DNA of 64,000 bases from an uncultured Phycisphaerales bacterium (GCA_963755915.1 CAVWLP010000003.1:1280001-1344000), one strand, 5' to 3'. Positions 1 to 64,000 are shown, numbered from the stretch's first letter. The notes: a model not told the origin generated them from the sequence alone. Program-made: numbers and translations.

Positions 1-1109
1 GCGCTGGGGGCGATTCGGGCGTTTCTGGCGGCGGGGGAAAATGGGGTGAAATGGGGATGGTATGGGGTGGCGTCGGTGCTGTTTGTGGCGGCGCTGTTTT
101 CGAAGCCTACGGTGGTGATGACGCCGGTGATTGCGCTGGTTCTGGATGCGGGGATGCTGGGGCGGGGGTGGAAGCGGGAATTGGGGATGATGTTGCCGTG
201 GCTGGGGGGGAGCGCGGTGTTTGCGTGGATTGCGCATCGGGTGCAGAGCGGGGTGTGGATGCCGATGGTGGATCGGCCCGTGGTGGCGCTGGATTGTGTT
301 TCGTTTTACTGCCAGAAGGTTTTGTGGCCCGTGGGACTGACGATTGATTATGGGCGGACGCCGGCGCGGGTGATGGCGGGAAATCAGTGGATTTTGAATT
401 GCGTGGTGATGGTGGCGCTGGGGGCGACGCTGTGGAGCGTGCGACGGATTTACCGGGGGGTGGCGGTAGGCGCGCTGGTTTCGGTGGTTGCGCTGCTGCC
501 GGTGCTGGGGTTTGTGCCGTTTTATTTCCAGGAGTTTTCGTCGGTAGCGGATCGGTATTTTTATCTGGCGATGCTAGGGCCGGCGCTGGCGGTGGCGTCG
601 CTACTCGCGCGGGCGCCGTGGCGGGCGGCGCTACCGATGGCGATGGGGGTGGGTGTGCTGCTGGCGATTCTGACGACGTTTCAGCTTGGGGTGTGGGCGG
701 ATACGCCGTCGCTGGCGGCGCATGCGCTGAAAGTTGATCCGGGCAGCGCGATTGGGAATTACATCGCCGGGGAAATTGCGAGCGTGTCGGGGAATCCGCG
801 GAAGGCGGAGGATTATTTTGCGCGTTGATCCAGCGCAATCCGGGATATCCGGATGTGCACTTCGATCTGGGTAATGTTTATCTGATGCAGGGTGAATATC
901 AGGCTGCAATTGACGAATTTGAGGAGGCGATCAAGTGGTGGCAGAGCCCATCGATTCAGGCGATGAATAACCTGGGAGTCGCGTATGCGAAGATGGGGCG
1001 AGAGGGGGAGGCGGCGGAAGAGTTTGGGAAAATCCTGGAAATTGACCCGGAAAATGCCCAGGCAGAGCAAAATTTGAAAATCATTTCCGGCGGCGTGCCA
1101 ACGAAGTGA
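1..1109 (+). CDS. TMTC-like multi-TM protein with C-terminal TPRs (5'-truncated; frameshift ~826)
   Basis: ALFSKP..., ADRYFYLAMLG, LGVWADTPSL motifs followed by TPR repeats (AMNNLGVAYAKMG) in the 825..1109 frame. Confidence 0.75.
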
Positions 1110-1150
1110 ATTGGGCTTAAACTAGAAATCGAATGTGGCGCGGCGATCGG

Positions 1151-1190
1151 CCCCGACCCCTGCCCTCCCCCGAATTATCAGGGGAGGGGG
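1151..1190. repeat. REP-like palindrome (CCCTCxCCC...GGGxGAGGG family)
   Basis: ccctccccc-gaattatca-ggggaggg; related copies at 17551, 21181, 27358, 27447. Confidence 0.6.
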
Positions 1191-1211
1191 AAAATGCGAG
1201 AAAGGTTTCAA

Positions 1212-2108
1212 TTGGCGCAGGCAGTACGAGCGGTGGTGAGCGTTCTGGGGAAGGACCAGAAGGGGGTGGTTGCGCGCTTTGCGACGTATGTGGCGGAGCG
1301 CGGGATCAATATCGAGGATATCGAGCAGAGGGTGGTGCGCGGGTTTTTTCTGATGGACATGCTGGTGGATCTGAAGGAACTTTCGGTCGATCTTTCGGAA
1401 TTGATCACGGGATTGCTGGAGCTGGGGAAGCAGCTTGAGATGGAAGTTCGCGTGCATCTGCACAGCGAGCGGCGATTGAAGAAAGTGGCGATTTTGGTGA
1501 GCAAGGAGCCGCACTGTTTGAAGCGGCTGTTTGATGATTTCGGGGAGAAGAAATTGAACGGGGCAATTGCGGGGGTGCTGGCGAACCATGCGAACCTGGA
1601 GCCGCTGGCGAAGGAGGCGGGATGCTCGTTTGCGTTTTATCCATCGGATGAGCCGGAGCGGCACTTCGACTGGCTGCTGAAGAATTTGCAGACGCTGAAT
1701 CCGGATTTGGTGGTGCTGGCGAGGTATATGCGGATTTTGCCGGAGCGGATCGTGGCGGCGTTTCGGCACAAGATCATCAACATTCATCCGTCGCTGCTGC
1801 CGTTTTTTCCGGGAGCGGCGCCGTATAAGCAGGCGTATGAGAGCGGGGTTCGGGTGCATGGATGCACGGCGCATTTTGTGACGGAGCAACTGGACGAGGG
1901 GCCGGTGATTTTGCAGGACGTGTTTCACATCAACGTGGGGGCGGATTCGCTGGAGGACGTGAAGGAGAAGGGTTTGAACCTGGAGGCGGACGTTTTGAGC
2001 CGAGCGGTGAAGCTTTTTCTGGACGAGGAACTGGTGGTGGTGGACGGGAAGGTGATCTTCAAGCCGGGGATCAGCCGGTTTTTCCAGCCGGGCGCGTCGC
2101 GACAGTGA
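1212..2108 (+). CDS. purU: formyltetrahydrofolate deformylase
   Basis: N-terminal ACT domain, VSKEPHCL, VVLARYMRIL, IINIHPSLLPFFPGA, TAHFVTEQLDEGPVI; start uncertain (1194-1236). Confidence 0.93.
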   Translation: MAQAVRAVVSVLGKDQKGVVARFATYVAERGINIEDIEQRVVRGFFLMDMLVDLKELSVDLSELITGLLELGKQLEMEVRVHLHSERRLKKVAILVSKEPHCLKRLFDDFGEKKLNGAIAGVLANHANLEPLAKEAGCSFAFYPSDEPERHFDWLLKNLQTLNPDLVVLARYMRILPERIVAAFRHKIINIHPSLLPFFPGAAPYKQAYESGVRVHGCTAHFVTEQLDEGPVILQDVFHINVGADSLEDVKEKGLNLEADVLSRAVKLFLDEELVVVDGKVIFKPGISRFFQPGASRQ

Positions 2109-2896
2109 TTTTCATTGCGGAACCATATCGGGAGATTCTTGGGGGGATCGCGAAAGAGCCCCGGCGGATTTTTGACGATCCGGCGATCGTGCCGTGGCGG
2201 ACGCTGGAGGACCGGGAGAATTGCGTGTGGGAGATTGCCGGGGAAGGGAAGACGTTCCGGCTGCACGTGAAGCGATTTCGACGGCCACAGGACGCGTTGC
2301 ACGCGAAATCGGAGGCGCTGGGATATCGGGCGCTTCAGGAACGGCATATTCCCGCGGCGATGGTGGCGGCGTGGGGGCAACTGGCGGACGGACGAAGCTT
2401 TATTGCCACGGAGGATTTGGGGGCGTTCGAGCCGGCGGACAAGATGGTGGAGGGGGGATTTTCGTTTGAGCGAATTTTGAATCCGACGGCGGAACTGGCG
2501 GCGGCGCTGCACAATTCAGGGCTGCATCATCGGGACCTTTATCTGTGTCATTTCATGGTGAGCAATCATGCGGATCGGCAGCCGGAGATACGGTTGATCG
2601 ACGCGATGCGGGTGCGCGAGCTGCCTGGTCCGCTGACGCGGCGGAGGTGGATTGTGAAGGACCTGGCGCAGTTCTGGTTCAGCACGACGCGGTTGCCGAT
2701 CAGCGACTTGCAGCGGGATGCGTGGCTGTCGACGTATGTCGAGCGGACGAAAATGGGGGGCGCGGATCGGCTGCGGGGGGCGATCGTTCGGAAAAGCAAT
2801 GCGATCAGGGCGCACGATCGGCGGCTGAGGATTCGGGAGCCGGGAAGGAATATTTCGATTCCGAATCCCCAGCGGTCGAGTAACCCGGCAATTTAG
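2105..2896 (+). CDS. lipopolysaccharide kinase InaA/Kdo-WaaP family
   Basis: LHVKRF, HHRDLYLCHF, RLIDA, RRWIVKDLAQ; GTG overlaps the purU stop. Confidence 0.8.
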   Translation: MIFIAEPYREILGGIAKEPRRIFDDPAIVPWRTLEDRENCVWEIAGEGKTFRLHVKRFRRPQDALHAKSEALGYRALQERHIPAAMVAAWGQLADGRSFIATEDLGAFEPADKMVEGGFSFERILNPTAELAAALHNSGLHHRDLYLCHFMVSNHADRQPEIRLIDAMRVRELPGPLTRRRWIVKDLAQFWFSTTRLPISDLQRDAWLSTYVERTKMGGADRLRGAIVRKSNAIRAHDRRLRIREPGRNISIPNPQRSSNPAI

Positions 2897-2897
2897 A

Positions 2898-3254
2898 TTA
2901 TCGGCGGGAAACCATGGCGAGGGCGTCGGGGCGGGTTTTGACGATGGTGAAGAGGCGTTCGAGGCAGCAGGTTCGGAAGATGCGCAGGAGCTGCGGGGAC
3001 ATGCCGCAAAGGATGAGGGTTCCGCCGCCGGAGCGGATGCGCTTGCGCATGTTGACGAAGAGGCCGAGCATGGAGCTGCCCATGTATTCGACCTGGCTGA
3101 GATCGACGACCCAGAACTGGGCGCGCTTGGGGTCGAGGGCGCCCAGGACGGAATCGATAAGGCCGTCGATTTCCATGCTGTCGAGAATCGGAGGTAGATT
3201 AAATTGCAGAATATTAGCGGAGGAATCCTGGGTGATCTGGAATCGCTGGGGCAT
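2898..3254 (-). CDS. STAS-domain anti-sigma-factor antagonist
   Basis: VVDLSQVEYMGSSMLGLFV...GGTLILCG. Confidence 0.88.
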   Translation of the reverse strand: MPQRFQITQDSSANILQFNLPPILDSMEIDGLIDSVLGALDPKRAQFWVVDLSQVEYMGSSMLGLFVNMRKRIRSGGGTLILCGMSPQLLRIFRTCCLERLFTIVKTRPDALAMVSRR

Positions 3255-3275
3255 TGGTTCAGATAACAATATCGT

Positions 3276-4376
3276 CTATCTGACCTGAAGACTATCAGAA
3301 TCGTAAACGATGCCGAGTGGAGCGATCTCGACGGCTTTTCGGACGCCGTCTTTGACGACTTTACCGGCATTCCAGGCGTTGAACTGGACAGCCTGGGCAG
3401 CGGCGAGGCAGGCGGAAACATCGGCCGGGGCGACGTAGGCGGCGAAGCCGGCGCCCATGTTGAAGGTGGCGTAGGCCTCGCGCGTGTCGACGGGGCCGTG
3501 TTTTTGGATGAAACTAAAGATGGGGGGAACGGGGGGTAAAGCGGTGATGCGATAGACGAAGGGTTCGGGGAGGCGCATCAGTTTTCGCCAGCCGTGGCCG
3601 GTGATGTGGGAGAGGTATTTGAGGCGCAGGCCGCGGCGCTGACATTCGGCGACGAAGGGGACGTAGATGGCGGAGGGATCGAGGAGGGCCTGGCCAAAGG
3701 GGCGGCCGTCGTCGATGGGGGTCCGATAACCATCGGGAAGTTTTGCGGCGAGGGCGCGGCAGAGGGTGAGGCCGTTGGTGTGAACGCCGGTGCTGGCAAT
3801 GAGGATGATGGCGTCGCCGTCGGCGATGTCGCCGGCGATGCGAAGAGATTTGGGGCGGATTCGACCGAGGGCGGAGCCGGCGAGGACGATGGTTTGGGGA
3901 TCGACGATGCCGGAAAGGGCGGGCGTTTCGCCACCGGCCCAGACGGCGCCGGCACGGCGGCAGCCTTCGGCGAAGCCGGAGGCGAGATCTTCAGCGCGGG
4001 CGGTGTTGGCGAACCAGGAGGAGTCGCCTACGGCGGCGTGCATGGCGACGGAGATGGGGAGTGCGCCGGTGGTGACCAGGTCGTTGACGATGGTGGCGAC
4101 GGTGTCGATGCCGATGTTTGCGTAATAACTTTTGCCGGTGAGCTGGAGCATGGCGTCGGCGACGAGATTTTTGGTGCCGAGGCCTTCCTCGACGTGGGCG
4201 AGGAATTCATCGGGGGTTTCGAGGAGATAGGCGCTTTCGCCGCGGATGCCCTGGGGCTCGGTGAGGCCGTGGGATTTGAGGGCGGGTATGGTGGTGGCGG
4301 CGGCGCGCTGGCAGGCGCGTTTGAAGGCGTCGAGGGGGCCGTAGTCGACGCCGGCGGATTCGTAGGTGAGGGCCAC
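3276..4376 (-). CDS. purM: phosphoribosylformylglycinamidine cyclo-ligase (AIR synthase)
   Basis: LTYESAGVD, EGLGTK, VNDL, GGETP, STGVHTNG, HITGHG, TFNMGAG. Confidence 0.9.
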   Translation of the reverse strand: MALTYESAGVDYGPLDAFKRACQRAAATTIPALKSHGLTEPQGIRGESAYLLETPDEFLAHVEEGLGTKNLVADAMLQLTGKSYYANIGIDTVATIVNDLVTTGALPISVAMHAAVGDSSWFANTARAEDLASGFAEGCRRAGAVWAGGETPALSGIVDPQTIVLAGSALGRIRPKSLRIAGDIADGDAIILIASTGVHTNGLTLCRALAAKLPDGYRTPIDDGRPFGQALLDPSAIYVPFVAECQRRGLRLKYLSHITGHGWRKLMRLPEPFVYRITALPPVPPIFSFIQKHGPVDTREAYATFNMGAGFAAYVAPADVSACLAAAQAVQFNAWNAGKVVKDGVRKAVEIAPLGIVYDSDSLQVR

Positions 4377-4454
4377 GTCTATTTCTTATTGGAAGACGGG
4401 GTGAATGCCAAGTGTCGCATGTGAGCAGCATAGTCTTGGGGTAAGATGAGGGGT

Positions 4455-5299
4455 ATGCAGCGACTGGCTTTTTCGACCAATGCATTCAAGAAAAATACGC
4501 TTGCCGAGGCGATTGAGGCGATTGCGGCGGCGGGATATGGCGGGGTGGAATTGATGGCGGATGTACCGCATGCGTATCCCCCGTCGTTTGATTCTGAAGC
4601 GCGGATGATGACGAAAAAGCGTTTGGGCGAGTTGGGGCTGGGGGTGAGCAACATCAACGGGTTTACGCTGTTCGCGGAGGGGGACACGTATCATCCGAGC
4701 TGGATCGAGGAGGACGATCGCCGGCGCGAGGTGCGCGTGGAACACACGATGGGTTGCATTGAGCTGGCGAATGCGATGGATTGCCGGACGGTGAGCCTCC
4801 AGCCGGGGGGGCCGATGATTGGGACGACGATCGATCGGAAGACTGCGGGGGAGCGATTCGCGGAGGGATTGGAGAGGCTTTTGCCGCTGGCGCAGCGGCA
4901 TGGCGTGACACTTTGCATCGAGCCGGAGCCGGGGTTGTTTATTGAGACATCCACCGAATATATGGAGTTTAAGAAGGAGTTTTTTAAGGGGGAGGCTGGC
5001 GTGCGGATGAACTGCGACATCGGGCATTTGTTTTGTGTGGGGGAAGACCCGGCGGAGGTCATCCGGTCGATGCCGGGGGAGATTGTTCATGTTCATCTGG
5101 AGGATATTGGGAAGAACCGGGTGCATCAGCACCTGGCGCCGGGGAAGGGGGCGATTGATTTTGGGTCGGTTTTTGGGCGCTGCGGGAGATTGGGTATGGG
5201 GGGTGGGTGACGGTGGAGCTTTATCCTTACGAAGCTACGGCGGGGGAAGTGGCGAAAAGGGCATTCGATTATCTCAAGTCGATCGTCGGTTCTGCGTGA
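4455..5299 (+). CDS. sugar phosphate isomerase/epimerase (TIM barrel), frameshift ~5175
   Basis: IEPEPG, CDIGH, HVHLED, HLAPGKGAIDF; continues in another frame as ALREIGYGGWVTVELYPY. Confidence 0.8.
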
Positions 5300-5343
5300 A
5301 ATTCGCCTGTCGCGAGGCCAGCCCGTAGAATTGAGGATTCGCT

Positions 5344-6626
5344 ATGGACTTTTTCAATTACAAGAACGGCGAGCTTTATTGCGAAGATGTACCCGCGGAC
5401 AAAATTGCGCGCGACGTCGGGACTCCGGCGTATGTTTATTCAAAGGCGACGTTTCTGCACCATTACCGGCAGATTGCAGAGGCGTTTGCAGAGCTGAAGC
5501 CGACGATCTGCTTTTCGGTGAAGAGCTGCGGGAATATCCACATTCTGAGAATGCTGGCCCAGGAGGGGTGCAGTTTTGACGTGACCAGCGGCGGGGAGCT
5601 TTTCCGGCGCTAAAGGCGGGGGGCAAGGCGAAGGACATCATCTACGCGGGCGTGGGAAAGACGGATCAGGAGATCGCGGATGCGATCAACGCGGGGATCG
5701 CGGCGTTCAACCTGGAGTCGGAAGCGGAAATTGAGAATATCGACCGCGTCGCCAGGTCGCTTGGCAAGACCGCGGTGGGCGCGATCCGCATCAACCCTGA
5801 TGTCGACGCGAAAACGCACGTCAAGACGAGCACCGGGAAAAAAGGGGACAAGTTCGGCGTGGACATCGAACGCGCCCAGCGTGTTTTTGCCCAATATCGC
5901 GATTTGAAAAACCTTCGCGTGGCGGGAGTGCATATTCACATCGGCTCGCCGGTCAATCAGATTGAGCCGTATGTGGAAGCCGTTCGGAAAATCACCGCAC
6001 TGGCGGACGATCTGATCGAGCGCGGGTACGCGATCGAATGGTTCGACATGGGAGGCGGCTTCGGCGTGAACTACGAGCGCCCGGACCAGGCGCTTCCGGT
6101 CACGCAGCATGCGAAGGCGCTGATTCCGCTGCTGAAGGATAAGCCCTACAAGCTCGCGCTCGAGCCCGGCCGGTACATCGCCGGAAACGCGGGCATTCTT
6201 CTGACGCGCGTTCTCTATCGCAAAACGAGTGGCGAGAAGAAATACGTCATCGTGGATGCGGGGATGAACGACCTGATCCGGCCGACGTTGTATGAGAGTT
6301 ATCACTATATCTGGCCGGTGAAGCCGGACGCGGGGAACGTGCCGAATCAGCGGAACCGGGCGGCGGAGCCGCAGGGGGGAGAAATCGTGGACGTGGTGGG
6401 GCCGATTTGCGAGAGCGGGGATTATCTTGCGAAGAATCGGCCGTTGCCGGAGACGAAGCGCGGGGATCTGCTGGCGGTATTCACGGCGGGAGCCTATGGA
6501 TTCGCGATGAGCAGCAATTACAACAACCGGCCGCGCGCGCCGGAAGTGCTGGTGGAGGGGGATCGGTATCGCATTATCCGGCGGCGGGAAACGCTGGATG
6601 ATCTGATCGCGCCGGAACTCGTCTAG
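5344..6626 (+). CDS. lysA: diaminopimelate decarboxylase (frameshift ~5608)
   Basis: GTPAYVYS, FSVKS, FDVTSGGEL, HIHIGS, EPGRYIAG, GPICESGD, AGAYGFAMSSNYNNRPR. Confidence 0.93.
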
Positions 6627-6629
6627 AGC

Positions 6630-8150
6630 GTGCTCTATATGCAGGAAGCGGAGATCAATATCGAGCAGTCGCTGCGCGTTGCGCTGGGGCATCACCAAGC
6701 GGGGAGGCTGAAGGAAGCGAGGGAAATTTACCGGCAAATATTGGCGGCAAATCCGCAGCAGTGTGATGCGCTGCGGCTGATGGGGATGATCGCGCGGCAG
6801 GAGGGACGCGCGGAGGAGGCGGTGGATTGGATTCGGCGGTCGGTGGCGAGCGATCCCAGCCGGGCGGAGGGGCATCATAATCTGGGGGATGCGCTGAGAA
6901 GCGCGGGGAAGCGGGAAGAGGCGATTGTGGAGTATCGGAAGGCGATTGTGCTTCAGCCGGGCTGGGCGGAGGCGCATGGGGCGATGGGGGAGGCGCTGCG
7001 CGAGCAGGGGAAACTGGAGGAGGCGCTGGAGGCGTTTCGGAAGGTGGTGCAAATCAACCCGTCGATGCCGGCGGGATATCTGGCGCTGGGCAAGACGTAT
7101 CACGCGCAGGGGGAGCGAGGCAAGGCGCTGGCAGCGCTGGCGACGGCGATTCAGCTTCGGCCGAATTCGGTGGATGCGCATTACTGGCTGGGAAATGTGC
7201 TATGGGACGAGGACCGGATAGGGGACGCGATTACGGCATATAAGAAGGCGCTGGAGATCAATCCGGCGTTTGCATCGGCGAACTGGAATATCGGCAAGAT
7301 CTATATGCGGCAGGGGAAGCTTGAAGACGCGGTGATTTATTTCCGGCGGGCGGCGGAGATGAACCCGACGAATGCCAAGGCGCATTTTTTCCTGGGACAT
7401 ATATTGAAGAAGGCGGGACGACTGCCGGAGGCGGAAGCGGCGTTCCGGGAGGCGATGCGGCTGAAGCCGGATACGCCGGACTGGAAATTCAGGCTTTCGG
7501 CGCTGAGCGGGGACCGGCTGACGACGACGACGCCCCCGCAGTATGTGCGCGAGCTTTTTGATGAATATGCGGCGAAATTCGACAAGCATCTGGTGGAAAA
7601 GCTGAATTACCGCGGCCCGCAGCAATTGCTAGATGCGGTGCGCGCGGTGACGGCGCGGCAGGGGATGGACGTGCTGGACCTGGGGTGCGGGACGGGATTG
7701 TGCGGCGTGGCGATTCGTCCGCTGGCGCGGCGGCTGGTGGGGGTGGACCTTTCGCCAGCGATGCTGGCGGAGGCGCGGCGGAGGGGGATTTATGACGAGC
7801 TGATTAATGGCGAGCTTGTGCAGGCGATGGGCGGGATCAAAGAACAGTTTGATCTGATCATTGCGGGGGACGTGCTGATTTACGTGGGCGATTTGTCGGG
7901 ATTCATGCCGGCCGCGGCGGGGCTTCTGCGAAGCGGCGGGCTGATGGCGTGCTCGGTTGAAGAATATGACGGGACGGGATTTTTTCTGCACAGCGAGGAG
8001 CGGTTTGCGCATTCGCTGGCTTATATGCGCGACATGGGAGCGCCGTGCGGTCTTTCGGAGGTGGCGGCGACGAAAGTGGCGCTGAGGCGCAATGCGAGCG
8101 TGGATGTGCCGGGTTGGGTTGTGGTGATGGCGAAGGGTAATTCCGTTTGA
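6630..8150 (+). CDS. TPR-repeat + class I SAM methyltransferase (copy 1)
   Basis: multiple TPRs, then YVRELFDEYA..FD, VLDLGCGTGLCG, GVDLSPAML, RFAHS. Confidence 0.88.
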   Translation: MLYMQEAEINIEQSLRVALGHHQAGRLKEAREIYRQILAANPQQCDALRLMGMIARQEGRAEEAVDWIRRSVASDPSRAEGHHNLGDALRSAGKREEAIVEYRKAIVLQPGWAEAHGAMGEALREQGKLEEALEAFRKVVQINPSMPAGYLALGKTYHAQGERGKALAALATAIQLRPNSVDAHYWLGNVLWDEDRIGDAITAYKKALEINPAFASANWNIGKIYMRQGKLEDAVIYFRRAAEMNPTNAKAHFFLGHILKKAGRLPEAEAAFREAMRLKPDTPDWKFRLSALSGDRLTTTTPPQYVRELFDEYAAKFDKHLVEKLNYRGPQQLLDAVRAVTARQGMDVLDLGCGTGLCGVAIRPLARRLVGVDLSPAMLAEARRRGIYDELINGELVQAMGGIKEQFDLIIAGDVLIYVGDLSGFMPAAAGLLRSGGLMACSVEEYDGTGFFLHSEERFAHSLAYMRDMGAPCGLSEVAATKVALRRNASVDVPGWVVVMAKGNSV

Positions 8151-8226
8151 ATGCCGCGAGAGTTCTTGATATTGCCACTGGGCGTCGATAGGTTCGGTCG
8201 ATGGGAAGGTATGAGAGAAGTTTGGA

Positions 8227-8316
8227 GCGCCGGAGGTTTTGGTGAAGGGGAATCGTGTTCGGGTCAACCGCAGGCGCGGTACGCCGGATGATCTGATCGC
8301 GGCGGAAATGGTTTGA
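8227..8316 (+). pseudogene. duplicated 3' end of lysA (29 codons + stop)
   Basis: APEVLVKGNRVRVNRRRGTPDDLIAAEMV* vs lysA 6537-6626 APEVLVEGDRYRIIRRRETLDDLIAPELV*. Confidence 0.85.
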
Positions 8317-9819
8317 ATGCCGCAAGAGCAAATCAATATCGAGCAATCGCTGCGAAATGCACTGTCGCTTCACGCGGCTGGAAAGCTGACAGAGGCCGGG
8401 GAGATTTATCGCCAGATCCTGGCGGCCAGCCCGACACATTACGATGGGCAGCGGCTGCTGGGGGTGGCGGCGATGCAGGAGGGTCGGCTCGAAGAGGCCG
8501 AGCAATTGATCCGCGGGGCGATCGCGCGTGATCCGAAACGGGCAGAGGGTTACCACAATCTTGGCGATGTTCTGCGCCGCGGAAAGAGGAATGAAGAGGC
8601 GATCGCCTCGTATCGGAAATCGATCGAGCTTCAGCCCAACTGGGCGGAGGCGCACGCGGCGCTGGGAGATACACTGCGCGAGATGGGGCAGGTGGATCAT
8701 GCGGCGGAGGAGTTTCGGAAAGTCGTCGAGCTGAAGCCGCAGTTTGCCGCGGGTCACCTGGCGGTAGCGAAGATGCTGCACGCGAAGGGCGAGCGGGCGG
8801 CGGCGCTGGCGGCGATTGCAAAGGCGCTGCAGTTGAGAGCGGATTATCCGGATGCGTATGACTGCATGGGGAACGTGCTGTGGGAAGAGGGGCGAGTGGA
8901 CGAGGCGATCGAGGCATATTCCAACGCGCTGCGGATCGACCCGTCGTGCGTGCAGGCGAACTCACACATGGGCAAAATTCTCGTGCAGCGGCAGCGGATC
9001 GGCGAGGCGCTCATCTACGTCCAACGGGCAGTCGAATTGGAACCGAAGAATGCGGAAGCCTATTTTTTTCTGGGGCACGTGCTGGCGCGGTCGGGAAGGA
9101 AGGAGGAGGCGCTGGAAACGTTCAGGCAGGGAATGCGGCTGGATCCGAACGCGCACACGTGGAAGTTTCGGGTTTCGGCGCTCAGCGGCGACGGAATGAC
9201 AAAAACTGCGCCGGCGGATTACGTGCGGGGTCTGTTTGACAGATATGCGTCAGATTTCGAGAAGCATCTCGTGGAGAAGCTGAATTACCGCTCGCCGGAG
9301 CATATTTTTGAGGCGGTGAAACAGGCGACCCAACGCAACGAGCTGGACGTGCTGGATGCCGGGTGCGGCACGGGCCTGTGTGGCAAGCTGTTTCGACCGA
9401 TGGCGCGTCGCCTGGTGGGCGTGGACCTGTCGCCGGCGATGATTGTGGAGGCCACGCGGAGCGGGATCTATGACGAGCTGATTACTGGAGAAGTCGTGGA
9501 GGCGATGGGGGCGATGAAAGAGCAGTTTGATCTAATCGTTGCGGGAGATGTGCTGGTTTACGTGGGAGATTTGTCCGGGTTTATGCCGGCCGCGGCGGGG
9601 CTACTGCGAAGCGGCGGAATGCTGGCTTGCTCGATCGAAACTTATCTTCAAGAGGGATTTATCCTGCACAGGGAGGAGCGGTTTGCCCACTCGCTGGGGT
9701 ACATGCGGGAGATGGCGTCGGCGTCAGGCCTGAAGGAGATATCGGCAACACTGGTGGCGCTGCGGCGGCACGGAGAGATTGACGTGCCGGGGTATATCAT
9801 CGTGGTGGGAAAGACATAA
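8317..9819 (+). CDS. TPR-repeat + class I SAM methyltransferase (copy 2)
   Basis: collinear paralog of 6630..8150 (INIEQSLR, VLDAGCGTGLCG, GDLSGFMPAAAGLLRSGG). Confidence 0.88.
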   Translation: MPQEQINIEQSLRNALSLHAAGKLTEAGEIYRQILAASPTHYDGQRLLGVAAMQEGRLEEAEQLIRGAIARDPKRAEGYHNLGDVLRRGKRNEEAIASYRKSIELQPNWAEAHAALGDTLREMGQVDHAAEEFRKVVELKPQFAAGHLAVAKMLHAKGERAAALAAIAKALQLRADYPDAYDCMGNVLWEEGRVDEAIEAYSNALRIDPSCVQANSHMGKILVQRQRIGEALIYVQRAVELEPKNAEAYFFLGHVLARSGRKEEALETFRQGMRLDPNAHTWKFRVSALSGDGMTKTAPADYVRGLFDRYASDFEKHLVEKLNYRSPEHIFEAVKQATQRNELDVLDAGCGTGLCGKLFRPMARRLVGVDLSPAMIVEATRSGIYDELITGEVVEAMGAMKEQFDLIVAGDVLVYVGDLSGFMPAAAGLLRSGGMLACSIETYLQEGFILHREERFAHSLGYMREMASASGLKEISATLVALRRHGEIDVPGYIIVVGKT

Positions 9820-9876
9820 TCGATAAGATTGGGGAAATTGCTTGAACTGAGACGGCGAGGCCGATAGGTTCTGGCG

Positions 9877-12800
9877 ATGGGAAGGTATGGGAGAAGATTA
9901 AAGTGCCGGCGGCATTGGGCGGTGATGGGAGTGGTGGAATCGCTGGAACGGCGGCTGCTTTTTTCCGCGACGCTGCTTGGGGATGCTTTTTATTATCCGC
10001 TGGGGGATTTTGATAACGCGGGGATTTCGCTGAACGGCGGCGCGGCGATCACACAGGCCAATTATTCGAACCAGCTTCAGCTTGCCGATGGGGGCACGAG
10101 CGAATCGCGCATGCGCGTTTACGACGCAGGAGTATTCGATCGCGCCGTTCGCGACGAATTTCAACGTACAGTTCAGCGGGGCGGGGACTTCGGGATTTGC
10201 GTTCGTCCTGCAGGGAAGCGGATCGACGGCCACGGGCGGAGGGAATGCGGGGTCGGATGGGATTGCCAATAGCGTGGCGATTGAGTTTCTTTCCACCTCG
10301 TCGGGAACGGAGACGGAGCTGAACGTGAACGGCGTGGCGACGACGCCGACGCTGATCAGCCCTTCGACGATTAATCTGGCGAACAATCATGTTTTGCTGG
10401 TGAGCGTTGAATATGACGGGAGCACGCTGCTGGTGAGCGAGAGCGACAGCCAGACGACGCTGACGCCGATCACGAGCTCGCAGACTTATACGAACGTGAA
10501 CATTGCCGGGGCGACGGGGAGCAAGGCATATGTTGGATTTACGGGGGCGGACGGATCGACGGGGGTTTCGCAACTGATTCAGAGCTGGGAATTTCAGGAT
10601 GTGACGCCGACCGATACGGATATTGGTTCGCCGTTGGTGGCGGGGACTTCGACTTATGCGGCGGGCGGGCAGTATACGGTGAAAGGAGCGGGGACGGGGG
10701 CGGGATCGACTTCAGATCAGTTTCATCTGACTTCTGAGGCGATCACGGGGAACATCACGATGGTGGGCGACGTGACGGTGCCGGCGTCGGGGTCGAAGAC
10801 TGTGGAAGGGCTGATGCTGCGGGAGGGGACGGCGGCGAATGCGGCGTTTGGGGAAGTGGATGTGACCGCGAGCGGCGTACAATTTATCTCGCGCTCCAGC
10901 GCGGGATTGGCGGATGTCGTCAGCTCGACGATTGCGGAATCGGGGACGCAGTGGCTGGAGCTGGTACGGGATGGGTCGATTGTAAGCGGATATGTGTCGA
11001 CGAGCGCGGGCGGGCCGTGGACGCTGGTGGGGACGGCGGCGGTGAATGGAACGAGCAACGCTCTGGCGGGGGTGGCGGTTGCGAGCGGGAGCTCGAGCAC
11101 GCTGGCGACGGCGACGTTCAGCGGGGTTTCCCTGACGGAGACGGCGTCGGTTGGGCTGGATACCGGGGTGGTGGTGCAGGAGACGTCGCCGATCTGGGTT
11201 GACATCGTCAAGCAGAGCGGCGGGTTTTACAACACGGCGGAGACAGCGCTGGCGCCGACCAACGCCAACGGCTGGCCAACCACGGATTTCAGCATTCCCG
11301 ATTTGTTGTCGGCGACGTCGGATGAGGACGGGACGTACAGCCTGGTGATGGACTTGAGCCAAAAACCTACCGTCACATTCAGCGGTGCGACGCTTTCCAA
11401 CGCCAGCTTCAATTCGACGACGGATGTTTATACGGCGAACGTCACGATTTCAGGCGTCGGCGGCGTTTCGATGGAAGTGACGGGAACGGGCAGCGGGATC
11501 ACGGGTTTGCAGATCATCAGTCCGGGATACAGCACGACGAATCCGCCGGTGTTTACGAATTCTTACCTCACCTATCTCCAGTCGCTGCATCCGAGCGTGC
11601 TGAGGTTCATGGACTTTACGCAGACGAACAGTAACCCGGTGCAGACCTGGGCGGAGCGATCGACGCCCGCGGACGCGACGCAGTACAACCTGGCGACGAT
11701 GTACAACTACAACGGGACGGTGTACGGGAATGGATTTTTTACGGGGGTCTGCTGGGAATATGCGATTGAGCTGGCGAACGCGGTTCACGCGGATATGTGG
11801 ATCAACATTCCTGAGCAGGCAAACGACAATTACGTGGAGCAGCTTGCGAGCCTGATTCAAAACGGGGACACGATCAACGGGGTGAAGTATCCGGGGCTAA
11901 ATCCGGACCTGAGCGTTTACGTGGAATATTCGAATGAGACGTGGGATGCGGGGTTTACGGTTTACCAGTATTCGCTGGACGCGGCGGTAACGGAAGTGAC
12001 GACCGATGCCCAGAATGGCACACAATCGAACCTGAATTACGACAATCTCCCGCTGACGGAGAGCAACGGGGTTTATGAATACGGCAACACGTGGCAGCAG
12101 CGATGGTGCGCGCGGCGGCTGCTGCAGATCAGCAACGATTTCGCCAGCGTCATGGGTGAATCAGCGATCAATACGCGGATCCGGCCGGTGCTGGCGAATA
12201 TTCCGATTCCTTCGGTGCAGGCGGGGCAACTGGCGTTCATCAATGCGGAGTATGGGGCGCCCGACCAATATTTTTATGCGGTGGCGACGGCGACGTATGC
12301 GAATATGAATGGGCCGTACAATGGGACCAATACGCTCAACGGGGGGAACAGCAATCCGAATCTGACGGCGGCGCAGGTGCTTCAGGACCTTTCGGCCAAC
12401 GGATATTTTCTGCCGTGGGCGCTTTACGACGAGCTGGATTCGGTGGCGCAGCAGTACGGCCTTCAGATGGACGCGTATGAGTCGGGGCCGGATCTTTCGG
12501 GGTATCAGGACACGGCCACGACAAAGATCACCGCGGAAACGAGCCCGCAGTTCAGCACTTTCCTGGAACAATATTACGAGAGCTGGTTTTCGACCGGCGG
12601 TGGGACAGCGATTTATTACACCGCGCAGGCGAGGTCGTGGGGGGATGAGTATGGGGATTTCCAGATCGCGGACACGCAGGAAGATTTGTTTGACGCGAAG
12701 GAAATAGGTTTCCGCGCGGTCGAGGAAGCAGAGCGCCCGGCGCTGGCGCCGGCGGTGCTGACGAGCCTGACGGCGACGACGGCGTCTTCGACGCAGGTGA

Positions 12801-14713
12801 ATTTGTCGTGGGGAACGGCGTCGGCGGGGGCGACGGAATATCGCGTGGAGGCTTCGAACACGAGCGGATTTACGGCGAATGTGGTGACGCAGATTGCGCC
12901 GGCGGGATCGACGGGGTGGTCGTTTACCGGGCTGTCGCCGGGGATTTTGTATTATTTCCAGGTGATCCCGACCTCGCCCGCGGGAGATGCGGGGCCGTCG
13001 CCATCGGCAAGCGCGACGACTTCGGGAACTGCGGCAATTCCGGCGGCGCCGACGAACGTGACGGCGACCGCGGTTTCGAGCGGCCAGATTAACGTGGGGT
13101 GGGCGGACAGCTCGCTGATTGAAACGGGGTATACAATCACGGTTTCTACAAATCCTACATTTACGCAGATCGTGCAGACACTGAGCGCGGCGGCGGGGGC
13201 GACGAGCATTTCGGTGTATGGGCTAAATGGGCTGACGGATTATTACGTGGAGGTTTCGGCGAGCGATTCGAGCGGGTCATCGGCGGCAGTCGCCGCGCCG
13301 GCGACGATTACGCCGATGCCGGTGCCGCTGGCGCAATATACGTTCAGCTCGGTAACCGGAGGCACCGTGCTGGACAGCAGCGGCAACGGAACCGCGGCGA
13401 ATGGAACCATCGTCGGGGGCGTTACTCAGGTCGCGGGGCCGGATAACGGAGAGGCGCTCGCTTTCGATGGATCGACTGGCTACATCAATCTTGGAAATCC
13501 GTCGAAGCTGAATCTCGAAGGGCAATTCACCATCGGGGCGTGGATCAAACCCACGGCAGTGAGCGGGAATTCAGATATCTTCGATCAGGGTTTTGACGGG
13601 CTGGACGAGCCGATCTTTTTCAACCTCACGAGCTCCACAACCGTGAACTTTGGAACGGTGCGATACGACGGATCGTATGACAGCGTCTACGCGACCGGCA
13701 CTTCCAGCACCTCGCTGACGAACGGACAGTGGCACTACGTCGCCGGGGTTTACGATGGGCAAGACTTCAAGGTGTATATCGACGGAGTGTTGGCGGGTGA
13801 AACGGCGGATCCGTACGGAGTGACGTATGGTTGGCAGCCGACGAACATCGGGCGCGATGCTGATGGAGCAGAGAATTTCGACGGGGACATCGCCGATTTG
13901 CAGATATTCGCAAATGGTTTGTCGGCGGCGGATATCGCGAAATTGAGCGCGCCCATCTCGGATACCTGGACGGGGGGAAACTCATCGTGGACGACGGCGG
14001 GGAACTGGAGCGCGGGCGCGACGCCTGGGGGATTCAGCAGCGTGATCATCAACAGCGGGACGGTGGCGGCTGGGACGGCATTTAATGTTGGGTCGCTGGC
14101 GCTGAACGGCGGGACGCTGAACCTGGCCAGCGGGGCTGGAGAGTTCTCGGTGGCATCGCTGACGATCGGATCGAGCGCGAAGCTGAACCTGGAAAATAAC
14201 TTTCTGATGATCGATTACGCGAGCGGCAGCGATCCGATCGCGACGATTGCGGGGTATCTGAAGTCGGGAAGGAATAATGGCGGGTGGAATGGGGTGGGGA
14301 TCGAATCATCATCGGTGGCGACTTATCCGTCGTACGCGATCGGATATTCAGATGGCAAAGACGGCGTGGTGCAGGGACTGCCTTCGGGGCAGATCGAAGT
14401 GAAATTCACGCTGCTGGGGGATGCGAACCTGGATGGAACCGTCAATGGATCGGATTTCTCGATTGTGGCGGCGAATTTTGGGCTGGGAGTGACGAATTGG
14501 GATGAGGGGAATTTCCTGTATGGCACCTCTGTCAACGGATCGGATTTCAGCGCGCTGGCGGCGAATTTCGGTTTGGGCGCAAGCGAGGCAGCGGTGGCAT
14601 TACCCGCGGTTACGCAGCCGTTTTCAAACAGCTTTGCCAGCAGCGCATCCACGAGTAGTGATCCGGCGACGGATCTGGTGAAGGATAAGACACATCGGCC
14701 GCCGAAGAAGTGA
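9877..14713 (+). CDS. large secreted modular glycan-active protein: LExRxLL leader, L-type lectin-like, beta-sandwich, putative GH-A-like domain, 2xFN3, LamG, dockerin-like tail (frameshift ~10110)
   Basis: ESLERRLLFSA; GFAFVLQ/AYVGFTGA; LRFMD, WEYAIELAN, VEYSNETW, AYESG; QVNLSW; WHYVAGVYDG; GDANLDGTVNGSDF. Confidence 0.75.
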
Positions 14714-14773
14714 GGGCGGGATTTAAGGAAAAACAAATAGTATTCCGCGGGCGGTGAAAGTAAGCTTGGGGGG

Positions 14774-15247
14774 ATGGAAGGCGTTCTCCCGCCGCAAACG
14801 GAGCGCGGCTCGGGTTTTGAGCCCGCGCGGGTTCGTCAATTCACGGTTTTCCTGGAGAACCGGGTGGGACGGCTCCAGGGGTTGCTGGGGGCGCTGGAGA
14901 CGGCGGCGCATCCGATCCGGGCGCTTTCAATCGAGGAGTCGGGGGATTCGGCGCTGGTGCGATTGATTTGCGGCGCGACCGACTCGGTGCGCATTACGCT
15001 CAAGGAGGCGGGGTTTCCGTTTGGCGAGCTGGATCTTCTGGCGGTGCAGATTCCGAAAAGGAATCCCCAGCCGCTGATCGCGATCTGCTCGACGCTTCTG
15101 GCCGCCGAGATCAACATTCACTACATCTATCCATTTCTTCTCGGTCCGCACGGGCCGGCGCTGGCGCTTTATGTGGACGAACCAACGCTGGCGGAACAAT
15201 TGCTGATCAAAAATGGGTTCGTGCTGATCGCGGAATCGGACCTATAA
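14774..15247 (+). CDS. ACT-domain protein
   Basis: VRQFTVFLENRVGRL...INIHYIYP tandem ACT pattern. Confidence 0.8.
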   Translation: MEGVLPPQTERGSGFEPARVRQFTVFLENRVGRLQGLLGALETAAHPIRALSIEESGDSALVRLICGATDSVRITLKEAGFPFGELDLLAVQIPKRNPQPLIAICSTLLAAEINIHYIYPFLLGPHGPALALYVDEPTLAEQLLIKNGFVLIAESDL

Positions 15248-15349
15248 ACGAATCACATCGCGCGGAAAACCCTAGGGCGTCGACGGTCGTGTCAGGGAAC
15301 CCAGATTGCCGATATTGACACGGCCACGCAATTCACCGGAGCGCATGGT

Positions 15350-16372
15350 TTGCAGCAGCCGATAAAATCCAGATTCTCGATTTATGGCGCTTCCGTTGCC
15401 GTTGCAAACGGATGCGGGCAGCTCGACGATGCGCTGCGGCTGTTTCTGCGCCCGTTTGAGCTCAAGCGAAATGGCGGCGAGGGGCTGGAGACGATTGGGG
15501 AGATTCGTCCATTCGAGCTGGGGGAAGTGACGCGATCCTTGCTCTCGGCGGGGGAAACGGAGCGGCGGTCGGACCCGCTGGTGGCGATTTATTCCGGCGG
15601 CGAGCGGCACTGGGTGCTGGACGACCGCTGGGGGGTTTGCGAGATCGATCTGCTGCGGCACCGGTGGCGAAGCTGGGTGCTGCCGCATACGTCGCTGGAT
15701 GCGGTGCAGCTTGTGGAGTCGGCGGTAATGCAGCCGATGGCGCAGTTGCTTCGCCCGCGCGGGGTGGAGCTGATCCCGGCGGTATCGCTGGAGCGCGGGG
15801 GGTGGGCGGCGCTGGTGATCGCGCCGTATCCGATCACGGCGGAAGTTTCGCGGGCGATTCGCGCGGGATACCGGGTGATCGGACAGAGGTGGACGGCGCT
15901 GCTGCGCAAGAGCGATCGGATCGTGCTGCGGCACGTGCCGGGCGTGATGGAACTGCCGCGCGGCGGGAAGTGGATTGGGAAGAGCATTGAGTGGAAGGAT
16001 GTCACTGGCGACAACCCCTGGGCCGCCGCGGAGACGGCCTGGTGTGACGCGGTGGTGACGATCGGCGCGGGCCGACGGTCGCGGTCGTGCGGGCGGATCG
16101 TGCCGGCGCATGAGGCGCGGGGGCTTCTGCGGCGGGCGCGGTCGAGTTCCCCCCTGCCGCTGGATTGGGCATGCCTTCAACACTGTGCGCCGGCGTTGGC
16201 GCAGCGGTGCATGTGCATGCATGTGGAGCTTTCGCGGCATGAGGAGGAATTTCTCCAGCTACTGGAGATTCTGCGGAAGCGGACGGCGGCGAAGGTGGAA
16301 GTATCGGTGTTTGGGGCGGCGACGGTGAAGCGGAATGAGAGAGTTGGAATTCGGGTGGGGAACAAGATTTGA
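15350..16372 (+). CDS. hypothetical protein, degenerate HprK-related kinase-like fold
   Basis: 340-aa ORF; segment LIPAVSLERGGWAALVIAP...RAGYRVIGQ resembles the HprK-like core but lacks the Walker A motif. Confidence 0.5.
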   Translation: MQQPIKSRFSIYGASVAVANGCGQLDDALRLFLRPFELKRNGGEGLETIGEIRPFELGEVTRSLLSAGETERRSDPLVAIYSGGERHWVLDDRWGVCEIDLLRHRWRSWVLPHTSLDAVQLVESAVMQPMAQLLRPRGVELIPAVSLERGGWAALVIAPYPITAEVSRAIRAGYRVIGQRWTALLRKSDRIVLRHVPGVMELPRGGKWIGKSIEWKDVTGDNPWAAAETAWCDAVVTIGAGRRSRSCGRIVPAHEARGLLRRARSSSPLPLDWACLQHCAPALAQRCMCMHVELSRHEEEFLQLLEILRKRTAAKVEVSVFGAATVKRNERVGIRVGNKI

Positions 16373-16405
16373 AATTTGAAATTTGAGATTTGAGATTTCA
16401 GAATT
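16366..16405. repeat. 7-bp tandem repeat (GA[A/G]ATTT)n
   Basis: gatttgaaatttgaaatttgagatttgagatttcagaatt. Confidence 0.75.
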
Positions 16406-16511
16406 CGGTCCGCTTGGGCTCCGTATCGAAATTTGAATTCCCCACGGCAGCGCGGCTCGACTGAGCTCGCCGAAGTCCGTGGGCGTTCCGGGAGCAAACT
16501 GACTTACGGCC
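16405..16511. mobile_element. degenerate copy of the IS1-like MITE with a 24-bp internal insertion
   Basis: aligns to 17899-17986 (ttgggctcc..tcgaaat..ccccacggcagcg / ccgtgggcgttc..ggagc.aactgac), insertion at 16453-16476. Confidence 0.7.
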
Positions 16512-16523
16512 CCAAATTCCGGG

Positions 16524-17291
16524 TCATTCCCCGTCGACACGCTGATATCGGTAGGCGGCGCGATATAAGCCGCGGACTTCGTTGCTTTTGACGATGGTGG
16601 CGCGGTATTTTTCGTTGCGCGGCTGGAGGCGGACGACGGGGAGGCGGGCAGCGCCGTCCGCTTCGTAGAAGATGCGCTTGAAGGTGGTTTGGCCGTCGGT
16701 GAAGCGGATGAAGCAATCGTCGCCGTTTCTGGCGGGGAGGGATGGGGAGAAGATGACGATGTCTCCGTCGCAATAGTTGGGGGTCATGGTGTCGCCGTGA
16801 ACGCGGGCGGCGAAGGCGTCTTTGTCGGCGATGCCGGGGCAGGCGACATACTTGTCGGATGATTTGGGGGGAAAGGGGCCATCGGGCGCGTCTTCGGTGC
16901 GGTTGATGACCGGGATGGCATTGGCGGTGATGGGGGCGAGGGTATGTTCGCTTTTGGCGACGAGTTCGCGGAGGACGCCGGAGAATTCGTGGGTATCGTC
17001 GGGCGAGCCGTTGGCGCCCCCCTGCTTTCGGGTATCGAGGAGCCTTCCGAGCATGGCGCGGACATCGGAGGGGGTTCTCTGAAGATGGGCCTGGGTAAGG
17101 AGTTCGGCGCTGGCGAAGCCGAGGGATTGTTCGAGGCGTTTGAGTTTTTCGTCGCTGGGGGGATTGGGGACGCGGCCGGTCTCGATGAGGGAGAGATAGG
17201 GCTTGGAAATGCCGGTGCGGCCGGAGAGTTCGTCGAGGGTTAGGCCGAGGCGACGGCGCTGCTTGCGAAGTTTGATGCCGAGGGGTTCCAT
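16524..17291 (-). CDS. XRE-HTH + S24 peptidase (LexA/CI-like) transcriptional regulator
   Basis: LTLDELSGRTGISKPYLSLIETG; AFAARVHGDTMTP..DGDIVIF; TTFKRI; RLQPRN. Confidence 0.87.
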   Translation of the reverse strand: MEPLGIKLRKQRRRLGLTLDELSGRTGISKPYLSLIETGRVPNPPSDEKLKRLEQSLGFASAELLTQAHLQRTPSDVRAMLGRLLDTRKQGGANGSPDDTHEFSGVLRELVAKSEHTLAPITANAIPVINRTEDAPDGPFPPKSSDKYVACPGIADKDAFAARVHGDTMTPNYCDGDIVIFSPSLPARNGDDCFIRFTDGQTTFKRIFYEADGAARLPVVRLQPRNEKYRATIVKSNEVRGLYRAAYRYQRVDGE

Positions 17292-17355
17292 TTTTTCGAA
17301 ACTGGGGAATGAATAGCTGATTTGAGCGTAGAAATCAAGAAAAATATCTAACAAA

Positions 17356-17373
17356 TACCTAACTACGGAATTA
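17356..17373. promoter_or_regulatory. candidate operator palindrome upstream of the XRE regulator
   Basis: cctaa-ctacggaa-ttagg in an AT-rich stretch ~65 bp upstream of the start. Confidence 0.35.
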
Positions 17374-17550
17374 GGATCTCACGCAGAGGCGCGGAGAAGG
17401 TAAATTTCTGTTTTCCATTGCGCCTTTGCCTCTGCGGAAGGTTTTTTCTTTCGAGGTTGAGGTGAGGCTGAAGGAGCGGGCAGTTCCCACATTTTCCCAA
17501 AATTTCTCACTTTTCGGGGTTTCTCACACCGAGCGATACTTTGCAGATCG

Positions 17551-17591
17551 GCCCCCTCCCCAACCCTCCCCCGGATTACCGGGGGCGGGGG
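17551..17591. repeat. REP-like palindrome
   Basis: ccccctccccaaccctcccccggattaccgggggcgggg. Confidence 0.65.
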
Positions 17592-17898
17592 TTAAGGCGC
17601 GCGCGAGGGCGAGCAGTTGGAGTTCGGTGAGGTTGTAGGAGCGGGAAGCTCTCACTTTATCCCAAAATATCTCACTTTCGGGGATGGTGTTACCTGTCCT
17701 ACCCACGATTGGTTGGCGCGGTGAAGATTGCCGATTGCCAAATGCCGAATTGGAAGAGGCGCAGGGAAAAAATAGTACGCGTCTATATACAGGTCCAAAA
17801 GGTGTACGTTTTGTACCTATTTTTGGGAAATCGGGGGATTTTTGGGTTGAGATTGTTGAAGTTCGAAAGAATCTGCAAGGGGTTTGGGCGTAATCCGG

Positions 17899-17986
17899 GG
17901 TGGTGGGTCAGTTTGGGCTCCAGGTCGAAATACGAAATCCCCACGGCAGCGCCGTGGGCGTTCGGGGAGCGAACTGACCCAGTACC
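17899..17986. mobile_element. 88-bp MITE with IS1-like ends and 8-bp TSD
   Basis: IRs ggtggtgggtcagtttg / cgaactgacccagtacc; direct repeat taatccgg at 17891-17898 and 17987-17994. Confidence 0.85.
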
Positions 17987-18021
17987 TAATCCGGGACGTG
18001 CGAATCTTTTCTTCCATCAAC

Positions 18022-18597
18022 TCACGCCGGGCCGTTTTCTTCGAGTTGATAGAGCATGGGGCTGAAGCGACGGTTGGCCCATTTTAGGGAGTCGTGGAGG
18101 TAGTAGGCGAAGATGGCGAGGGTGATGAGGAGGAGGATGCCGGTGATGATGTGGCGGGGGCGGAATTTTCGGATGGAGGAGCCGTAGGCGATGAGGCCGA
18201 GGAGGCCGGCGACGGTGACGACGGCGTCGTAGCTGGCGCGCTGCCAGTAGAGGCCACCCAGGTGGAGCCACATGCCGAATTCGTCGAAAGTGAGGCCGAG
18301 GCCGATGGCGTAGATGACGGCGGTGAGGGAGAGCCAAGTTCCAGCGGGGCGGGCGAAGAGGAGGACGGCGCCGGTGATGCTGAGGAGAAATATGCCGTAG
18401 TTGAGGTGATGGACATGCGTGCCCTTCACGTGGAAGAAGAGTCCCGGGGGGAGTTTGCCGGCCATGATGAAGATGACCAGGATGCGGGCGATGATGAAAG
18501 TGAAGACGAAGCCTGCGAAAACCAGGCGAGCGAGGTGATTGCGCTGGAGGGTGATTTCATCGCGAGTCAAAAGCGGTGGGGAATCTTGCGCGGTCAT
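18022..18597 (-). CDS. integral membrane protein
   Basis: HVHHLNYGI, GLTFDEFGMWL; about 5 TM segments. Confidence 0.75.
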   Translation of the reverse strand: MTAQDSPPLLTRDEITLQRNHLARLVFAGFVFTFIIARILVIFIMAGKLPPGLFFHVKGTHVHHLNYGIFLLSITGAVLLFARPAGTWLSLTAVIYAIGLGLTFDEFGMWLHLGGLYWQRASYDAVVTVAGLLGLIAYGSSIRKFRPRHIITGILLLITLAIFAYYLHDSLKWANRRFSPMLYQLEENGPA

Positions 18598-20480
18598 TTT
18601 TGCTCCTGGGTTATCTTGATAAGTTGAGTGGCGGTTCCCAGAGGCGTCAGCCTGTGGTCCTGGGCGCCGCGATTATAAAGGTAAAAGATGCGATCCGGCG
18701 CGATGTGGGCGTAATATTGGTAAAGGGGCCGGTCTTGATCGCCGGGCTTGGCGACATCGGAAACTGAGGGGTTGAGATCGTGGGCGCGGATGATGGGGGC
18801 GTCGTCGGGCCAGGCGACGTCGCTATTGAAGACGGGCTCTTCGGAGGGGTTGCTGCGGCCGGGGTTGAAATGAAAGAGGACTACCGCGGGGGCGGTGACA
18901 TTTTTGGAGATATCGGCGTCGATCTGCGGCAGTTCGATGGGCTTGAAATATTGATCGTAGACAAGGCGATTGAGCTGCGGCGCACCCATGAGCGCCAGCC
19001 CAGCGATGGCCGGGCACATCATCGTTCGAATCATCGCGGCCCGGGCGGGAAAAAGGTCGGCGAGAAATCGGACCGGCAGGAGGCACAAAAGGATGAAAGC
19101 CGGGAAGACCATCAGGTAATAGTGGGGCAGGACCCAGGAGAAGGCGTAGGCTGAAATGAGCAGCACAAAGACCGGGAGCATTCCCCAGACGGCCCAATAG
19201 CGGCGGTTCCACATCGCCAGGAGTGAGATGGGGAGAATGACCCAGAAGAAGGGATCGGGGACGGCGACATTGCGAATCATTTGTATTTGTGACCGGAGGC
19301 CGACGCTGACAAAGTTGATGAGCTGGTGTTGCTCAATGACGCTTTTGGCGTTGGCCTCGTAGAAAAGCTGTCTCTCGGGGAGATCGGAGACGTGCTGGGG
19401 GGCAAGGCCGGTGTGGAAGCCGAAGACGCCGGGATAGTTGGCGTCGTTATATTTGCCGAAGGGGGTGGTGAGCAAATGGCCGGTGATGTGGTGGTTGAGC
19501 GTGAGTTGGAGCAGTAGAAACGGGATAACGGGAATGATGATCGCGGCGAGAATGGGAAAGAGTTGCGAGCCAGGTTCCCTGGTCTTCTTTCGCAATTCGA
19601 GTGAGTCCCAGATCATGACGACAGCTAGAACCACTGCAAAGCAGAGCCCATCGGCCGGACGGGTAATCGCGGACCACCCCGCCGCTGCGCCAACGAGAAC
19701 AAGCCATTTCCAGTTCCTTTTTCTCCGCCACCGCAAAACTCCCCAAGTCATCAGAAGTCCCAGCAGCAGCGCGGGCGTCTGGGCCATGGGCATGATGGAG
19801 AGCATGCGAAACATCGAGGCGGTGATCGGAGCGCAGGGCAGGCAGAGCAAGATCAAAACCGCGAGGAGGGCGCACACTCCATCGAGAATCTCGGTGAAAA
19901 CGAGGTAGATCATGACGGCGCACAGGCCGCTGACGGCAAGGGGGCCGAAATAGTAGGGCAATCCGAGCCAGAGGGCGGGGACGAACATCATGGCGGCGCC
20001 CGGGAAATACATGGAGGCGTAGACCGGGATGACGAACATGTAGAAGGTTTCGAAATAGCGAGGGAGGGGAATGGGCGGCATCCAGAAATGGCCGTGGGCG
20101 AGCATGCGCATCTGGATCAGGTAGCTGAATTCGTCCTCCCATTTGGGGTGAAACGTGATCTTCTGGCATCGCTGAGACGAGTAGAGGAAAAATGTGGATG
20201 CGATCCAGATGGCCAGGCAGATCAGGCGGCGGGTGCGCGGCGATGGGTGCGCGATGGCGATGTAGAGGCGGTTGAAGGCGCGGTTGATGGGAGGGATCAG
20301 GCCGGCGATCAGGCAGGCGAGGAGGATTCGGGATTTGCGGGGCGGGCCGTAATCTCCGGCGCCCAGGACGAGCCAGCATTCGACGCCGAGGAGGAGGAGA
20401 ATTGGAACGAGCCAGCGGGCGAGGCGCGGGCTGAGCCAGGAGATTGGAGAGGGAGGAACAGTGGAGGGAATATCGCCCAT
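18594..20480 (-). CDS. multi-TM GT-C-like glycosyltransferase
   Basis: DEFSYLIQ..LAHG, YASMYFPG, AITRPADG; many TM helices; start MGDIP follows folE. Confidence 0.65.
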   Translation of the reverse strand: MGDIPSTVPPSPISWLSPRLARWLVPILLLLGVECWLVLGAGDYGPPRKSRILLACLIAGLIPPINRAFNRLYIAIAHPSPRTRRLICLAIWIASTFFLYSSQRCQKITFHPKWEDEFSYLIQMRMLAHGHFWMPPIPLPRYFETFYMFVIPVYASMYFPGAAMMFVPALWLGLPYYFGPLAVSGLCAVMIYLVFTEILDGVCALLAVLILLCLPCAPITASMFRMLSIMPMAQTPALLLGLLMTWGVLRWRRKRNWKWLVLVGAAAGWSAITRPADGLCFAVVLAVVMIWDSLELRKKTREPGSQLFPILAAIIIPVIPFLLLQLTLNHHITGHLLTTPFGKYNDANYPGVFGFHTGLAPQHVSDLPERQLFYEANAKSVIEQHQLINFVSVGLRSQIQMIRNVAVPDPFFWVILPISLLAMWNRRYWAVWGMLPVFVLLISAYAFSWVLPHYYLMVFPAFILLCLLPVRFLADLFPARAAMIRTMMCPAIAGLALMGAPQLNRLVYDQYFKPIELPQIDADISKNVTAPAVVLFHFNPGRSNPSEEPVFNSDVAWPDDAPIIRAHDLNPSVSDVAKPGDQDRPLYQYYAHIAPDRIFYLYNRGAQDHRLTPLGTATQLIKITQEQK

Positions 20481-20500
20481 TTCCTGCCGCGAGGAGCAGG

Positions 20501-21100
20501 TTATATCCGGCGATTGGGGTCGGCGGAAATCAGGGAGAGGACTTCGGCGCGGCTGGTGGGGCTGTCTTTGAAGATTCCGCGGAGGGCGCTGGTGACCATG
20601 ACGCTGCCAGGTTTTTTTACGCCGCGGATGGTCATGCAGGTGTGAACGGCCTCGACGACGCAGGCGGCGCCGATGGGGTTCAACTCTTCCATCAGGGCAT
20701 CGGCGATTTGCGTGGTCAGGCGTTCCTGAACCTGGGGGCGGCGGGCGTAGCCCTCGACAAGGCGGGCGAGCTTGCTCAGGCCGACGACTTTTCCATCGGG
20801 CAGATAGGCGACGTGGGCGCGACCCATGAAGGGAAGCAGGTGGTGCTCGCAAACGGAATGGAAATCGATGTCGCGGAGAAGGACGATTTCGTCGTAGCGT
20901 TCGGTGAAAACGGTGCGGAGATGGGTGCGGGGATTTTCGCTGAGGCCGGAGAAAAGCTCGGCGTAGGTTCGGGCGACGCGCGCGGGGGTTTGGGCGAGTC
21001 CCTCGCGGTCGGGATTTTCGCCGACGGCGAGGAGGATTTCGCGAACCGCGCGTTCGATGCGCGGGTGGTCGACGGCGGGGGATCGGGGTTTGTCGGGCAT
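20501..21100 (-). CDS. folE: GTP cyclohydrolase I
   Basis: [44 protein letters not shown]. Confidence 0.95.
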
Positions 21101-21180
21101 GGGAGGGGCTCTCCGAAAGGGGATTATAGGCGGCGCTGCGCGAGAGAGTAGAGTGGTAGATAGTAGAGCAGTAGACAAGA

Positions 21181-21221
21181 GCCCTCACCCCCACCCTCTC
21201 CCGGAGTACCGGGCGAGGGGG
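21181..21221. repeat. REP-like palindrome
   Basis: ccctcacccccaccctctcccggagtaccgggcgaggg; core identical to 27468-27494. Confidence 0.75.
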
Positions 21222-21415
21222 TAAGAGGGGGGAAGGGAACATGCGATTGCCTTGGGTGGGAATCACAAAATGTTTGGAAATTCCGTCGTGTTCGGTATTC
21301 ATTCGGCATGTTTGGATTGCCAATCTGCATTCTTATCAAAGCACGGGTCATTTTGTGCAAAGGCGTTGATTGAATCTCTGACCCCCCCGCCGTAATCTGT
21401 CCCGCCCTGTTACTT

Positions 21416-21859
21416 ATGTTGAAGACCAAGGTTTTGCATCCCGAAATGCTGGGAGGCCTAGCGTCGGCCGGCCATCTTGCCAAGGTGTTGATCAGCGATG
21501 GGAATTATCCCAGCAGCACGGTTCCCAATCCGCGCCGAAGGTTGTGTGGGCGAATTTTACGCCGGGCGTGGTGGATGCGTGCACGATCCTGCGGCTGGTG
21601 TGCGGGCAGATTCCGATTGAGGCGGTGGAAGTGATGGCACCGGCGCAGCGGGATGTATGCGATGCAGAATGATCCGCCGATCTGGGATGAGTACCGCAAA
21701 ATCCTCCGTGAGGAGGCGGATTTTCGCGGGGATCTCGTCCAGCACCAGAAACCGGAATTCAATGCGCAGGCGCGAAGCGAGAATTTGGCACTGGTGATCG
21801 CGACGGCGGAGACACAGATTTACGCGAATATTCTTTTGACGGTTGGAGTCGTTCAATAA
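21416..21859 (+). CDS. RbsD/FucU-family mutarotase (frameshifted)
   Basis: LHPEMLGGLASAGH..VLISDGNYP; VIATAETQIYANILLTVGVV. Confidence 0.8.
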
Positions 21860-21875
21860 CAAAAAGGAAAGAGCC

Positions 21876-23153
21876 ATGAAAAATGAAAATCGACCTAGGA
21901 CGCTGGGAACGAAGCCGAGTTTTGGATTTGGGGATCGGCTTGGTCTGGCGACGCCGGGACATGCGGCGGCGCTGAAGCGGAGCGGATCGGGGATTCTGCC
22001 GATCTTCGCGCAGCAGTCGATCCGGGAGATGACGCGGACGAGCCGGACGCCGCAGCAGGTGATGGAGGATGCGCAGAACGGGCTTCGGCAGGCGGGATAT
22101 ACGGGAATTCAGGGGGCGGACGCCGACCATTTGAAAACGCCGGCGGATGTGGAGAGGACGGCGCAGGCGGGGTTTGTCTTTTTCACGATCGATCCATCGG
22201 GGGAAGTGGACGCGAACGCGGACGATTACAACGCGGACCAGCTTGCGGAGAAATTCAAGCCGCTGGCGGGGGAGATTGCGTGGCTGGATCAGTATGAGGG
22301 AAAGAAAATCAAGCTTTTCAGTGGGACGACGATTGATTTTTCGTCGGCGGTGTGCCGGCGGGCGGCGGTGAAATATGGCCGGGCGATCGCGATGGCGACT
22401 AAGCTGGCGAAGCACATCGAGCAGACGGCTAGAAAATTGAATCAGCCGTTCGAGATTGAATTGAGCGTGGATGAGACGCCCAAGCCGACGACGCTGGCGG
22501 AGCATTTCATCATTGCCGACCAGTGCGTGAAGGCGGGGATGAAGCTGGTGAGCCTGGCGCCGAGGTTTATCGGGGAGTTCGAAAAGGGCGTGGATTACAA
22601 GGGGGACGTGAGCGGGCTGGAGAAATCGCTGAGCGATCATGCGGCGATCGCCAAACAGCTTGGGCCATATAAGCTGAGCCTGCACAGCGGGTCGGACAAG
22701 CTTTCGATTTATCCCTCGCTGGCGCGGGCGACGAAGGGACTGTTTCACGTGAAGACAGCGGGAACAAGCTACCTGGAAGCGCTGCGAACGGTGGTTCGCG
22801 TGGATCCGAAACTTTTTCGGGAAATCATCAAGCTTTCGCGCGAGCGGTATGACACGGACAAGGCGACGTATCACGTTTCGGCGACGCTGCAATCGGCGAA
22901 GCCGGCGGATCAGATTTCTGATGCGAAGGGATTGGAGAAAGCATACCTTGGGCTTTGGGCGGATGTGCCGAAGGGGACGGGGTTGAGCGATCTGGGCCGG
23001 CAGATCGTTCACTGCACGTTTGGGTCGGTGCTTTGCGACCCGAAGCTGGGGCCGCAGGTGAAGCAGTTGATTGCCGAAAATCAGTCGCTGTATACGCAGA
23101 TTCTGGACGAACATTTTGGGAAACATCTGGATGCACTGAAAGCAGGAATGTAA
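21876..23153 (+). CDS. uxaE: tagaturonate/fructuronate epimerase
   Basis: SFGFGDRLGLATPGH, AQQSIREMTRT, ADADHLKT, ELSVDET, SLHSGSDK, HVKTAGTSYLEALR. Confidence 0.9.
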   Translation: MKNENRPRTLGTKPSFGFGDRLGLATPGHAAALKRSGSGILPIFAQQSIREMTRTSRTPQQVMEDAQNGLRQAGYTGIQGADADHLKTPADVERTAQAGFVFFTIDPSGEVDANADDYNADQLAEKFKPLAGEIAWLDQYEGKKIKLFSGTTIDFSSAVCRRAAVKYGRAIAMATKLAKHIEQTARKLNQPFEIELSVDETPKPTTLAEHFIIADQCVKAGMKLVSLAPRFIGEFEKGVDYKGDVSGLEKSLSDHAAIAKQLGPYKLSLHSGSDKLSIYPSLARATKGLFHVKTAGTSYLEALRTVVRVDPKLFREIIKLSRERYDTDKATYHVSATLQSAKPADQISDAKGLEKAYLGLWADVPKGTGLSDLGRQIVHCTFGSVLCDPKLGPQVKQLIAENQSLYTQILDEHFGKHLDALKAGM

Positions 23154-23165
23154 GGAATTAAATTT

Positions 23166-24248
23166 ATGATCAATGTTAAAAATGCGAAGGACGCGAAGTT
23201 TGATCTGATGAGCCTGGGCGAATGCATGATTCGCCTCTCGCCGCCGGGGCATGGGCGAATTGAGTTTGCCAACACGCTGGAGGTTTGGGCGGGCGGCGGG
23301 GAATACAACGTGGCGTATGCCCTGGCGCGGCTGGGGCTGCGGACGGGGTTTGCCAGCCGGCTGGTGGATAATCCGGTTGGGAAGATCATTTTGAATCACG
23401 CCAGATCCGTGGGGATGGACGTGAGCCACGTGGCGATCGCGAAATATGACGGCGTTGGGCGGGCCGATCGGATCGGGCTGAATTTTACGGAGGTGGGGAC
23501 GGGCGTTCGCGCCAGCGTGACGATGTACGACCGCGGGCACTCGGCGGCGAGCAATCTGAAGCCGGGGATGATCGACTTCAAGAAACTTTTTAAAGAGCAG
23601 GGGAGCCGGTGGCTGCATACGGGGGGGATCTTTACCGCGCTTTCCGATGGGACGGCCGCGGTGTGCAAGGAGGCGATTCTGGCCGCCAAAGAGTCGGGGA
23701 CGATCATCAGCTATGACCTGAATTTTCGCTCGAAATTGTGGACGGCGCAGAAGGCGCAGCAGGTGACGAAGGAACTGGTGCCACACCTGGACTGCCTGAT
23801 CGGAAACGAAGAGGATTTCCAGAAGGTGCTGGGGTTCGAAGTGGAAGGGGTTGATGAGAATCTCTCGGCGCTGGATACGTCGGCGTATAAGAAGATGGTG
23901 GAGAAGGTCGTAAAGGCTTATCCGAATGTTAAGGTCGTCGGCACGACGCTGCGGGAAGTGAAATCGGGGCTGATCAATAACTGGTCGGCGATTTTGTATG
24001 TCGATGGGAAATTCTATGAGAGCAGGCGGTTTGATAATCTGGAGATCGAAGACCGGGTTGGCGGCGGAGATGGATTTTCCAGCGGGTTTGCCTACGGCTT
24101 CCTGACCGGGAAGACGCCGCAGGAATGCGTTGACCTGGGGGCGGCACACGGCGCACTGCTTCAGACGACGCGCGGGGATACGAGCATGATCGACCTGGAA
24201 GAATTGACGCATGTGTTCAAGGGCGGGAGCGCCCGGATCAAACGGTGA
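23166..24248 (+). CDS. kdgK: PfkB sugar kinase, 2-keto-3-deoxygluconate kinase-like
   Basis: GGGEYNVA, SYDLNFRSKLW, GNEEDF, DRVGGGDGF. Confidence 0.8.
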   Translation: MINVKNAKDAKFDLMSLGECMIRLSPPGHGRIEFANTLEVWAGGGEYNVAYALARLGLRTGFASRLVDNPVGKIILNHARSVGMDVSHVAIAKYDGVGRADRIGLNFTEVGTGVRASVTMYDRGHSAASNLKPGMIDFKKLFKEQGSRWLHTGGIFTALSDGTAAVCKEAILAAKESGTIISYDLNFRSKLWTAQKAQQVTKELVPHLDCLIGNEEDFQKVLGFEVEGVDENLSALDTSAYKKMVEKVVKAYPNVKVVGTTLREVKSGLINNWSAILYVDGKFYESRRFDNLEIEDRVGGGDGFSSGFAYGFLTGKTPQECVDLGAAHGALLQTTRGDTSMIDLEELTHVFKGGSARIKR

Positions 24249-25216
24249 ATGAAGCGATGAAAATTTTATTGACGACGACGAGTTTTCAGGACACGCCTGG
24301 GCCGCATCACGAGGCGCTGAAGAAATCGGGATTTGAGATCGTGACGGCGCGCGGGCCGCTGACCGAAGCGGAAATGCTCGACCACGCCAAGGCGGGGTTC
24401 GATGGATTTCTGAATGGCGATGATGTGATCACCGCGGCGGTAATCGACGCGGCGCTGCCGAAGCTGAAGGTGATCGCGAAATATGGGATTGGGCTGGATT
24501 CGATCGACGTGAAGCATGCGACCGCGAAGAAAATTCCTGTGCTCTTTACGCCGGGCGTGAATCATACGACGGTGGCGGAGCATTGCTTTGGGCTGATGAT
24601 CGCGCTGGCGAAACATTTTTGGCCGCACCTTCGCTCGACGAAGAAGGGGGAATGGAAGCGGATCACGGGCAACGAGCTTTACGGCAAGAAAATCGCCGTG
24701 CTGGGCGTGGGGCGGATTGGGAAGGAAATCATCAAGCGGGCCAGGGCGTTTGATATGAAATCCGTCGGCTATGACCTCTATTGGGACGAGAATTTTGCGA
24801 AGGAGTATGACGTTCCGCGGGCGGGAACCGTTTTGGAGGCGGTTCGCGATGCGGATGTGGTTTCGCTGCACATGAACCTGGACGATAAGAATCGCGGGAT
24901 GTTCAACAAGGACCTGCTGAGCAAGATGAAGAAGGGTGCTTGGCTGATCAATACGGCCCGCGGCGGGCTGGTGGTTGAAAAGGATATCGCCGAGGCTTGC
25001 AAGAGCGGGCACCTTGGGGGATATGCCACGGACGTGCTCGACAAGGAGCCGCCGGCGGCGGACCATCCGTTCCGGGAGATCGATAATATCATCGTCACGC
25101 CGCATGTGGGAAGCCGGACGCTGGAGAGCGTCGAGCGGCAGGCGATGCGGGCGGTGCTCAACCTCGTCAATTTCCTCAAGGGCGACAAGGACTATATTCA
25201 AGCAAATCAGTTCTAG
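24245..25216 (+). CDS. D-2-hydroxyacid dehydrogenase (phosphoglycerate DH-like)
   Basis: GIGLDSID, VAEH, GVGRIG, INTARGGLV, TPHVG. Confidence 0.88.
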   Translation: MNEAMKILLTTTSFQDTPGPHHEALKKSGFEIVTARGPLTEAEMLDHAKAGFDGFLNGDDVITAAVIDAALPKLKVIAKYGIGLDSIDVKHATAKKIPVLFTPGVNHTTVAEHCFGLMIALAKHFWPHLRSTKKGEWKRITGNELYGKKIAVLGVGRIGKEIIKRARAFDMKSVGYDLYWDENFAKEYDVPRAGTVLEAVRDADVVSLHMNLDDKNRGMFNKDLLSKMKKGAWLINTARGGLVVEKDIAEACKSGHLGGYATDVLDKEPPAADHPFREIDNIIVTPHVGSRTLESVERQAMRAVLNLVNFLKGDKDYIQANQF

Positions 25217-25272
25217 CTTGCCGCTTCTTGTGGTAGTCTTTCCGACCGAACTTAAAGAACGGAGTTTCGAAC

Positions 25273-26802
25273 ATGCCTCAAACCGCCGTCGCTGATATTG
25301 GGTTGATCGGTCTTGCTGTGATGGGTGAAAATCTGGCATTAAACATTGCCGATCACGGGTTCAAGGTTGCGGTGTACAACCGAACCACCGCGGTGATGCA
25401 GAAATTCATCGCTCGCGAAAAACCGCCGGGTGGGTTGGTGGGTTGCGAAACGGTTAAGGACTTGGTCCAGGCGATTAAGAAGCCGCGGAAGTTTATCATT
25501 CTGGTGAAGGCCGGCCCGCCGGTCGATGCGGTCACGAAGGAATTGATCGACGCCGGTGTGGAGAAAGACGACATTATCGTCGATTGCGGCAACTCGCTGT
25601 GGACGGACACGATCCGCCGTGAGAGGGATTACGCGGCCAAGTGCAAGTTTTTCGGGTCGGGGGTTTCGGGTGGGGAACTTGGGGCGCGGTTTGGGCCGTC
25701 GATGATGCCTGGGGGCGATCCGGATTCGTGGAAGCATCTTAAGCCGATCTGGGAAGCGGTCGCGGCCAAGGTGGATGCGAAGACCGGCAAGCCGATCGAG
25801 AATTATGCGCCGGGCAAACCGGTGATCGGCGGGCGTGCCGTGCACGGCCTACATCGGGCCGAACGGGGCCGGGCACTATGTGAAGATGGTGCACAACGGG
25901 ATCGAATACATCGACATGCAGCTCATCGGCGAAGCCTACTGGCTGCTGGTCAATCTGCTCGGGGTGAAGGCGCCGGACCTGTCTAAGATTTTCGCGCAGT
26001 GGAACCAGGGGGATCTGGATTCCTATCTGATCCAGATCAGCGCCGACATTTTGCAGCAGAAAGACCCGCTGCATCCCGAGGGATATTTCGTGGATTACGT
26101 GCTGGATGCGGCCGGACAGAAGGGAACCGGGAAATGGACGAGCACCAACGCGCTGGACATGGGGATTCCCGCCAACGCGATCGCCGAGGCGGTTTTCGCG
26201 CGTTGCATCTCGGCGCTGAAGGAAGAGCGCGTTGGAGCGTCAAAGCGCTCAAGGGCCCGGACCCGGCTTACAAGGGGGATCGCGACGAGCTGATCAACGC
26301 GGTGCGCGATGCGCTTTACTGCTCGAAAATCTGCGCGTATGCCCAGGGCTTTCAATTGATGCGGGAGGCGCAGAAGGAATACAAGTGGAAGCTGAACTTT
26401 GCCGAGATCGCGGCGATCTGGCGCGGCGGGTGCATCATCCGGGCGCGGTTCCTGCAGAAGATCACCGATGCGTATAACCGCAATTCCGACCTGGTGAACC
26501 TGCTGCTGGATCCCTACTTCGGCGAGCAGATCACCAAGTCGCAGGGCAACTGGCGGAAAGTGATCGGTCTCTCCGCGAGCAACGGCATTCCCGCGCCGGC
26601 GTTCATGAGCGCCCTGGCGTATTACGACGGTTATCGCAGCGCCCGTCTGCCGGCCAACCTGCTGCAGGCGCAGCGGGATTATTTCGGGGCCCACACCTAT
26701 GAGCGGGTGGACTCTCCGCGCGGAAAATTCTTCCATCTCGACTGGCCCGAACCCAAGCGCCCGCAGATTGCGATTCAGCCGGGCAGCGGGGGCGGGCACT
26801 AG
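25273..26802 (+). CDS. gnd: 6-phosphogluconate dehydrogenase, decarboxylating (2 frameshifts)
   Basis: [61 protein letters not shown]. Confidence 0.93.
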
Positions 26803-26817
26803 CGATTTCGCCGACTT

Positions 26818-27321
26818 ATGCCTCGACGCGGAACCTTTTACGCGATCACCCCGGAAGAAGCGGAGCGGCTGCTCGCGCTGGTCGGGAACGACATGGAGTT
26901 GGCGAAGGAATGCCTCGAGCTCTGGACGCCCGAGCGCCAGCGGCAACGCTTCATCGCCCCCGCCGATCACGCATGGGAAGTGCTCCACCGCTGCCTGGCG
27001 GATGGGACGTTGCGCGGAATCGGCGCCGGTTCAGACCCGCTGCAGTGGTGCGTGCTGGGCGGCAAAAACCTCCACCAGGGCAAAGAATACATCGTCTGCT
27101 ATGTCACGCCGGAGCAGACGGCGAAAGTGGCCGAGGAGCTGGATGACATTGATGTCGAGTGGTTCGTGGGACGATACAAACTGCTTCCCACGGCGGGATA
27201 TACGGGGCCGATCGATAACGAGGATTTTCAATACAACTGGGAGTATTTCACCAACGTGCGGAACCTGTATTCGAAGGCGGCGGGGGATGGGCGCGGGGTG
27301 GTGTTTGTGACGGATCAGTGA
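26818..27321 (+). CDS. YfbM/DUF1877-like protein
   Basis: DHAWEVLHRCL, VLGG..L, acidic 167-aa ORF ending GRGVVFVTDQ. Confidence 0.65.
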   Translation: MPRRGTFYAITPEEAERLLALVGNDMELAKECLELWTPERQRQRFIAPADHAWEVLHRCLADGTLRGIGAGSDPLQWCVLGGKNLHQGKEYIVCYVTPEQTAKVAEELDDIDVEWFVGRYKLLPTAGYTGPIDNEDFQYNWEYFTNVRNLYSKAAGDGRGVVFVTDQ

Positions 27322-27357
27322 ATCCGGACAGCGCTGGGCAATGTTAGAATGAGAGGT

Positions 27358-27496
27358 TCCCTCTTACCCCCTCGCCCGGCATGCGGGAGGCAGTCCTCCG
27401 GGAGAAGGTTGGGATGAGGGCCTAAAGCGAATCACGCAGAAAACGGCCCTCACCCGCGCTGCGCTTGCCCTCTCCCGGAGTACCGGGCGAGGGGAA
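27358..27496. repeat. inverted pair of REP-like palindromes
   Basis: cccctcgcccgg...ccgggagaaggttgggatgagggcc and ggccctcacccg...ccctctcccggagtaccgggcgagggg. Confidence 0.7.
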
Positions 27497-27566
27497 AGTC
27501 TTCGGCAATCATTTTGCGTACCTATCACGGGGATTTCGGGATATCATTCTGGCTTACAGGAATCGT

Positions 27567-27784
27567 ATGACGGCAATTCTGGAAAAAGCGTTTCATAAGG
27601 CTTCGGGTTTGCCGAAAGGCGCGCAGGCGCAGTTGCGCGACAGATGCTCGACGACATCGAAGCGGAACTGAAGTGGGATAAGACGCTGGCAAATTCGCAG
27701 CCACTGATTGAGAAGATGGCGGGCAAAGCCCGTCGGGACAGAAAACGCAGAAAGACGGTCCGCAAAGGGTTCGACGAGTTGTGA
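27567..27784 (+). CDS. putative antitoxin (frameshifted)
   Basis: MTAILEKAF..LP..Q / ELKWDKTLANSQ..LIEKMA..GFDEL*; overlaps the toxin start. Confidence 0.65.
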
Positions 27785-28050
27785 CTTCGGAGCTCACCGC
27801 CGATTTCCGCGCCTGCTTCAGACGGCTGCCGGATCGTATTAAGCGTCAGGTGCGCAGGAATTATAAAATTTGGAAGCGAAATTCATCACATCCGAGCCTC
27901 GATTTCAAGCGGGTGGGCAGGCTGTCGCCGGTATACTCCATTCGCGTGGGGCTGGGGTGGAGAGCCCTTGGGCTGGTTGAGCACGATACCGTGACTTGGT
28001 TTTGGATTGGCTCGCACGCCGAATATGATCGGCTGGTCAGGCGAGTTTAA
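27781..28050 (+). CDS. RelE/ParE-superfamily toxin
   Basis: HPSLDFKRV, YSIRVGLGWRALG, WFWIGSHAEYD. Confidence 0.8.
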   Translation: MTSELTADFRACFRRLPDRIKRQVRRNYKIWKRNSSHPSLDFKRVGRLSPVYSIRVGLGWRALGLVEHDTVTWFWIGSHAEYDRLVRRV

Positions 28051-28068
28051 AGAGGATTTGAATTCAAT

Positions 28069-29163
28069 ATGGCTACCAACTTTATCATCCCCCCCAAGCT
28101 TCACAACGATCTGGTCGCGGCGGCGTATCGCCATCGCGGATACACTGCCGACGAAGCCGCGGCCGGCGCGAAGTTTTCGGAACTGACCGCGTGGCACGGG
28201 ATCAAAACCCACAATGCGATCAAGGCGCTGCACCTCGATGAACTGTTCGGCTCCAAAGCCGGGGGCTGCAAGCCGGGGGCGAAGATTGAGAAGCTGCCGA
28301 CCAAATTTAAAGCCGTGCAGAAATGGAACGCCAACCGCAAGCTGGGGCAGGCGACGGCTTTTGAGGCGATGGACGCAGCGATGAAAATGGCGGATGAATT
28401 CGGGGTGGGCGTCGTCGCCGTCGATAATGCGTTTCACTATCTCTGGGGCGGTGGATATGTGATCGACGCGGCCAACAAGGGGTATATCGCCTACACGTCC
28501 TGCACCGCGGCTTTGGCGGAGGTCGTTCCCTTCGGCGGAAAGTTTCCGACGCTGGGGACCAATCCGCATAGCTGGGGTTTTCCGACCAAAGACGTCATTG
28601 GGTTCCCCATCTGCATCGACTGGGCGACGAGCACCGTCGCCATGGGGCGGGTGCAGCAGTTCCTGCGGGAAGGCAAGCAGCTTCCGGCGGGCTGCGGCGT
28701 TGATAAAGACGGCAACGAAACGACCGATCCCGCCAAGATCGTTGCGCTGATGACTTTCGGGCAGCACAAGGGGTATGGCCTGTCGCTGATCGACGAGATT
28801 TACGCGGCTTACATCGGCGGGTCGCTGCCGACGATTCGCAACCGGTGGGACAAGGTTCCGGCGGGCGAAAAAGGAACCTGCTGCTTCTTCTTCCAGTGCA
28901 TTCATCCCGAAGCAATCTCCAGCGGCTCGTTCGCGGCCGGGCGCTCGCAAAAGGAAAACGTAAAAGCCGTGCTGGCAGACATCATGGGCCACGGCAACAG
29001 CGGGGCGATGCTTCCCGGGCAGATCGAAGCCAACGGGGCGGCGCTGAGCGCCAAGCACGGCGGCCTGCTTTTCACGCCCGCCGAGGTCGATGCGCTCGAG
29101 CAGATCGCCCAGGAAGCCGAGTTCAAATTCGATCGATCGCAACTTCAGAAAGTGGAGCTTTAA
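28069..29163 (+). CDS. Ldh_2 (malate/L-lactate/ureidoglycolate type 2) oxidoreductase
   Basis: HGIKTH, LGTNPHSWG, DWATS, GNETTDP, GQHKGYGLSL. Confidence 0.82.
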   Translation: MATNFIIPPKLHNDLVAAAYRHRGYTADEAAAGAKFSELTAWHGIKTHNAIKALHLDELFGSKAGGCKPGAKIEKLPTKFKAVQKWNANRKLGQATAFEAMDAAMKMADEFGVGVVAVDNAFHYLWGGGYVIDAANKGYIAYTSCTAALAEVVPFGGKFPTLGTNPHSWGFPTKDVIGFPICIDWATSTVAMGRVQQFLREGKQLPAGCGVDKDGNETTDPAKIVALMTFGQHKGYGLSLIDEIYAAYIGGSLPTIRNRWDKVPAGEKGTCCFFFQCIHPEAISSGSFAAGRSQKENVKAVLADIMGHGNSGAMLPGQIEANGAALSAKHGGLLFTPAEVDALEQIAQEAEFKFDRSQLQKVEL

Positions 29164-29165
29164 CC

Positions 29166-29970
29166 ATGTCGTACAACGGGTTTGATATTTCCGGAAAAGT
29201 GTGCCTGATCACCGGCGGCACCAGCGGGCTTGGCAAGGCGATTTCGCTCGGCTTCGCAAAGGCGGGGGCGAAGGTGGTGGCCGGCTCGACCACGGCGGGA
29301 AAAGTTGACGCGATGCGCAACGAACTGGGGGCAGGCAATGACGCGATCCAGGTCGATGTGGCCAACGAGCAAAGCGTCGTTGCCGCGATGAGCCATGTCG
29401 CGAAGAAATATGGAAGGCTCGATGCCGTTGTAAACGCCGCCGGCGTGATTCAGCGCAAGCCGTCGCTGGAGGTTTCCGTGGAGGAATTCGAGCGGATCGT
29501 GCGGATCAACCTGACGGGCAGCTTCATCGTCGCGCGAAGCGGCGCGGATCATGAAGGAACAGGCGCCGGATAGCCGCGGCCAGCGCGGGACGATCGTCTT
29601 CATTGCCTCGCTGAACAGCTTTATCTCGCTGAGCGAGGTGCTGGCTTATGCTTCGAGCAAATCCGGCGTGCTTGGGCTGATCCGCGGGCTGGCGAACGAG
29701 TGGGCGAGGTTTGGCATTCGCGTGAACGGCATCGCTCCGGGCCTTTTCCCGACGGATTTGAACCGCTCGCTGATTGAAAATACGCCGCGCGGCGACTTCA
29801 TGAGGGAGCACACGCCCGTCGGCCGGTTCGGCGACGCCGAGGAACTGGTCGGCGCGGCGATTTACCTGGTTTCCCCGGCGGCCAGCTTTACCGCCGGGCA
29901 TACGATGATCGTTGACGGCGGATTCATGTCGCGCGGGGTTGGCTTTCCGACGGCCGCCACGCCAAAATAA
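29166..29970 (+). CDS. SDR oxidoreductase, KduD/gluconate-5-DH-like (frameshift ~29535)
   Basis: TGGTSGLG, VNAAG, YASSK, VNGIAPG, VDGG. Confidence 0.82.
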
Positions 29971-29985
29971 ACCGCGCCAAAAATA

Positions 29986-30546
29986 ATGGGAACTTTTGTG
30001 GCCCGCTTTTACGAAAAACTTACGGTCGAGCTTCGCGAATTCATCGCCCAGCAGCATCTGTTTTTCGTCGCCTCCGCGGCCCGCGAAGGGCGGATCAATC
30101 TCTCCCCCAAGGGAATGAACACGTTTCGAATCCTCGCGGATGACCGCGTGGGGTACCTTGACCTGACCGGCAGCGGCAACGAAACGGCCGGGCATATTCT
30201 TCACGACGGCCGGCTGACGATTATGTTCTGCTCGTTCAACGAAAAGCCGCTGATCTTACGGCTCTATGGGCGCGGAGAGGTGGTCGGGCAAAGTGAGGGC
30301 GCATGGCCCGAGCTTATTGGCCGTTTTGATGAGATGCCCGGCCAGCGGCAAATCATCCTGCTGCAAATCGAGTCGCTGCAAACCTCCTGCGGTTTCGGCG
30401 TGCCGATGTATCAACTTGTTGAAGATCGCTCGACGCTGGTCCAGTGGTCGGAAAAGAAAGGCCCTGAGGGACTGCAGAAATACCGGACGGAGAAAAATCG
30501 CCGGACGATCGATGGACTGGAGACAGGAATCCCGTTTGGAACATAA
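29986..30546 (+). CDS. pyridoxamine 5'-phosphate oxidase-family protein
   Basis: INLSPKG, YLDLTGSGNET, QTSCGFGVP. Confidence 0.85.
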   Translation: MGTFVARFYEKLTVELREFIAQQHLFFVASAAREGRINLSPKGMNTFRILADDRVGYLDLTGSGNETAGHILHDGRLTIMFCSFNEKPLILRLYGRGEVVGQSEGAWPELIGRFDEMPGQRQIILLQIESLQTSCGFGVPMYQLVEDRSTLVQWSEKKGPEGLQKYRTEKNRRTIDGLETGIPFGT

Positions 30547-30554
30547 AGATGTTG

Positions 30555-30666
30555 AACCACGGATTACACGGATTTCATGGATAAAAAAGAAAAACGCTCT
30601 TATCCGTGCCCATCCGTGAAATCCGTGGTCGTTTCAATTTCTTCGCGTCCTTCGCGCCTTCGCGGT
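30555..30666. repeat. intergenic 9-mer-periodic inverted repeat plus CGCG-type short repeats
   Basis: accacggattacacggatttcatggat...atccgtgcccatccgtgaaatccgtggt; cttcgcgtccttcgcgccttcgcgg. Confidence 0.65.
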
Positions 30667-30677
30667 AATATCGAGCG

Positions 30678-31196
30678 ATGATCGAAACTCTCAAATCCCA
30701 CATTCGGGACATCGCCGATTTCCCCAAGCCCGGCGTCCTTTTCCGCGACATCACCCCCCTGCTGGCGAGCCCGTCGGCGATGGCGCTGTCGATCGAGCTG
30801 CTGGCAAATCCATTTCGTGGGAAGGGAATCGATTTAGTCGTGGGCGCGGAGAGCCGGGGGTTTATTTTCGGAACCGCGGTGGCGATGTGTCTCTCGGCCG
30901 GATTCGCGCTGGTGAGGAAGCCGGGAAAGCTTCCTCACCAGCGGATCTCAATGACGTATGACTTAGAATACGGAACGGACACGCTGGAGATGCATGCCGA
31001 CGCGATCGTCAGGGGTCAGCGGGTGCTGATCGTCGACGACGTCCTGGCCACCGGGGGCACGATGAAGGCGTGCTGCGATCTGGTGGATCGTCTCGGTGGC
31101 GAGCTGGCCGGCATCGCCGTACTCATCGAGCTCGTCGGCCTCAACGGTCGCGCCAAAATTGCTCCCAGAGGGGTTCATTCCGTACTCCAATACTAA
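30678..31196 (+). CDS. apt: adenine phosphoribosyltransferase
   Basis: DFPKPGVLFRDITPLL, ESRGF, RKPGKLP, IVDDVLATGGT. Confidence 0.95.
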   Translation: MIETLKSHIRDIADFPKPGVLFRDITPLLASPSAMALSIELLANPFRGKGIDLVVGAESRGFIFGTAVAMCLSAGFALVRKPGKLPHQRISMTYDLEYGTDTLEMHADAIVRGQRVLIVDDVLATGGTMKACCDLVDRLGGELAGIAVLIELVGLNGRAKIAPRGVHSVLQY

Positions 31197-31221
31197 ATAC
31201 TCACGAATCATCGGCCATCAA

Positions 31222-31569
31222 CTATTGCGCCGTTGGTTGAAAATAAATTCGCAACTGGTCGCCGTTGTTCAGGCCCTTGTCGAAGACGACGCGGCCGTCG
31301 ACGGTAATCTGGTTGGCGACGGGATCGACGTTGACCGACTGATTTCCGGCAAGGCCGCCGGAATAAATGATGCGATCGCCGTTGACGTCATAAACCCAGA
31401 AGGTCCCGGTCTGGGTCGCCGAGTAGGTCAACTGCTGATTGCCTGAAGACATCACCGAAGCGCCGGGGGGAATGTTGGCCATTCGATCCGACTCGCAACC
31501 AGCGAGGAAGAACATGCCAACGGCCCATAAAAACGGAACTGCAATCGCTACCGAACGTGATTTAGCCAT
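31222..31569 (-). CDS. small lipoprotein
   Basis: hydrophobic signal ending FLAGC. Confidence 0.6.
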   Translation of the reverse strand: MAKSRSVAIAVPFLWAVGMFFLAGCESDRMANIPPGASVMSSGNQQLTYSATQTGTFWVYDVNGDRIIYSGGLAGNQSVNVDPVANQITVDGRVVFDKGLNNGDQLRIYFQPTAQ

Positions 31570-31966
31570 AAAGGCCTCCAATAAAAGTTCTGAAGAGATG
31601 GCGAGGCAATCCAAATGCCAGAGCCCTATGAGGCCGGTTTAGGGAAGTTCGGGAGATGCGGCGCGTGTCTTTTTGTCGGCTTTGGGCGGAAATGTCGGTA
31701 CAGGTGTAAAAACGTCGGATGAATTTAGCTAATTGAATCCGTTCAAAACGCGCGAACCGCCTTTTCGGATCAAGCAATTATTTGATACTCGCTCGCGCAA
31801 TTCTTGCACTAACACCCTCCCATATGTCTTTTTTGGTTAAAAAATTGCACGAAGATGAAAATAGAATTAAATTGATAACTGGCCTATCTGGCAATTTAGT
31901 CCGATGTACTTATGTGCAACATTGGGCGCAAAACATCCAGTCGTGGGAACCCATTTGGGGCGGGTT

Positions 31967-32790
31967 ATGACATTCAGCAGCGTTTCGCGTGACGTCAAAT
32001 GTCCGGGGGCGGGGGGAATCTCCATCGTCTTCCCGGTCTTCAACGAATCATTCATTATCGAGCAGGTGGTCCGCAACTATTACGCGGAATTCCACGGGCG
32101 CGTGCAGGATTTCGAATTGATCGTCGCCGAAGACGGGAGCACCGACGACACCAAGGGGGTGCTCGAACGCCTGCGGGAAGAGCTGCCGATCCGGGTCTTC
32201 CTCGGCGAAAAACGCAAGGGATATCAGCAGGCGGTTATCGACGCCATTGGGCTGGCGACCAAGCCGTGGGTGTTCGTGGTTGATTCCGATTACCAGTTTG
32301 CGGTGATCGACTTCTGGCGGCTGGAAAATATCGGGATTCACATGACGTGATCCTGGGGAAGAAATCGCCGCGAAAAGATCCGTTTTACCGCGTGCTTCTC
32401 TCCAAGGGATACAACTCTCTACTGCGGCTTTTCTTCGGCGTTCCCTACCGGGACATGGATACGGGCTTCCGGCTGATTCGCAAATCGGTGGCCGACGAAC
32501 TTGCTCCGCGGGTAAGATTCATGTCGTTCTTCACGGCCGAGTTTGTGGTTCGGGCCGACTACGCGGGGCGGCGGATCATCGAAGTGCCGGTGCCGCATTA
32601 TTCGCGCAAGATCGGCAGCACGACGATCTTCTTTGTTTCCAAGCTTTTTTTAATATGCTTTAAACAGTTCGCCGGCATCCTGAAGATGAAGGCGGAATTC
32701 AAACGGATGAAGATGCGCCGGCCGGCTCGAACGGAAGCGGTGCCACAGGCTCCCAATCCCCCGCTGCTACGGCCCGGCCGAGCAGCATGA
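31967..32790 (+). CDS. GT2 glycosyltransferase (DPM-synthase-like; frameshift ~32330)
   Basis: SIVFPVFNE, AEDGSTD, VDSDYQF, DMDTGFRL. Confidence 0.85.
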
Positions 32791-34001
32791 ACAGTCAGCT
32801 CATGGACTCGAGCCCGCTCGAATTCAGCGAGAATCAAAAGTGCACCTGGCTGGCCGCGCGCCTCGGCGGCTTGGCGCAGCGCATCGGCGAAACACCGACG
32901 GCAATCCTCGTCGCCCTCTGCTCATTTCTGTTCAGTCTGTTCATGATCTTTCCGGTGGAGCCGGCATATCTGCTCTGCGGCGGGCGCATGGACCATAAGA
33001 CCTACGGCGACCTGACCTACACCAGCCGATTCTATTTCAGCTATCTGCCCATTTCCGAAGATTTGGGGGTGAGGACGCAGCAGGAATATCTGTTTACCCG
33101 CCATCGAATTCTTGGGCCGGTCATCGCGCACTTCCTGCATCTGCGTGGGCGGATGAGCGTCGTGGTGCCGGTCGCTGCCAACTTCTTTCTGCTTTGGGCG
33201 GTCTATGCCGCGCTGCGAAAACGGCGGCTTCCGCACGATCTTTGCGCCATCGCGGCATTTACCCTGTCGCTGACGTTAATCGTCGCCACCAGCCAGGCCT
33301 GGGCCGGGTACCAGGATTCGCTCGGCTGCCTGGCGATCGCCTTCGCCCTCTGGACCGATTCGATTCCACTGGCGGCGGTGGCGTTTCTCGTCGGGATGTT
33401 CGCCGAAGAGCGGATTCTGATCGCCGGGCCCCTTTTCGTGATCTGGCATGCGCTCGATGATGGCAGCCCGCGATGGTTTGGCCGCGCGGTCGTGAGATCG
33501 ATCAGCCTGGTCGTCGTGCTGGGGCTGTGGCTCGGCTATTACTTCGCGCTTCATCGTCATCTGAACATCACGACCAAAGACGTGACGTCGGTGGCGTTTG
33601 AAGATTTCCGGCAATATAAGTCTTACCTCTGGCCGGGATTTTATTACGGGCTTCGCGCCGCATGGCTCCTGCCGGCAATGCTGATCGGCCGCTGGCTGCG
33701 GCAGAGGGGCCGGCGAACGGCGGCGGTTTTGATGCTTCTCTCGATCCTGGTGGTCCTGGCGGTTTCGCTTCGCGTGGGGGACATCAGCCGGGTGTGCAGC
33801 CTGGCGTTTCCGGCGGTTCTGCTGGGGGCGGTCTATCTATATCGCGGCCACGCCGCTTCGGCGCGCTATTACATGCTGGGCGCTTTGATGCTGAATCTGG
33901 TGAGCCCCTGCCTGTCGATCACGCAATATCACGTGAGGTTTTTCTATCCCCTGCCGGTCGCGGTGCCGCAGTTGATCCACGAGCTGCACCATCCGGATTG
34001 A
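32787..34001 (+). CDS. multi-TM membrane protein (possible GT-C partner)
   Basis: about 10 hydrophobic segments; overlaps the GT2 stop. Confidence 0.6.
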   Translation: MNSQLMDSSPLEFSENQKCTWLAARLGGLAQRIGETPTAILVALCSFLFSLFMIFPVEPAYLLCGGRMDHKTYGDLTYTSRFYFSYLPISEDLGVRTQQEYLFTRHRILGPVIAHFLHLRGRMSVVVPVAANFFLLWAVYAALRKRRLPHDLCAIAAFTLSLTLIVATSQAWAGYQDSLGCLAIAFALWTDSIPLAAVAFLVGMFAEERILIAGPLFVIWHALDDGSPRWFGRAVVRSISLVVVLGLWLGYYFALHRHLNITTKDVTSVAFEDFRQYKSYLWPGFYYGLRAAWLLPAMLIGRWLRQRGRRTAAVLMLLSILVVLAVSLRVGDISRVCSLAFPAVLLGAVYLYRGHAASARYYMLGALMLNLVSPCLSITQYHVRFFYPLPVAVPQLIHELHHPD

Positions 34002-34008
34002 CGGCGAA

Positions 34009-34836
34009 CTACTCAGGCTCGCTGGAGCGTCCGAATCCCATTCTTGAAAGGCCCGCTCCGCGGACGCTGCCGAGGACGCCGCGCTTGGTGCTGCGGACGA
34101 AATCGATGATTTCCTGAATCTCCGGCAGCAGCGGGACCTCGGCCTGGATCTGGGCGATCGCTCCAGGCCAGGTGCGGTTGCGATGGATGATGTGGTAGGC
34201 CGATCGAATGGCGTGAAGGGTCGCCTGCGGCAGGCCCGCGCGTTTGCAGCCGATGGCATTGTAGCCTTTGAGCCCGCCATAGCGGCCGGCCGCAAAGGGG
34301 GGGACATCGTGGGTGATTGCTTCGACGCCGGAGATGATGGCGATTCTTCCCACCCGCGCGAACTGATGAATCGCTGACCCACCGCCGATGAAAACCCGGT
34401 CCCCGATGATGGTGTGGCCCCCGAGCATCGCGTGCTGGGCGAGCATCACGTCATCGCCAACGACGGCGTCGTGGCCAATATGAGCGCCACCCATCAGGTA
34501 GGTGCGATTTCCCACGCGCGTCTCGCGGCCGGGCTCGGTGGATATGGAGCGGTGAATGGTAGCAGTCTCGCGAACGACGACATTGTCTCCGACGATAAGC
34601 CCCGTCCCCTTTCCATCGAATTTGGTATGCTGCGGCGGAGTTCCTACATAAGCACCGGGCCCGATACGGCAATTGCGCCCGATGATGGTGTTGCCGTGGA
34701 TATGGCTGCTCTCCAGCACCTGGGTTCCGGCGGCGATCTTGACGCCTTCCTTGATGATGCTGTAGGCGCCGACGGTTACATCGTCCGCCAATTCAGCCCG
34801 GCGATCGACGATTGCGGTTGGATGGATTTGGGCCAT
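34009..34836 (-). CDS. lpxA: UDP-N-acetylglucosamine O-acyltransferase
   Basis: IHPTAIVD, hexapeptide repeats, VVRETATIHR, AHIGHD, AIHQF, NAIGCKRAG. Confidence 0.82.
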   Translation of the reverse strand: MAQIHPTAIVDRRAELADDVTVGAYSIIKEGVKIAAGTQVLESSHIHGNTIIGRNCRIGPGAYVGTPPQHTKFDGKGTGLIVGDNVVVRETATIHRSISTEPGRETRVGNRTYLMGGAHIGHDAVVGDDVMLAQHAMLGGHTIIGDRVFIGGGSAIHQFARVGRIAIISGVEAITHDVPPFAAGRYGGLKGYNAIGCKRAGLPQATLHAIRSAYHIIHRNRTWPGAIAQIQAEVPLLPEIQEIIDFVRSTKRGVLGSVRGAGLSRMGFGRSSEPE

Positions 34837-34925
34837 AGAAAAGCGAGCGTGAAAGCCGGGAATTTCCGGGCGGCCATTTTATGCGCCGGGGTGGGGTTTC
34901 ACAAATGCGAAATGGATGCGATCCG

Positions 34926-35126
34926 TTAATTCGCGTCAGGATCGCCGGAAGGCGGCGGATTTTCGCGAACATCTTCGTCGGGTTTGATGGGAATCTGGTA
35001 TTTTCCATCGATCCAGCGGCCAAGGTCGATCAGCTTGCACCGCGAGCTGCAGAAGGGGAAAAATTGATTGGGGGCCACCGGATCGTCAAATTCTTTTACC
35101 GGTTTTTTGCAGATCGGGCAGAGCAT
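34926..35126 (-). CDS. yacG: DNA gyrase inhibitor YacG
   Basis: CPICKK...PFCSSRCKLIDLGRW. Confidence 0.9.
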   Translation of the reverse strand: MLCPICKKPVKEFDDPVAPNQFFPFCSSRCKLIDLGRWIDGKYQIPIKPDEDVRENPPPSGDPDAN

Positions 35127-35177
35127 GATGATGAACGCCCCAATGAAACTATTCCTGTGAGACCATTCCCGCCGCGA

Positions 35178-35561
35178 CTATTTGCCCTTCGTGGCCTTTG
35201 CCGGCGCGGGCTTCGATTCGGTGGGCGATTTGGCGGGAGTAGGTTTGGATTCGGCGGCCGGCTTTGAAGTTGATTCGCTTTTGCCGCTGCCGGCGGCAGT
35301 CGAACCGGATGATTCCTTCGAATCCTTTGCCGCGGGGGCGGGGGCGGAATCGGCCTTGGCGGCGGTTTTGTAGGCCTCGCTGCGGTAATCGGTTTCGTAG
35401 AATCCGCCGCCCTTGAAGATCAAACCCGCTCCGGTGCCGATCAATCGCTTCACGCGTTTTTTGCCGCAGGCGGGGCACTTGCGGATTGCCGGCGCGGTGA
35501 TCGACTGGAATTTCTCAAATTCTTTCCCGCACGCTTCGCATTTGTATTCGTAGGTCGGCAT
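35178..35561 (-). CDS. FmdB-family zinc-ribbon protein
   Basis: MPTYEYKCEACG...CPACG...IFKGGGFYETDY. Confidence 0.9.
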   Translation of the reverse strand: MPTYEYKCEACGKEFEKFQSITAPAIRKCPACGKKRVKRLIGTGAGLIFKGGGFYETDYRSEAYKTAAKADSAPAPAAKDSKESSGSTAAGSGKSESTSKPAAESKPTPAKSPTESKPAPAKATKGK

Positions 35562-35566
35562 AAAGA

Positions 35567-36105
35567 TCAGGCCGGTCCCCCGGAGTCCTTCGATTTGGCG
35601 ACGGCAACCTGCGCGGGCGCAGCGTGCGGCCGTACAACGTATATCCGCGCTGGAGCAACTGGGTGACCGAATTCGGATCGACCTCGTCACTGGGCTGATG
35701 AATGATCGCTTCCATCGTATTGGGATCGAATGGCGTCCCGGGCTCGGGCGCGATCGCCTCAACAGACTGATTCTTCAGCACGGTCATCCACTGGTCGTGA
35801 ACGATCTGCATTCCCTTGAGAAGGGTAGCGGCGTCGGTTGCGGATTTGCCAGTGGCCAGGGCACGCTCGAAATTGTCGATCACCGGCAGAAGGCTCTTGA
35901 TGAGCGAGCTGTTGGCGAAGGAAACCGCCTGGTCCTTGTCGGCCTCGAGGCGGCGGCGGGCGTTCTGAAACTCCGCGGTCGTGCGGGCCAGGCGATCGAA
36001 GAGGCTCGCTCGTTCCTGCAAGAGGGCGTCGCGCTCCTGGCGCAGGGAATCGAGGTTTTCACCTTCGGAAGAATCGGCGTCGGGTTCGGTGGGTGTGGGT
36101 CTCAT
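35567..36105 (-). CDS. grpE: nucleotide exchange factor GrpE (frameshift near 3' end)
   Basis: AEFQNARRR, LLPVIDNFERAL, FDPN..EAI, QRGY..YGRTLRP. Confidence 0.9.
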
Positions 36106-36111
36106 GATTGA

Positions 36112-37263
36112 TTAATCCTTGGTCTCATCTCTCTTGATCAGGTCCTTCAACTTCTCGAAAAATCCCTTTCGCTGCTGCTGGATTCGGGCGTCCTCGCTGG
36201 TAGCGAATTCGCGAAGCAGCCGCTTCTGGTGATCGTTCAGTTTCTTCGGCACCTCGATGACGATCTGCACCAGCTCGTCGCCGGTGCGGTACGACCGCAC
36301 ATCGGGAAGCCCGCGTCCCTTGAGCTTGAAAACCTCGCCATGCTGCGTGCCGGCGGGCACGTCGAGGTTTTCGATTCCCTTCAGCGTCGGCACTTCGATT
36401 TTGGCGCCCAGGGCGGCCTCCGAAAACGAAATCGGCACCTGGCAGACCAGATCGTTGTTGTGCCGCGAAAAAACCGGATGCTCCCTAACGGCAATATATA
36501 CGTGCAGATCGCCAGGGGCAGCGCCGTTTTCGCCGGCTTCTCCTTCGCCGCTGACGCGGACGGCCTGACCATCGTGGACGCCGGCGGGAATCTTGACGAT
36601 CACCGTTCGCTTGCGAAGCTGGCGGCCGGTGCCGCCGCAACTGGGGCAGTGCTCGCGAAGGACGGTTCCGCGTCCCCGGCAGTTGGGGCAGGTCACGACC
36701 ATGCGGAACATTCCACCGAATCCCTGCTGCGCCACGCGTCCCTGCCCGCCGCACTGGAGGCAGACGACCGGCGCCGTGCCGGGCTTGGCGCCCGAGCCGC
36801 TGCATTGCTCGCAGCGGTCCTGGCGTTCGAAGTCGATGGTTTTCTCCGCTCCGGTGGCGACTTCCTGAAGGCTCAGTTCTATTCGCGTTTCCAGGTCGAA
36901 TCCGCGCGCCGCGTGTGCGGCCCGACCGCGGACGCCGCCGCCCCCGCCGCCGCCAAACGCCCCGCCGAAGATGTCGTCGAACATCGAGAAGATGTCGGTG
37001 ACATTCATATGGGAGAAATCGTGCTGCCCGCTGACGCCCTGGTGGCCGAACTGGTCGTAGCGCTTGCGTTTGTCGGCGTCAGAAAGAATCTCATAGGCCT
37101 CGGAGCATTCCTTGAAGTGCGCCTCGGCCTCCACCTTGTCGCCATTGGCGCGATCGGGGTGATATTTCATCGCCAGGCGGCGGTAGGCGCGCTTGATCTC
37201 CTCGCCGTCGGCGGTGCGCTGGACTCCAAGGATTTCGTAATAGTCTCGCTTGGCTGTGGGCAT
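36112..37263 (-). CDS. dnaJ: chaperone DnaJ
   Basis: DYYEILGV, HPD, G/F region, 4x CxxCxGxG. Confidence 0.96.
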   Translation of the reverse strand: MPTAKRDYYEILGVQRTADGEEIKRAYRRLAMKYHPDRANGDKVEAEAHFKECSEAYEILSDADKRKRYDQFGHQGVSGQHDFSHMNVTDIFSMFDDIFGGAFGGGGGGGVRGRAAHAARGFDLETRIELSLQEVATGAEKTIDFERQDRCEQCSGSGAKPGTAPVVCLQCGGQGRVAQQGFGGMFRMVVTCPNCRGRGTVLREHCPSCGGTGRQLRKRTVIVKIPAGVHDGQAVRVSGEGEAGENGAAPGDLHVYIAVREHPVFSRHNNDLVCQVPISFSEAALGAKIEVPTLKGIENLDVPAGTQHGEVFKLKGRGLPDVRSYRTGDELVQIVIEVPKKLNDHQKRLLREFATSEDARIQQQRKGFFEKLKDLIKRDETKD

Positions 37264-37266
37264 GAC

Positions 37267-37686
37267 TTATTTTTTTGACCTGAGGAGCCTCGCAGACGAA
37301 GACTTTCGCCTGCGGCGAGCGGTGCGCTCGCGTTTGAGATATTCCGCGAGTTCGGGTGGAAGCGGAAGCGTGGGAATGGGTTCTTGCATCCCACGGGACC
37401 GATATCCAAGCCAACGACGCAGGGATTTCGCGCATTCGCCCGATCGTTTTCCCTGAATCAGTCCATCGTAACTAAGATCGGCGTTCAGACGGGGCCAGAA
37501 TATCCCATCGTCCCAGATTTCAAAACTGGCTCGTTCGGCCGGCGTTCCATGGAGCAGGCGCGGATACCAGCTTGTGGGAATCGAAATTGTGCGTTGATCC
37601 TTGAATTCAACCGTGATGCGCGCATCGGTGACGAAAACGCGTTTGGCGCGAATGATATCGGCGTTGTTATTTGTTGAAAAACTCAT
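37267..37686 (-). CDS. DUF2442-like protein (putative TA partner)
   Basis: IPTSWYPRLLHGTPAER...GIFWPRLNADLS. Confidence 0.78.
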   Translation of the reverse strand: MSFSTNNNADIIRAKRVFVTDARITVEFKDQRTISIPTSWYPRLLHGTPAERASFEIWDDGIFWPRLNADLSYDGLIQGKRSGECAKSLRRWLGYRSRGMQEPIPTLPLPPELAEYLKRERTARRRRKSSSARLLRSKK

Positions 37687-37906
37687 TCCAGCTCTCGAGG
37701 AAAAACGCTCGTTGCTGTACAGCAAGCTTTTCCAGCAGGTTCAACTCATGCTTCGCGAATCCACGACTCGAATCCAAACGAACATTCGGCGTCAGCCAGA
37801 ATTTGGCTCGTCGCTTTTCACGCCGCACGTGAATATGCGGTGGTTCGCCACGATCGCTGGCGAAGAACCCGAATCGATACGGCCCGAACCGAAATACAAT
37901 CGGCAT
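37667..37906 (-). CDS. DUF4160-like protein (putative TA partner)
   Basis: MPIVFRFGPYRFGFFASD..EPPHIHV..AKFWL..WNEFF. Confidence 0.82.
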   Translation of the reverse strand: MPIVFRFGPYRFGFFASDRGEPPHIHVRREKRRAKFWLTPNVRLDSSRGFAKHELNLLEKLAVQQRAFFLESWNEFFNK

Positions 37907-38024
37907 TCAAAGGCTTTCCACAACTCGCAATCGTCGGAAACCGGCTGCCAGCGGCCGATAATCTGAGCCGCCATCGATTTCATTCTAGTCAACCATCTCC
38001 GGCAATTCATCCTGCTCTATGCGA

Positions 38025-38058
38025 CGGCAGCCCAGGGACTCAAGTCCCTGGGCTGCCG
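38025..38058. repeat. perfect 16-bp-stem palindrome (REP-like/terminator)
   Basis: cggcagcccagggact-ca-agtccctgggctgccg just downstream of groEL. Confidence 0.65.
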
Positions 38059-38082
38059 CGAGCTTCTTCGGAAGAATCTGTC

Positions 38083-39721
38083 TCACACCACGGCTCCGGC
38101 CACGGGCGTCGCCTCTTCGCCCTTCTTCTCCTTGAGTTCGGTGATAAGAACTTCGGTCGTCAGCGCCAGGCCACTGACGCTGGCCGCGTTCAGCAGCGCG
38201 GTGCGGGCGACCTTGGTCGGATCGATGATCCCCGACCTTGAGCATATCGACGTATTCTGCCGTTGGCGGCGTCGTAGCCCCAGGCGGGATTCTTATTCTT
38301 GAGGATCTCATCGACGACGACTTCGCCGTCCTCGCCGGCGTTGTCGGCGATCTGCTGCGTCGGCCAGCGAAGGGCTTCGGCGACGATCTCAAAGCCGATC
38401 TTTTCATCGCCCCTGGCTTTCGTCTTGGCGTTTTCGACGGCCTCGATGGCGCGGAGGAATGCCACGCCCCCGCCGGGGACGATCCCTTCCTCGCGCGGCG
38501 GCCCGCGTGGCATGAAGGGCGTCGTCGATCAGGTCCTTGCGTTCTTTCATCTCGGTTTCGGTCGCGGCACCGGCCTTGATGACGGCCACGCCGCCGGTCA
38601 GCTTGGCCAGCCGCTCCTGGAGTTTTTCGCGATCGTAATCGCTGGTGGTCGTTTCGATCTGTTTGCGGATCTGCTCCGACCGGGCTTCGATCTCTTTCTT
38701 CTTGCCGGCGCCTTCGACGATCAGGGTGTTGTCCTTATCGACGACGATGCGCTTGGCGGAGCCGAGTTCGGTCAAGCTCGACGTTTTCGAGCTTCAGGCC
38801 GAGGTCTTCGCTGATGAATTTCCCGCCGGTGACGACGGCAAGGTCGCCCATCATGGCCTTGCGGCGATCGCCGAAGCCGGGGGCCTTGACGGCGCAGATA
38901 TTGCAGAACGCCGCGCAGCTTGTTGACGACCAGCGCGGCCAGGGCCTCGGCCTCGACATCCTCGGCAATGATCAGCAGCGGACGGCCGACGGCGACGATC
39001 TTGTTCAGCAGCGGCAGCAGCTCCGCCAGATTGGCGATCTTCTTCTCGTGCAGCAGGATGCAGCGCGTTCTCCAGCACCGCTTCCAGCGTCGTGCGGATT
39101 GGTCAGGAAATAGGGGGAGAGATATCCCTTGTCGAACTGCATCCCCTCGGTGTATTCGAGGACCGATTCGGTGCTCTTGCCTTCATCGACGGTGATGACG
39201 CCTTCCTTGCCGACCTTTTCCATGGCGTCGGCCATCAGGTCGCCGATCTTCTCGTCGCCGTTGGCGCTGATGGTGGCGACGCGCTTGTAATCCTCGCGGC
39301 CTTTGACCTTCTTGGATTGCTGCGGTGATCGCCTCGGCGGCGACCTCGGCGGCCTTGATGATGCCGCGCTGAATCGTCACCGGGATTGACGCCGGTTGTG
39401 ACCGATCGCAGGCCGTACGAATAAATCGCTTCGGCCAGCACCGTGGCGGTGGTGGTGCCGTCGCCGGCGACGTCGCCCGTCTTGCTGGCGACCATATTCA
39501 CCAGCTTGGCGCCCATGTTTTCAAACGGCTGGGGAAGCTCGATCTCCTTGGAGACGGTGACGCCGTCCTTGGTGATGCGCGGGCTGCCGAACGACTTCTG
39601 CGATGACGACATTGCGCCCGCGCGGGCCCAGCGTCGCTTTGACGGCGCGGGAGAGCTGCGAGAGGCCGTTGGCGATCTCCGTGCGGGCGTCGGTTTCGAA
39701 TTTCATTTGCTTGGCTGCCAT
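38083..39721 (-). CDS. groL: chaperonin GroEL copy 2 (many apparent frameshifts)
   Basis: [63 protein letters not shown] spread over several frames. Confidence 0.9.
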
Positions 39722-39769
39722 AGTTGAAATAACCTCATTCGGTTGAATTGATTTCGGTTTTCGAGACGA

Positions 39770-40057
39770 TTACTCGAGCACGCCGAGGATGTCGGACTCG
39801 CGCAGGATGACGAACTTTTCGCCATCGACTTCGATGTCGGTTCCGCTGTATTTGCCGTAGAAGACGGTGTCGCCGGTGCGGACGGCCAGCTCCATGTGCT
39901 TGCCCTTTTCATCCAGCTTGCCGGGACCGACGGAAATGACCTTGCCCTTGGTCGGCTTTTCCTTGGCCGAGTCAGGCAAAACGATTCCGCTGGCGGTTTT
40001 GGTTTCCGCTTCCGATTGTTTCACGATCACGCGATCCTGCAGGGGTCGAAGTTTCAT
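39770..40057 (-). CDS. groS: co-chaperonin GroES
   Basis: MKLRPLQDRV, SGIVLPDSAKEKP, ESDILGV. Confidence 0.96.
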   Translation of the reverse strand: MKLRPLQDRVIVKQSEAETKTASGIVLPDSAKEKPTKGKVISVGPGKLDEKGKHMELAVRTGDTVFYGKYSGTDIEVDGEKFVILRESDILGVLE

Positions 40058-40080
40058 AGGGGTTCCTTGTAAATTAAATA

Positions 40081-40359
40081 TCAGGCCGATTTCTTCCGTC
40101 TTTTGGCCCCGCCCAGGCTCCGAATGATGCCGCGGAGGACCGTATTTACCGATTCCGAATCATTGAACCAGCGAGCCACATCTGAATCGAGAGTGACCGT
40201 CGTCGGTCGCTTGGCCGCATATCGCTCCAACGCATCAACTCCGAATCCGATGAATTTCAATTTCTTGAAATTCACTTCGCGCGGCAGCTCATAGCTATCG
40301 TGCGGCGAGTGTGACTTAGATGTTTTCGCGTTTCGCTTCGACATATCGGTCTTGTTCAT
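40081..40359 (-). CDS. BrnA-like antitoxin
   Basis: VTLDSDVARWF..SESVNTVLR; downstream of and overlapping BrnT. Confidence 0.65.
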   Translation of the reverse strand: MNKTDMSKRNAKTSKSHSPHDSYELPREVNFKKLKFIGFGVDALERYAAKRPTTVTLDSDVARWFNDSESVNTVLRGIIRSLGGAKRRKKSA

Positions 40360-40600
40360 TTTCGCTGGCCCTGCGGGCGCTGACGATCCTGTAAATTCCT
40401 GCCTCCCTGCGTGTAAACGCCACGGTCAAAAGACGACTCTTTGCTGAGAATCCGATCGCCAAATATCTTGGCTCTTTCTCGGAATGGCCGGTATCCTCAA
40501 ATATGGCCGGCGATACAAATACCTCCGCCGCTTCTTCGAATGAGACGCCATGCTTGCGTCTGTTCGTGGCCGCCTTGGCGTCATCCCATTCAAAGTTCAA
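40316..40600 (-). CDS. BrnT-family toxin
   Basis: [22 protein letters not shown]...RIVSARRAS. Confidence 0.9.
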
Positions 40601-40612
40601 AAGTCGCTCCTG

Positions 40613-42299
40613 TTACATCATGTCGTCCATCCCACCCATGCCTCCCATGCCACCCATGCCGCCCATGCCTTCGGGCGCCGTGGCCATGACCGGCGTGGTC
40701 GTCCTTGCCCTTCGGGGCTTCGACGATGATGCAATCCGTCGTCAGCAGAAGGATCGCGACTTCCGCCGCGTTCTGCAGGGCGGTGCGCTCGACTTTCGTC
40801 GGCGTGATGATGCCGGCCTTGACGACGTCCACGTATTCGCCGGTGAGGGCGTTGAAGCCTTCATTGTCTTTGCGATTCCATAACCCGGCGAACGACCACG
40901 CTCCCGCTGGTGCCGGCGTTGTCGGCGATCTGCCGAAGCGGCGCCGTCAGCGCCTGGCGAACGATCTTCACGCCCGCGGCTTCGTCGCCTTCGAGCTTGA
41001 GATTCCCGCCGCCATTGAGGGCCTTCATCGCCCGGATCATGGCGACGCCGCCGCCGGCGACAACGCCTTCTTCCACCGCGGCGCGGGTGGCATGCAGGGC
41101 ATCTTCGATGCGGGCTTTCTTTTCCTTCAGTTCGGCTTCGGTGGCGGCGCCGACGTTGATCTGCGCCACGCCACCGGCCAGCTTCGCCAGCCGTTCCTGC
41201 AATTTCTCGCGGTCGTAATCGCTGGTGGTGATTTCGATTTCGCGGCGAATCTGCTCGATGCGGCCCTGGATCGCCTTGCTCTCGCCGGCGCCTTCGATGA
41301 TCGTCGTGTTGTCGTTGTCGATGCGAACGCAGCTTGGCCTGGCCGAGCTGATCGATCTCGACCTTGTCCAGCTCGATGCCGAGGTCTTTCATGATCGCCT
41401 CGCCGCCGGTGAGGATGGCGATATCTTCGAGCATCGCCTTGCGGCGATCGCCGTAGCCCGGCGCTTTCACTGCCGCGACATTAAGAATGCCGCGAAGCTT
41501 GTTCACGACCAGCGTCGCCAGGGCTTCGCCTTCAATGTCTTCGGCAATGATCAGCAGCGGCCGCTTGGCCTTCTGGATTTTCTCCAGCAGCGGGATCAGC
41601 TTGGTGGCCGCGGAAATCTTGTCCTCGTAAACCAGGACAAATGCCTTTTCCAGCTCGACCGTCATCTCATCCGGATTGGTGATGAAATTGGGCGAAAGAT
41701 ACCCGCGGTCAAACTGCATTCCCTCGACAACGTCGACGTAGGTCTCGAGGCTCTTGCCTTCCTCGACGGTGATGACGCCATCCTTGCCGACGCGCTCGAA
41801 CGCATCGGCCATGATGTTGCCGATCTCGCGGTCGTTGTTGGCGGAGATGCGAGGCGACGTTGGCGATGTCGGCCTTGCCGTTGATCGGCTTGGATTGTTT
41901 CTTGAGCGATTTCGATGACGGCTGCAACCGCCTTGCGGATTCCGCGGGCCAGGGCCATCGCATCAGCGCCGGCGGCGAGATTGCGGTACCCTTCCTTGAA
42001 AATCGCTTCGGCCAGAACCGTAGCGGTGGTCGTGCCGTCGCCGGCAACATCGCTGGTCTTGCTGGCGGCTTCCTTCACCAGCTTGGCGCCGATGTTTTCG
42101 TATTTGTCCTTGAGCTCAACTTCCTCGGCGACGGTTACGCCGTCCTTGGTAATCGTCGGAGCCCCCCATCCCTTATCGATCACCGCGTTTCGCCCGCGGG
42201 GGCCCAGGGTCGCTTTCACGGCCCGGGACAATTTGATCACACCCTCCAAGAAGACTTTTCCGTGCTTCGGCATCAAACGACAAGCAGCTTCGCCGCCAT
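40613..42299 (-). CDS. groL: chaperonin GroEL copy 1 (several apparent frameshifts), GGM tail
   Basis: [40 protein letters not shown]-terminal [15 protein letters not shown]. Confidence 0.9.
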
Positions 42300-42596
42300 G
42301 TCAATTCTCCTTCAAAGTTCGCAAATTCGCTGTGATGACAAGCCGGGAATCCGCGCCTGCCGGTGATTACTGCTAACACAAACCGGGTGCCGCGAAACGG
42401 GCGCAGATGGAATGCGCAAGTGGCGGAGATAAAGAGGATTAGCGTCTTGCGAAGCGGGATTGACGGAATCGATTTCCTGTCAGCGTGGCAGAAAGGGGCT
42501 TTGGGGGATATCGGCGGTTGCCAAGATGGCAGATGCCGGGGGCGGCGGGTGCGCTCCCGGCATCTACTCAAAAGAGACTCGGATGCGTTTGAGCGC

Positions 42597-43096
42597 CTAG
42601 GCGTGCATCTGGGCTGCCTTGCGGTTGATGACGGATTCGGCCAACTCCGTCAATTTCTTGTCGGCAGCGCCTTCTTCGTTGAGCGTCTCCTGGAGCAATC
42701 GGGCGGCGTCGTCGTTGCCGAGGAGCTTGGCGAATGTTCGCACCACGCCGTACCCCGCCATCTCGTAATGCTCAACCCGCTGGGCAGCAGCGATGAGCCC
42801 GGCGTCCATGATCTCGGGCTCGGCCTTCTCGCCCATCATCCCGGCGCTTCTTCGATGAGACCTTTCATCGCTTTACACGTTTTGCCGCCGGGGCTGGTGC
42901 CGAGCGCATCGAAAATCTGCTCCAATCGCTCGACGTGCCCCTTGGTCTCCTCGAGGTGTGACTCGAACGCGTTTTTCAGTTCCGGAGAGGTGGACGATTT
43001 GGCCAGCTTCGGCAACGCCTTCACCAACTGGTTTTCGGCGTTGTAAAGGTCCTTGAGCTGGTCGACGAAAAGATCTTGTAGCGTTTCCATTTGCAT
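42597..43096 (-). CDS. ferritin-like DUF892 (YciF-like) protein (frameshift ~42840)
   Basis: LKDLYNAENQ..KALPK, HLEET..HVERL, AAQRVEHYEMAGYG. Confidence 0.88.
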
Positions 43097-43468
43097 GGGT
43101 ACTCCTTGTTGAACTCGTTTGCTGCGCCGGCTTCGCTGCCGACGGCCGCGGGGGGAAATTGCAACATGCGTGCCGGGCTGATTGATCCGGGAAACCGGCG
43201 CGTTAAGCCGGATATGGCTGGCGCGCGGCGCATTTGTGTCGCTGTGTGTCGGCATCGCGGCGCGAAGCTATAATGAGGGCAGATGAAGTCGGTTCGAATC
43301 AAGCGCGGCCTGCGGCGGATATTGCGGGTCATTCTCGTGGCCGGCGGGCTCTGGGGTGGATGGCTGGCGGCAAGCGCGCTCAACGATCATCGCAGTGATC
43401 TGCCGCGGCGCGTCGCGCCATCGACGCTGCCGGCTAATCCGATGACGAAGCAATAGCGGGTTTATTCC

Positions 43469-44623
43469 TTACTGGGCGGCGTTGGCTTGGTGGGCCTTGG
43501 CCATCGCGTCGAAGCGCGGATCGAAGCTGTCGTCGATCCATCGCACAAGCTGAAAATCCTTGCGATATTCAATCGGGACGAAGTGCAAGTGCGAGTTGCC
43601 CGCGTCATCGGTGTCGTCCGCCTGCGCGGCGGTGGGCTGCGTGGCGGCCGCAGCTGATGCGTAGGCGAGAATCGTGTCGCGAACTTTGGCGGCCACTTCG
43701 GGCTTGAGATTGAAGAACCAGCCGATCGTGGTGCGCGGGATTACGTCCGACTGATAGATGATCTTGATCTGAGACTTCTGGATGCGGCCATCGTCTTCGA
43801 GGCTCTGCAGCTTGTCGTTGGAGACGGCGGCGGCTTCGTAGTCGCCCTTAGCGACGCCTTCGATCGACTTGGTCTGGCTCAGCGACCAGGCGATGAAGTA
43901 ATCGACGTTGGGGCGCATTTGTTCGTTTTCCATCAGCAGGGCGACCGCGGCACGGTAGCCAGTGATGGAGGCGGGGACAGTACATTCCAGCGTGTGGCCT
44001 TTGAGGTCGGCGGCGCTGTTCAGGGGGCTGTTTGCGGGGGCGATGATGTCGACGTGATTTCCGTTGACGCCGCTCTGGTCGGCGAGGACGGCGGCGGGCT
44101 GATAGCCGTAGTTGTTGACGAGGAACGGGGTGTCGGCGGCGTGGAGGGCGAGGATGGTGATGCCGCCTTTATTGATTTTGGCGAGCTGGTCGGCGCTGTT
44201 GTCGAACTTCATGTCGACGACCTGTTTTCCCGTGGCCTTGGCCAGACCTTTTTCGAATTGGGACCAGCCTGCCGCGGGGGCTTCGTCATCGCCGGCGATG
44301 TGGGCGACTACGATGGGGTTGGGATCGACGAGCTGGTCGGAGCCGGAGGGGGGATCGGCGAGGAGGCGGTTCTGGGAATCGGTGAACTGGCCGGCAAGGA
44401 CCTTGGGGGTTGGAGTCACAAGGCCGACGCTTTTTACCGTGTTGTCTTCGGTAAGCTGCTCATCGTTGCGGGCCTGCATGGTTCGCATGGCGGCGTTGCC
44501 TGCCCAGAGGATCGCGGCGATGAGGGCGAGGAAGAGCAGGACGCGCGCGAAGGTGCCGATGCGGGAATTGCTCGGGAGCGTGGGGTTTGGATTTGAAGCC
44601 GGATCGGGAGGCTGCTGGCTCAT
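43469..44623 (-). CDS. phosphate/phosphonate-type (PhnD-like) substrate-binding protein
   Basis: N-terminal TM, DLKGHTL, SITGY, SIEGVAKGDYEAAAV, IIYQSDVIP. Confidence 0.7.
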   Translation of the reverse strand: MSQQPPDPASNPNPTLPSNSRIGTFARVLLFLALIAAILWAGNAAMRTMQARNDEQLTEDNTVKSVGLVTPTPKVLAGQFTDSQNRLLADPPSGSDQLVDPNPIVVAHIAGDDEAPAAGWSQFEKGLAKATGKQVVDMKFDNSADQLAKINKGGITILALHAADTPFLVNNYGYQPAAVLADQSGVNGNHVDIIAPANSPLNSAADLKGHTLECTVPASITGYRAAVALLMENEQMRPNVDYFIAWSLSQTKSIEGVAKGDYEAAAVSNDKLQSLEDDGRIQKSQIKIIYQSDVIPRTTIGWFFNLKPEVAAKVRDTILAYASAAAATQPTAAQADDTDDAGNSHLHFVPIEYRKDFQLVRWIDDSFDPRFDAMAKAHQANAAQ

Positions 44624-44841
44624 GAGAGGTTTCCTTCCGCTTTCTTTAGCGCGACGAATACCCTTGCGGCCGGGAGATCGGCGGCGCGCTTCCCCGCCAA
44701 ACTGATCGCTTTACGGGCGGGGTTAAGCTTCGCGGAAAATTGTTAATTTTGCGTTTTGATTTGGTGAAGAATTTTGGGCGGAGATTGTTTTCGGGTAGGC
44801 GGAGATTTTTTTGGGCGGGGATAGTATCGGGTACAAAAGGT

Positions 44842-46331
44842 TAATCCCGTTCGGCACGCAGGCTTCATCGGAGCATTCCAAAGCTGTGGAGGACGCGAAA
44901 CAATTGAAGCTTAGATACTTTTACTTTCCCCTGCTGCACGCCGGCGTCCGCAAGAGCGCAGCATCAACCGCGAGGTCTCCGCGGCGACGGATTCCCCTTC
45001 AGTTTACTCCCAGTTTTTTCAAGGCCTCCGCTCTTGCCCTCAGCTTAATCCCGGTGTTATCCGGCTTGTTCAGGAATCGAAGCACGTCCTGTTCCTCGGC
45101 CAGCCCCAGCAGATACCAGCCGATCATGTTCCGCATCGCCTTGTTCGGCTTCCTGCCGCTGATCAGCTGAATCAGCACGCAGACGATCAGCGCGCAGTGG
45201 ATTTGGATGTCGATCCCCTCCTGGCGTTGGCTCAGCAGGTGACGCATGCCCAGCAGTTGCTTGAAGATCCGGAAGAACAACTCAACGGTGTAGCGGTACA
45301 GATAAATCAGGGCGATCAATTCCGCCGGCAGGTCCAGCAGGTTCGTGTACAGGATGATCAGGTCCGTCGGCTTGTTGCCGCTGCGCGTGCGGCGCGGATG
45401 GGGTTTCACCTGCACTTCCACCCGTCGCACCACCCTATCCGCCGCCGTCTCCAGGCCGTCGAGTTTCACCAGCGCGTCTCGCACCACGCCGCCGTCCAAT
45501 GCTTCCTGTGAAAGCAATCGTTCTTCAAACAGCTCAAACACCGAGTTTTCCGCGGCCCGCATCACAAAGGAGCTTTGCGCCGCGGCGATGTCCGCAAAGA
45601 GGCTCCGGTCGGCGTAGCCGCCGTCTCCTACATAGCACCGTCCTGCTTCCAGGCTGCGCCGCAGGACGTTGTTTTCACGGTTGGCCCCCGCGTTGCGAGC
45701 GCCAGTGCGGTCGAGGCGATGGACTTTGAACGTCTCCAGATCGAATTGAACGTGCAAACGCCAGCCATAGACCGCTTTCCCGTCCCGGGAGGTGTTGTAG
45801 CGCGCATCGATGCCGCAAGCGGATTTGGCCAGCCGACTCAGCGCCGTCAGCACCGTCCCGTCGACCAGCGTGATCGCCTGCCCAAAGTCCGCAAGACGCG
45901 GATCGGGCGCCTGGGGCAGTTCCCCCGCCAATTCCTCAATCAGCGGCGTCAAACGCCCCGGCTCGAACACCCGAACCGATTCAGAGAAACTGCCCACGGA
46001 AAAACGCTTAATTCCCAGCGCCTTGGCCACCTTGGGCAGTTCAGCAACCTCCTGAAGATCCCGCAGGGATTGGATCAGCGGATTCCAGGTGTAAAGCAAA
46101 ACCAGCTTGCAATAATCGTCGAAGTGAAGCTGGCGGTTCCCGGCTCGATCCCGCTCACAGCCCACATCCCGCAGCGTGGGCAGCAGCGCGAAGACGCGCC
46201 GCAGATGTCCGAGGCACAGGATCTCTTTTTCCTTCAGTCTTGCCTGCACGTCCGGCAGCATGCCATAAAAAGATCAAAGGCGCAATCTCAATATCTTGCT
46301 GCTTGCGCGAACCCCGTGCCGAACGGGATTA
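44842..46331 (-). mobile_element. complete IS4-family insertion sequence (1490 bp)
   Basis: perfect 17-bp IRs taatcccgttcggcacg (44842-44858)/cgtgccgaacgggatta (46315-46331); 9-bp TSD acaaaaggt (44833-44841, 46332-46340). Confidence 0.92.
44999..46261 (-). CDS. IS4-family DDE transposase
   Basis: LVDGT, VGDGGY, YLYRYTVELFFRIFK (YREK signature). Confidence 0.9.
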   Translation of the reverse strand: MLPDVQARLKEKEILCLGHLRRVFALLPTLRDVGCERDRAGNRQLHFDDYCKLVLLYTWNPLIQSLRDLQEVAELPKVAKALGIKRFSVGSFSESVRVFEPGRLTPLIEELAGELPQAPDPRLADFGQAITLVDGTVLTALSRLAKSACGIDARYNTSRDGKAVYGWRLHVQFDLETFKVHRLDRTGARNAGANRENNVLRRSLEAGRCYVGDGGYADRSLFADIAAAQSSFVMRAAENSVFELFEERLLSQEALDGGVVRDALVKLDGLETAADRVVRRVEVQVKPHPRRTRSGNKPTDLIILYTNLLDLPAELIALIYLYRYTVELFFRIFKQLLGMRHLLSQRQEGIDIQIHCALIVCVLIQLISGRKPNKAMRNMIGWYLLGLAEEQDVLRFLNKPDNTGIKLRARAEALKKLGVN

Positions 46332-46606
46332 ACAAAAGGTAACAGTCGGCAGGCTTTGCCTTTGATCCCCGCCAATTTGTCACGCTGCCCGTAAACCTCT
46401 AATCCTGCCCATAAATGCCAGAATGGCAGCGGTGGCAATCGGAAGCCAAGGCCCTAATATATCCGCCCGTGCGGCCACGGCCGAAAATCATCCTAGTCCT
46501 GTGTCTCATCGCCTTTCTCGCGGCCTGCTCCTACGGGCTATAGCTCGCGATCAGGTCGGGAAAATAGCAGTCACAGCAACTCGCCCTTCCTGCTACAGTC
46601 TCCCCC

Positions 46607-46789
46607 ATGCCCGGCAAGCCCCAGCGCAGGAAGTCCAGAGACTACAAGTCGATTGACGAGCTTATCAAACACATCCAAGAGGTCCAGATTAAATCGACCG
46701 AGATCATTAGCAAGATGCGCGCGTTGCAAAAGCGTTTGAATGCCGTTTCGGAGAAGCGGGAGACGAGAGAAAACAACCGTCGAAAATGA
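46607..46789 (+). CDS. small coiled-coil hypothetical protein
   Basis: 60-aa ORF with heptad-like helix; possible -10 box (tacagt) just upstream. Confidence 0.35.
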   Translation: MPGKPQRRKSRDYKSIDELIKHIQEVQIKSTEIISKMRALQKRLNAVSEKRETRENNRRK

Positions 46790-46866
46790 ATATCTGCCCG
46801 AAATACCGAAATGACCGCCCTCAGCAAAATTGAGCTATTCAAGCAATCTGGGTAGGCTTGGGATTC

Positions 46867-47130
46867 ATGCCGCCGAATGGCCCAAGGAGATTCGGGGTCA
46901 TCGTTTCCGACATCGACGAAGCGCAGCGGTTTTTAGATCGCTTTTCCCGGAAACTCGGCACGCTGGACGGATCGCCCTGCCGTTGTTCCGAGACTTCCAC
47001 CTACCCGGACTCTGCTGGCATCCTCGTGACCGTTCTTCTTACCCCTTGGAACCTTCCGATAGACCCAGACGACGCAGTGTCCTTTGATAAGCTGATCCGC
47101 GAAACCGGGGCGACGGAGATAACGGCCTAG
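46867..47130 (+). CDS. small hypothetical protein
   Basis: 87-aa ORF with globular composition. Confidence 0.35.
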   Translation: MPPNGPRRFGVIVSDIDEAQRFLDRFSRKLGTLDGSPCRCSETSTYPDSAGILVTVLLTPWNLPIDPDDAVSFDKLIRETGATEITA

Positions 47131-47629
47131 CCGAAAATTCCGCACGTAAACACCAAAATAGCAGGCGCGGCTGAATTTACGTATGATTCCATCCCATGCC
47201 CATCGAAAGGATGCGACCCGATCCTTCGCTGTTTACAAGATATTGATTGTTAGGGAGCAAACACGACGATGGCAAGATACGAAGAAAAAATGTTTAATGG
47301 CAATAAAACACCACCCGACAATCCGAGCCGCCGAAAGGCGGCTTTTTCGTGCGCTGACGATAGAATATGGGGATGCCACGACAGAAACAGGATGAACGGC
47401 TTGTGGTACGAATGGTTTCGCGGTTTCTAACAGAATGTCCAAACCAAACGTGCTCAATTCTCGAAATTTACAAATCACTGCGCGATTCGAGCATCAGGAG
47501 TCATCGCGGGGTTGCAGATTCGCCAACTGCCAATGAAATCCGCCTTCTTACAAGAGCGCGCCCGACGCTTCGAAATCCTGTCGGGAGGAAGAGTTCGTTT
47601 GAAATATTCAAAATAGGGCACTTACGGGA

Positions 47630-47824
47630 ATGGCTGAATTCATCAACTCCGTTGACCTCTCCGGCTACACCCGGCGCGGCGATCCGCGGCCGGTGAAGCT
47701 GACGCGGGGTGGAAACGGCCGGGTTTTAATCACGATGCAAACCGGGAAGGAAAAGCGCGAGGTTGACGTTGTGGTGCGGGTTCAGGAACTAGCCGATGCG
47801 GCGAAAAAACTGGGGGCGAAATAA
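47630..47824 (+). CDS. small hypothetical protein
   Basis: 64-aa ORF MAEFINSVDLSG... with plausible composition. Confidence 0.4.
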   Translation: MAEFINSVDLSGYTRRGDPRPVKLTRGGNGRVLITMQTGKEKREVDVVVRVQELADAAKKLGAK

Positions 47825-48006
47825 GATGCCTTTAAACCGGGAATTCTGCCCACAAACCCCCGGCTTTTCTGAGCAAGAAATTACAATAAAGGCAAAGCTC
47901 AGTCGGCAACAAGCTGGGTAGCTTGGGAGGTTTGGATAAGACCAAAAGACAGAATTTGTCATCTTATGGCTACACAAGAGGACAAAGCCTTTCGGCGGAT
48001 CCGCTG

Positions 48007-48563
48007 TTAACCCTGCCAGGCGTGCTGCCGGAACGGGTCTTCCAAGGGCGGATTGGCGATGGTTCCAGCGTAGTTTGTGATCGTGGAGGCCGCGACGATT
48101 GCGATTACCTCCAGGACCTGTTCCTTCGTAAAGCCGGCAGCGAGGAAAGAATCGAGTTCGCGCTGGCCAACGTGTCCGCGTTTCTCAATGAGCGTGGTTG
48201 CCAGGGTGGAAAGCGCGGCGAACCGGTGATCGACCGGCGCGCGGCGCTGGCGAATCGCGTCGGTTTCCTCGGCGCTGACTCCCTGCTTCAGCGCGAGCGT
48301 GGTATGAAACGCAACCGCATAGGCGCAGGAGTTCACCACGGCATCTGTCAGGAGAACGATTTGAATCTCCGGCTCGCTGAGGCTGCTGCTGTGGACCTGC
48401 TGAAACACGCCAACCAGCGCGTTGATGAGTTTCGGTGAATTCGCAATGATGGCAGCGATGTTGGGCACAACGCCAAACACTTTCTGTAGTTGCTGGAGTC
48501 CCACTTTCGAATTCTCGGCGCCGAGGCAATCGTAAGAACAGGATAGTTTGGTTTATCTGACAT
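48007..48563 (-). CDS. carboxymuconolactone decarboxylase/AhpD-family protein (frameshift ~48510)
   Basis: FGVVPN..A..ANSP, VVNSCAYAVAFH, FLAAGFT..QVLEVI. Confidence 0.8.
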
Positions 48564-48750
48564 GGGGCTTTCCTTTCTGTGTGTTGAGGCTGGTTGTTTC
48601 CGGATGCGATGCGGCGAAGGCATCGCCGGGGATTCAACCGGATGGTGTATCATGTACCTGGCTGACAGGTCGAGGGGGAAATCGGCGGTCCCGAGGTGGA
48701 GGGCCACAGCATGGCCATGCTGTGGCTTTCGGTGTGGGATGCGCGGGGGG

Positions 48751-49908
48751 TTATTCCAGGAGTTGAAGGATGGTTTGGGCGTAGAGGCGGTGGGAGTAGT
48801 CGTTGGGGTGGTTGATGCCGTTGCCGGTGAGGTCGGGGAATTTTTTTCGTTCGAGAATTTGTTGCCATAGGGTGGTGACGTCGGCGACTTCGATGCCGGG
48901 ACGGCGGAGCGTTAGAAGCTGGTCACGATATGAAAAGAGCAGGGAGGGGTGGAGGAATTTGTCGCCCGGGTTGGGGAGCATGGAAGCGACGAGGATGAAT
49001 TCGGTGTTGGGGCAGGCCTCGTGGGTTTCGGTGAGGATCAACAGAATATTGGACCGGAAGTCGTCGGGTGGGACGGCGACGGCGTCGTTCATGCCGAAGG
49101 CGATGATCACGAGATCGGGCTGCTGGGCGATGACGTCGGGAGTTTTCGTCACTGCCCAGGCGGAATTTTTGCCGCCCACGGAGAGGTTGATGACGGTGAT
49201 CGAGCCGGGGGGCAGATGGTAGTGGGATTGCAATTCGTCCGCGACGAGGTTGGGGAATGGGGGCTGGTATGGAGGGACGTGCTCGAAGGCGGAGGCGTTT
49301 GAGCCGGCGGAGATGCTGTCGCCGAGGATGACGATTTTCAGGGGGGAGCGGGATTGGAGTTTTTCGAGGGTGAGGGGAAGGTTGGGGGAGGGAGAGTCGG
49401 AGGGTCCAATAGTCCAGGTTTCGGCGTGGGAATAGGATGCGGTGACCTGAAGCTGCTGGAAGAAGCTGCCTTCGGCGTAAAGCAAAGCGGATTGGCCATC
49501 GCCGGAGGGCATCGAATGGGGGAAACCTGGGGCGGGGTGGAGTTGCTGATCGGTGAGGAAGGGGATGCGGGAATTCGGGGGAAGAGTGAGGGTGCGGGAG
49601 CCGGGAGTCCAGAGGAAATCGGGTCCCTGAAGGTAATGTGAAGCGCCGTCGGAGGAGGTGAGAGCGGGTGCCGTGGTGGGGGTGAACCAGAGGGTGGCGG
49701 TGGGAGGGTCTTCATCCGTGTTTTTTTCAAAGAGGAGGGGTTCGCCGTCCATCTGGTGAGTGGTCCACATGGGGTGGAATGGCGGGGCGGGGGCGAATTG
49801 AGCGGCGTATTGGGGGGTGGGAGAGGATGTTTTAGTGTAATTGTCGCAATTACAACCATAAATGGCCATGGAAACTGAAGCCAAGATGAAAATTAAGGGG
49901 CGGTGCAT
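48751..49908 (-). CDS. SGNH/GDSL hydrolase, secreted/lipoprotein
   Basis: GDSISAG, SVGG, AFGMND, NGINHPND. Confidence 0.85.
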   Translation of the reverse strand: MHRPLIFILASVSMAIYGCNCDNYTKTSSPTPQYAAQFAPAPPFHPMWTTHQMDGEPLLFEKNTDEDPPTATLWFTPTTAPALTSSDGASHYLQGPDFLWTPGSRTLTLPPNSRIPFLTDQQLHPAPGFPHSMPSGDGQSALLYAEGSFFQQLQVTASYSHAETWTIGPSDSPSPNLPLTLEKLQSRSPLKIVILGDSISAGSNASAFEHVPPYQPPFPNLVADELQSHYHLPPGSITVINLSVGGKNSAWAVTKTPDVIAQQPDLVIIAFGMNDAVAVPPDDFRSNILLILTETHEACPNTEFILVASMLPNPGDKFLHPSLLFSYRDQLLTLRRPGIEVADVTTLWQQILERKKFPDLTGNGINHPNDYSHRLYAQTILQLLE

Positions 49909-50031
49909 TTTTTGGTTTTAGCGGGGTAAGACTTAAGGGGATGTGAAGATGGACGGGAATTTTTGGGGGTGGTGCAGGCGCGGTGGTCGGTTTATGATTT
50001 TTTCTGATTTGCAGCGAAAGTGAGGCGTGAC

Positions 50032-50662
50032 ATGAATGGTAATGCGATTGACGTGGGAGAGGCCTATCTGCGGGCGCTAAGAAGCTGTCCGAAAACCTAA
50101 TGAACCTGCGACGACGCAATTTTCGGCTGGCATCAAGGAGCGACGACGAGTCGTATACGCAGGTTATACGGCGAGGAGGAGCGACGCCGAGGCCGGCCGA
50201 AAAGTGCGTCGCCCTCCGGGTGGGTCGGAAATGGCCCATCTGCGGCGTTGTCGCGACTCAACAACCCGTTTTGTCAGGGTTGCTTCGTCGCTCCGCCTTG
50301 CATCTGGGCCATTTCCGGCCCATCGCAGGCTCATTAGGTTTCCGGACAGCTTCTAAGTGAAAAGAACCTGAAGCAGATCGAAAGTTATGTGCATCCCGAA
50401 ATCAAGTTTAAGTCGCCGATTGTCGAGTGCACGGGAGCGGCGAGATTTTTGGAGGCGGTGGAAAAACTGACTTCGCGTATGAGATCGCTGCGGGTGAGGG
50501 CGAAGTTCTCCTCCGAGAACCAGGCGATGTTTGCTTATGACATCGTTTTTGGTCCGCCGATCGGGGTGACGAGGGCGGCGAATCTGATGACCGGAGGAGG
50601 AGAAGATCAGGGAGATGGAACTGGTGTTTGATGCGCGGCCGTTTGCGGCGATGGGGATGTGA
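50032..50662 (+). pseudogene. SnoaL/NTF2-like gene interrupted by a MITE
   Basis: removing the MITE plus one TAA gives MNGNAIDVGEAYLRALSEKNLKQIESYVHPEIKFKSP...; tail KIREMELVFDARPF in a shifted frame. Confidence 0.75.
50081..50353. mobile_element. 273-bp MITE with ~31-bp IRs and TAA duplication
   Basis: gaagctgtccgaaaacctaatgaacctgcga ... tcgcaggctcattaggtttccggacagcttc; TAA on both sides. Confidence 0.88.
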
Positions 50663-51168
50663 GGGGAATGGGGATTGCCGAATGCCGATTGCCAAATAAC
50701 GATTGAGGAAGGGCGCGGGGAAGCACTGTGGGTGCGAGGACTCAGACCTTTGACAGGTGATGTAGTTTCGGGGAGGCCCCAGCACGGCTACTCCGTGGCA
50801 ACGGAGAAGGGGGGAAACGGTGCACAAATGGCCGATATGCGGAGAATTTTGGCCGCATGGAATTGCCAATCTCCATTTTTTATCTATAACTTATTTTCAG
50901 CAAAATACTTGCGATATGGCAATATTTCAACTTTTTATTGATTTAAGCGGATGGAGTTGGTAGAGTTGTGTGTTGTGGGTCTAGGCAATGGAGTTTGGCC
51001 GGGACTTGAGTCTGTTTTCACAGCTTTCGGGCCGCGTCAGTAATCCGTAGTTTTTTGTTGATCGCGAGCGACCTCGAAGGGAGCGGAAGTTGGGTTTGGG
51101 CGTGGTTATAGGACGGTGAGAGAATCAGCTCGGTGAGATTTCGAGCAAAAGTGGAAGGGAGCAGAATT

Positions 51169-51825
51169 ATGTTGGGCAACAAATGCAGACTTCTGGGGTT
51201 CGGGCTTATTAGCGCAGCAGCGGTCTTCGTTTTCACTGGCCTTTTCAACTCGTCCGCCAGCGCCGACACGGTGCTCGTACAGCTCGTTTCAACCAATGCT
51301 CAGATTGTCGGCAGTGGCGAGTTCATATATGACGCCTCGTTGACATCGAGCAGTTCAACGCAGACACAGGTTCAGACGGGCGACTTTTTCACAATTCTCG
51401 ATTTCGGTCCTGCGACCAGCATAAGCGCCCCAGCGGGATGGTCGGCTTCGCAGGCATTGGTCGGCCCCGTGGGTCTTTTTCAGGCTCCGCCGGATAGTCC
51501 GACGGTCCTCAATCTTACCTTTACCTACTCTGGCACAGCAATCACAGCAATGATGGGCCAATCCGTGGATTTGGGCGATTTCACAGCATATTCCACCGGC
51601 AAAGGCGTAATTACCGGATACTACAGTGCCCAGGATCATGAGTACGATTCCAGCAGTCCTGGCAGCTATGACACATCAGGCAACAGCTCGTCGGTCGGTG
51701 TGCCGATCGGGTTTGGTCCCCCGCCACCGCTACCGCTTCCCGCTTCGGTTTGGGGCGGCATCGTCCTGCTTGGTATGTTTGCCTCAGCAAAGATGCTCAG
51801 CCGCCAGACTGCTCCTCGGGTCTGA
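51169..51825 (+). CDS. secreted protein with PEP-CTERM-like (PLPA) sorting tail
   Basis: signal peptide ending ASA, S/T-rich body, PLPASVWGGIVLLG + basic tail. Confidence 0.75.
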   Translation: MLGNKCRLLGFGLISAAAVFVFTGLFNSSASADTVLVQLVSTNAQIVGSGEFIYDASLTSSSSTQTQVQTGDFFTILDFGPATSISAPAGWSASQALVGPVGLFQAPPDSPTVLNLTFTYSGTAITAMMGQSVDLGDFTAYSTGKGVITGYYSAQDHEYDSSSPGSYDTSGNSSSVGVPIGFGPPPPLPLPASVWGGIVLLGMFASAKMLSRQTAPRV

Positions 51826-51850
51826 ATTCAGCCGAATCTGAAAAACTTTC

Positions 51851-51881
51851 AAAGCCAGCCTTCGGGCCGGCTTTTCTTTTT
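51851..51881 (+). terminator. rho-independent terminator
   Basis: aaagccagcc-ttcg-ggccggctttt followed by T-tract. Confidence 0.6.
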
Positions 51882-51917
51882 CCGGTCACGGTGGATCCTG
51901 TGTATCCCCGCCGGTCA

Positions 51918-53321
51918 CTAGACATGCTGCAACTTATTCATTCCATTTAGCGCTGCGACTTTGTAGGCTTCGGCCAGGGTGGGGTAGTTGAAGACGCTGT
52001 TGACGAAATAATCCAATGTTCCCTGAAGAGCCATGACGGCCTGGCCGATGTGGATCAGTTCTGTGGCACCGGTGCCGATGGCGTGGACGCCGAGGATTTG
52101 GCGGTTTTGCTGGTGGATTAATAGTTTCAGCATGCCGTCGGTGTCGCCCAGGAGTTGGCCGCGGGCGAGCTCGCGGTATTGGGCGATGCCGGCTTCGTAA
52201 GGGATGCCGGCGGTGGTGAGCTGGTCTTCGGTCCGGCCGACCATGGAGATTTCGGGGATGGCGTAGATGCCGTAGGGGAAGAGCTCGGGGATGGAGCAGG
52301 TAGTGACGCCGAAGGCGTGGCAGGCGGCGAGGCGGCCCTGTTCCATGGCGGTGCTTGCGAGGGCGGGGAAGCCGATGACGTCGCCGACGGCGTAGATCCA
52401 GGGGACCTCGGTTTGATAGGAGGCGTTGACCTTGAGCCGCTCGCGGTCGTCGGCCTTGAGGCCGGCCTTGTCGAGGTCGAGATTGGAAGTTGTGCCCTGG
52501 CGGCCGACGGAATAGAGGAGGGTTTCAGCGCGGAGCTGTTTTCCGCTTTCGAGGGTTGCCAGGACCGAGGCGCCGTTGTTGGCGGGGCCGGGAAGGCGCT
52601 CGATCTTGTGGACTTTTTCGCCGAGGCGAAGGGTCACGCCCATGCGGCGCATCTGGTATTGGAGGGCTTCGGTGATTTCGGCGTCGAGGAATCCGAGGCA
52701 TTCATGGCGGCCTTCGACGAGGGTGACCTTAACGCCGAGGGCGGCGAGCATGCAGGTGTATTCGATGCCGATGACCCCCCCACCGACGACGATCATGGTC
52801 CTGGGGATGTGATCGAGCTTGAGGAGCTCATCGGAAGTGACGATGGATTTGTTGTCGAAGGGGACGGAATCGGGCCGCGCGGGGCGGGTGCCGCTGGCGA
52901 TGACAACGCAGTCGGTGCTGACGACTTCGAAATCGTCCTGCCGCTGGATGCGGATGGTTTTTTCCTTCTCGAACCGGGCTTCGCCCCAGATGAGATCGAC
53001 GTTGTTGCGTTCGAGCTGGTTGCGGATGAGATCGAGCTCGGAGTGGACGACCTGCTGGGAGACGTAGATGAGGTCGGCGATGGTGATCATGCGTTTGACG
53101 CGATAGCTTTCGCCGAAGAGTGACCGGCGATTGAGGCCGGTGAGATGGAGAACGGCTTCGCGGAGTGCCTTGGAAGGGATGGTGCCGGTGTTGATGGATG
53201 CCCCGCCGAGGACGTTGCTTTTTTCGACGATGCAGACTTGTTTTCCGAGCTTGGCGGCCTGTATGGCGGCCTTTTGCCCCCCTGGACCGGAGCCGATGAC
53301 GACGCAGTCGAAATGCCTCAT
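51918..53321 (-). CDS. sthA: soluble pyridine nucleotide transhydrogenase
   Basis: GSGPGGQKAA, GASINTGTIPSKALRE (no redox CxxxxC), GDVIGFPALAS, FNYPTLAEAYK. Confidence 0.9.
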   Translation of the reverse strand: MRHFDCVVIGSGPGGQKAAIQAAKLGKQVCIVEKSNVLGGASINTGTIPSKALREAVLHLTGLNRRSLFGESYRVKRMITIADLIYVSQQVVHSELDLIRNQLERNNVDLIWGEARFEKEKTIRIQRQDDFEVVSTDCVVIASGTRPARPDSVPFDNKSIVTSDELLKLDHIPRTMIVVGGGVIGIEYTCMLAALGVKVTLVEGRHECLGFLDAEITEALQYQMRRMGVTLRLGEKVHKIERLPGPANNGASVLATLESGKQLRAETLLYSVGRQGTTSNLDLDKAGLKADDRERLKVNASYQTEVPWIYAVGDVIGFPALASTAMEQGRLAACHAFGVTTCSIPELFPYGIYAIPEISMVGRTEDQLTTAGIPYEAGIAQYRELARGQLLGDTDGMLKLLIHQQNRQILGVHAIGTGATELIHIGQAVMALQGTLDYFVNSVFNYPTLAEAYKVAALNGMNKLQHV

Positions 53322-53821
53322 ATTACTTTTCCGCGAAGAGGGTATTGCGGTTGGCTGGTGTTCTGTGCCGGATATTAGGGGAAAGGGGGCGGTGCGTCCA
53401 ATGGGGAGTGTGAGGGTGCAATTTTTGCAGAAATCAGGCTGGGAGGGTCGATTTAGTGATATATCGGACCTTGATGCCTACACTGGGTATGGTATGAAGT
53501 GAATGGCGATTGCCGATTGCCAAATGCCGAATACAAGAGAATTGCTAATCGGAATTTAGAAGGTGTGTGGAATTATGAGTTCGCCGGAAATGCTTGGTGG
53601 TGAAGAACGGGGTATCGACGCGATCGATTTCGCAGTCGGGTGCGTGGTCGTGAGCATTGCGCTGTTTGCGATCGTGATGGCGATTTTGAAGTATCGATAG
53701 AGCTGGCCTGAAACCAGAATTCCGAAGCCAGAATTCCGAATCAAATCAGAATACCGAATGACTGAATGGGCGAAGCCCCCGAGACGAGGAGTCGGCGGGG
53801 CATTCGTTATTTGGGCATTTG

Positions 53822-53897
53822 GTCATTGATTCGAGTATCTGGTTTCCCTTCGACTCACTTCGCTCGCTCAGGGCGTGAGCTTGTCGAACGCGGGTTT
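53822..53897. repeat. 76-bp repeat, inverted relative to 58741-58816
   Basis: cccttcgactcacttcgctcgctcagggcgtgagcttgtcgaacgcgggttt embedded in 7-mer repeats. Confidence 0.82.
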
Positions 53898-53953
53898 CTG
53901 GTTTTTGCGTTGGGGATGGCTATTTGAGCGTGGGTGGATTATTTTCTGTCTGA

Positions 53954-55343
53954 AATGAACTCACGCATGATGGCTGGGATCGGGCTGGGACTCATCGTGA
54001 TGGCCGGGGCGGCGGCACTTGGGGATGACGGGGCAGCGGCAACAGCACAGGCTTCGTTCGGGGCCTTGGCGGCGACACCGCCGATGGGGTGGAACAGTTA
54101 CGATGCGTTTGGGGATAGCGTTACCGAAGCCGAAGTGCTGGCGAATGCGCGTTATATGCGCGACCATCTCGCTGGGCATGGGTGGAAATATGTGGTCGTG
54201 GATTTTCGATGGTATGACCCGCAGCCTACGGGCAACGACGTGCTGCTGAATACCACGCGGTTGAACGCGGCGCTTTCGATGGATGAGTTTGGGAGGCTGG
54301 TGCCGGCGCCGAATCGGTTTCCGTCATCGGTCGGGGGGAAGGGGTTTGGGCCGCTGGCGGATGAGATTCACGGGATGGGCCTGAAGCTGGGGATTCACGT
54401 GATGCGGGGAATTCCGCGAATGGCGGTGAAAGCAAATACGCTGATCGAGGCGACGGATTTCCGGGCCTGGGATGCCAGCAGCTTCGATCGGTGCCCGTGG
54501 TGTCCGGATATGTTTGGCGTGGATGTCTCCCATCCGGCCGGGCAGGCGTGGTATGACTCGATCTTCCGGCTCTATGCGAGTTGGGGCGTGGATTTTGTGA
54601 AAGTGGATGATCTTTCGTCGCCCTACCATGCGGATGAAATCGCGGCGATTCGCAAAGCGATCGATGGGTGCGGCAGGCAAATCGTTTTCAGCACCTCGCC
54701 GGGCCCTACGCCGGTGACGGATGGGAGGAACATTTCGCGGGAAGCAAACATGTGGCGGATTTCCGGCGATTTCTGGGATCACTGGGAAAAGCTGGATCAT
54801 CAGTTTGAATTGATCTCGCGCTGGCGGGGATACGGCGGGGATGGGCATTGGCCCGATGCCGACATGATTCCGTTCGGGCATCTGGGAATTCGCTCGGCAA
54901 TAGGGGGCCCGGACCGGCAGACGCGATTGACGAAGGATGAGCAGCGGACGCTGATCACGCTGTGGTGCCTGGCGCCGTCGCCGCTGATGTTCGGGGGGAA
55001 TCTGCCGGATGATGATGCGTGGACGGATTCGCTGCTGACGAATGATGAGGTGATCGCGGTGGATCAGGATTCGGCGGGGAAGCAAGCGGTGCGCATCGTG
55101 CGGGATGGGGGGAAAGAGGTTTGGGTGAAAAATTTGGCCGGCGGGGATTTGGCGGTAGGGTTGTTTAACCGCGGGGAGAATCAAGAAGCGGTGGATTTTC
55201 AGGCGCAGGATTTAAAAGTTCCGGCGAAGGCTTTGGTTCGAGATTTGTGGCAGCATAAGGACCTGGGGAATGCCGGGGAGCAGATGACAATCGCGGTGCC
55301 GGGGCACGGGGCGGTGATGTTAAGAGTGACCGCGGCGAAATAG
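53954..55343 (+). CDS. GH27 alpha-galactosidase/beta-L-arabinopyranosidase-like, secreted
   Basis: TPPMGWNSYD, VVVDFRW, WGVDFVKVD, MWRISGDFWD, WPDADM, VRDLW. Confidence 0.9.
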
Positions 55344-55432
55344 TTCAGCTCTGAAATTTCAAATTAACATTTATTTTTGTATTTCTTGCGCTCTTGGCGT
55401 CTTAAGCGAAGCGGGCGGTTATATAGCTTCTG

Positions 55433-55498
55433 GTGCCGCCGGTGTCCCCACCGGCGGTTATGGGCGGGCGATTCCGCCGGTGAGGACACCGGCGGCAC
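55433..55498. repeat. 25-bp-arm hairpin between convergent genes
   Basis: gtgccgccggtgtccccaccggcgg / ccgccggtgaggacaccggcggcac. Confidence 0.7.
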
Positions 55499-55558
55499 TG
55501 AATAATTTGTATACTCCACTACGCCAAGAAATAAATGCAATTCATTGTGTTGTTGTTT

Positions 55559-56250
55559 TTATCTGGCAAGCAGTGCCGCGATATGCGCAAGAAAGCGGTC
55601 GATTGCTGGCGCCCAATCGATGGCAAGCCGGTGGACGTAGAGGGCGGTGATGGCGCCGGTGAAGACGTCCATGGTGTAGTGGGCGCGGAGGAGCAGGACG
55701 ACGGAGATTTCGAAGAGGGCGAAGGTTAGGCCGAGGATAATTCCAGCGGGGCCGAGCGTCGACGCGAGCGTCGCGGCGGCGTAGACAGCGATGGCGGTGT
55801 GGCCGGAGAAGAAAAGGTCGGTGGAGGTGCCGTAGGTGACGAAGAGCGTGGGGACGCCGGTCTTTCGCCAGATCATTCCCGGCGGCGGAGGGAGGGGACA
55901 GAAGAATTGGCAGAGCTGCGCAGCGCGAAGATGATGAAGAGGCCGAGGAAGGGCTGAATGCTCGAGCCCAGGAGTGCTGACGCGAGGAGATAGATTCCCA
56001 GAGCGTCGATGACGGCGGAGCTGGAGATAAGCAGAAAATTGGCGCGAGGGGAATTCCAGCAGCCGGCGATTGATGGGGGCAGTGAGGCGGTGCAGGGCGT
56101 CGCAAATCGCGGCTTCGGGAGGGAGGAGAATGGGGGTACGCCGGCCGAGCAGGGCCTGGGTCCAGAACCAGATGCCAAGAGCGACGGCGATGGCGCAGCG
56201 CGGGTGAGAACCAGCGGAAATGAGATGGATGCAATGGTTGTTACGTTCAC
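55559..56250 (-). CDS. PAP2-superfamily membrane phosphatase (frameshifted)
   Basis: DLFFSGHTA, RAHYTMDV. Confidence 0.72.
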
Positions 56251-57452
56251 GGGGATTTATCGGAAGTGTTTTCGATTCCGAGCATGGATTTGAGCTGCGA
56301 TTCGATCTGGCTCATGAGCGGATCATCGGATCCGCGCGCTTTGCGCGATGGGGAGACTTCAATGGCTTCGCCGACGGTGATGGTGGCGTGAAGCTCCCCG
56401 TGCACGGTGACGGCATCGGTGAGATCTTCCTCGAAGCGCTCGACGGTTTCGAGAATGCGCATCGGCGAGGGGTTGGAACGGACGTAATCGGGTGGATAGT
56501 GGAAAAGCTGCTGGGCGAGGTAAAGGTCGGCAAGCTGGGTCCAGCGGCGATGCCGCTCGGCGTCGTCGATCTCGTTCTTGGTCATGTCGGGTAAGATCGC
56601 GGAGCGAAGACGCTTCACGCGCGTGGGGACAGAGCCTTCGCGGTTGCCGTTGACCCATTGCGATTCGAGGGGCGCCAGAATTGAATCGATCAGGGCGGCA
56701 AGGCGCGGGCCCACGTCGCCATTTTTGGATTCGCCCAGGTATTCGAGCTCCTTGAGGGCCAGCAAGGCGCTGCCGGTTTTATAGATGCGCTCGACGAGCG
56801 GAAGATTGCGCTGTTTTCGCCAGGTGAGGCGGGCTTCGATCTGGTCGAGCATCGCGTGCATTTCCGGCTCGATGTTGCCCTGGACCTGGTAGTGAATGGC
56901 GATCGGATGGACGACGACTTTTTTCGGGGGCTCGAGCTTGGCGCGCTTTTTGGCGGCCGAGCGGGCGATGAGAGCGGTGCCTTCGAGAAGCTCGTTGAGA
57001 TGCTGGTTGGTGCGGGAAACGATGCCTTCCGGGAAAATCACCAGAGGGTGCGCGGCGGATTCGAGGATCTCGACGGAAGTGTTGACGGCCGTGCGGTCGA
57101 TCCCTTCACGATAAATGCTGAACGCGCCCGCCCGGCGGAGAATGAAGGCGTGGAAGCGGCCCTGCATGAAGAGGTGCCAGCTTGCCAGGATGAAGAACGG
57201 AGAGTGAACGGCCCGGGAGAGGAAGCCCATCACGAAGGGGTCTTCGTCGCGCGAGTGGTTGGGGGTGAGGAGGATGCCGTGATTTTCGCGGAGGGATTGG
57301 GCGAGCCGGTCGGCGTGGAGGCAATCGACTTTGGTGATGCCAAATTTATTTTTGAGGAGATGGGGGACGTAGAGGGTGAGGAGCCCGGGCCAGAGGTTGC
57401 CGCGGTATGGGGGGACGGGGACGTAGGGTTTGTCGATGATGATGTTTTGCAT
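56247..57452 (-). CDS. phospholipid/glycerol acyltransferase
   Basis: TPNHSRDED (HX4D), VIFPEG. Confidence 0.85.
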   Translation of the reverse strand: MQNIIIDKPYVPVPPYRGNLWPGLLTLYVPHLLKNKFGITKVDCLHADRLAQSLRENHGILLTPNHSRDEDPFVMGFLSRAVHSPFFILASWHLFMQGRFHAFILRRAGAFSIYREGIDRTAVNTSVEILESAAHPLVIFPEGIVSRTNQHLNELLEGTALIARSAAKKRAKLEPPKKVVVHPIAIHYQVQGNIEPEMHAMLDQIEARLTWRKQRNLPLVERIYKTGSALLALKELEYLGESKNGDVGPRLAALIDSILAPLESQWVNGNREGSVPTRVKRLRSAILPDMTKNEIDDAERHRRWTQLADLYLAQQLFHYPPDYVRSNPSPMRILETVERFEEDLTDAVTVHGELHATITVGEAIEVSPSRKARGSDDPLMSQIESQLKSMLGIENTSDKSP

Positions 57453-57727
57453 ATCGAAGTGGGTGATAGAGTGAAGGGGAGAGGAGGCGGCGTCAAATTT
57501 TGGAGGCAGTTGCAAATGTTGATTTGAATGTGCGGGACCGCCGGTGTGAGGGACAGGGGGAAGATTTTTTTCGGTTACGGCTTTCGTGACGAGAAGAGGC
57601 GGGAGCTCGTATATCACATCCGGCTCCGCCGCCGGGCACATGGCTGGGCTGATGACGTTCGGGGCGGCGTTGAGGTGCTGGGCTGGAGTGGCCGCCGGCG
57701 AAATCTCGCGAGTGAGAGAAAGCACCA

Positions 57728-58666
57728 TCAAGGCGCAAGCAGGTAAATGTTGGCGAGGTCTTTCGCGGAAATCATGTGCGTTTCGACATGCCCGTCCGCG
57801 AAGCCGACGTTGATTTTTCCCTAGTGTCGGATCGGGTCGAAGTTTTGCGGGTCGCCGGCAAGGGAATCGCCGGTGAGCGCGTCGGCCAGGGTGACGGGGC
57901 CGGTGGGGACTTTATTGTAGACGGTGCTGAAATTGATCTGGTTGGAGATAGTGCTGAAGTGGGCGTCGGTCGATCGGGTGATGTCGCCGCCGAGGCCGTC
58001 GGCGAGGAGCATGGTTTGGGACGGGGCGCGGATCGAGGTAATGAGCCCGCGCTTGCGGCCGAAGTTGTCGTCCCAGCCGAGGACGGCTTCGTTATAAATA
58101 AAGCTCTGGGTTTCCTGCCAGATGATGTCGACATTGCCAGAGCCGTAGGTTGTGGTGGGATTTCCCATGTAGAGGCCCGGCCCGCCGATGGGGCCAGGGT
58201 CGGGGAGATGGGAGGGGCAGCGGAAGATGCGCAGGAACCCCTGCGGGTCGGCCTGGGCGATGTTGAGATCGTTCACGCTTTGGGCCAGGCCGATGCGGTT
58301 GTCGCCGACGTCGGAGGCGAACGAGGCGGTGAAGCACATGAGAGCGTCGTTGACGCTCAGCACGGTGAAGTTGAGGTAGTTGTAGCGGACGCGCAGCGGG
58401 TCATTGAGTCCGGCCGCGTTGGTTTCCGTCACCGAGAGCAGGCCGACGAGCGGAACGTAGCCTTGGTGCGTGTCGGCGTGATTGTGGACGAGATTAAGGA
58501 TCTGGTGGATCTGCGAAGAGCACTGGATTCGCTGGGCCGCACGCTGGGCGCCGGTGAGGGGGGGGAAGAGCATCGCGATGAGAATGACGATGATGGCGAT
58601 GACGACGAGGAGCTCGACGAGAGAGAAGGCGGGGGAGATTCTAGTTCGATTGGATTGGTCGGCCAT
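57728..58666 (-). CDS. prepilin-type N-terminal / H-X9-DG protein with an in-frame TAG at 57821-57823
   Basis: AFSLVELLVVIAII; FRCPS; RH*GKINVGFADGHV. Confidence 0.8.
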
Positions 58667-58740
58667 ATTCAGACCCGGGAAATGACCGTGTGGCGGGAGA
58701 GAAATTAGATCGGGCCGGCCAATGGGTCAAGGAAAATCCG

Positions 58741-58816
58741 AAACCCGCGTTCGACAAGCTCACGCCCTGAGCGAGCGAAGTGAGTCGAAGGGAAACCAGA
58801 AATCCGAATCAATGAC
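58741..58816. repeat. 76-bp repeat, inverted relative to 53822-53897
   Basis: aaacccgcgttcgacaagctcacgccctgagcgagcgaagtgagtcgaagggaaaccaga. Confidence 0.82.
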
Positions 58817-58961
58817 GAATGACGAAATCCGAATTGAGACCTTTGAAAAACCGTCCACCAATCCCAAATAAAACCCGGCGCGGCGACTTCACTCGCCGTG
58901 TCTTCGAAAAGTTGAGGATTTGCTGAAACTGATCGATTCAGGCGCGGTAAAATCTACGGCG

Positions 58962-59516
58962 ATGAAGCAATTCACCCGATGGCTTTTCCGCGGACTCGCT
59001 GCAATCTCGCTGATTCTTTGCATCGTTATTATTGCGCTGGGCATCAGAAGCCATTGGGCCGCCGATTCTGCCGCTGTTTGGGGCAAACCATCCGCCGCGG
59101 GGCAAGTCGATGATGGGTGCATGGTTCGAATTACCTCTTTTCAGGGGAGCATGGAGATTCGACAAACATACCTGCTATGGATAAAGGATGTCAGCTTCTC
59201 AGGCGAACCGGTGCCGGACCGATCACGATCCTTTGGATTTCCAGGATTCCGTTGGCAAACCTCCTGGTTTGGCCCGTCATTGCTGGAATATCCCGGCAAA
59301 TATGATGGGACGACGCGAACGCTCCGTGTGAGTGATTGGTTGCTGGTGCCTGTCACTGCGATCTTGCCGATCATTGGCCTGTTCCGCTGGCTCAAACGCG
59401 ATCGTTTTGCCGCGGATTGCTGTCAGAAATGCGGGTACGATCTTCGCGCCACGCCGGAACGATGTCCGGAATGTGGGACCATCCAGCCGCCGAAAAAAGA
59501 GATTGCCGCGAGCTGA
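58962..59516 (+). CDS. array gene 1: 2-TM protein with C-terminal CxxCGYDLRATPxRCPECG Zn-ribbon
   Basis: RWLFRGLAAISLILC; CQKCGYDLRATPERCPECG. Confidence 0.8.
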   Translation: MKQFTRWLFRGLAAISLILCIVIIALGIRSHWAADSAAVWGKPSAAGQVDDGCMVRITSFQGSMEIRQTYLLWIKDVSFSGEPVPDRSRSFGFPGFRWQTSWFGPSLLEYPGKYDGTTRTLRVSDWLLVPVTAILPIIGLFRWLKRDRFAADCCQKCGYDLRATPERCPECGTIQPPKKEIAAS

Positions 59517-59658
59517 ATCATCCCACAACGTCACGTTGCACTTCATGTACTACAACTATTGCCGGATTCACCAGACGCTTCGCGTCACACCGGCGATGCA
59601 AGCCGGGCTGGCCGATCATGTTTGGGAGCTTGAGGGATTAGTGAACCTTTTGGGCTAA
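59515..59658 (+). pseudogene. IS1-family-like transposase 3' tail fragment (copy 1)
   Basis: HNVTLHFMYYNYCRIHQTLRVTPAMQAGLADHVWELEGLVNLLG*. Confidence 0.75.
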
Positions 59659-59679
59659 GCGATACGCCGTATCTCGCGA

Positions 59680-59970
59680 CTAGAGTTCGTCGCCTCCTAT
59701 TCTAGATTCGTAAAATCCGATGGCAATCGCCCCAAAAAGACATGGCGGAAATATATCCCATGCGATTTTCTCGCACCACAAATTAACGACCCAATCCTGC
59801 CTTGAAACCTCAGTGTATTTCCCGTGGTCAACGACATAAAAGCGACCATTCTGTACCCTTCCAGATTCGGCGCTGCCGCCCATGAGTATGTCTGCAAGAA
59901 CAAACGGCAGGAAGGACAAAATTGCCGCCGCAAAAAACATTTCCCTTATTCGAGTTAGCCTTTTCTTCAC
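59680..59970 (-). CDS. small 2-TM passenger protein (lower GC)
   Basis: 96-aa ORF; GRVQNGRFYV..HGKYTEVS. Confidence 0.55.
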   Translation of the reverse strand: MKKRLTRIREMFFAAAILSFLPFVLADILMGGSAESGRVQNGRFYVVDHGKYTEVSRQDWVVNLWCEKIAWDIFPPCLFGAIAIGFYESRIGGDEL

Positions 59971-60010
59971 GCCAGAAAATATACATCAAAATCAACGTGG
60001 AAATTAAATT

Positions 60011-60185
60011 TTAATTCAAACCGACCCACTACCGAATTCCAGGGAAACCCGACAGGCGACCAATCGCCGCGTGATTGCGGGCAGCCGGGAACGGCAGGCG
60101 AAAGAGGCGCAACGCGAGGGTTGCACAGAACATGTCTGGGAGACTGAGGAATTGGTGGGGCTTATCGACTGAGGCGGGGTAGAAT
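60011..60185 (+). repeat. 175-bp array repeat: IS1-like end + hairpin spacer + transposase-tail/promoter motif (copy a)
   Basis: near-collinear with 61443-61617. Confidence 0.88.
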
Positions 60186-60193
60186 TACCGCGA

Positions 60194-60845
60194 ATGAAAC
60201 GGTTCCGCCGCCGGCAGTTCAACGCGCTAAGTGGGATGTCGTTGGTGCTGCTGGCGGTAACGCTGTCAATGTGGCTTTTGGGGCCAACAAAAGTCTATTG
60301 GAACTGGGCCGGCAGCGGTGGAAATCTGCAATTCTTCGCCAGGACAATCGTCTACTCGCGCGGCAACTATTTTAGTCAACCGGGGGGGCGCTCGCCCCAA
60401 TCAGGCCGTTGACTATTGGATCGCCGGATACACGCATCGTTCCGGAGTGTTTCCAGAAAACTACGATATCCGCAAACAGGGCTGGGTTGGGTTCAACGCC
60501 GATGAATGGTGGATAAGCCTGCCTTGGGTGGCAGTGCTGACGGCCTTGCTCCCTTTGGTTTTGCTCCTTGATGCGCATTTGAAATACACGCGGTGGAGGA
60601 CGATGCGCCGATCGGGTCGCTGTTCTAATTGCGGCTACGATCTTCGCGCCACGCCGGATCGATGCCCCGAATGCGGGACGATTCCATCGCCGAAAAAAGT
60701 GATCGCCGCGAGCTTAATCATCCCCAAAACGTCACGTTGCACTTCATGCACTTTAACTACTGCCGGGTTCACCAGACGCTTCGCGTTACACCAGCGATGC
60801 AAGCCGGGCTGGGCGATCATGTTTGGGAGATTGAGGAGCTGGTAA
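60194..60845 (+). CDS. array gene 2: Zn-ribbon membrane protein (frameshift at G7 60382-60388; stop lost)
   Basis: RRQFNALSGMSLVLL; CSNCGYDLRATPDRCPECG. Confidence 0.7.
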
Positions 60846-60859
60846 CGCTTCTGGATTAA
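60715..60859 (+). pseudogene. IS1-family-like transposase 3' tail fragment (copy 2)
   Basis: NHPQNVTLHFMHFNYCRVHQTLRVTPAMQAGLGDHVWEIEELVTLLD*. Confidence 0.75.
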
Positions 60860-60879
60860 CGCCCCGTTAGAATGTCAGC

Positions 60880-61446
60880 GTGAAACGCCGCTTATTCAAT
60901 GTGATGGCGGGGCTGTCGCTGGTGCTTGCGTTCGTTGTATGCATTCAGTGGTATCGCGGCTACCAAGAACAGGATCAATTGTCGATCCGGCGTTATGTCG
61001 GGGTGCGCGAACATCCGACCCAAGAGCAATTCGGTGTCGTTTGCTGCCAAGGGGCGTTCTGGTTCTATGCAAGCTGGCAGCGGTCCGACACAATAAACGC
61101 TGCGCCTTCATTGCTTGTCGAATGGCAGCAGCAGCTAGACCTTGGCTGGCGCGTGCGCATCAGAACCTACATCAACCCCATCTATCCTTCGTTTCGCACC
61201 GGATGGATTAACAGATTTGGCTTTCACGCTTCCCACGACAACCGTGCCGTCAATGTCCTGATCCCCATGTGGTTTTGTGCATGTTGCACAATCGCCTTGC
61301 CATTAGCTTGGATACTCTTTGCTCGAAGCCGTGTCCTTCGGGGGCATTACCCTGGAGCAAAGCCCTGCCCGCAATGTGGGTATGACCTTCGCGCCACGCC
61401 TGATCGCTGTCCGGAGTGTGGAAAATCCCCCGATAAAACTATTTAA
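60880..61446 (+). CDS. array gene 3: Zn-ribbon membrane protein
   Basis: MKRRLFNVMAGLSLVL; CPQCGYDLRATPDRCPECG. Confidence 0.8.
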   Translation: MKRRLFNVMAGLSLVLAFVVCIQWYRGYQEQDQLSIRRYVGVREHPTQEQFGVVCCQGAFWFYASWQRSDTINAAPSLLVEWQQQLDLGWRVRIRTYINPIYPSFRTGWINRFGFHASHDNRAVNVLIPMWFCACCTIALPLAWILFARSRVLRGHYPGAKPCPQCGYDLRATPDRCPECGKSPDKTI

Positions 61447-61617
61447 TTTCAAACTGCCCACTACCGAATTCCGGAGAAACTTGACAGGCGACAAATCGCC
61501 GCGTGATTGCGGGCAGCCGGGAACGGCAGGCGAAAGAGGCGTGACGCGAGGGCTGCACAGAACATGTTTGTGAGATTGAGGAATTGCTGAAGCTGATCGA
61601 CTGACGCGCGGTACAAT
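61443..61617 (+). repeat. 175-bp array repeat (copy b)
   Basis: ttaatttcaaactgcccactacc gaattcc...gaggaattgctgaagctgatcgactgacgcgcggtacaat. Confidence 0.88.
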
Positions 61618-61678
61618 TTCCAGCCGATCAACTGCGTTCTACATTCGTTCCGGATTTAAGAGCCGGCTCGGAGGAACG

Positions 61679-62017
61679 GTGAAATCGCACATACGCCACG
61701 AAATTGTCAATTTGGTTCTCGCCATCCCGATACTCGTGATTTCAGTCTGGATCGGATCGGAGACGCCGGATTTGCTCAATCCTTTTAATCACGGTTATAT
61801 GCCGGATCTGTGGATTCTGGTGCTTCCGGCACTCCTTGCGTCAGCAGGGATTGTGGTAAATAACCTCTTGGCCATCATAATCTATTTTTATCAAGGAACT
61901 CCGCGCCAGCCGTCAACGGCATGCTCCCAATGCGGCTACGACCTCCGCGCCACGCCCGACCGTTGCCCGGAATGCGGAACAATCCCACCCCCGAAAAAAG
62001 AGATTGTCGCGACGTGA
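61679..62017 (+). CDS. array gene 4: Zn-ribbon membrane protein with unrelated N-terminus
   Basis: ggagga RBS; CSQCGYDLRATPDRCPECG..PKKEIVAT. Confidence 0.78.
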   Translation: MKSHIRHEIVNLVLAIPILVISVWIGSETPDLLNPFNHGYMPDLWILVLPALLASAGIVVNNLLAIIIYFYQGTPRQPSTACSQCGYDLRATPDRCPECGTIPPPKKEIVAT

Positions 62018-62030
62018 ATCACGTCCACGC

Positions 62031-62439
62031 TCAGGCAGTCTGCGCGAGCAGGGCGTTGAATCCGGCTTGGGTAAAATGGCGATCGCCCGTGAGCGCATCT
62101 GTCAGGCCCTGGCGCTGCATTGTTACGAACGACGTGCAATCGGTCAGGCTCCAGGATTGATCGGCTCGAGCACGGAACAAATCGGCCGCGGATTGAAATA
62201 ACTCCTGTGATGGCGGAATCAGTTGGCAAAGCGGATCGCTGTCAAAGCGATCCAGGAGCCCAACGAATATGGCTCGATCGCGCGGGGCTGAAAGCCCGTC
62301 ACCCACTTCCGTAAACACCACGCAGTTGTGACAATCAGACCTTCGTAAGTTTGTGAGAATTCGCGAGCCGCGCCGTGAGCGGCGTCGCGCGGGTTCAACA
62401 GTGCGAAAAATAATAGCTGTCGGCAAAGACCGCCTTCAC
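62031..62439 (-). CDS. PIN-domain (VapC-like) toxin (frameshifted)
   Basis: VFADS..FALLNPRD..H; WSLTDCTSF..M; ALTGDRHFTQAGF. Confidence 0.82.
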
Positions 62440-62669
62440 TTCTTCTCCCGACCATGAAGGTAGTGATCATGATTCTCAGCCATGTCCGCTGGAAGATCGG
62501 GGCATGATCCGACAAGGTTCCCGAACCGCTCGAGCAATGTGCTCGCCGGCTGGGGATCGGTGCTCGGCCGCGGAGGTTGGACTGCAACCTCCACCTCCGC
62601 ACCCTCAGGTAACTGGACCGCCTGATCCAATACGACCACGCCGTTCTTGATATGGCCTCGATAGGTCAT
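62436..62669 (-). CDS. putative antitoxin
   Basis: MTYRGHIKNGVVVLD..LPEGAEV; DLPADMAENHDHYLHG; overlaps the toxin start. Confidence 0.75.
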   Translation of the reverse strand: MTYRGHIKNGVVVLDQAVQLPEGAEVEVAVQPPRPSTDPQPASTLLERFGNLVGSCPDLPADMAENHDHYLHGREKK

Positions 62670-62929
62670 TGGAACCTCATAATAAAGACCATCGCGTATT
62701 GTATGATCGGGGGCGTGCCATCTCCATCAACAGCCGGCCCCTGGCAAACCCTTGAATTTAGCCTCTGCAGGGATACCGCGGTGTGGACCCGCACATCTAC
62801 AATCGAATACTTATCGAGCCCGAACACGCCAAAATCACTGCCCCAAATCCCCCAAACCACCCAGCTTATTGCGGACTGTCAAGTTTTGTATTGCATGTCC
62901 CCCGGACAGAAAACTTATCGGCCAACCCA

Positions 62930-64000
62930 TCAGACGTTGAAAAGGAAATGCACAATGTCGCCATCGTGCATGATGTAGGACTTTCCTTCCGCGCGCATTT
63001 TACCGGCCGCCTTGATGGCCGGTTCGGTTTTAAATTGCTGAAGATCGGGCAGGGTATAAACCTCGGCACGGATGAAGCCGCGCTCGAAATCGGTGTGGAT
63101 GACGCCCGCCGCCTGGGGCGCAGTCGCGCCGATGGGGATGGTCCAGGCGCGGATTTCCTTCGGACCGGAGGTAAAGAAGCTCTGCAGGCCCAGCAGCCGA
63201 TACGCCTCGCGGGCAAGGGTGGCAAGGGCCGGTTCCTTCAAATCCATCGCGGCCAGCATTTCGCCGCGATCCGATTCCGGCAGCTCAGCGAGTTCCGCTT
63301 CAAGCTTGCCGCAGACGGGAACGACCGCCCCGGATTCCGTGGCGGCCCGCTCGCGAAGTTTCTTGACCAGCGGACCCGCACCGTGGATGTCCGATTCGTC
63401 GACGTTGGCGACGTAAAGGACTTTTTTGGCGGTGATCAGGCCCAGCGATTTGATCATCTTTTTCTCGTCGGAATCCAAATCGAGCGAGCGGACAGGCTTG
63501 GCCTGATCGAGAACGTCCTTGGCGCGCTTGAGGAGGTCGGCCTTGATGGTCGCTTCCTTGTCCCCGCTGCGGGCGAGGCGGATCGATTTGTCTAGCGAGG
63601 ACTCGACGGTTTCCAGGTCGGCCAGGGCTAGCTCGGTGTCGATGGTGTCGATGTCGCGGATCGGATCGACGGTGCCTTCAACGTGGATGATGTCGGTGCC
63701 TTCGAAGCAGCGGACGACGTGGAGGATGGCATCGACTTCGCGGATGTGGGAGAGGAACTTGTTCCCCAGCCCCTCGCCGGTGCTCGCGCCGCGGACGATG
63801 CCCGCGATATCGACGACGCGCAGCGCGGCCGGGATGATTTTTTCGGTTTCCTGGAACTGGTTGATGATTTTCAGCCGCTCATCCGGAACCGAGACGACGC
63901 CGACGTTAGGCTCGATGGTCGCGAACGGATAGTTGGCGGCGAGCGCCCCGGCCGCCGTTAGCGCGTTGAAGATGGTGCTCTTGCCGACGTTGGGGAGACC
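62930..64000 (-). CDS. ychF: Obg-like ATPase YchF (5' end beyond window)
   Basis: [50 protein letters not shown]. Confidence 0.95.

Follow-up and report, generated by a model that had tools for sequence, protein, structure and literature searches.

The array of Zn-ribbon genes beside ychF in the genome of an uncultured Phycisphaerales bacterium (G000) is probably a graveyard in which right-end modules have accumulated from an insertion sequence of the IS1 family that carries passenger genes (tIS). The array occupies 58.9-62.0 kb of the window, the whole stretch of 64,000 nucleotides that was analysed, and holds four Zn-ribbon genes, three transposase tails of about 140 nt (or cut), three shorter transposase remnants and two right inverted repeats (IRRs). 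The initial annotation had read the same features as an integron-like capture system for a library of variable surface domains.

Zn-ribbon genes and transposase remnants in the window

The features of the array and of its right border are as follows.

58912..58961, plus strand: transposase 3'-end remnant upstream of gene 1, reading ..LLKLID with a mutated stop codon
58962..59516, plus strand: Zn-ribbon gene 1, 184 aa, with N-terminal anchor, extracytoplasmic part and second TM helix
59517..59658, plus strand: tail A1, 3' fragment of the transposase gene with roughly its final 47 codons, ending ..NVTLHFMYYNYCRIHQTLRVTPAMQAGLADHVWELEGLVNLLG and a stop
59680..59970, minus strand: putative ORF of 96 aa that reads like a membrane protein and lies in the cargo slot, after tail A1 and before the IRR
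60015..60033, plus strand: IRR copy 1, TTCAAACCGACCCACTACC, 94.7% identical to the IRR of the complete element
60034..60127, plus strand: post-IRR spacer, 94 nt, first part of the 175-bp scaffold (D3)
60128..60193, plus strand: transposase 3'-end remnant upstream of gene 2, ending ..EHVWETEELVGLID and a stop, plus an intergenic TAGAAT box
60194..60845, plus strand: Zn-ribbon gene 2, broken; N-terminal anchor 60194-60412, C-terminal part 60318-60845
60686..60859, plus strand: tail A2, the same transposase 3' fragment again, attached where gene 2 ends
60880..61446, plus strand: Zn-ribbon gene 3, 188 aa, ending KSPDKTI
61446..61465, plus strand: IRR copy 2, ATTTCAAACTGCCCACTACC, one base deleted
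61466..61678, plus strand: second spacer copy (61466-61549), transposase 3'-end remnant (61550-61604, ..EELLKLID and a stop) and TACAAT box
61679..62017, plus strand: Zn-ribbon gene 4, 112 aa, atypical, with two hydrophobic segments
62018..62032, plus strand: tail A3, transposase fragment cut after about 15 nt
62031..62426, minus strand: right border, PIN-like ORF (PIN E 0.0054, 17.8 bits, under the cut-off of 23.6)
62436..62669, minus strand: right border, 77-aa upstream ORF (92% conserved in the sister species G001), then ychF

We recovered all four plus-strand genes reported with CxxCGYDLRATP[D/E]RCPECG, the motifs lying at 59421, 60621, 61366 and 61922 of the window (C3:1339421, 1340621, 1341366 and 1341922). 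The ORF listing gave plus-strand frames at 58920-59516 (containing the gene 1 ATG at 58962), 60194-60412 plus 60318-60845 (two frames), 60880-61446 and 61679-62017. The C-terminal part of gene 1 reads CQKCGYDLRATPERCPECG and its protein end is TIQPPKKEIAAS, while gene 4 ends TIPPPKKEIVAT. The gene at 60194 carries the motif but is broken: a frameshift separates its N-terminal from its C-terminal part, and its stop codon is lost, so that the reading frame continues into tail A2. A run of seven G (G7) lies at about 60383-60389, and a short-read contig spans it with no difference.

The encoded proteins are part of a very large planctomycete family without known function; gene 3 has at least 6609 homologs, every one unnamed or 'hypothetical'. 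The family plan comprises an N-terminal basic anchor with a TM helix, a beta-rich middle, a second TM helix and the C-terminal CxxCGYDLR..CPECG, and is followed by genes 1 and 3 and, though frameshifted, by gene 2, while gene 4 lacks the usual N-terminal anchor and beta domain. The invariant columns of an 81-homolog alignment include C163, C166, G167, Y168, D169, R171, C177, P178, E179 and C180, and the AlphaFold model of gene 3 (pLDDT 80.6) has a helix at 2-27, six strands and a helix at 130-154. BLASTP among window genes 1-4 gave no match at E 0.01 or better beyond the anchor; the part of gene 3 before the motif is 90.8% identical to a paralog at C2:2031873.

A repeat search placed both scaffolds of the initial annotation where they had been described, with a regular period of 1.2-1.43 kb: D1 at 59413-59524, 60613-60724 and 61914-62025 (later copies 83% and 72% identical to the first), D4 at 59522-59658 and 60723-60859 (85%), and D3 at 60010-60189 and 61442-61621 (87%). 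Since the scaffolds recur at other loci of the same genome with 74-93% nucleotide identity, the repeats are not due to chance. The window tails are fused exactly to the stop codon of the upstream Zn-ribbon gene, as confirmed for tail A1 and gene 1 by tblastn and a junction alignment, and tail A3 ends near 62032, at the end of the minus-strand PIN-like ORF. The third, shorter kind of transposase remnant, comprising the last ~45-60 nt, precedes genes 1, 2 and 4 (58912-59011, 60128-60228 and 61550-61617), and a 5' scaffold profile matched before each of them (C3:1338891-1339005, E 8.8e-24; E 2.7e-27; and E 1.6e-18 for profile positions 4-79 only). The stretch 58912..58961 includes a predicted intergenic TAAAAT -10-like box, and the TACAAT box before gene 4 is followed by 60 nt without the expected start codon. 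The initial annotation had taken the IS1-derived ends as promoters; however, the TAnAAT promoter-like element also precedes the start codons of Zn-ribbon genes without an IS relic, and the box therefore belongs to the gene family and not to the IS.

A complete IS1-family element with a Zn-ribbon gene as cargo

An intact IS1-family transposase with matching inverted repeats, which the initial annotation had proposed to look for, is absent from the window and present at C2:3550800-3554413, in a complete 3.6-kb copy with the ends GGTAGTGGGTCAGTTTGA (IRL) ... TCAAACTGACCCACTACC and an 8-bp target duplication, CGAAATCG, on both sides. The intact order is IRL, small Lys-rich ORF, variable left cargo, transposase, right cargo slot and IRR. 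The left cargo of this copy consists of an M78 peptidase and an HTH protein (Peptidase_M78 71.6 bits, HTH_3 42.8 bits), and the right slot, roughly 0.55 kb, contains the gene of a 177-aa membrane protein that has two TM helices and, at its C-terminus, a Zn ribbon. Because this Zn-ribbon gene lies inside a complete copy with a target duplication, it is transposon cargo, and the suggestion of IS1 elements carrying passenger genes thus holds for this genome. The evidence of current mobility is one target duplication, because only one complete Zn-ribbon-bearing copy was found. The content of the right slot varies: G000 has a Zn-ribbon gene there and G001 another membrane-like ORF, and window unit 1 has the reverse-strand ORF (no Pfam or NCBIfam match). 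A 2.4-kb relative is present in two copies, 99.8% identical, with 20-nt inverted repeats GGTACTGGTTCAGTTTGAAT / ATTCAAACTGAACCAGTACC, and its copy at C2:1476047-1478488 is flanked by the 8-bp duplication AATCGCCG.

The assignment of the tail to an IS1 transposase was confirmed by tblastn and by alignment to the transposase 3' end, the full-length homolog (286 aa, C2:3552978-3553838) matching Pfam PF03400 DDE_Tnp_IS1 with 29.5 bits (cut-off 24.1, E 1e-6). Its best NCBIfam family is transpos_IS1, with 58.3 bits, below the curated cut-off of 100.

Every window scaffold maps onto the complete element, with the tails at 90-92.5% identity, the IRRs at its end, and the short transposase ends together with the gene starts. 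Tail A1 is 92.5% identical to the transposase gene over 59537-59643 and tail A2 90.2% identical to the element over 60738-60849, while 58912-59011 aligns with element positions 3011-3110 (70%) and 60128-60228 with positions 2995-3095 (75%). The caaacYGcccactacc sequence, previously described as terminal-repeat-like, is the right inverted repeat, paired with the IRL in the complete copy; the sequence of IRR copy 1 closes the complete element and, inverted, opens it, and 61374-61465 aligns with positions 3522-3614, the element end. Gene 3 sits where the complete element has its right cargo, with a transposase tail before it and an IRR after it. The 94-nt spacer has copies at C2:3508380-3508226 and C2:3505607-3505458, and neither the IS left-end interior nor the transposase gene matches it significantly. 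Within 58.9-62.0 kb there is no IRL and no intact transposase, the fragments covering residues from about 228 onward at most; as the left ends are missing, a target duplication is not readable there.

Spread of the modules and origin of the array

Of the C-terminal-type Zn-ribbon motifs in G000, 16/33 have an IS1 feature no more than 1 kb away, compared with 0.79% of the genome, although these 16 fall in 8 loci and so are not independent; none of the six N-terminal-type motifs has one. Conversely, the 5' scaffold profile found 28 sites, 23 of which have a Zn-ribbon motif within 1.2 kb downstream. The association of paralogs with the scaffolds anticipated by the initial annotation is thus genome-wide, and copies of the composite blocks sit at 8 scattered loci. 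Part of the Zn-ribbon family owes its spread within this lineage to the transposon.

According to the graveyard reading, copies of the element would have inserted into a resident copy's transposase gene, in its 3' part, or have arisen there by duplication. Left parts would subsequently have been lost, and the composite blocks would later have been duplicated in tandem at the 1.2-1.43 kb period and dispersed. Homologous recombination or gene conversion may then keep the conserved blocks (57-nt Zn-ribbon motif, tail, intergenic promoter-like box and first ~15 codons) alike and the gene bodies different. Nested insertion is seen directly at C2:1389282-1389301, where an IRR abuts transposase residues 174-274, and in G007, where an IRR-like sequence comes after a Zn-ribbon stop and the transposase then sets in at codon ~210 or ~227. 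Against this reading stands the junction at which the Zn-ribbon stop codon joins transposase N228 directly, with no IRR between, identical in at least 8 copies, which simple nested insertion does not yield. It would need an extra deletion or a tandem-duplication origin, and a single origin combined with the low tail dN/dS would need gene conversion from functional copies. The 94-nt spacer, with no significant match in the IS sequences compared, and the 243-nt modules of the C2:3541-3543 array also count against the graveyard reading.

Such a junction would result from plain tandem duplication, in which a stretch beginning at transposase codon ~228 and closing with the Zn-ribbon stop was copied in one element and the copies diverged in place, without later transposition or recombination. 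The regular period agrees with this, as do the tails of the C2:3541-3543 array, which differ neutrally (dN/dS 1 or more). However, this array consists of three 243-nt modules, 93-94% identical, separated by 415-465 nt without similarity, its three genes gave no BLASTP match to each other at E 0.01 or better, and such modules around unrelated bodies are not predicted by plain duplication. Gene bodies within arrays are not detectably related, in spite of 80-94% identity between the non-coding tails. Most differences between tails from separate loci are synonymous, and composite blocks sit at 8 dispersed loci. We therefore regard plain duplication as quite improbable.

The tails have a dN/dS of 0.1-0.4 between loci and of 1 or more within one array, from a small sample of 43 codons, over which winA1 and winA2 show 10.5 synonymous and 8.5 non-synonymous differences. 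Tail divergence thus resembles the divergence of coding sequence and fits tails derived from separate, once-functional copies. The low between-locus values would also agree with a tail that selection keeps because it works as a small gene or as a regulatory RNA, such as a truncated-transposase inhibitor of transposition, as would the conservation of tails in many genomes of the family and the lack of an internal stop in 10/11 G000 tails listed with at least 43 codons (C2:3506148 has one). Yet there is no consistent start, the ATG-bearing frame of A1 being out of the tail frame by a 1-nt indel; several copies contain non-conservative replacements (e.g. LRFTHLNYRR, YYNDCR); the A3 and G001 copies are only about 15 nt long; and a sigma-70 scan detected no plus-strand promoter-like site, which is weak evidence for a planctomycete. 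A functional tail is therefore very improbable.

Variation among relatives and comparison with known systems

Similar arrays are present in sister species, and those of G007 and G011 resemble that of the window. The order tail, Zn-ribbon gene and, where seen, IRR occurs in G004, G005, G007, G010, G011, G017 and G021, and also in G014 (unpublished). As the initial annotation had expected, the content of the ychF site varies, with 0, 2 or 4 Zn-ribbon genes across the species compared: four in G000, two plus an IRR-like sequence in G001, and none between ychF and the adjoining acyltransferase gene in G002, G003 and G010, while G008 has a DUF1559 gene there. The gene 1 ortholog of G001 is 81% identical in protein, with 88.5% DNA identity up to 59479, and gene 4 resembles the second Zn-ribbon gene of G001 in the last third only, followed by the same junction as at tail A3, with a similarly short tail (about 15 nt). 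Contigs from four metagenome runs did not clearly show the locus arranged in another way. With scaffolds elsewhere, a variable locus, associated paralogs and a tail that matches IS1, none of the observations named beforehand as refuting was made.

These data also bear on a cassette system in which the conserved blocks are selected homology anchors for the exchange, reordering and amplification of gene bodies, leading to a population-level library of surface domains. In its favour, similarity between units sets in abruptly in every scaffold comparison, at 0-10 nt ahead of the first Cys codon, the G000-G001 homology in gene 1 stops within a few bases after CPECG, the 93-94% identical 243-nt modules surround unrelated bodies, and the tails keep open frames and a low dN/dS. 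Furthermore, among 71 transposase matches outside G000 in a hand tally, 46 are C-terminal only and 7 N-terminal or middle only, but this tally is biased, since conservation of the protein is strongest in the tail. On the other hand, exchange at the anchors shifts whole genes and makes no new proteins, each unit has a separate promoter-like box, so that no expression site is evident, and several units are frameshifted or truncated. Four Zn-ribbon-rich genomes of the family gave no IS1 match, and the two of them that were inspected contain Zn-ribbon tandem arrays without IS1 relics; IS1 pieces are therefore not needed for such arrays. A dedicated recombinase was also not found, the nearest tyrosine recombinases being generic and 3-6 kb off. 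We thus consider the cassette system unlikely.

An integron was rejected. The array resembles one superficially, as a row of short, mostly same-strand genes between repeats, but has no IntI, attI or common promoter, and its repeats are transposase and inverted-repeat remnants. In the repeat search the sole inverted pairs were three long-range ones (70-77%), and nothing resembling attC turned up between the genes. The absence of an integrase from the window was confirmed, as 0/24 PF00589 matches of the genome fall within it. The nearest tyrosine recombinase, 5.9 kb right of the window array (C3:1347884), matches generic Xer models only (47.9 bits or less) with no match to the integron-integrase model, and the recombinase near the C2 array reaches 48.5 bits with that model against a cut-off of 265. 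The proposed capture mechanism is likewise not upheld, since an ordinary transposon IRL-cargo-tnp-ZnR-IRR with a target duplication, whose right ends have accumulated, accounts for the layout, and the window lacks a left end and an intact transposase, with one of four genes frameshifted and one atypical. Truncation or frameshifts also affect other IS-linked copies in the genome.

IS1 termini begin GGT..., as does the element here, and 8-9 bp target duplications are typical of IS1. The element shares with the IS1 family the DDE_Tnp_IS1 domain, the 8-bp duplications and the C-terminal YN..R.H.TL..TPAM.AG...W motif. In contrast to the classical insA / insB' -1 frameshift layout, its transposase of about 286 aa is a single uninterrupted ORF, which presumably places it in the single-ORF IS1 subgroup (ISMhu11 in ISfinder, for which a literature search found no paper); it also differs in its NCBIfam score and in its length of 2.4-3.6 kb with two cargo regions. 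Nested or degenerate IS clusters ('IS graveyards') contain truncated copies inserted into each other with left ends lost, and multigene families homogenised by gene conversion have conserved blocks alike and intervening sequence different. Unlike in such graveyards, the pieces kept here are almost always the right end with cargo gene and promoter-like box, which suggests retention for the cargo gene.

The concept of the tIS, an insertion sequence with passenger genes, is stated in PMC7986276. As in that statement, non-transposition genes within the inverted repeats move with the element, the complete copy having cargo and a target duplication; compared with the concept as stated there, the right-hand cargo here belongs to a large chromosomal paralog family of Zn-ribbon membrane proteins, and the right-slot content differs between copies and species. 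Our literature search found no paper describing Zn-ribbon cargo of such an IS. The known kind is the insertion sequence with passenger genes, and what is new is this IS1-family element and its right-end graveyard. There is a small chance that the IS1 tail, the nearly invariant 57-nt Zn-ribbon coding motif and the promoter/anchor block now serve, by co-option, as homology anchors for a periplasmic-domain repertoire. If so, transposons would have seeded a variable surface-protein locus that recombination drives with no dedicated site-specific recombinase, and this planctomycete lineage would reorder, amplify and exchange fast-evolving periplasmic domains via co-opted anchors.

Four Zn-ribbon genes and their repeated surroundings

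At 58.9-62.0 kb of the window, we found four plus-strand ORFs with the C-terminal motif CxxCGYDLRATP[D/E]RCPECG (Zn-ribbon genes 1-4), with transposase 3' fragments joined to genes 1, 2 and 4 (tails A1-A3). The ORF and motif searches thus confirmed the four genes of the initial annotation as to motif and strand, but gene 2 lies in two frames, broken about a G7 run, and its stop codon is lost, and gene 4 is atypical, without the usual N-terminal anchor and middle domain of the Zn-ribbon family. The two repeated scaffolds described earlier, with a third, shortened copy of the Zn-ribbon-plus-tail one ending at ~62032, were reproduced by a repeat search.

Zn-ribbon genes (ORF and motif), promoter-like boxes and repeats (repeat search) of the array, in window coordinates
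58962-59516, plus strand: Zn-ribbon gene 1
60194-60845, plus strand: Zn-ribbon gene 2, broken
60880-61446, plus strand: Zn-ribbon gene 3
61679-62017, plus strand: Zn-ribbon gene 4
58941-58964, 60173-60196, 60860-60882: stretches with the GGTAnAAT box
59413-59658, 60613-60859 and, shortened, 61914-62032: Zn-ribbon-plus-tail block, 72-85% identity
60010-60189, 61442-61621: 180-nt block, 87% identity

The GGTAnAAT box lies 7-9 nt upstream of the start codon in most Zn-ribbon genes, some of them without an IS relic, and its spacing suggests leaderless or near-leaderless mRNAs. The IS1 ends had been taken for the source of the promoters; however, a TAnAAT box 12-15 nt before the start also occurs at genes without an IS relic (e.g. 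C2:1198388, C2:2708480 and C2:4296624, on another contig of the genome), and is a property of the Zn-ribbon gene family, not of the IS. A promoter and terminator scan gave two promoter-like sites, both on the minus strand and no more than in shuffles. Ribosome slippage at the A6G run in ..CCGAAAAAAGAG.., leading from the Zn-ribbon frame into the tail frame, was rejected, since it is the tail frame, not the Zn-ribbon frame, that is in phase with the A_AAA_AAG heptamer; a 1-nt indel ahead of the tail in copy A1 also speaks against it.

A complete IS1-family element with Zn-ribbon cargo

When the tail peptide was searched by tblastn, full-length ORFs were found elsewhere in the genome, the closest of which (C2:3552978-3553838, 286 aa) is 90-92.5% identical in DNA to the window tails. 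Its product matches Pfam DDE_Tnp_IS1 with 29.5 bits against a cut-off of 24.1, and its best NCBIfam family is transpos_IS1, under that model's curated cut-off; the assignment of the tails to IS1 was thereby upheld. Two 2.4-kb copies of a related element, 99.8% identical and with an 8-bp duplication, define the ends as 20-nt inverted repeats, GGTACTGGTTCAGTTTGAAT / ATTCAAACTGAACCAGTACC. The same kind of end, noticed earlier as a 'terminal-repeat-like' motif, bounds a complete 3614-bp element outside the window (C2:3550800-3554413), which has CGAAATCG on either side and combines an intact transposase with matching inverted repeats.

Order of features in the complete element
1: left inverted repeat (IRL)
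2: 95-aa Lys-rich ORF
3: three minus-strand cargo ORFs, namely Peptidase_M78 (71.6 bits), HTH_3 (42.8 bits) and one without assignment
4: transposase, followed by 21 intergenic nt
5: 177-aa Zn-ribbon gene, C-terminus KIVEKTI
6: right inverted repeat (IRR), 2 nt after the Zn-ribbon stop

Since this Zn-ribbon gene lies inside a complete element, between inverted repeats and flanking CGAAATCG, it is the cargo of a real transposon. Two further complete elements of 2.9-3.5 kb, at G001:C4 in the sister species G001 (loci L039 and L040), have the closest transposase relatives (84-85% identity). Their left cargo consists of ORFs of 222 and 132 aa, and their right cargo is a membrane-like ORF that lacks a Zn ribbon; both cargo slots therefore vary between species. 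The Lys-rich ORF (86-95 aa, ..KGG.ARAK.LS...R..IAKKAA..RW) stands just inside the IRL of three different IS1-family elements (loci L056:115-402; L057:2264-2524, minus; L039:5576-5863, minus); it has no Pfam match and may encode an InsA-like DNA-binding regulator.

Upstream of the complete element, a 7.4-kb segment (C2:3543379-3550817; loci L059 and L056) runs from an IRR (3543379-98) to the element's IRL (3550800). One ~24-nt sequence marks both of its ends, as CGAAATCGGGTATTGGTATATTCT and, inverted, as the reverse complement with 2 differences; the pattern resembles what an inversion or an intramolecular transposition would leave behind. IS1 relics, Zn-ribbon genes and tyrosine recombinases are densely packed in the surrounding region (C2:3505000-3567000), which may be a large mobile-element island.

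Mapped on the complete element, the array resolves into three units; neither an IRL nor transposase residues before ~228 were found in it.

Units of the array (alignment to the complete element)
Unit 1: transposase-end remnant (from 58912), gene 1, tail A1 fused to the gene 1 stop, minus-strand 96-aa ORF in the cargo slot, IRR 60015-60033
60034-60127: 94-nt spacer after the unit 1 IRR
Unit 2: transposase-end remnant (from 60128), gene 2 (broken), tail A2, gene 3 in the native cargo position, IRR 61446-61465
61466-61549: spacer again, after the unit 2 IRR
Unit 3: transposase-end remnant (from 61550), gene 4, tail A3 cut after ~15 nt at a PIN-like ORF

The array is thus best read as the accumulated, partly decayed right ends of a cargo-bearing IS1-family transposon. 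These ends, which each bring along a Zn-ribbon gene and the promoter-like box of that gene, would have piled up by nested insertion, duplication and recombination. In relative G007, an IRR-like sequence separates the Zn-ribbon stop from transposase codon ~227 or ~210, and at C2:1389301 an IRR abuts transposase residue 174; nested insertion into a resident transposase 3' part is thus seen repeatedly. The junction of the window genome, relative G011 and G001, where the stop runs straight into codon N228 and the IRR is absent, calls for one more deletion or for an origin by tandem duplication.

The ~94-nt spacer lies directly 3' of the IRR in all four copies (window 60034-60127 and 61466-61549; C2:3508355-3508226 and C2:3505586-3505458; 74-88% identity). 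A head-to-tail junction, with the spacer as left-end interior of the IS, was rejected, as local alignments with the left ends of three elements, and with the 3' region of the transposase, gave z -0.6 to 1.2 relative to 300 shuffles; only the complete element's right flank scored (z 3.6-4.1, 16-nt match).

Zn-ribbon genes and IS1 relics in the genome and the family

The Zn-ribbon motif occurs 39 times in the genome, 33 times C-terminally and 6 times N-terminally in a different architecture. Many C-terminal-type motifs neighbour IS1 features: 16 of 33 have one within 1 kb, compared with 0.79% of the genome being such neighbourhood, whereas the count for the 6 N-terminal-type motifs is zero. Because the 16 motifs fall in 8 loci, a binomial P of 2.5e-25 is too strong a figure for this link. 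A nucleotide profile built on the 5' scaffold (final ~55 nt of the transposase gene, stop, GCGGTAnAAT, ~8 nt, start and first 15 codons) has 28 sites, 23 with a same-strand Zn-ribbon motif within 1.2 kb, and links two genes earlier tallied as unlinked (C2:272371 and C2:2033654).

Of 24 other genomes in the family, 19 gave a match to the transposase; none of 16 genomes outside the family did. By hand count, the 71 matches outside the window genome comprise 18 full-length, 46 C-terminal-only (38 beginning at residue 200 or later) and 7 N-terminal or middle-only matches, although detection favours the tail, because it is the best-conserved part of the transposase. Within the family, 25 of 31 genomes contain the motif pattern, with at most 37 occurrences each (reversed-pattern control, 0). 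The order transposase tail, Zn-ribbon gene and, where seen, IRR recurs in G004, G005, G007, G010, G011, G017 and G021, and the tail/Zn-ribbon order also in the unpublished genome G014, with window-like arrays in G007 and G011; G003 and G009 showed no such adjacency, and in G001 only short remnants were seen. Four genomes (G042, G047, G054 and G043) hold 13-37 motif copies yet no transposase match at E 1e-5 or better, which counts against a required role of IS1. The two inspected loci, in G042 and G047, are tandem Zn-ribbon arrays, spaced at 0.65-0.9 kb and free of IS1 relics.

The four window genes gave only sub-threshold Zn-ribbon matches in Pfam and NCBIfam, and the ESM Atlas returned unnamed planctomycete clusters only. 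Among 8000 scored sequences, at least 6609 are homologs of gene 3 (E 0.001 or better); all are unnamed or 'hypothetical', a few are from Tepidisphaeraceae MAGs and many share ~30% identity across the full length. In the predicted model of gene 3 (pLDDT 80.6), an N-terminal helix precedes a six-stranded beta domain, which includes a disordered loop, and a second helix leads to the Zn ribbon. No PDB entry matched it in Foldseek at E 0.001 or better, and the best VIA-align wide hit (Z 7.1) aligned only the two helices; no solved structure matches the model convincingly.

Alike modules, unlike bodies, and the origin of the array

With the motif removed, the Zn-ribbon proteins are barely alignable: BLASTP matches mostly cover the first ~30 residues, and close similarity is confined to three pairs (90.8%, gene 3 and C2:2031873; 81.6% over 38 residues; 40%). 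In contrast, the tails are 76-96% identical in DNA, and the C2:3541-3543 array has three 243-nt modules, 93-94% identical, with nothing alike in between. Over 43 codons, and with small numbers, tails of different loci differ mainly synonymously (dN/dS 0.1-0.4), and those within that array neutrally.

Near-identical modules do surround unrelated gene bodies, and this mosaic is the one feature that keeps alive the reading of the modules as recombination anchors, which we regard as improbable. The integron-like mechanism once proposed is not borne out: integrons are marked by an IntI-type integrase and attC sites, whereas the window has no tyrosine recombinase, the nearest ones are generic and not IntI, a general repeat search of the window found no attC-like inverted repeats, and the layout is that of cargo transposon right ends. 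Metagenome contigs from four soil runs of one study, which may stem from the sample behind the genome assembly, covered most array junctions without differences and gave no clear alternative arrangement; two joints were seen at 90% likeness (59628>60012 with 30 other letters, and 61983>61566 running back), with paralogs or relatives as a possible source. Literature searches on IS1-family passenger genes and on ISMhu11 gave no relevant description, nor, by title or abstract, did the papers listed for planctomycete zinc-ribbon IS passengers.

The content beside ychF indeed varies, with 0, 2 or 4 Zn-ribbon genes across the compared species.

Orthologous site
G002, G003, G010: ychF adjoins an acyltransferase gene
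G008: the ychF/acyltransferase site plus a DUF1559 gene
G001 (closest relative): DUF1559 gene, gene 1 ortholog, second Zn-ribbon gene, IRR-like sequence, 77-aa ORF, ychF
G000 (window genome): four Zn-ribbon genes

In G001, the gene 1 ortholog is 88.5% identical in DNA, and the second Zn-ribbon gene has the same stop|N228 junction with a ~14-nt tail. Homology of gene 1 between the two species stops within a few bases past the CPECG codons, which identifies the motif as a rearrangement breakpoint. The stretch from the DUF1559 gene to gene 1 (58743-58924) is longer in the window than in G001 by ~157 nt, which hold repeated gaaatccgaat-like words. Between the array and ychF (62031-62669, minus strand), the PIN-like ORF (Pfam PIN E 0.0054, below cut-off) and the 77-aa ORF upstream of it form a toxin-antitoxin-like pair; the 77-aa ORF is 92% conserved in G001, where the PIN ORF has no tblastn match.

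A puzzling repeat architecture is thus explained by an ordinary mechanism, and an IS1-family transposon with two cargo slots is documented in a soil planctomycete lineage. For annotation, the 'tails' should not be called genes, and the module/body mosaic offers a concrete case for studies of gene conversion in multigene families. The right-hand cargo is one of a very large family of proteins without assigned function. Since about half of the family's copies in this genome are located on IS1 relics, its spread and amplification were probably aided by transposition, and this gives a lead on its biology, because cargo kept by transposons often benefits the element or the host under selection.
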